This document shows, piece by piece, positions 1 to 64,000 of a stretch of DNA of 64,000 bases (the stretch's first letter is position 1; every line of letters begins with the position of its first letter). The stretch is from Scyliorhinus canicula (taxonomy: Eukaryota). The stretch is taken from assembly GCF_902713615.1 (NCBI RefSeq), contig NC_052147.1, positions 93,121,044 through 93,185,043 of the forward strand, given 5' to 3'. Under the pieces are notes generated by a model that worked only from the letters and a program-made list of their open reading frames with translations, ran no database searches and had not been told where the DNA came from. The position numbers were made by a program, and so were the translations under genes.

Positions 1-14184: not shown

Positions 14185-14780
14185 ATGTGAGGCTACAGGA
14201 GCAGGAGTAGGCCTTTTGGCCCTTCGAGCCTGCTCTGCCATTCATCACGATCATGGCTGATCATCCAACTCAATAGCTGAATCCTGCTTTCTCCCCATAA
14301 GCCTTTGATCCCATTCTCCCCAAGTGCTATATCCAGCCACCTCTTGACTATATTCAAAGTTTTAACATCAACTACTTCCTGTGGTAATGAATTCCACAGG
14401 CTCACCACTCTTTGGGTGAAGAAATGTCTCCTTATACCCTTATATCTGTCCGAAATGGTTTACCCTGAATCCTCAGACTGTGACCCCTTGTTCTGGACAC
14501 ACCCATCATTAGTAACATCTTCCCTGCATCTACCCTGTCTAGTCCTGTTAGAATTTTATAAGTCTCTATGAGATCCCCCCTCATTCTTCTGAACTTCAGT
14601 GAGAACAATCCCAACCTAGTCAATCTCTCCTCATATGACAGTCCCGCCGTCCCTGGAATCAGTCTGGTAAACCTTTGCTGCACTCCCTCGAGAGCAAGGA
14701 CTTCCTTCCTCAGAGAAGGAGACCAAAACTGCACACAATGCTCCAGGTGTGGCTCATCAAGGCCCTGTATAATTGCAACA
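14185..14780 (-). mobile_element. 5'-truncated CR1 LINE 3' end
   Basis: PHLEHCVQFWSP, LSYEERL, RRMRGDLIETYKI, RTRGH; CR1 tail. Confidence 0.9.
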
Positions 14781-15321
14781 ACACAACAGCACAATGCAGA
14801 AAGGCCACATGCTCCCAAGAAGGCCGACCTGCCCAAGTTGAGTGAATAGTGATGCAAGTGTGTTAAGTTCTCATTTGGAGACTGAAATGGATCATTGAAT
14901 TGAAGAGAAGAGCAACAAAAGTGATAAGATGGATCTAGCATGGAGGACACTGCTCAAAGAAGATCATCAAAGTGAATCATCATCATCCTCCCGGAAACTG
15001 GTGGCTATTAGCATTACATATTCACGCTTGCCTTTTCTGCCCACTATAATGGCCTCTTTCCTGCTCCCTCAGCCTCCTTGCCCTCATCACCTTCAGCCCT
15101 CTCGACGTCCTCATCATCAGAGGGCACGTGCAGCTTTTCCATCTTGGCATCTGGCAAGACATCCCCACTTTGCAGTGCCAGGTTGTAGGGAACAGCAAAC
15201 CAAAATGATGCGTGAGATCCTTCGGGGAGTGTACTGGCGATCTTCAAGATGCCAATAGCCTGTTCTTTAATGAGTATATTGAGGCATGAGCAGCATTATA
15301 TCTTTCCTCAGAAGAACTTTT

Positions 15322-15600
15322 GTTTATAAATCTTTATAAATGTTTTTATTGGGTTTTTGAACAAGGTATATTAACCGTTATGTACACAGAATAAGAAACA
15401 TACATCTATATATATATACACATATTTAGAAGAGAAGGGCACCCCAACATAGAATACAATAAAATATGAAATAGACTAACTGGTGGGGTACTGTGCACCA
15501 GCTCGACAGCGGCAGCTCTGTGCATCTGGCCGAATTATTTACACCACGTAAGTACGCAACTGTTTGCTGGGGGGAGGGGGGTGGGGGGTGGGGGGGGCAG

Positions 15601-15633
<33 letters not shown>

Positions 15634-16345
15634 GGGGGGGGCAAATATACATTTAGGTGCCGGGGAGATAACCACAGTGTGCGACACCTGGCCGGGTCGC
15701 GTGCCGCTGTCGCCCGCCTCTCCCGGACGGTTCTCGCCGCCGTCCCCCGCTCGCCTCCACTGCTCCTCCCGTCCTCCATCCGCAACCTCCTCGTTTCCCG
15801 CTCCTGGAGATGTCATGCACGTTTTGGCACCCCGTGCCTTCCTTCCGGCTCCCGTTTCCCTGCCCCCCGCCCCATCCCGCTGGTTCTCCTCTCCTGTCCC
15901 CCTCCCTCCACGGTTCGTCCCTCCCTCCTCAAGTTCAGCTGTCTCCCCCCTCCCCCCCCGTGGTTCGCCTTTATTTCTTCAAGTTTAGCCCCCCCACCCC
16001 CCCTCCCACCCTCCCTCCCAGTCCATCTCTCCCTTTCATGCCTTGGCTACCCTCCCCTGATCCTTGACTAAGTTGCCCTGATTCTTGGCTACCTGGCTAT
16101 TCTTTCTCTTGTTCGTTTGCCACAAACAGGTCCCGGAACAGTCGCGTGAATGGCTCCCATGTTCTGTGGAAGCCGTCGTCCGACCCTCGGATGGAGAATT
16201 TGATTTTCTCCATTTGGAGAGATTCCGAGAGGTCTGACAGCCAGTCTTCAGCTCTGGGTGGTGCTGCTGACTGCCAGCCAAACAGGATTCTATGGCGGGC
16301 GATCAGGGAGGCAAAGGCAAGGGCGTCCGCCCTCCTCCCCAGGAA
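15322..16345 (-). mobile_element. 5'-truncated L1/Tx1 (ORF2 C-terminus plus G-rich 3'UTR)
   Basis: ADALAFASLIARHRILFGW...MEKIKF; perfect 17-bp TSD tcctcagaagaactttt (15305-15321 / 16346-16362) with a CT/AAAA endonuclease-type site. Confidence 0.92.
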
Positions 16346-16671
16346 TCCTCAGAAGAACTTTTAGGCAGCCGGACGGGGGTCATTAGCCGCAGCTTTAGTG
16401 GGAGCATTTTTCTCTGAGGAACCAACCCTGGATGTGCTGAGGTCCCTTGAAGATCTCTGAGTCCTGCGATTTACTCAAGGTGTATGTTGTGGCTAACCCC
16501 TGGGTATCTAGAACATACCTGCGTAATGGTGGTTGCAGAACTGCTGCACAGTGACAGAGTGCAACCTTTCCTGTTGATTTTCCATGGCTGTTTCAGGGAG
16601 CTCTTAAAGCCACATGAGAGCAGCCAATAGCATCCTGAATCTGTGGGAATCCGGAAATAGCAACAAAGTCA

Positions 16672-17033
16672 TTGGGGCCTCACGGTAGCAGTTGGGGCCT
16701 CACGGTAGCATGGTGGTTAGCATCAATGCTTCACAGCTCCAGGGTCCCAGGTTCGATTCCCGGCTGGGTCACTGTCTGTGTGGAGTCTGCACGTCCTCCC
16801 GTGTGTGCGTGGGTTTCCTCCGGGTGCTCCGGTTTCCTCCCACAGACCAAAGATGTGCGGGTTAGGTGGATTGGCCATGCTAAATTGCCCGTAGTGTAAG
16901 GTTAATGGGGGGATTGTTGGGTTACGGGTATACGGGTTACGTGGGTTTAAGTAGGGTGATCATTGCTCGGCACAACATCGAGGGCCGAAGGGCCTGTTCT
17001 GTGCTGTACTGTTCTATGTTCTATGTTCTATGT
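16672..17033 (+). mobile_element. Young V-SINE, (TTCTATG)n CR1-tail subfamily, with duplicated 5' end
   Basis: TSD aaagtca (16665-16671 / 17034-17040); near-identical to the copies at 19423 and 32650. Confidence 0.92.
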
Positions 17034-18867
17034 AAAGTCAAGAGCTCTCACAGCCTGGATGGCTTCATCTTGAGAGAACTTCACAGAATTGTGTACCTTG
17101 GTAAATGGGGTGCCCAGTACTTCCTGCATGCGCTTGTGTGTAGAAGCTTGAGAGATCCCACACAGGCCTCCAGTGGAGCCCCAGAAGGAGCCACCCACGA
17201 AGACGTTCAGACCAGCGGTGACTTTGAAAGCAAGTGGCAAATGGATGGCCTCCCAGTCCCTGCAGCTTCAACTCCTCCTGGAGAACATGGCAGATGTGAG
17301 CCACCAGATCCCAGACATGCGGAGATGTCAACAGCATTAGCACTTGCTCATGTCAATGTCTTCTGTACACTCTTAGTCTGGCCAGAAGCCTACACTCAAT
17401 GTCTCTGTGAGCCTCAGCTTCTGGGTTCTGAAGGAGCCCTATTGCCTCTTGCTTATCAGGGTGAGCATCTTCCATTTGCCCAGCATGGCACAGGTGTACC
17501 CTCTTCTCTGCCTTTGCTGTTGCCTGTCTGCCAGAATTCACACCACGTTAACTGGTCCATCCATCGGTCCCTCGCAAATGTCTCTGCGGTGGAGATATGA
17601 GTGAGCAAAAGCTCACTCCAAAGGTCATCTTCCTGTTGCTGTTGAGGGAGTGACTGTGGTGCCAATGGGTTACTTCAATTCTAGCCATCGCATCCCCATG
17701 TAGTCCCTTGGCAGCGCAAATGCAGCCTTCAGGATTACCTGAAGCGCTTCCACCAACTCGGTGTACCACCACCCTCCCTCAAATACATGCTACTGCAATG
17801 ACAGTACTTTGGACATGTGCTTGAATGGCAAGAGTTCAGGCAGGGCACTCTGAGACTGCATCTCAGATTTACACTGCAGCCTAAATGTTCAGTGAGAGAA
17901 TGAAAGTATTTTGGTAGGTTGGGAGTTCCCATCCCTAAACCCGCCAGCTGCAAAGTTTAGAGGTGTTGTGTATTTGTTGCCTTTTTAAAATTGGGATTTT
18001 CCAAGAGTGAGACAGAGGGTTCTGGTAAGGAGATAGTTTAATGGTCCAATTACAAATTGCTCTTGTATGCTTGTAGGAGTGTGCTATGAAAGATTCCCTC
18101 AATTGGACTTGGAATGTTCCTAATATGCTTCTGTTGTGCCTTCATTTCGAAATTTGGAATTTAGGAGGCTGTCCCTTCAACTGGCCCACAAGTGCGATGG
18201 TCAGCTCCTCCCATGAGACCTGAGAGCCCTCCCTTGGAAAACGGTGGTGCTGAGGTTCTACTTCCAAACCAGCTTTGACCCTCTCGCTGTGACTGTAGAA
18301 ATCCCTCCCATCGGCGGGAGGAGCATAATTCTCAGGTCCCCCCCCCCCTCCAATCACTCACCTTCCTCCCCCTCCAATCTTTGATCCGATAGTTATAGTC
18401 ATGAATATCTCTGTCCTACCCCTGAATCTTTTGATGTTGGTACCACACTGGGTGAGTGTGCAGTTTGTTGCAGCCCCACAAACCCCAACATAAGTGAATT
18501 AACCAATATTTTGTGAATTTTCTTGACATCTTTAACCCTTGATTGCTCCAATGAGTTACAGGCACCAGATTTATAACTAAAACATTTACAAACTGTTTAT
18601 TTGTAACACGAGTAAAAGATGAACATAGAATGGAAATAATGAAACTATGGTCTATGAGTCTACCTATTCCCACAACCTTGTCCCACCCTCCACCCAGACA
18701 CACACAAGGCAGAAACCCAGTAAGGAGGTAGGGGAAGAATTGAAATAACGGGAGTTGAAGGAAAAAGTTTGAGATGAATCTTCGCTGCTGTGGTTGTGTC
18801 TGTAGGCACCGGTGTCTTCTCCGAGTGCAACCCTTTGGGGAATGGATTTGGACAAGGTTCAGGTTGG

Positions 18868-19001
18868 TGCAATTTTGTCCTTGGACACCAGATGGAGCTT
18901 TACACAAGAGATTCCGGTTGTTGCACTTCTATCCTTTGCCCACCAGATGGAGCAGGGGATTTGGACCAGTGCAATTCTCTCCTTCGACCACCAGATGGAG
19001 C
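18868..19001 (+). promoter_or_regulatory. Three tandem CTCF-like sites (upstream module + core)
   Basis: TGCAATTTT-n5-TGGACACCAGATGGAGC; TGCACTTCT-n6-TGCCCACCAGATGGAGC; TGCAATTCT-n6-CGACCACCAGATGGAGC. Confidence 0.6.
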
Positions 19002-19083
19002 CACCATTTCCCTGGGAAGTTAATGGAGCTTTAAACCTGATAATCTACAGACTTTTCCATTTGCCTCATCTCTGTACAGAGAC

Positions 19084-19319
19084 GGGGCAGCACGGTGGCA
19101 CAGTGGTTAGCATTGCTGCCTACGGCGCTGAGGACCCGGGTTCGAATCCCGGCCCTGGGTCACTGTCCGCGTGGAGTTTGCACATTCTCCCCGTGTCTGC
19201 GTGGGTTTCGCCCCCACAACCCAAAGATGTGCAGGTTAGGTGAATTGGCCACGCTAAATTGCCCCTTAATTGGAAAAAATAATTGGATACTCTAAAAATT
19301 TAAAAAAAAAAAAAAAAAA
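19084..19319 (+). mobile_element. Young A-tailed V-SINE
   Basis: Intact A/B boxes, ~19-nt pure A tail, perfect 16-bp TSD atctctgtacagagac (19068-19083 / 19320-19335). Confidence 0.95.
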
Positions 19320-19422
19320 ATCTCTGTACAGAGACTCCAGCTGTATTATGAAGATTGTTCTCAGACTTGGCTTTTCACAGTATTCAGACAGAGGATTAAA
19401 GTATTACAAAGTATTACCGTGA

Positions 19423-19746
19423 GGGCCTCACGGTAGTATGGTGGTTAGCATCAATGCTTCACAGCTCCAGGGTCCCAGGTTCGAGTCCCGGCTGGGTCAC
19501 TTTCTGTGTGGAGTCTGCACGTCCTCCCCGTGTGTGCGTGGGTTTCCTCCGGGTGCTCCGGTTTCCTCCCACAGTCCAAAGATGTGCGGGTTAGGTGGAT
19601 TGGCCATGCTAAATTGCCCGTAGTGTAAGGTTAATGGGGGGATTGTTGGGTTACGGGTATGTGGGTTTAAGTAGGGTGATCATTGCTCGGCACAACATCG
19701 AGGGCCGAAGGGCCTGTTCTGTGCTGTACTGTTCTATGTTCTATGT
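19423..19746 (+). mobile_element. Young V-SINE, (TTCTATG)n CR1-tail subfamily
   Basis: Near-identical to 16694-17033 apart from a small deletion in the cgggt(t)a repeat. Confidence 0.92.
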
Positions 19747-19747
19747 A

Positions 19748-19961
19748 AAGAAAATGCTGGAAAATCTCAGCATGTCTGGCAGCATCTGTAGGGAGAGAAA
19801 AGAGGTAAGGTGTCAAGTCCAGATGACCCTCTGTCAAAGTTTTGACAAAGGGTCATCTGGACTCAAAACATTAGCGCTTTTCTCTCCGTACAGATGCTGC
19901 TGAGATTTTGCGGCATTTTCTCTTTGGTTTCATATTCCAGCATCTGAAGTAATTTGGTTTT
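19748..19961. repeat. Long hairpin (palindromic) element, probably Penelope-derived
   Basis: ~90-bp inverted arms around gtcaaag/ttttgac (~19840); decayed TGACAAAGGGTC..GACTC(G)AAAC motif; 14-bp direct repeat attaaagtattaca flanks SINE+hairpin (19395-19408 / 19962-19975). Confidence 0.65.
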
Positions 19962-21418
19962 ATTAAAGTATTACAGACCTGGTGAGAAACTGCTTGCAGC
20001 CCTTCACTCTGAAGTTCCCTTCACAGGTCTAACTGCTGCCTGCAGTCTTCAAATAAGCGTGTCTTCACAGGTCTGGCTGGGAACCTCTTAAATCGCCTGA
20101 AAGGGCCCAGACTGGCGCTGGTGTGCCAGAATCCTCACCAACTTCAAGGAGCATGCCCTGGAGGTGACTGGTGTGGCTGAGGACAGGGCAGTCACCAATG
20201 CAGAGGTTGGCGGACGCCGCCGAGATGAGGAACCACCGGGCTCCACCTGGAGGACCTGTCAAACGGGAGAGGTTATTGCCTTATTGACTGACTCATCTCT
20301 CCCACTGACCACCATGTCCATTCTCCCGCACATCCTCCAGCTGATTTCATCGGCCCATCCCGGGTGGCCCCCTCTCCAGCCTCCCAGGAGAACATCTCGG
20401 AGAAGGGCTCCAAGGATGCCACCGTAATAGTTGAGTCACAGCTGTCGCCCCCACCATCCACCAGTGCAGATACACACAGCTCGGTGGGAAATGTTAGTGG
20501 ACAGGCTTCTGGGGCACAATCTGTTGATGCACATCAGGTGGAGGCAGGAACGCCCAGACGAGACAGCAGTTGGAGGTCTGCTGGGTGCCAGGACCCAGCT
20601 GGGTCCCAGCCTGATGCTGAGCCTGTGGAAGAGGTCATCCCTGAGCTTATGGAGATGTTAGGGTGCGGCCGAGACATTCAGAGGGAGATGGCAGCATCAC
20701 TCCAGCTGATCCATAGCCGCTTGGAGGTGTCCCAGATACTACGGGCGCAGGAGATGTCGTCAACAATGAGTGGCACTGAGGCCAACACTGCTGGGGTGGC
20801 GACCACCGTGGAGAGCCTGGTGCATGACGTCGGCATCTTTGGTGAAGGTGTCCAAGGCATGGCGCAGTCGGTGATTGCTGCGGCTGAGGGCCTCAGCGGA
20901 ATTGCCGACTCACTGGGGGATGTTACCCAGTACCAGGCTGACTTTGATGAGGTTCTGTGGGACATGTCCCGCTCTCAGATGAACATGGCCGAGGCACTGC
21001 GGAGCTTGTCCTAGTCGCAGGTGGGCATTGCCGAGGTTCTGCAGAGCATGGCCCAGTCACTGAGGAGCTTCACTGAGGGCGTTTACATGATGCCGCAGAC
21101 CATGGGGAACCATCAGGGCTGGGAGAGCCAGATGATGCAGTGGCAGCTGCCCTTCCATCCCCAGGTGAACCCCAGGACCATATGGCCACCGAGTGGGAAG
21201 GGGGGCACCGGGTGCCAACCTGGACCCATCCCAGGGAGTGGTGACAGCGGCCACCAGGTCCCCCGAGTTCCACCCCTCTGATGAGGCCACTTCTCACAGC
21301 CAGCACACGGCACAGGGCGATATGCCTGTGCGTGTGCTGCCGACAAGTGAGCCGGGGCCCTCCGGCCTCAGAGTCTAAAGAGGACACCCGCCAGGGGCAT
21401 CGAAGGCCACGAGATGTG

Positions 21419-22897
21419 AACAAAGAACAAAGAACAATGCAGCACAGGAACTGGCTCTTCGGCCCTCCAAGCCTGCGTCAATCACGTGTCCTATCTAGAC
21501 CAAGTGCCTGTTTCCTTCTATACCCTGTCTGTTCATGTGCCTGTCCAGGTCAGTCTTAAAGGTCGCTAACGTATCTGCGTCAACCACCTCACTTGGCAGT
21601 GCATTCCAGGCCACCACCATACTCTTTGTAAAAAACGTGCCCCGCACATCTCCACTGAATCATTCCCTCCTCACCTTGAACATGTGCCCCCTTGTAATTG
21701 TAATTTCCGTCCTGGGAAAAAGCCTCCACCCTATCTATACCCCTAATAATTTTATAAACTTCTATCAGGTCGCCACTCAGCCTCCATCTCTCTCGGGTGA
21801 ACAATACCAGTTGATCCAATCTCTCCTCATAGCTAATACCCTCCATACCAGGCAACATCCTGGTAAACCTTTTCTGTACTCTCTCCAAAGTCTCCACATC
21901 CTTCTGGTAGTGCGGTAACCAGAATTGGACACAGTGGGCACGATTCTCTGCAAAGGCGGAGAGTCGTGAAGGCTGCCACGAAAGCGGCCGTGTTTCACGG
22001 CAGCCTCCGCGCCCCCTCCCGGGACCCGATTCTGCTCCCTGGTCGGGGCTAGCATCACGGCCCCGTGAACTCCGGCATCGCGGGCTTAACGAATTTCGCT
22101 AAGCCCGCGCGCCAAAGTTAGCGACGGCTGACGCATATGATGACATCAGCCGTGCATGCGCGGATTGGACGACTCCAACCCGCGCATGCGCGGGTGACGT
22201 CATCCGCGCATATGCGTCAGACCCGTGGATGCGTGGTCCGTAATGCCCCTCAGCCACTCCTGCGGGGCGGCGGAGGGAGAAAGAGTGCACGGGAATCGGA
22301 CCCGCTGCCCGCGATCGGTGCCCACCAATCGCGGGCCCATGCCACCCAATCGGTGGCATGGTTGTGCAGAACGGCACTTTGCGGCCGTTTTCACGTACTG
22401 GTATAGCAGGTGTATTAAAAACCGTGAAAACGGCCGTAAAGGCCTTGGAAATCGGCCCATCGGCCAGGGGAGAATCGCTGCTCGCCGTAAAAAAACGGCG
22501 AGCAGCGATTCGTGTCGGGGGGCGGGCGTGGGGGGGGGGAATAGCGGGAGGGCGTCGGACCAGCGTCGCCGTAAAAATTTGCGCCGCCCGCTATTCTCCG
22601 CCCCGTCGTGAGTGCGGAGAATCGCACCCAGTGTTCCAAATGTGACCTAACCACATTCTATTTAACTGTAACATAATTTTCGAACTTTTATACTAGATAC
22701 CTCGCCCTATGAAGGCAAGCATGCCATTTGCTTTCTTTACCAACATTTCCACTGGTGCTGCCACTTTTAAGGATCTGTGGACCTGCACGTCCAGATCTCT
22801 GTGTGTCTCTATGCTCCTGATGGTTCTGCCATTTATTTTATAGCTTCCACCTGAATTGGATCTACCAAAATGCATCACCTCGCATTTGTCCGGGTTA
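21419..22897 (-). mobile_element. 5'-truncated CR1 LINE inside the Harbinger remnant
   Basis: MHFGRSN, LERVQKRFTRMLPGM, SYEERL; tail microsatellite (aacaaag)n; short duplication (a)tgtg at the junctions. Confidence 0.9.
21936..22629. mobile_element. Harbinger-type MITE (CpG-rich) inside the CR1
   Basis: TIRs gggcacgattctc / gagaatcgcaccc; 3-bp TSD AGT, confirmed by restoring the CR1 sequence ggacac-agt-gttcc. Confidence 0.9.
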
Positions 22898-25321
22898 AAT
22901 GTGGTAGGGAGCTGGCTGCCTCCACCTCAGATGTGCATCCTGGGGACGCACCTAGACGTAGTGGTAGAGCTAGGAAGGCAAAGCACATCGAGGATCACTG
23001 AGGGCACCAGGGGAGGGTGTGGGGGTAGGTCGGGGGTGAGGGGGCGGGGCTGTGGGGGAGAGGGCAGCACCAGTGGGTGGGTGGGGAATTGTAAAACACA
23101 ATAAGCAATTTTGTGCACAACTATAATGATGTCTCGGACACATTTTTCTGCAATGCATGCCAATCTCCGAATCCTTGGCCCATCTATCCAGGCATTCCCC
23201 CTCCCCTCCTCCTGTGGCACTCACCCACCCTCAGGCCATAGGCATGCCCCAGAGCTGTGCCGCAACCACTGAATGTTCGGATATTGGCTGTGCGTATGTG
23301 GTGTTGCCTCCCGCAGTCTTCAGGCACAGTGTCCATGCAGCAAGGTGTGAAGGGGGTGCTAGGCAATGACTCCAACATGCTCCATGGCTCGCCCACACAC
23401 AGAAATCCACTTGAGTTATGTGAAGTGCTCATTTAACCACGATTGCCAATTCCTTATTAGCAATAGCCTTCAGCCGCACAGCCAGAGGCCTCGGCAGTCA
23501 TGGGAGTTATGGTGGTCGGTGGGGCAGACGGGCAGGGACAAGAGTTTCCCCGGAATGGGTACACACGATCCAGGGGTTGGCATGGTGGTGATAACTGGTT
23601 TCTCGCCATGTTACGGCGAGATCCCAATTTCGCATACAGGAGTGGACCGGTTGCATCACAAACTGTTTGGCACCTGGCGTGGTTCTCGTTTTCTACCTCC
23701 CCCACTATTCCCCGGCCTTGTTTCACTTGAGCGAGAGCCTAACAAGGCCAGAGAAACGCGCCCCAACGCTCTGAGGACTTGCATTCAAATCCCACAATCA
23801 GAGATATTGGAATTTAAATTCAATGAATACATCTGGAATATATAGCTAGTCAACAATTATCATAGATTATTGTAACAACCCATCTGGTTCACTAATGTCC
23901 TTTCAGGAAGGAAATCTGCTGACCTGGTCTGGCTGACATTTGACCCTGGCAATGTAGTTGACTCCTAACTTCAATCTGAAATGCCCTAGCAAGCCACTCA
24001 GTTCAATGGCAAATAGGGATGTGCAACAAATGCTGGCCTTGCCAACAACGTCCACATGAAAGAATACATATACTGCCCTATATAAGATGCAGTGCAGCAC
24101 CTCATAAAGGCTTCATTCACAGCACCTCCCAACCCACAAGGGTGGCAGGTGCATGGGAACACCATCACTTCCATGATTCTTTCCAGCACATACATTGACT
24201 TAACTTTGAAATATACTGCTGCTCCTTCATTGCCACTGGATCAAAGTTCTGCAAGTTATTGCTCACAGCCATTTGGGAGTGCCTTCACCACAAGGATTGT
24301 GGTTGTTCAAGAAGGTGGCTCAGCACCACTACCTCAATTAATTAGGGATGGACAATAAATGCTGGCCTTGTTAGTGATGTTCACATTCCATTGTTCTAAG
24401 TTCTATGAAGGAATAAAACTCCTTTTGTGATGTGCTACTGCAGTTTCCAGTAAAGTTGCCACATGCTCCATTGAAATTCAGAAAAAACTTATTTTGTTAC
24501 TGTGAATGAAAGCTTAAAAGCATTACCTTAAAGATGCCACACATCCTTAGAGACTGACTTTAGAGTCTGTCAAAATGTTCCTTCAATATTATTTTCAGTA
24601 TCCATAAATTGGGAGTTGCACGACTTCAAAGCTATGTGTCGCTTTTTTCTTGACCTCCACTGAGTAAGTCATACATTCTTTCCGGCTTCCCGCACTTCCA
24701 TCTCGCTTGTGTTTTTGTTATGCTGTGTGGTCTTCATTATCCTGCTCCTCCTGTCCTATTCCAGCTGCCTCTGTTATTGTGGTGAATCTGAAGGGATGGA
24801 TTGTACAAGCTAAGAATGGATGGACATTAACCCCTTGAGATTAAGCTATTAGAGGAGGGTGAAGATTACTTCTGGATGGTTTTTCACAAAGAAGCAAGGG
24901 TGACAATGTCGGTGTTCTATCAGTAACCTGGTGCTGATAATATGTCCTCGACCTCACTATCCCCCTTCATAATAATAAAGTTCCTCTCCGACATGGCTCT
25001 TAGGTCATGAAATGCTTGAAGTTGGAGATGCCCCCCTGGGATGGCCTGTCTCTCATAGGCCTGTATGTCGCTTTCTCCTGCAACGAGAATGATTAAATTG
25101 GGTAAATGCTAAAAGTTGAGGAGCAAGAGATGTTCTACTATCATTCTGTGGAGGATAATTTTAGAGTCATGCATACAAGTAATTACTGCTAATAGAACTG
25201 ACCTAAGCACTCAGGATGTTCCAAGACCAATTAATCTCTAACTGAGCTTAGGATATTGGAAAAATTGGACATGAAAATAGTAAGTCAGCATACAAAGTGC
25301 ATTGCAAATATGGGAAGCCTA

Positions 25322-25658
25322 GGGGTGGCACAGTATTTAGCACTGTTGTCACAGCGCCGAGGATCCAGGTTCAATTCTGTCCTTGGGTGGCTGTCTTTGT
25401 GGAATTTGAACATTCTCCCCGTGTCTGCATAGTTTTCCTCTGGATGCTCCGGTTTCTTCCCACAGTCCAAAGACGTGCAGGTTAGGTGGATTTGCCATGC
25501 TAAATCGCCGCTTGGTGTCCAGGGATGTGCAGGTTAGGTTGGGGGTAGGGCAGGTTGGATGAGGGGAGAGGACTTCGCTAGAGTGCACTTTCGGAGGATT
25601 GGTGCAGACTTGATGGCCAAATGGCATTCTTCTGCACTGTAGAGATTCTATGTTTCTA
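25322..25658 (+). mobile_element. HE1-like V-SINE with CR1-type tail
   Basis: tRNA head, full V-core, ...ctgcactgtagagattctatg tail. Confidence 0.85.
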
Positions 25659-26240
25659 TCTGGATTCTCCACTTAACTATGAGCAGTGCGTAAGAGATCT
25701 CCATGCTACAAATATGTTACCTCTTCTTTCCATGACCCATCACTGCCTGGCCATGTGAAGTATTTTTCTTACAGATCTATACACATTGGTGGGGCCTTGA
25801 TTTATCCTTTTTAGTTAGAATGTGCACTATGCTTCAGGGACTCAAATGCTTCAAGTTAAAATCAGGCTATCTCTGTCCCCACTAAAATGCCCACCATAAA
25901 GATACTACAAACTGCGTTTATGGTGAACTCAGAGTTGGAGTGGAACATTGGAATAAAGATTATCGTCAATCTCATTCATTTTCTCCTACCCTGGGAGTCA
26001 CATTATACGATGATAATGGGGTTGTTGACCACTTAATCGCCCTCAGTTTGGCTTCAACACACCCACCTACACGGGAAAACCCCCCAGAGGTGGAGAGCTT
26101 TGGGAACCATTGGGGTAAAGTCACCCGTTCCTCCAAAACATACTGCAGTTGCCATGTTGTGTCTCAAATTACTCAGAATCTGTAGCCCTGACTGTTGGGA
26201 TTGGAGTGTGTGGATTTTGATGAATTCTATTTTTAACCAG

Positions 26241-26359
26241 GTGACTGCTGGTTCCTGGCTGCCATTGCTTGTCTAACTCTTAATGAGAAGCTGCTCTACC
26301 GGGTCATCCCTAGAGATCAATACTTTACAGAAAATTATGCTGGGATCTTCCATTTCCAG
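26241..26359 (+). CDS. CAPN3: Calpain-3 exon (human exon 3 equivalent), catalytic Cys: (G)[39 protein letters not shown]
   Basis: ttttaaccag| acceptor, CAG|gtacta donor; 119 nt, phase 1-0. GDCW active-site motif (Cys codon 26246-26248). The CLTLN segment is typical of CAPN3. Confidence 0.97.
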
Positions 26360-26828
26360 GTACTATCATTCTCCAAAAGGATATTGATTATATAAGCAAC
26401 CAGGCTATTATCAGATGTCAGTGGAGCAGTATGTTACAGCATTGGATGTGAGTTCACCCTCTCTCACCGATCTGCTAGGTCTGGGACAGCAATCAACCCC
26501 TCTCTCCAAAAAAGAGGCTGCAATTCCTTTGTGTCTCATGGTCATGGGACATTTGTCGGTACTTCCCACCCCTATCAGTGATATTTTTGACTTTGGCCCA
26601 CTTTGCGAGTGAGTGTCATTACTATATTGCAGACAATCGCATGTTCAGTCCAGACATGGAGAGCAGCCACATCATCCCTCAACAAAAACATATAGACAAG
26701 GAATACCCAATCCTATCCTAACGCAGATGACAGAGAATACACAGACAAATCCCCATGACAAACAAATCTCCCAGCCAGACAGAGAACATGCAGACTCATT
26801 TATTTTCTTCCACCCCCAGCCAGACAAG

Positions 26829-27070
26829 GGGCTGAATTCTCCAATCCCCGACACCAAAATCGCGTTCAGCAACAGGCAGAGAATCCCCAATGACACCGAA
26901 ATCGGGGGCGGCGCTGCTTTCACCATGCTCCACCCACTGAAAAGTGAATACGCCGCGCGCCATATCCACGGCCTCCGTACGTAGGCTGAAGCTCGCCCCA
27001 CGATACTCCGTCCCTGACCGGCCGAGTTCCCGATGGCGTTGGTCTCTTGTGGTCTCACGTTGGGTGTTTG
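26829..27070 (+). mobile_element. Harbinger MITE end fragment
   Basis: TIR gggctgaattctcc with internal gagaatcc; homologous to the right end of 47721-48294. Confidence 0.75.
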
Positions 27071-27437
27071 GGAGGGGTAAATTTGGGCTTCAATAACATG
27101 ACTACTGAGATATCCCATCCAACGGTTGGAGAGGAAACAGCTCCGCTCTCCTGAGCCATTGTTTGAGTTGCAGAATACCCTCCTCTCACACCATCTCATC
27201 TCACCCCATCAACATACATTTCTATTCCTTTCTCCTTTGGATGCTTATCAAGTTTCTCTGAATTTCCTATTGGATTTATTATTGACTATTTTATATTTAT
27301 ATTGTGACATAGTCTGAATGATGGTTGGAGTGAAGTAGCTCACATCAGACAATTGATGATGTGAGGAGTAAAGGTTCTTTCCCCATGCAATACAGTACAA
27401 ACTCTTTCTATTATTCTCATTTCACTGTTCATTGCAG

Positions 27438-27571
27438 TTCTGGCGTTTCGGTGACTGGGTGGATGTCACTGTTGACGACCGAATCCCCACCTTCAACAAC
27501 CAGTTGGTTTTCACTAAATCTGCTGAGAGGAATGAGTTCTGGAGTGCCTTGCTGGAGAAAGCCTATGCCAA
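27438..27571 (+). CDS. CAPN3: Calpain-3 exon (exon 4 equivalent): [45 protein letters not shown]
   Basis: cattgcag| and AA|gtgagt; 134 nt; calpain [13 protein letters not shown] motif; in frame with the previous exon. Confidence 0.97.
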
Positions 27572-28081
27572 GTGAGTGCAGGTCATTGGGGTGAGCTCTA
27601 CCCTCTTGTAATTGAATGCTGCTTAGAATGGCAGGGTCACAATACCTGATGTTGCTTGTTAAAACTTCCAGAATTGTTCAATTAAACCCAAAACTCCATT
27701 GATGAACTATCCCAGAGTTATCCTAGCTGTTCAAAAAAATCACAGGAACGTTGCTGGCTTTCCAGGATTTCATCTGGGTTCTCCACAATGTTGACTTTCA
27801 CAAAGAGCCTCTGCTAAAACTGAGATTTATACCTCGTGACTTGGGGCTAGGGAAAAGGACTAGACTCAAGCTGTGATATAGGCCATAATTAATAACCTAC
27901 CTACAGTCAACCTCTGGAAGAACAGGTAAGGTTTTGGAGGATGGAGGCCTCTCCCAGCAAGGAGCTAGTGTTATTTGGAGCAATGGAGAAATAATTGTGG
28001 AAAAGATAATTTTTTCCTCAAAAAAGTGAGTGGAGAATCAGGCTGTGCTTTCACACACCACTCTATTTATCTTTCACTCAG

Positions 28082-28250
28082 GCTGAATGGATCCTATGAA
28101 GCGCTGAAGGGTGGCAACACCACGGAAGCCATGGAAGATTTCACCGGTGGTGTTACTGAATTCTTTGAGATGAAGGAGGCCCCGAAGGATCTGTACAAGA
28201 TCCTAAAGAAGGCAACAGACAGAGGCTCTCTAATGGGCTGTTCTATTGAT
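28082..28250 (+). CDS. CAPN3: Calpain-3 exon (exon 5 equivalent): [56 protein letters not shown]
   Basis: tttcactcag| and GAT|gtaagt; 169 nt; [14 protein letters not shown] and GSLMGCSID match CAPN3. Confidence 0.97.
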
Positions 28251-28419
28251 GTAAGTGTGCCCCCCCCCCCCCCCCCGGTGGCAAAATATTGACATGCCAG
28301 CTCCTGTGCTTCTGTTTTTTTTCAATAATTTTTTGAGTTATGTATATACATTGAAATGTTATTTCAAGCTGGAGAATGCCTACTTGGACTACTGTTTTAT
28401 ACAAACTGTCCAAAGTAGA

Positions 28420-28705
28420 TTGATTGAGAGACACAGTCTGCAGCCGCCACGCGAGGTCCTCGAAAGTTGTGAGGACACGTGTGCCACGCCGTTGGGGATT
28501 TGGCCCATCGGGGGCGAAGCATGGGGGAGGGCCTCAGGTGACATCCTGAGGCCGTCCCGACAGCATGCAGCATACTCCTCGAGTATGCCATTTTTGAGGG
28601 AATGGAGCATTGGAAAAACGGCGCCACCCTCAATTCCAGTGTAAAAGTGGATTCTTGCCGATCACCAAACGCGATTTCGGCGTCGGCGATCGGAGAATCC
28701 AGCCC
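28420..28705 (-). mobile_element. Harbinger MITE end fragment, inverted relative to 26829
   Basis: Ends ggagaatccagccc; about 120 bp align in reverse complement to 26829-26950. Confidence 0.75.
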
Positions 28706-29651
28706 AATAAGTGTAGAGATGTCTCATTGTTCAGTGAGTTACAGAGGAGCAGCATGTGAGACTACAAAGCCTGTGCTATCTCCATGTGATATAATACACT
28801 CCTCCCTCTCCATGTGATATCATAGACCTTCCTTCCTCCATGTGTGATATCATAGACACCACTTTTGGCCCCATGTGTTATAAGCTGGGATGTTACTGTT
28901 CCGTAGAAGGGCCATATGAGCTCTAAACGTTAACTCCGTTTCTCTCTCTACAAATGCTGCCAGACCTGCTGGTTATAAATAGGTTAGCCTCACTCCTCAA
29001 AGCTTGGATATACAGTTTTTGGTGCAAATTTGGCCACTGATCATCTGCTACAGTTGCTTTCTGTTAGTTTAAATCTTTGTTCCTTGTCTGTACCATTCAT
29101 TCAGACCAGAAATAAGGCAGCTGTTAGAAACAGTAAATTATGCAATTGGAATTAAACAGATGCTGATGTCCCGATCCTATGGCTCCATGATTTCCCAGCC
29201 TGGGTTTCCCTGCCTCTTTCCCTTTGCCCAAGCAACACCGAGTGGATAGTGGGCCACTGCTATCTCTTTACCAGGTTTTGGCACCCCAGCAAATGGTCCA
29301 GAGCACCATGAAATTATAGAAATCAGTAGGTTTCACCTGGGTGAGTGCATTCATAAAGCACCTGAGAAGGCTGATCAGGGTGGGAGGGCTATTATCAACA
29401 ACTCTACATTCCAAGCTAAACAAAAAACTGGTTTATCTCTGTCTCTAATATGTTGTGTAGTTCCCACTGTATTCATTTTACAAGTCTCACTTGCTCTCAC
29501 TCCCTCCTCTCTATGTCATTTTCTCTCCCACTCACTCTTCACATTATCCTAATCACTCACATGCTTTCTTTTCTCTCTTTTTCTTTTTCTTATTCTCTTT
29601 CACTGTATCAGGTTGTATTTCCTCAATCCCTGTCACTCTCACGCTGTCATG

Positions 29652-29879
29652 TTTAAAAAATAAATTTAGAGTACCCAATTCATTTTTTTCCAATTAAAGG
29701 GCAATTTAGCGTGGCCAATCCACCTAGCCTGCACATCTTTGGGTTGTGGGGGCGAAACCCATGCAAACACGGGGAGAATGTACAAACTCCACACGGACAG
29801 TGACCCAGAGCCGGGATCGAACCTGGGACCTCGGCACCGTGAGGCAGCGGGACTCACCCACTGCGCCATCGTGCTGCCT
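29652..29879 (-). mobile_element. A-tailed V-SINE
   Basis: Perfect 16-bp TSD ctctcacgctgtcatg (29636-29651 / 29880-29895). Confidence 0.93.
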
Positions 29880-30261
29880 CTCTCACGCTGTCATGACCTA
29901 GCCCACACTCTCTTGCTGTGCCAGTCATCCCAACTCATTGTCTTGTGGCGTCTTTTTGGCTTACTCCTGTTCTCTCCCTTACCAATGCTATTTTACCCAC
30001 TCTCACTGTCATCTCTATCTTAATCAATTTTATGTTTGGATATTGAAGCAGTCTGTGTTCATATACAGCAAGACTTGGACAATGTTCATGTTTGGGCTGA
30101 TAAGTGGCAAGTAACATTCTTGCCACATATGTGATAGGCAATCCCTAACAAGAGGGAATGTAACCATCTCCCCATGACATGCAAGGCATTAGCGTTGCTG
30201 AAAGAATACACTTTGTCGATGTAGTCATCAGGACATTTGCATGAACAGAGGGTGTTGACAA

Positions 30262-30430
30262 TCAAAGATGTGCAGGTTAGGTGGATTGGCCATGCTAAAT
30301 TACCCCTTAAGGTCGGGTTGCAGAAAAAGGGCTGGGGATTGGGCCTAGGTTGGGAGGTCTTTCGAAGGGTCAGTGCAGACTTGATGGGCCAAATAGCCTT
30401 TGTCTGCACTGTAGGAATTCAATGTTCTAT
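30262..30430 (+). mobile_element. 5'-truncated HE1-like V-SINE
   Basis: caaagatgtgcaggttaggtggattggccatgc... through the CR1-type tail. Confidence 0.75.
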
Positions 30431-31269
30431 ATTCAAATTTAAAATTGTCAGTTGGGCTCATAGTGTGTCGCATTTGCGTGTACTGGACGCCACATATATT
30501 ATTACACAGGGTCTTGGCTTTGCAGACAGAAAGAACATGTACACATGTGGTGCCTGTTTCAGCTAAACAAAATAAGTGGTTGAAATTCACTGGTCCATTC
30601 CTCAGGGCAATACCTTGACCAATTGGAGTCAAGCTGCCTGGTTTAAATTTCAAACAATGCTTGGTAGTTTGCTGTCAGTTACCATCAACTGGTTCATTCT
30701 GCTCTGTCAATCAGTCCACTTGTCAATCAACCATTGATCAGTGGCAGGATCTTCCAGTCCCTCTGGTATCGGGGAACCCATGACAGGGGCTCGTCGCCAG
30801 CAGGACAGGACGATCCTGCCGGCGTGAATTGCCGGAAAATCTCGTGATCTGGTTTCGGACAAAGCTCGGCACAACATCGAGGGCCGAAGGGCCTGTTCTG
30901 TGCTGTACTGTTCTATGTTCTATGTTCGATATAAATCGGATCGACAACAAAACATTGACCTTCCAGCAATGCCCACATCTGGTGAAGGAATTTTTAAAAT
31001 GCTGCCTCTTTCTCCCCAATACATTGTTGTTTTCCAAAGCTACCTATTTATCTTTCTGTTTCTGTTGATTCTTCCCTTTATGTCTGGCATCTTTCCTTTA
31101 ATTACTTGTCCTGTTTTTCTCTCTCTCATGCTTTTGTGTGCTGCCTCTCCCTTTTTTCTCTCAAACTGTCTCACTCTCTGTTTGTCTGCCGATCTCTCTT
31201 TGTCTCTCTCTGCTATTCCCCACTGCTCTTCTGTTGTCTGATACCCTGTAATGTTCTCTGATATTCCAG

Positions 31270-31407
31270 GAAGGTCTTTTTCGTGGGACAGGTGTCATCC
31301 CACAAGCACAGATTCAAAGGTTTCTGCTTAATGCTGCAATTGCTCCGGATAGATCTAAGTCCAAAGTTGGTGATCAGAGCAAGAATTTGGATGACATTCC
31401 TTCCAGG
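31270..31407 (+). CDS. CAPN3: Candidate IS1 cassette exon (exon 6 position): EGLFRGTGVIPQAQIQRFLLNAAIAPDRSKSKVGDQSKNLDDIPSR
   Basis: Follows a ~250-nt CU-rich tract; atattccag| acceptor, AGG|gtttgt donor; 138 nt, phase 0-0, stop-free. Position and size are close to human exon 6 (144 nt). Protein similarity to tetrapod IS1 is weak. Confidence 0.7.
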
Positions 31408-31444
31408 GTTTGTATTGCAATAGGAGAAGTGGTGATTTGAGGCA

Positions 31445-31492
31445 ACTAATGATTGCACCTGCAATGCATGCTGGCTAACTGGTATGGCTAAC
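31445..31492 (+). promoter_or_regulatory. Intronic splicing-enhancer cluster (QKI/RBFOX-type) downstream of the candidate IS1 exon
   Basis: ACTAAT 31445-31450, TGCATG 31465-31470, CTAAC at 31475 and 31488, all within 85 nt of the donor. Confidence 0.6.
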
Positions 31493-31626
31493 TATCCTGA
31501 ATAATCGGGAACTCAGCACAGTTACGCAGTGAGTAAACCGTACCCAGCTGAACAAACAGGAATTCTGCACAGTTCCAGCTCTTGGTCTGTAGCCCTGTAG
31601 GTAACAGCACCTCAAGCACAGATCTG

Positions 31627-32281
31627 GGGCGGTATTCTCCTGCCGGGTGGGAGAATCGCTGGGGTGCCGCCCAAATCTCGCCACGCCGCCCCAACCACCG
31701 CACGTGATTCTCCCACCCCCACCCAAACCGGCACCGGGCCGCTCTGAGAATCGCCGTAAACGGCGAGCGGCGATTCTCCGGCCCGGATGGGCCGAGTGGC
31801 CATGCGTAAACGGCCCAGTCCCGCCGGTGCTGTCCACACCTGGTCGCTGCCAGCGGGTACTCATCGCAAAGGCTTGGGGGGCGGCCTGTGCGGGTGGGAG
31901 GGGGGCTCCATTCCTGGGGGGGGGGGGGGGGGGGCTCCCGAGTGGCCTGGTACGCGATCGGGTCAAACTGATCGGCGGGCCGGCCTCTCTGTCGGTGGGC
32001 CTCCTTTCTTCCGCTGGCGAGCCCGGATACATCCGCCATGTTTGTGCGGGGCGGCATGGGGGAGGACGGCCACCGCGCATGCGCTAGTTGGCTCCGGCCC
32101 AACTGCGGTTGCGCGGGACCCAAGGTGCCGAGGCCCCGCCCCCGTAAATTCCACGACGCCCCTGCTAGCCCCATGGAGGGGGGAGAATAGGGGTCTAGGA
32201 ACGGACACCGACGCTGGAGTAAAACACTCTGGTTTTTACTCCGGCGTCGGCACTTAGATTCCTGTTGGGAGAATCCCGCCC
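31627..32281. mobile_element. Harbinger-type MITE
   Basis: TIRs gggcggtattctcc / ggagaatcccgccc; flanks ctg/atg. Confidence 0.85.
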
Positions 32282-32649
32282 ATGGTGTTCTTGATTAATA
32301 AGGGGATCAGTGGCTTTGGGGAGAAAGCAGGAAAATTGGGATCAGGAACATTTCAGCCATAATCGAATGGCAGAGCAGACTCAATGGGCCACACAGCCTA
32401 ATTCTGCTCCGCTATCGTATGGTCTTACAGTGTGTAACCCTTACCCTGTTGACTAAGTAGGAATTGCATAGTTTCATAATGGGTAATCCTACCGCTACTG
32501 AATAAATAGGAACTCTGTACTGTTAATGCTGAATAAACGAGGGGATAGATTTCTTCCACTGTTGTCCCAATCTGTCATTTGGCAGAGGTTTGATACAACC
32601 TCAGAGAAGCATCTGAAATGGCTAAATTACAGCTGGAGATATGAAGAAT

Positions 32650-32981
32650 CATAGAACATAGAACAGTACAGCACAGAACAGGCCCTTCGGCCCTCGATGT
32701 TGTGCCGAGCAATGATCACCCTACTTAAACCCACGTAACCCGTATACCCGTAACCCAACAATCCCCCCATTAACCTTACACTACGGGCAATTTAGCATGG
32801 CCAATCCACCTAACCCGCACATCTTTGGACTGTGGGAGGAAACCGGAGCACCCGGAGGAAACCCACGCACACACAGGGAGGACGTGCAGACTCCACACAG
32901 ACAGTGACCCAGCCGGGAACCGAACCTGGGACCCTGGAGCTGTGAAGCATTGATGCTAACCACCATGCTGCCGTGAGGCCC
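32650..32981 (-). mobile_element. Young V-SINE, (TTCTATG)n CR1-tail subfamily
   Basis: Near-perfect reverse complement of 16694-17033. Confidence 0.93.
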
Positions 32982-33214
32982 AAATCCTGTCAGACCTTTT
33001 ATTCCAAGCATCATGCCCACTGCTTACATCTCAACTGTGTGGCTCTGACTAAAATCTTTGATTTGCAAAACCAAAACACATGGCTAGATCTTAATTTTAT
33101 TTAGATGAAGTGGCATTCCAAATCACTGCTAATTTTACAATTAGAAGCATTCTGTCCTGGAATGGCAAAATGCCGTGCTGATACTGATTGACACACAGTT
33201 GGTGGCAATTCAGT

Positions 33215-33835
33215 GGGCGGGATTCTCTCAGACTACGCCGGGCCGGAGAATCGCTGAGCTGGGCGTGAATCGCGTGACGACGCCCCGACGCAGTCAGCAC
33301 GGCGCTGGTCAGGGGCCGCTCTACGCAGCCCCCCTGCGATTCTCCGCCCAGGATGGGCCGAGCGGCTGCACATAAAATCCGAGTCCTGCCATCCATGTAT
33401 GGTCTTACCCAGCAGGACCTCGGCGTGCATGCATCCGGAGGTGGCCTGGTGGGGGGGTACAACCCTGCGGTTGCCTCCGCTGTGGCCCGGCCTGCATTGG
33501 GGCCTACCGATCGGCGGGCTCGCCTCTCGGGCTGGGGACCTCTTTTGCTCCGCGCCGGCCCATGTAGCCCTTCGCCGTGTTGTGTCGGGGCCGGCGGGGA
33601 GAAGGGTGCCACTGTGCATGCACGCATTGGCGCCAGTCGCACTGCGTATGCGCACACCCGCGGCGCCCATTTGATGCCGGTCAGCTGCTGGAGCAGCGTG
33701 GGTCACTCCAGTGCCGTGCTGGCCCCCTGTAGGAGTCAGAATCGCTGCTCCTGAGGGCATGTTGATGCCGTCGTGAAATGTGACACCGTTTATGACGGCG
33801 TCAACACTTAGCCTCAGGATCAGAGAATCCATCCC
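33215..33835. mobile_element. Harbinger-type MITE
   Basis: TIRs gggcgggattctct / agagaatccatccc; 3-bp TSD AGT on both sides. Confidence 0.88.
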
Positions 33836-34112
33836 AGTGTGTCCAATGAATCCCAATTAAAGGCATTTTCAAGACAATAGAACTCCTTTAATGTCAACCT
33901 ATTTTTACCTTGTGCCCCAGTTTTAAATGTGTGGCATTTGTAGTTGCTCCAAGCCCTGTTGCGCAGCATGATGGCTAAAGCCACCAACTCTGTTTGGTGG
34001 CAGCTTGAGTTCTCAGCTTTGTTGAGCTAACAGTGTGAAGTGCAGTATGAAGTCCAACATGTTTGTTTTGAATGCATACACTCATCCAGGATTTGCTAAA
34101 GATGCTAGTAAG

Positions 34113-34395
34113 TGTGGTGAATGTAACATGATAATTCACATCTTTGTAAGCGCAGTAGCGTTATCCGACCACTAGGGGAGTAGCTCTGGGAATGCTCAGG
34201 AGCTTGTACAGAGCTCCAGCCTGGGCTCCGCCCACAACTCCTCTCCCTAGTGCTGCTGTATAAATACCCTTGTCCAGAGTCAGCCTGCAGTTCACTGAGA
34301 GTTCATCAACGGGTAACAAGCTGGCTTTGTAGTAAGTCGATTAAAGCCTATATTCATATCGGAAACACTTGTCTAGTGAATTGATGGTTCCATCA
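34113..34395 (+). mobile_element. Solo LTR (probably Gypsy-type) carrying a CTCF-like motif
   Basis: TG...CA ends, TATAAATA (~34259), ATTAAA (~34340), TSD gtaag/ataag; same family as 50139 and 58454. Confidence 0.85.
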
Positions 34396-34586
34396 ATAAG
34401 ATTTTTACAAGCCTGACTGCGCTAATTGCCATTTATGCCTCACACCTGGCTGGAATATTTGAGGTAACCTTTAATTCCATCAATCATTGATTAAAGTGTT
34501 TTTCTTAAAAATTGATGGGGATAAAATTATAAATGCCTCAATAAAATATGTTCTAAAAAAACGACAGGGATTTGGGAGAGGTCAAG

Positions 34587-34803
34587 GAAAAGAAAAGAAA
34601 ATAATCTTTATTGTGACAAGTAGGATTACGTTAACACTGCAATGAAGGTACTGTGAAAAGCCCCGAGTCGCCACATTCCGGCGCCTGTTCAGGTGCACAC
34701 AGGGAGAATTCAGAATTCCCAGCTGGTACAGGAATTGAATCCGCGCTGCTGGCCTTGTTCTGCATCACAAATCAGCTGTCTAGCCCACTGAGCTAAACCA
34801 GCC
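34587..34803 (-). mobile_element. tRNA-derived SINE without V-core, sharing the tail of the (ATT)n V-SINE subfamily
   Basis: Head ggctggtttagctcagtggg...gattcaattcc joined directly to the tail aatgtggcgact...cctacttgtcacaataaag. Confidence 0.75.
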
Positions 34804-35420
34804 ATAAGCCAAGGAAGTGGATGGCAGGGAGATGTTCTTGTATTCCCTGAGTGTCCTGCACAAGAATGGGAATACCTGCATGCCAGCACGATGCATGTTG
34901 CTTTCCTGCACACAGGACTACATGGCACAAATTACTGTGTTCTTGTGAGGCAGTGTTGGAGTGCTTACACAGCAGTTCAGTGCAGATATATCATTGGTTC
35001 AAGTTTATTCCCTTGCATCTCCAGAAAATGTGAGGCACGGGGTTTGTAGATTTGGTAGAAAGTGAGAGGCAGGGGGGCTTGCAGAAACCAAGTGACATTA
35101 CAGAAAAACCTTCTCCTCCACTTTTCCTCCGCCCATGATGAACAGTTGTTTTCCAGCTTGGAGATGTGTTAATAGTGGAGTTCCCCAGTGGTCAGTGTGG
35201 GGACCTTTGCTCTTCCTCATAGATATTAATGACCTAGCCTGTGGTCTTCAGGGCATGATTTAAAAATTTGTAGATTATATGAAGATTGGAAATGTTGTCA
35301 ACTGTGATGAGGATAGTCATGAGGTTCAAAAGGACATTGATGTATTGGTTGATTGGGCAGACACGTGGCAGATGAAATTCAATGCAGAGAAGTGTGAAGT
35401 GATTAATTTTGGCAGGAAGA

Positions 35421-36328
35421 TGTTAGATCCGAGATAATCAGCCACACATAGGCCGCAGGTTAGAGCACAAAGAGATTTATTATTACTTACTGTCAAATCA
35501 CCACCACTCCCGGAGGGTCTCCTTCTCCGACCTGCACCCAGGTCAGGGTTTTTATACTAGAGGGGTTACACCTGTGAAGGTAAAAGCCCTGCCCCTTTGC
35601 CGGGGAAGTTCATGGGCGGGATTCTCCGACCCTCCACTCGCCGGGTCGGAGAATCCCTGGGGGGCGGCGTGAATCCCGCCCCGCCGCTCTGATGCCGGCT
35701 GCCGTATTCTCCTACGCCGGATTTCGGGCGGGGCGGGGATCATGCTGCACCGGTCGGGGGCTGTTGGTAGCGCCCCCCCCCAGCAATTTCCCGGGCCCCG
35801 ATGGGACGAGCGACCATTGGTTTCTGGCCAGTCCCACCAGTGTGGATTGGGCAAGGTCCCACCTGGTAGGCCGGCTGGTGCGGTCCTCGGGGAGACGCGG
35901 GCGGATCTGGCCCCGGGGGAGCCCCACGGTGGCCTGGCCTGCGATCGGAGCCCACTGATCTGTGGGCGGGCCTGTGCAGTGGGGGCACTCCTTCCTTCTG
36001 TGCCGGCCCCTGTAGGGCCCCGCCATGGCCGGCGCAGAGAAGACACCCCACTGCGCATGCGCGAGAATACACTGGCCGGTCTGCGCATGCGCGGAACCAT
36101 GCCGGAGTTCTGCGCATGCGCTAACTCGTGCCAGCTCTTCGGCACCGATTGGCATGGCAGCAACCCCTCTGGCGCCGGCCTAGATCTGGAAGTGTGGAGT
36201 GGTTTGCGCCGCTTTTTATGCAGGTGTTGGGCCATCGCGGAGATTCGGGAGAATACCGGCCCAGATTCCCCGGTGGGCACGGGAAACCTGATAGTTCATA
36301 TCCCGTGACTTCTGCTGGGGTTATAACA
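35421..36328 (-). mobile_element. Solo LTR, itself interrupted by a MITE
   Basis: TG...CA ends, perfect 5-bp TSD gaaga (35416-35420 / 36329-36333), minus-strand TATAAAAA (35549-35556) and AATAAA (35476-35481). Confidence 0.88.
35614..36261. mobile_element. Harbinger-type MITE (CpG-rich, three TGCGCATGCGC motifs)
   Basis: TIRs gggcgggattctcc / ggagaataccggcc; flanks cat/cag. Confidence 0.85.
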
Positions 36329-37149
36329 GAAGAACATGGAGATAAAATTAAGGGAGAAATTCTAAAGGAGCTGCAGGTCAGAGAGGCCTCGGTGTAAATG
36401 TACATAAGTCATTGAAGGTGGCAGGGCATGTTGAGAGAATGGTTAGTAAAGCACATGGTATCCTAGGTTGTATTAACAGTCACTGAGTACAAGAGTAAGG
36501 GATCATGTTGAACTTGTATAGGACATGAGTTGGCCTCATATGGAATACTACATCCAGTTCCTGGCACCATACTTGAGAAAGATGTGAATGCATAGGAGGG
36601 TGTACAGACGAGATTCACAAGAATGATTCCAGGGAATCAACTATAGCTATGAGGATAGATTAGAGAAGTTGGGCCGATCTTCCTTGGAGAAAAGAAAGCT
36701 GAGAGGATACTTGATAGTGGTTTTAAAGATCCTTAGGGTTATGGACAGGGTAAGAGAGCAACTATTCCCACTCAAGAGAGCATCAAGAACTAGAGAGCAC
36801 AGATTCAAAATAATTGGCAAAAGGAATAAAACTGATGTGAGGAAATTTATTTTTACCTAGACGGTGGTTGGAGTTTGGACTTAACTTCCTGAGAGGGTGG
36901 TGGAGGCAGTTTGACCGAGGAATTCAAAAAGGAATTGGATTGCTTTCTGAAAAGAAAGAATGTTCAAGGTTATGGGGATAAGGCAGGGAAATGGAACTAT
37001 GCAGAATGCCCTTTCAGAGAGCCAGTGCAGACTCGATGGGCTGAATGGCCTCCTTCTGAACTGTAAAGTTTATGTGATTCTGCTGATTCACAGAGGATAC
37101 AGGTTGTTGGCCAATGGCAGTTGGGGTATGGATCTTTGGGGATTAATAA

Positions 37150-37346
37150 TGAAAAAAAAATGAAAATGAAAATGAAAATCGCTTATTGTCCCGAGTAGGC
37201 TTCAATGAAGTTACTGTGAAAAGCCCCTAGTCGCCACATTCCAGCGCCTGTTCAGGGAGGCTGGTACGGGAATTGAACCGTGCTGCTGGCCTGCCTTGGT
37301 CTGCTTTAAAAGCCAGTGATTTAGCCCAGTGTGCTAAACCAGCCCC
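37150..37346 (-). mobile_element. Short tRNA-derived SINE without V-core, same tail family as 34587, ending in (ATTTTC)n
   Basis: Head ggggctggtttagcaca...ggttcaattcc; tail aatgtggcgactaggggcttttcacagtaacttcattg. Confidence 0.75.
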
Positions 37347-37846
37347 TGGTTTTAGTGAGAGGTGGATAGTTGTTGAGAGGAAGGAGTATTTCACAGTAGC
37401 CCATCCCTGTCCTGACATGAAGTCCACATGTTGGGTAACACTGAAAATCAAGAAGCTTGGTTCACACTTTCTATCATTAACATAGGTGCACAGAGATTAA
37501 ATGGGGGGTAGCGTGGTTTTGCCCCACCAGACTCATAATTCTATACAGGGCAAGGAACAAAATCAGCTCTCCTGGCTTGCACAGCTGAACTATCTGTTGG
37601 ATAAACTCCATCGGGAGTTTGGCTAGGGGCGTGGTGGGCAGAGGGACTTGGCGGGGGACCTCAATATATCTCTGGAATGAAAGGATAATTCCCACTGACT
37701 TTCCGTCATTACCCAGAAATTAGGTCATAAAAACAGACAGGCATATGCCAAGTCACATTGTAGAAAGGCTTTATCGCTCTACGCAGCTAACTGTTAAGCA
37801 GTGTCACACTACCAACACAATCTCACTGATTTTTCTGTTTCAACAG

Positions 37847-37930
37847 TCTTTTGTACCTCTGCAGTTTGAGACACGGACTGCCAGTGGCCTGGTCAAGGGT
37901 CACGCGTACTCTGTGACCGGTGTGGATGAG
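37847..37930 (+). CDS. CAPN3: Calpain-3 exon (exon 7 equivalent), catalytic His: [28 protein letters not shown]
   Basis: tttcaacag| and GAG|gtaagg; 84 nt; GHAYSVTG motif (His codon 37901-37903). Confidence 0.97.
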
Positions 37931-38024
37931 GTAAGGTTTAAAACCTGGCCATTGATTAATTTGACTTGAAAATTTGTGGAGTAGATTCACGTAAGAGTAA
38001 TAAGGGAAGATGAGCAAGGTGGAT

Positions 38025-38410
38025 GCTGGAGTACAGGAAATGATTGTGGAGGTATACTAGGGTTACAGGGAGTGATTACAGGGAAAATAGTTGTACAGGG
38101 AGTGAATATGGAGAGATATTTGGGTATTGAGAGTGCTTATAGTGGAATACTGGGGGTACAGGGAGTGGAGGCAGTACTGGAGCATAGGAGGTGATTACAT
38201 GTGGAGTACTGGAACAAAAGGAATTGATTACAGGGGAATACTGGGATGCAGGGAGAGAGTGTTGGCAGATAGGGATACAGGAAGCGATTGTGGGTGGCGT
38301 ACTGGGGTGCAGGGTTTGATTAAAGGGAAACCTGGAACACATGTAGTGGTTGTGTGGCTATACAGGAAGAATTGTGGGAGGGATATTGAGGCACACATAA
38401 TGATTGTGTA
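38025..38410. repeat. Degenerate purine-rich minisatellite (~30-bp unit) just downstream of exon 7
   Basis: Recurring tgatt...ggaatactggg..tacagggag units. Confidence 0.6.
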
Positions 38411-39206
38411 TTTCAGGTCTTATGCCTGTTTATCCCTAAAAATGGTTCCGAAAACTTATAGTGAGACCAAAGTCAACATAGATTAGGTAGAAATCTGGGT
38501 GCTGATAAACAGATATGATGTACATTAATCTCTACCCCTGCATGTTTTTATTTTTATGTATGGTGTGCACATATGAATTAAGATCAGGAGTAGGCCACTC
38601 GGCCCCTCAAGCCTGCTCATTTCAACATTGTGACCAGATTGACAGGTTAAACGGGAATTGATCATTTTGGACTTTTCCAGATTTTTGATTTCAAAATGAA
38701 ATTATCCTCAACGGGATCTGCTCTGTGTTTCCTGCTTGGTTGATTAGTTTTCTGTGGCAAAGTCATATTAATAATTGAAAAACATCCATGATTGTAGGTG
38801 CTTAAACATGCTGTGCTTGATGGAGATGGATGATTATTAAATGAGTCAGGACTTAGATTTTAAGACTTGAAAGCAAAATATTTGGTTTGCATTTGAGGTT
38901 TCATAGGACCCTGATTGTTTACACTGATTCCTATTCATTTTAAGTTGATGTATTCTAATGAAATTGGGAGGATACTTGTTAATAACTTTATATTCACAAA
39001 ATGCACCCATTTTGGGTCAAAATTCTGGGTGCAAAATGCTCCTTTTATTACATTAATGGTGCTGCATAAGAATAAGTTGTTGTCATTATGCCCACAAAGG
39101 AAACTCCTGGTGGTTATGGTTTGTTATGTACAGTTCAGTTTTGTATGTTTGCATTTATTAATCTCTGAATATCATCCATAAATAACAATGATCATTTTGC
39201 CAACAG

Positions 39207-39292
39207 GTCACCTATAAAAGTCAGAAGGTGAAATTACTGCGTTTGAGGAACCCATGGGGAGCAGTGGAGTGGAATGGGTCCTGGAGTGACAA
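39207..39292 (+). CDS. CAPN3: Calpain-3 exon (exon 8 equivalent), catalytic Asn: [28 protein letters not shown](K)
   Basis: ttgccaacag| and AA|gtatgg; 86 nt; RNPWG motif (Asn codon 39249-39251). Confidence 0.97.
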
Positions 39293-41667
39293 GTATGGTT
39301 TTATTTTCTGAACATTTCAAATATGTACATTGTGGACCTTTGCTTTGTGCTGCCTTTATCCTCATCATGATCCAGATATACATTTGTCCCTCCAGAGCCC
39401 GGGCACAACCTGTTTGATTTTTGGTGGGTGTACCTTAAGTCACCTTGGACATAATTTCTATATCTCCCACCTTAAATCTCACATACCCGACTTGATAAAA
39501 ACTGTTCTGAACTGCTGGATTTTCATTCTGGGAGGGCTAAGTGAAATCAGGCCCCCTGCTCCTCGAGGCAGTCACAGGGGCTACCGGCTGCTGGGTGCCG
39601 ATGTGGGTTGCAATAAGGCCAACCTCAGTGCTGTGGGACGTTGCCCTAGTTGTGATAAGAAGAGTCAAACAAAAAGAGTCACATCCCCTCACCTTCACAC
39701 ATACTTCATGCCCCATCCATCCCCCCTCATGCCCCACCCATCTTCCATACCCCTCTTATCCTCCATAGCAACCTGAACGCTTCTACCCTCCTCTCATAGC
39801 CCTTTATAACAACTATGCCGGCTTAGTGCCAACTCATGCTAACACATGCCGACCACTCATCACCCTCTGCCCATATACCCATCCTGTTAACTCAGCCAGT
39901 ATCCACAAGAACCATGCTAATATGAAATTAAATACAATTATAAAAATCTATCACAAGCTTCACTAATTTAAAAAAATTATCGAATCAATAAAAGTCCATT
40001 CAACACATTTTTAAATCCCTTCAAATACTTAATCCCTTGTAAAACCAAACATTTATACACATAGCCCCACATCAGAAACAGCTATTCTCTTTATACCACT
40101 TAGAGCTGTCAAACAAACTGAATTCATAGGTGCCCACTGTGATAATGGAAGGTTGTGGAAGCAATCAAATAGCACTAATCTATACTGTTAACCCTCAGGA
40201 TTATGTCAACAAACCGCTAATGATTTAAATGACTTGATAGTTCCACAGTTCATAAAAAATCAGGACTTGCCATCTGTGTCATTCTCTATCTGTGGCACTG
40301 TTCTGTAGTTTGCTCTTAATCAAGGCAACAATGTCATTCCTGAGTGCTTTTCAGTCCGTTGATGTTAATCATAGCTGAAGTAAAGAATGGAGGTTTTCCT
40401 TGTGTAAATGCGCCATACAGGTTTTATCCTATTGATATAAACCAGGAAAGTCCCAGATTTGATCCCGGGCCTGGTACTGAGTCTACTGATGTCAGCAACT
40501 ATAGCAATAGAAGTCTCCACCTGATGTCAGCCTGAGTTCCTGCTTTGGATCATGATCCAGTGACCCCTGTGGAAGTAGGAGAGTTGAACCAATAAGATTT
40601 AGAGCGCAGAAGGAAGCCGTCCAGTAAGTGGAGAAAATTCCTCAGGGAAATTCAGGCATGCTCTTCCACTGGCTCTGTAATATTATAGTACAGTAAGCAA
40701 GCTAAACTAAGAAAGTTTCAGACATAAATTTAGCTAATTTCAACTGGATTCTGCTGGTATCTCAGCATTCTAGGCTATGGAGAAATGCAAGTAATTGTCT
40801 GAGCTTCCACCTCCGATCTGATATCAGTTGATCCATTATTTCTGCATCTATCACCAGCAATTAGTTTTGCTTTGACAAATTCTGGTAAATACGAAGAACA
40901 CATGCAGGAAATGCAGTGTACAGCTGTGGATGAATATAGCCCTATTTTGAAACACTACAAAGAGGTGAATGAAATATGTACTTTATCAGGTGGGGAAATA
41001 CAGGACTTTGGAAGGTGGTAATGTTGGAAAGTAGTAATGTAGATATAAATCTGGGATCCATGCTTCTGTGCAGTACATCCCACTCAGCATTCTCACTTTA
41101 CAGTCCCTTCAGTTTGGTGTGTGCACAGAAGATCTAAAATGGAACTGATTCAACAGTACAACAAGCTTGAGTAACATCTAAACAAGTTTTGATTAAATAT
41201 TTCATGAAGGTTTAAAATTAATAGTGAACAGCTTTATAAAAAACCTGAACTGACTGAGCGTATCTGTTAATAATAACTAAACATATCTGTGAGTAGTAGA
41301 GTGCGTGACGGTAACTGTGATTAACATTTAAGATGGATATCACAGTACAAGTTTTTGATTTCAGAATAGGTAAAGGACACTTTTTGAAAAAGGTAATTCT
41401 GTCGAATAGTATTGGCAATTAAGTGTTACAAATGTTGATTATAGGTAGTAATGTGTCACAATTAGCCATTTTATTCTTTGACTAGGGAAAGGAAAAGCCA
41501 GGTTTGGTTATCAGGTGCCCAGTGTCCATGCTGGAAAACGCATCTTTATCCCTGTTTGGGTAAGATCATGATCAGGCTCATATGTGATGCTCCTGTTGGT
41601 TTTTAAACAGTCACTGTTAGCACATGAGTGGTGCACTGTTGAGTTGCGGTACAACATGGAATATTAC

Positions 41668-42289
41668 CAAGCAGCTTCTCCAACGTCTTCCCCACATACG
41701 CAGCAGCGTCCGATTCTTCAATTCCATGATCCAAATGTTCTGCCTCCGAGAACGATTTTCCAGGTCCTCTATTTTCTCCAGCAGCCTCTTCTGCTGGTCA
41801 GGCAGCATCCCAATCTCTGCCATCGAGGTGGACTGTTCCTCCTGCTCCCCCGCCAGCTCCTCCAACCTCTGGATCGCCTGTCCCTGGGCCGCCAGTCTCA
41901 TCTCCACGTGGTCAAGCACCGCCTTGAGCGAGTCCCCCGCCTGGGCCAGGTCCTCCACGCTCACCTTCCGTTGTTGGGTGAAGTTCTCATTCAAGAGGCT
42001 CACCAACTGGTCCATCGACCACTGAGCTGACAGGGTCCGACCCTGTTCATCCGCCATCTCCACACACATTGTCCGCTCCTCACTTGCCACCACCGCCTGG
42101 GCTTGTTTTCTTCTGATTACTTCTGGGTCGCAGTTCCATAAACTAGGGTTCCCTTTCTTCTGTTCTTGTTTCTACACCTTTCCTCTACAAAATTCCTGCA
42201 ACAATTCGGCATGAAGGCCACAAAAAATCCACTATGAGCGGAAGCTGCCAAACGTGTGACCGCTCACTCCATGGTCGCCACCGGATGTC
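41668..42289 (-). mobile_element. L1/Tx1 5' end (5'UTR plus ORF1 N-terminal coiled-coil), lacking the 3' end
   Basis: Begins gacatccggtggcg on the minus strand; ORF1 peptide KIEDLENRSRRQNI; 15-bp TSD aacatggaa(t/c)attac (41653-41667 / 42290-42304). Confidence 0.85.
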
Positions 42290-42386
42290 AACATGGAACA
42301 TTACAATGGCAACGTCTGCTCCATTTCCACACAGGGAGGTTTACGGGACTTTTCCAGTTTAATGAAGGAATTTCCTTTCCATCCAG

Positions 42387-42464
42387 GGCCCGAGAATGGT
42401 CTGAGATTGAGAAAATACAAAAGCAGCGGCTACAACATCAAACGAAGGAAGATGGAGAGTTCTG
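42387..42464 (+). CDS. CAPN3: Calpain-3 exon (exon 9 equivalent): AREWSEIEKIQKQRLQHQTKEDGEFW
   Basis: tttccatccag| and TG|gtgagg; 78 nt, phase 2-2; RLQHQ..EDGEFW. Confidence 0.96.
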
Positions 42465-42664
42465 GTGAGGATCAGATCCTACTGCCTTATTTTCTAAACA
42501 CTCTGACTGTGAAATGGAAAGCTCATTTATGGGGGTAAACAGGGGGTGGAATTTAATTAGAAGAGCTCAGATCCTGTCAATGGGATAGAAGTGGATGCCA
42601 CTTCAGCTTACATGTCAGGAGTCACCATGCACACAATCAGAATGCAAGTTGTAAGTTCATGCAG

Positions 42665-42899
42665 GGGCGGCATGTGGCACAGTGGTTAGCACTGGAACTA
42701 CGATGCTGAGGACCCGGGTTCGAATCCTGGCCCCAGGTCACTGTCCATGTGGAGTTTGCTCATTTTCTCCGTTTCTGCGTGTGTTTCACCCCCACAACCC
42801 AAAGATGTGCAGAGAAGGTGGATTGACCACACTAAATTGCCCCTTAATTGGAAAAAAAATAATTGGGTACTCTAAATTTATTTAAAAAACAACAAAAAA
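42665..42899 (+). mobile_element. A-tailed V-SINE
   Basis: 14-bp TSD gtaagt(t/g)catgcag. Confidence 0.88.
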
Positions 42900-45274
42900 G
42901 TAAGTGCATGCAGCAGGCCCGTGTCCCATACGCAATCATACGGTGGGGAATCGCTCCCAGCAGCCTGCCTCCTCATCAGCTATTGATGTTACAGCAAGAC
43001 ATAGCAGTTGCGAAAGAAAAATTAAGGAGTGTTGAGGGTGCAGCAATTGCATGATTGTTGAGACACTGTATTGGATGCATACTTACAAAGTTATTTTGTT
43101 CACTTGGCTAAAACGTGCATTATATGCATTTATTGGGATGTCTTTCTTCAGAATGCATATTGCATTGTCATGCTTCATTCTGGCAGTCGTTGCTGAATGT
43201 TCTTCCCAGGGAGCTCGAATGGCCACGTGTGTGTGTGTAGTCAATTACACCCTTTACCTGTGGGAACCATATAATGGCCTTGAAGACAATTGCTCTTGCA
43301 GCTTGACTATCAGCATCTGCCGTGCACCGCATGGGTTCATTGGCATTTCTGAATTGGTCAAGTCCTGTATGCACCTAGGTGTTTCGTGTGGGTATTGCTG
43401 CTCATATCCCATATGGAGCTCTTAAATGACCCTGTGGCATAGAACTTTAGGGCCGCAGCTACCTTAAAGGTGATTGATATCGGGTTCCCTCCAAAGCCTC
43501 ATGGCTGCAGGTCTTGTTATAGTCGTACACACAGGTTAGTAACCACGTTCCGTGAATGCTTTCGCGATCTTTAACATTGCCTCTTAGACATTTGTAGGTG
43601 TTTGGTATACATTCTGAGCTTGCGCTGAGGCACCACTGCTCTTTGGCGATGAGAACGATCCTGATTTGGTTCCTCCTGACCTGCTTCCCCTCAACTGGTG
43701 TCAGCTAATGGCCTTATGGCCTATGTTACTACGTGACCAAGTCCCTCCTCTGGTGAATCTTCTCCTCCACCGTCTAAGGTTTTAAAAAGATTGAGACCCA
43801 CTGCAAATCCACAAAATAGAACTGTGTGATGAAGGCAGGCAAAGCAATGAACACCTCTGTTGACATAGCTTTAATTCTTAGAGTAGCTGCAGTTGACCAA
43901 TCAGACTGGATGACCTTCCCATGAACTCATTGTATCCCACAGTGGATTCCCCCACCACAACCCAATCTCCTGTGAGGTAAAATTTTCCCAGCAGAACCTG
44001 ATCTCCAGTAAACTACAAAATTCTTAGCAGCCATGTCAATGGACACTATGGACACTGTGGCCCTGCAGTTTGCCTCCATCCAACTGCACCATCCCTTTAT
44101 CACCATTGACCTTACTTCCATCTTTCTTGACCCTTCAAACATCATTCTGCTCATTCTCCCAATCGTCCTAGGGCATCCAACCATCACATTTGACTCAGAA
44201 CCATTGATCCTCAACCTACCAGCTCTCACCCTTGACGCTTCCACCATAACCCTTGACCTTCCTGGCATCACCCTGGAGCCTCTGTCCATCATCTTTTATT
44301 TGCCTTCTCTTTCATCGACCCTCCCTCAGAGAACATCGACCTGTTTCCCTGACAGCTGGCTCTGCTCTTCTTCAAACTCAACAGCCCACCCCAGACTTTT
44401 GACCAGTCATATGTGCTGCTGCTTTCGGGTTTGGTCACAAAGGATGAGACCACTGCAACAACGGACCCTCCCCATAAACTGGAGCCTGGCGCCTCCAATC
44501 CTGGTCTGAAATGTGCCCATGCCTCGCTGTGCTATTGCTTGAGGACTGGGACATCAGTGCCACCCTCTTTCCAGCCCAACCGTTGAGCCATTTGAGGACC
44601 CAAGCACCACACGCTCTACCCGCCCATCCCCACCCTCATCTCCAAGACCAGACCACTCATCTTCCTCTGTGCTGCTGGGTCAGACAAAGATAAAACCTCA
44701 CCAAAGTTTGAATAACCTTGCCTGGCACGCACCACCTTTATGCTGTTGGGAAACTGGAGGCACAAATTTCCCATGCACCACTGACTTAATTCTGAAGGAA
44801 ATATTTAATTTGGCGTGCTTCCCTTTGAGTTCATGGTATGCAAATTAATGGTTGATCGGCTCTCTCCACTGGCTGGCATGTTGGCCCTTCCACCATTGAC
44901 ATACCACCCACTTTATCTCACAGACTCAACCTGATGTTGCGAAACCAAGATTTTTGGTCTTGCCTAATTAAAAACCTCTGCCCACTGCGTTTCCTGTTCT
45001 TCCAGGCACCATTAATGACACCAGGGCTTTCAGCAATGTTACGGCAGCAAAGTGGGGTTAACTCTGAGAAAATTATTGGCGTCTGACTCTTGACAGGTTA
45101 CCTAGAAATCTGCATTTAAAGATTATGTCGATTATGTTGATTCTCATTGTGTTGACTTATTGCACTGACACCTGGATTCTCAGCTGAATTCCCCTCCAGT
45201 GTTGGTGTCCTAGTGAACCACAACTTTGACCCACCCCTTGGACACCACTGTGACCCACTGGGTTAAAGTTGTTC

Positions 45275-47085
45275 ACTCATAAAGAGCAAAAGAGTAACGA
45301 GGGAGAGAGTAGGGCTTCTTAAGGATTTACAAGGTCATCTATCTGCGGATCCACAAGAGATGAGTGAGATCCTAAATGAATATTTCTCATTGGTATTTTC
45401 TGTTGAGAAACGCATGGATGTTAGGGAACTTGGGGAAATAAATAGTGGTGTCTTGAGAAGTGTACATATTACACAGAAGGAGGTACTGGAAGTCTTAAAG
45501 CTCATCAACGTAGATAAATCCCCGGGACCTGATGAAATGTATCTCAGATGTTGATGGAAGCTAGGAAGGAAATTATGGGTCCACCAGCAGAGATATTTGA
45601 ATCGTCGACAGCCACAGGTGAGATGCCTGAAGATTGGAGGGCAGCAAATGTTTTGCCTTTTGTTTAAGAAGGGTAGCGGGGGAAGCCTGGGAACTACAGA
45701 CCAGTGAGCCTAATGTCTGTGGTGGGTAAGTTGTTCGAAGAAATTCTGAGGGACAGGATATACAGGCATTTAGAGATGCAAGGACAGATTAGGGACAGTC
45801 AGCATGGCTTTGTGAGTGGAAGATCATTCTCACGAATTTAATTACCTTTTTTGAAGGGGTAACCAAGAAGGTAGATGAGGGCAGTGCAGTTGATGTTGTC
45901 TCTATGGACTTTAGTAAGGCCTTTGACAAGGTACCGCAGGGTAGATTTTTGCATATGGTTAAATCTCACAGTATCCAGGGTGAGGTAGCCAATTGGATAC
46001 AAAATTGGCTTGGCGACAGCAGACAAAGGGTGGTTGTAGAGGGTTGTTTTTCAAACTAGAGGCCTGTAACCAGCGGTATGCCTCGGGGATCAGTGCTGGG
46101 TCCACTGTTATTTGTTATTTATATTAATGATTTGGATGAGAATTTAGGAGGCATGGTCAGTCAGTTTTCAGATGATACCAAGATTGGTGACATAGTGGAC
46201 AGTGAAGAAGATTATCTAGGATTGCAACAGGATCTTGATCAACTGGGCCAGAGGGATGATGATTGGCAGATGGAGTTTAATTTAGATAAATGTGAGGTAA
46301 TGCATTTTGGTAGGTCGAATCAGGGCATGACCTACTCAGCTGATGGTAGGGTGTTGGGGAGAGTTATAGAACAAAGAGATCTAGGATTACAGGTTCATAG
46401 CTCCTTGAAAGTGGAGTCACAGGTGGACAGGGTGGTGAAGAAGGCATTCGGCATGCTTAGTTTCATTGGTCAGAATATTGAATACAGGAGTTGTGACGTC
46501 TTGCTGAAGTTGTGCAAGACATTAGTAAGGCCACACTTGGAATACTGTATACAGTTCTGGTCACCCTATTAGATAAAGGATATTATTAAACTGGAAAGAG
46601 TGTTGAAAAGATTTACTAGGATGCTACTGGGACTTGATGGTTTGAATTATAAGGAAAGGCTGGATAGACTGGGACGTTTTTCTCTAGAGCATAGGAGGCT
46701 TAGGAGTGATCTTATAGAGATCTATAAAATGATGAGGGGCATAGATAAGGTAGATAGTCAACATCTTTTCCCAAAGGTAGTGGAGTCTAAAACTAGAGGG
46801 CATAGGTTTAAGATGAGGGTGGAGAGATACAAAAGGGTCCAGAGGGGCAATTTTTTCACACAGAGGATGGTGAGTGTCTGCAATGAGCTGCCAGAGGCAA
46901 TAGTAGAGGCGGGTACAATTTTGTCTTTTAAAAAACATTTAGACAGTTACATGGGAAAGCTGGGTATAGAGCTATGTGGGCTAAATGCGGGCAATTGGGC
47001 TAGCTTAGTGGTAAAAACTGGGCGGCATGGACAAGTTGGGCCGAAGGTGCTGTTTTCATGCTGTAAATTTCTATGACTCTATGAT
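45275..47085 (+). mobile_element. CR1 LINE, RT domain to 3' end, with scattered stops
   Basis: KSPGPDE, NYRPVSL, DFSKAFDKV, GSVLGPLLFVIYIND, FSDDTK, PHLEYC; tail ttctatgactctatga. Confidence 0.93.
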
Positions 47086-47720
47086 TCATGCATGGTAAAT
47101 TGCTGGCAGCACACCTACTGGCAAGGTGAAAAATTTTATTGCCAAGCAATAAAGTGCTGCCAATGCTAGAGGGGGCATTTAAGACAGCAGAAAGCCCATT
47201 AAAGTCAGGGAATCAGCAGCCTTCCTTGCCTCGGTAGATTGATGGAAGTTCACATTGTGGCAGAAGGTCACTCCAGGATTCTTTCCCTTGACTGCGGGAT
47301 CTCACAGCTGTTACTCCTGCTTCCTGGAACCTCCCACCACAGTCTTGTTGATAGCACTGAGAAACAGAAACAACATTGATCATTATCAGGACAGACTGGT
47401 GGGGATTTGCATCCAGGAGACTCCTATCATTTGCATTTCACAGGTGAAAAGAGGTGGTTAGCAGTGGCCCAGTAGCGAAGGACTAGGGCTAGTGGATGAG
47501 GCAACAGTGGACCTCACTGTCTTACTTATTTCTCTAATTCCTATTGCTATATCACCTAATTTTGAGTAGAAGAGTGGAGGAAAATCCAGCCCCTAGTGTT
47601 AAATTTCATGACCTGAACCATTCCCCAGTACTGATCAATGCAAAATATTAAGCTTCAGTCAAACTGTTATCGTTAAATGCTTTGAAAAATCAGGAATCAT
47701 GAGATATAAATGATTCCCAA

Positions 47721-48294
47721 GGAAGACATTCTCTGTTTTTGGGACTCTGTCCCCACGCTGTTGTGAAAACTGTGGGCATTTACCGCAGAAAAACTGATGC
47801 CAATAGGCAACAGATTCACTGTCTTGCAGGGGGCTAGCAGGGAGCTGTTGTGGAGCTCGCAGCTCCAGCTGCCGATACGGGCCCCAGCATCTCCGGGTCA
47901 GAGGTCGTGCATGCGCATGGCAGCGGCCTCCAGCGGCCACGCAGTGCTCCATGGCGGATTCAGATCATGGACCTGGATCGTGGAAATAGTGCCTCCGATA
48001 TTGGCTGTTCGCCCACACAAAAAAATCCCATTCCCCGATGAGGAATCGGCCCGGGTATCACAGATGGTGGGACCACATTAGAAATACGCCGTCGGGACTT
48101 TGGCTGGTCGGGGGTGGAGAATAGCAGGGTGAGCCTCAAGCAATGGCCTCAGGTGGTGGATACTCGGCGTGGCAGATTCCCTGAGCTTTTCGGTATCGCG
48201 GTACCAGCGCCGGGCCCAATTTCATGTGTGAAACTGGATTCTCCGCCCTATCACCGAACGCGATTTTGGCGTCGGGGGGCGGAGAATCCAGCCC
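47721..48294. mobile_element. Harbinger-type MITE ending 62 nt upstream of exon 10
   Basis: Right TIR ggagaatccagccc; decayed left TIR ggaagacattctct. Confidence 0.75.
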
Positions 48295-48356
48295 ATGATG
48301 TTTGAACTTTGGATCATAGACCATATGTGATCCTTATTTCATATTGTTATATGTAG

Positions 48357-48517
48357 GATGTCTTTTGATGATTTCAAGAGAAATTTCACAAAGCTGGAGA
48401 TTTGTAATCTGACACCAGATGCACTGGGTGATGATAAGCTCCACAAGTGGACTGTGTCTATCAATGAAGGACGCTGGGTAAAAGGCTGTTCAGCTGGGGG
48501 CTGCCGCAACTATCCAG
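48357..48517 (+). CDS. CAPN3: Calpain-3 exon (exon 10 equivalent): [53 protein letters not shown]
   Basis: atatgtag| and CAG|gtaggt; 161 nt; end of protease core and start of the CBSW (domain III) region. Confidence 0.97.
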
Positions 48518-49232
48518 GTAGGTCCTAATCTTTTCTGTTACTAACAGTTGCTTTTTTCCTTCCATCTTTCTCTATCACTTCTCTGTTCCTTTTATTCTCA
48601 CTTCCTCTTTCTTTCTCTTTCTGCTTTCTCTCTTTTTTCATTTGTTCTTGGGACAAGGTGCGATATTGTCAAGACTGCATGTACTGCCCATCCATGGTTG
48701 CGATGAGAAGCTCCAGCCGCAATCATGTTTAGTAGGGATTCTTCATTTTACTGAACTTCATGGCAATTGTATACAACTGAATGTTTCCTCTTCTACCTCA
48801 GAGGCCATTTAGAAGCAGCACTTGTAGGCCCCATTTGAATGGTTGTGGTATTCTCCACTCGTGCAAAATTTTAATTTTTTTATGAAATCTTAAGTTTTCA
48901 TGGTTATTTTTCTGGTGCCAGCCCACAAATTACCAGGTTTATTGCTTCTCAATTTGTCTTCTTTCTTCTTCGCTCTTTGGATTTGTGTTTGTTTTCCTTC
49001 CCTTTTTCATTCCGTTTCTTTGGCTCTGTCTTACTCTCGCCCTTCTCTATTTGTGCTTATATAGAAAATAGAATAGTATAGCACAGAACAGGCCCTTCGG
49101 CTTTACCTTTTCTTTCTCTTGGCCTGTTCTTGCCTCCTATCCCTTTGTTTTCTTTCTTTCTCTTTACTTTAGACTCTGTAAGTAGAGATTAGTCAAAGAC
49201 CAATTTCTTTCCCCCTTATTCTTTCATTTAAG

Positions 49233-49402
49233 ACACGTTCTGGACAAACCCTCAGTACCGATTGAAGCTCTGTGAGGAGGATGATGATCCTGATGTTTCT
49301 GAGGTGCTCTGCACATTTGTCGTCGCTCTGATGCAAAAGAATCGTCGGAAGGAGCGCAGGGTGGGCATCACATTCCATACCATTGGATTCGCTATTTATG
49401 AG
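49233..49402 (+). CDS. CAPN3: Calpain-3 exon (exon 11 equivalent): (D)[56 protein letters not shown]
   Basis: ttcatttaag| and GAG|gtaaat; 170 nt; acidic loop and ALMQKNRRK as in CAPN3. Confidence 0.97.
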
Positions 49403-49767
49403 GTAAATTATGAAGATTAAATTTTGGAAACTTGCACAATATTTGAAGATTCATCAACAAAGCATGATTAGCGTTATGCCAGCATACCAACCTGGTCATA
49501 ATTTGGCATTAGTTTAGGCAGAAAGAGCAAGGCAATGCCTAATTTTATTTTGAAAAAATGCTCACATGAGTACAGTAGGGAATAACTTTGATTGATATCG
49601 CCCCTTTCACGGCCGTAAGAAGCACAAAAGTCCTTCAGAGACACTAAAATACTTTTGAGGTGCAATCCTGTATTAATATTAAAAGTAGCATTTTGCCAGA
49701 CAGCAAAGTCCCACAAACAGCAACAAAATAAAGGTGAAAGAGTATATGGGTAGGGAAGTGGTGACAT

Positions 49768-50055
49768 GACGGCACAGTGGTTACCACTGCTGCCTCACAG
49801 CGCTAGGGACCTGGGCTTGATACCGACCTCGGTCTGTGTGGAGTTTGCACATTCTTCCTGTAGCTGTGTGGGTTTTCTGCAGGTGCCCCAGTTTTTTCCC
49901 ACAGTCCAAAGATGTTCAGGTTAGCTGGATTGCTTATGCTAAATTGTCCCTAGATGGGGTTACGGGGATAGGGTGGGGGATTGGGCCTAGGAAGGGTGCT
50001 CTTTCAGAGGGTCGGTGCTTACTCGATGAGCCAAATAGCCTGTAGGGATTACTAC
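49768..50055 (+). mobile_element. HE1-like V-SINE
   Basis: tRNA head, V-core, CR1-type tail. Confidence 0.82.
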
Positions 50056-50064
50056 AACTACTGC

Positions 50065-50915
50065 ACACTGGTGAGATCACACTAGAGTACTGTTTATAGT
50101 TTCGGTCTCCTTAAGAGAGAAATATTCGCAGTGGAAGCTGATGAGACCATCAATTCACAAGACACGTGATTGGAAGTGAACAGTTGTTTTAATAGTCTTA
50201 CAACTGAGCCTGCCTGCGACGAGATGAACTGGCAGCAGGCTCACAACTGCAGATATTTATACTTCCGGTTAGTGGGAGGAGCCAAGGGCGGAGCCAAGGG
50301 TGGAGCCCAGTACAAACTCCTCATCTCCCCCTATCGGCAGAGCCGCGCAACTGCTCGTATACCGAGCTTACAAAGACACAACACATATAATATAACACAG
50401 TGTGAATTACTAGGATTATGATTCATCACATAAGCAGTTTAGAAAAGGTTCATTAAGTTGATTCTTGGGATGAGAGGGTTATATGAAGAAAAGTTGAGCA
50501 GTTTGGGCCTGTACTCATGGAGTTTAGAAGAATGAGAGGTGATCTTATTGAAACATATAAGATTCTGAGGGGGCTTGGCAGGGGAGATGCTGAGAGGATG
50601 CTGCCCTCATGGGGGAATCTAGAAATAGGAGGCAAAGTTTCAAAATAAAGGGTCTCCCGTTTAAGATGGAGTTGAGGAATTTCTTCTCTCAGAGGGTGGT
50701 TAGTCTTGGAATTCAGATCTACAGAGAGCACTGGAGGCTGGGTCAATGAATATATTCAAGACAGAGCTCGATAGATGTTTGAATGACAAGTGAGTCAATG
50801 GTGATGGAGGGTAGGTAGGAAACTAGATGATCGGATCAGCCATGATCTTGTTGAATGGCAGAGCAGTCTTGATGGGTCGAATGACAAATTCCTGCTCCTA
50901 CTATTTCTTCTGATC
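50065..50915 (+). mobile_element. CR1 LINE 3' fragment, interrupted by a solo LTR
   Basis: LVRSHLEYC, YEEKL, RRMRGDLIETYKI; CR1 tail. Confidence 0.85.
50139..50430 (-). mobile_element. Solo LTR (family of 34113)
   Basis: TG...CA, TSD gaagc/taagc, minus-strand TATAAATA and ATTAAA. Confidence 0.85.
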
Positions 50916-62377: not shown

Positions 62378-63339
62378 GTAAGTCCACTCTCACCAGGCAT
62401 ATATGCACGGAGAGCAGGGTAGTAAACAGTGTCTTACAAGGGAGAGCTGCCTGTCAGCAATCCCTACTTCTTCCACATGCTACGTCTTGGCCTGATAGAA
62501 GAATGATGATTACAATGTTTAAAAGAAGAGCAGGGAGTTTCCCCAATGTCCTAATGCAACACCAGCTAAAAAAAACATTAACCAGTTCATCTCCCTGTTG
62601 CTCATGTACGCCTGGTGTGTGCAGAATAGTTGTCTGCAACTTAAAAGCAGTCAGTGCATTTCAGTGTAGTCCATCATTTGTGAAGTGAATTGAAGAGTTT
62701 CTATAAAGTATACCAAAATTCCATAAATGCAAATTTTAATCCCATTGAGATCACTCTTTGCTGTTGCCTTTAGTGAAAACCTAAGTTACTCATCTCCGTG
62801 AGTATTATCCGTGATTAGTTTTAAAGTGATGGTCTTACCATCAGAACCTCCTATAAACATTAAGCTGTTATATGGTCAAATGGTTTATTTTCTTTCTCAG
62901 TTAATTTTTAATAATAAACAATAAGTCTCAGCTACCCCTCATAGCTTCATTGCTATCGGCCATGAGCTGTGCAAGCCCAGAAGGTTTGTACTTTAACCCA
63001 AGTGTCTACTGTGTTACCAGATCTAAGCTGGAGTGGCAGCAGATGCACAATAAGTGATCACAGTTCCCCCGAGATTGGAATTGGAAAATCTGGCCAAGTC
63101 CCTCGTGCTAATCATTATCCAATGACTCTACCGAGAAGTGTATACAAATTGGTTGATTGCAGGATTGGGCTGCACCATGATGTTCACCACTACAGAATAT
63201 CCTGCAAACACTATCAATGCTTGCACATGAAGAATGGCTGCTTGTCGAAGTCCTGAAAGATGGCACAATGTTACAGCAAAGAGTGCGATTTAATGGAAAC
63301 GTTTCTAAGTGTGGTAGCAAGCTGGAACTGCTGCAAACA

Positions 63340-63586
63340 TCCTGATTCTCGGCCAGCGAGGCCGCCACTGCTATAAAACATGAATTGGTCCACTTAACGA
63401 GGCCCCACGTACAAGAAGGCCAGCCCCATGATTCGGGGATGCTGACCTGGCCAGATGGGATGCCCTGTTCCCCTGAGGGTCTCTGAGGGTCAAACAGGGG
63501 AAACTGCCTGGGAGTAAGCGGCAGCAGCTAACAGCTTGGGGAGTGTGATCAGGAGGACTGGCACCCAGTGCAGTAAGAAGATCAAC
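63340..63586 (+). mobile_element. Harbinger fragment with a decayed Myb/SANT-like DNA-binding domain
   Basis: RRPAP*FGDADLAR..WDALFP...SVIRRTGTQCSKKIN. Confidence 0.7.
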
Positions 63587-64000
63587 TGTTATGGGCCAGG
63601 GTTTAGAGAACCCCAAAGTGTATCATGGAGTTCACCTGACCCACAACTTCTAATAGATTGTGGTAAGGGGAGCACACGGCCCACTCTACAGGTATGGTAC
63701 AGCAGAAATGGAAAAGTATTTTTTAAAACAAAACAATGTTTATTCTATGAACTCAAGTTAACCTTTTTAAAACAAAGTGAATATCTCAGCAACCATTAAT
63801 TCAAAGATAACCCCCAAAGAATACAACACTAAGTAACCTGTATGCTGTCCTTTTACACCCAAAAGACTTAACAAACCTTTAAACATAATCACATCAGAGT
63901 TTGCATTCACAACTGAAAACATTTATAATTCTTCTGAATTCACCAAATGATCAAGAGATAGTTCTTCATGGCAGAGAGATCAACAATATAGCTGACTTCA
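63587..64000 (-). mobile_element. LTR-like element running off the window end
   Basis: Abrupt start TGTTATGG interrupting the Myb-like frame; minus-strand AATAAA at ~63739; the other end is not visible. Confidence 0.55.

Follow-up and report, generated by a model that had tools for sequence, protein, structure and literature searches.

An annotated cassette exon at the IS1 position of calpain-3 in Scyliorhinus canicula and a conserved intronic element downstream of it

In human and mouse, exon 6 of CAPN3 encodes IS1, an insert in the protease sub-domain PC2 of calpain-3 (p94; Protein Data Bank 6BDT, 6BGP, 6BJD). The exon is a cassette. In mouse, loss of Rbfox1 raises the level of the Capn3 isoform without exon 6 (PMC3536703), and exon-6 mis-splicing has been linked to mammalian muscle disease. 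Sea bream and halibut are reported to lack IS1 (PMC3783371), and the fish-physiology literature calls it "present in tetrapods", whereas public gene models put it in the jawed-vertebrate ancestor. Here, we compare these systems with a calpain-3 locus of Scyliorhinus canicula contained in a 64,000-nt stretch of contig NC_052147.1 (hereafter, the window). The main value of the comparison is corrective: the exon under study is real and already present in public annotation, and hence no hidden-exon discovery. What remains of modest interest is a conserved intronic element and a statement on the ancestry of IS1.

RefSeq names the S. canicula gene "calpain-3-like" rather than CAPN3. To establish its identity, we queried phmmer with exon 5 and ran two word-indexed searches. 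These brought up vertebrate calpain-3 proteins, and the nearest database proteins across vertebrates are named calpain-3. Most hits of the representative search with exon 5 were ORF fragments that read through into genomic sequence, with V-S... after GCSID. When the 46-aa peptide was searched by itself, among protein candidates of 25–80 aa, there was no match. Among solved structures, the human calpain-3 core (6BDT; HMMER, E = 1.3e-114) is the closest relative, and the catshark core aligns to it in a single stretch through IS1; other calpains mostly align just up to the IS1 insertion point. In Chiloscyllium plagiosum, a GANC-like glycosyl-hydrolase-31 gene (979 aa) ends directly upstream of CAPN3, the GANC–CAPN3 arrangement also known in human. 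Between GCSID and exon 7 of the catshark gene lies a single frame-neutral PC2 exon, whose length falls inside the ~117–144 nt range of IS1 exons (Table 1). We consider it very probable that this segment is exon 6 of the S. canicula CAPN3/p94 orthologue and that it encodes IS1.

Table 1. Features of the calpain-3 locus in the window, as assigned in this work (position 1 is the first nucleotide of the window; offsets count from the end of exon 6)
Feature	Position	Strand	Remarks
CAPN3 exon 5	28082..28250	+	ends ...GCSID; donor GAT/GTAAGT; translation is an exact substring of XP_038639059.1
CU-rich tract upstream of exon 6	31020..31269	+	76% pyrimidine; 6 CTCTCT, 5 TCTT; ends in acceptor TTCCAG
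CAPN3 exon 6 (IS1 cassette exon)	31270..31407	+	138 nt, phase 0/0, 46 aa; peptide exact in RefSeq X1–X5
Downstream intronic block kept between catshark and thorny skate	31408..31562	+	starts with weak donor GTTTGT
TGCATG (RBFOX-type motif)	31465..31470	+	+58; same position in thorny skate
CTAAC (QKI half-site / branch-point-like)	31475..31479	+	+68; skate +68, zebra shark +67
CAPN3 exon 7	37847..37930	+	84 nt; starts SFVPLQ after CAACAG

The segment at 31270–31407 is flanked by ...TTCCAG on its 5' side and by GTTTGT on its 3' side (AG/GT ends) and is translated without stops into EGLFRGTGVIPQAQIQRFLLNAAIAPDRSKSKVGDQSKNLDDIPSR (46 aa, EGLFRG...DDIPSR). This exact peptide stands between GCSID and SFVPLQ in five RefSeq isoforms (X1–X5: XP_038639059.1, XP_038639067.1, XP_038639078.1, XP_038639089.1, XP_038639101.1). 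The junctions 28250>31270 and 31407>37847 are the only canonical ones that give isoform X1, and the translations of ten window exons (exons 3–11 and 13) are all exact substrings of the X1 protein. Set against the window, X1–X5 match residue for residue at the peptide, at both junctions, and in all flanking window exons, with no difference found. Isoforms X6–X9 skip exon 6 and join GCSID directly to SFVPLQ. The 138-nt segment is a real exon; its use agrees in full with the proposal, and the models treat it as a cassette. The initial annotation had described it as a hidden, IS1-position cassette exon of CAPN3 that homology-based annotation could miss. Its letters and coordinates proved correct, its IS1 assignment is borne out by the RefSeq peptide, the junctions, and the alignment to human IS1, and its cassette character holds at the level of annotation (included in X1–X5, skipped in X6–X9). 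The word "hidden" had to be abandoned. Exon 6 is neither hidden nor new, since it is already annotated in RefSeq for S. canicula (XP_038639059.1 and four more) and for seven other shark species.

The modelled gene is large, spanning ~182 kb in the catshark (GCA_902713615.2) and 148–183 kb across S. canicula, Carcharodon, and Chiloscyllium, and its isoforms extend beyond the presence or absence of exon 6. Isoforms X7 and X8 begin with an alternative first exon (MPYTASGHF..., MPYTASGHFCDRL...) and are without IS1; the first exons fall outside the window, on its upstream side. X8 lacks both IS1 and IS2 and has 709 aa, as do mouse isoform b and sheep Lp82, to which X7 is 74% identical. In X3, a lens-type first exon is joined to IS1. 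Judging from these gene models, the lens-type Lp82/Rt88 isoform plan seems to be as old as the jawed vertebrates.

The sequences flanking exon 6 carry several splice signals. The initial annotation had listed a ~250-nt CU-rich tract upstream and, within 85 nt downstream, ACTAAT, TGCATG, and two CTAAC motifs, all of which are present, and had read them together as a muscle-type splicing code. The pyrimidine content of the upstream tract ranks in the top 0.35% of 250-nt stretches in the 64-kb window. Zebra shark, thorny skate, and bowfin have a similar composition ahead of the orthologous exon (~0.72–0.80 pyrimidine over 200 nt), although only ~24 nt can be aligned. An extended CU-rich tract with UCUU and CUCUCU ahead of the acceptor is a hallmark of PTBP-repressed exons, and by its letters the catshark tract would qualify.

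On the downstream side, the shark–skate blastn alignment extends 155 nt beyond exon 6, compared with at most 33 nt beyond the other exons, and ungapped identity in this block is 69/100. The exon-6 donor, AGG/GTTTGT, matches CAG/GTAAGT at 5/9 positions, the lowest value of exons 4–10. Zebra shark and thorny skate share it unchanged, and GTTTGTAT is identical in the two. Within ~300 nt downstream of exon 6 there is a (U)GCAUG motif, the TGCATG at +58, against a background rate of 0.045 per 100 nt. It sits in a ~34-nt block that is near-identical between catshark and thorny skate. Zebra shark has TGCATT at this site and no GCATG within 300 nt; in bowfin, the first 100 nt of the downstream intron contain GCATG twice, at +29 and +94. 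Of the proposed muscle-type code, the TGCATG and the first CTAAC thus persist in thorny skate, whereas the ACTAAT at 31445 (+38), which is ATTAAT in zebra shark and missing in skate, and the second CTAAC at 31488, present in catshark, are not conserved. The bipartite ACUAAY ... UAAY element of a QKI-regulated exon does not stand up to comparison across species, only the CTAAC at +68 being kept.

Given the weak donor, the kept TGCATG block, and the effect of Rbfox1 in mouse (PMC3536703), an RBFOX-type enhancer that compensates the weak donor is plausible by analogy. More tentatively, the weak-donor IS1 exon and the putative conserved downstream intronic enhancer (TGATTGCAYCTGCRATGCATGCTGGCTAACTGG) may have formed an RBFOX-dependent muscle switch in the shark–skate ancestor, and possibly in all jawed vertebrates, a proposal to which we give somewhat less than even chances. 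If true, Capn3 exon 6 would be among the oldest conserved RBFOX-regulated events, lost in teleosts along with the exon. The conserved weak donor and the shark–skate UGCAUG block constitute a concrete, testable regulatory element.

These flanking features bear on whether the exon is regulated. It could be real but effectively constitutive in the catshark, with X6–X9 being rare or combinatorial products of Gnomon. Catshark skipping is known from Gnomon models, and Gnomon freely combines alternative events, as X3 with its lens-type first exon and IS1 illustrates. We regard this reading as unlikely. Independent models of IS1-skipping forms exist for S. torazame, Carcharodon, Chiloscyllium, Hemiscyllium, and bowfin, the 709-aa isoforms of sheep and mouse share 74% identity with the Lp82-like forms of the same length, in which IS1 and IS2 are absent, and a weak conserved donor followed by a long conserved downstream intron is typical of regulated exons. 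The preferred reading remains that of a regulated cassette exon.

Among elasmobranchs, inserts of 44–46 aa are annotated at the same place in 7–8 other shark species. The S. torazame insert is identical to the catshark peptide at 42/46 positions (91%), and that of Pristiophorus japonicus is 44 aa long; further inserts are annotated in Mustelus asterias, Carcharodon carcharias, Cetorhinus maximus, Stegostoma tigrinum, Chiloscyllium plagiosum and C. punctatum, and Hemiscyllium ocellatum. Frame and splice sites are kept beyond the catshark: the zebra shark genomic exon has 138 nt and the same AG / GTTTGT ends, and a 3,230-nt contig from a skate RNA assembly (run SRR8090271) carries the IS1 exon in frame within one 785-aa open frame. 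Its product starts with a muscle-type N-terminus and contains both IS2 and an IS1 of 46 aa; apart from the alternative parts, the sequence is near-identical to calpain-3 of Leucoraja erinacea. The contig provides direct transcript evidence of the IS1 exon in a batoid. Shuffle z-scores of the catshark peptide against skate and sawshark are 12.9–15.4. The peptide evolves fast, with a dN/dS of 0.5–0.9 within elasmobranchs, and constraint at the protein level is therefore loose. What is kept is the frame, the length, an FxGxG start, an AQ[IV]Q.FL core, and a GD.SKN..D..P.R tail.

In the thorny skate genome (Amblyraja radiata, GCA_010909765.2), the orthologous IS1 exon lies at L003:49864-50002 with AG/GT ends and is 139 nt long. 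One extra C (TGTGTCCTCAGG compared with TGTGT-CTCAGG in the skate transcript) shifts the frame; it reflects a true lesion or else an indel introduced by the assembly. None of the four RefSeq isoforms of this species includes the exon, making A. radiata a case of annotation missing IS1.

Sequencing runs give a further view of expression. Six runs guessed to be RNA contain all ten sampled exon-6 words, and sister runs of the same studies contain none. Two of the six (X25 and X26) were not listed among the runs that match the surrounding 10 kb. This pattern, which concerns words and not junctions, fits sample-specific spliced mRNA.

Outside the elasmobranchs, the coelacanth IS1 has 46 aa and ends in GDQPSR, and those of spotted gar and bowfin have 39 aa (117-nt exon) and end in ...PAG/PTG. 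Teleosts read GCSID/SLVPAR, with no IS1 in any entry among the best 119 hits; this agrees with the published report (PMC3783371) and with the initial annotation, which had teleost capn3 joining CSID to the exon-7 sequence without IS1. Direct similarity between elasmobranch and human IS1 is weak (~20% identity; shuffle z of 2.1–3.4 for shark or skate), and shark against gar or bowfin is not significant (shuffle z of 1.1–1.5). For coelacanth, the shuffle z-scores are 3.4–5.5 with shark or skate, 6.2 with human, and 5.8 with gar.

These values invite the alternative that elasmobranchs gained their insert by independent exonization in the same intron, without homology to the IS1 of tetrapods. The marginal scores of shark against human, and the lack of significance against gar or bowfin, would be expected if that were so, but every lineage has its insert in the same intron, in phase 0/0, and 39–48 aa long, with a [DE]-[GST] start and a P-[ST]-R end in common. 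Moreover, coelacanth links a chain of significant similarity, and the HMMER alignment passes unbroken through the insert. We judge independent exonization to be improbable. Homology is the economical reading because the z-scores are joined by a shared intron position, phase, and length. Taken together, the public models of sharks, skate, coelacanth, gar, and bowfin thus show that IS1 predates the split of cartilaginous and bony vertebrates and is ancestral to jawed vertebrates, as the initial annotation had supposed. The teleost absence looks like a loss in the teleost lineage, or at least a lack of annotation, and not like the ancestral state. In the searchable literature, we found no paper stating that IS1 is ancestral and teleost-lost, or giving the ancestral picture for cartilaginous fish.

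The interval between exons 5 and 7 (intron 28250 to 37847) measures 9,596 nt and contains 353 AG...GT segments that are frame-neutral, free of stops, and 90 nt or longer. Because so many similar segments share the intron, the open frame with AG/GT ends at 31270–31407 is by itself not above chance; conservation and annotation are what raise it above that level. That the segment is nevertheless a chance open frame, a pseudo-exon never spliced in, is suggested by those 353 comparable segments but has next to no probability and is refuted in practice by the RefSeq isoforms and the skate transcript, given the exact peptide in five isoforms, the frame and length kept across sharks and skate, the exon's place in a spliced skate transcript, and the sample-specific presence of its words in RNA-type runs.

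The same interval has other features. A run of 17 C (28261–28277) directly follows the exon-5 donor (GTAAGTGTG then C17). A perfect 61-nt inverted repeat surrounds exon 6, with one arm (30864–30924) 346 nt before it and the other (32650–32710) 1,243 nt after it. In the pre-mRNA these arms could, from their sequence, pair and loop exon 6 out. The 61-mer also occurs at 16965 and 19685 and is therefore part of a dispersed repeat, and the zebra-shark match to the downstream arm (32646–32708) lies elsewhere in the zebra-shark gene. In intron 6, open frames at 36633–36836 and 35285–35398 (+ frame) encode retroelement-like peptides, e.g., GINYSYEDRLEKLGRSSLEKRKLRGYLI..., and G+C-rich stretches at ~31600–32000 and 35560–36300 resemble repeat copies, ordinary filling of an intron.

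By analogy with the mammalian enzyme, the IS1-included form would be the muscle p94-type enzyme, in which IS1, as an internal propeptide, would fill the catalytic cleft until its autolytic removal (PMC8480384, PMC3536703, 10.1101/257261). Skipping of exon 6 would then yield constitutively open lens- or embryonic-type enzymes of the Lp82-like kind, and RBFOX bound to the downstream UGCAUG would aid inclusion, offsetting the weak donor. AlphaFold2, given a 35-row alignment, modelled the protease core too poorly to place IS1 (mean pLDDT 49.5, IS1 <50), and within the insert it gave a low-confidence helix over QAQIQRFLLNA only.

Compared with the described systems, the catshark exon enters the protein at the same point as human and mouse CAPN3 exon 6, following ...GCSID and ahead of the exon-7 sequence. 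In human and catshark alike IS1 is encoded by a single frame-neutral exon (144 and 138 nt, 48 and 46 residues, respectively), with a [DE]-G start and a central hydrophobic stretch in both, and ends in P-T-R in human and P-S-R in catshark. Coelacanth, gar, and bowfin have IS1 at the same position, in isoforms with the insert and, in gar and bowfin, also in isoforms without it. The holostean insert differs in its end (PAG/PTG rather than P-S-R) and shows significant similarity to that of sharks only via coelacanth. Teleost capn3a and capn3b retain the same exons 5 and 7 as the catshark (GCSID/SLVPAR...) without IS1. Catshark X7 and X8 resemble Lp82 of the mammalian lens in their alternative first exon and the absence of IS1, and X3 resembles Rt88 of the mammalian retina in combining a lens-type first exon with IS1 (PMC8480384), the catshark side of both comparisons consisting of gene models only. 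Finally, the cassette behavior of exon 6 in human and mouse is shared by the catshark exon as modelled, and the Rbfox1 dependence of the mouse exon (PMC3536703) has a counterpart in the RBFOX-type motif downstream of the catshark exon.
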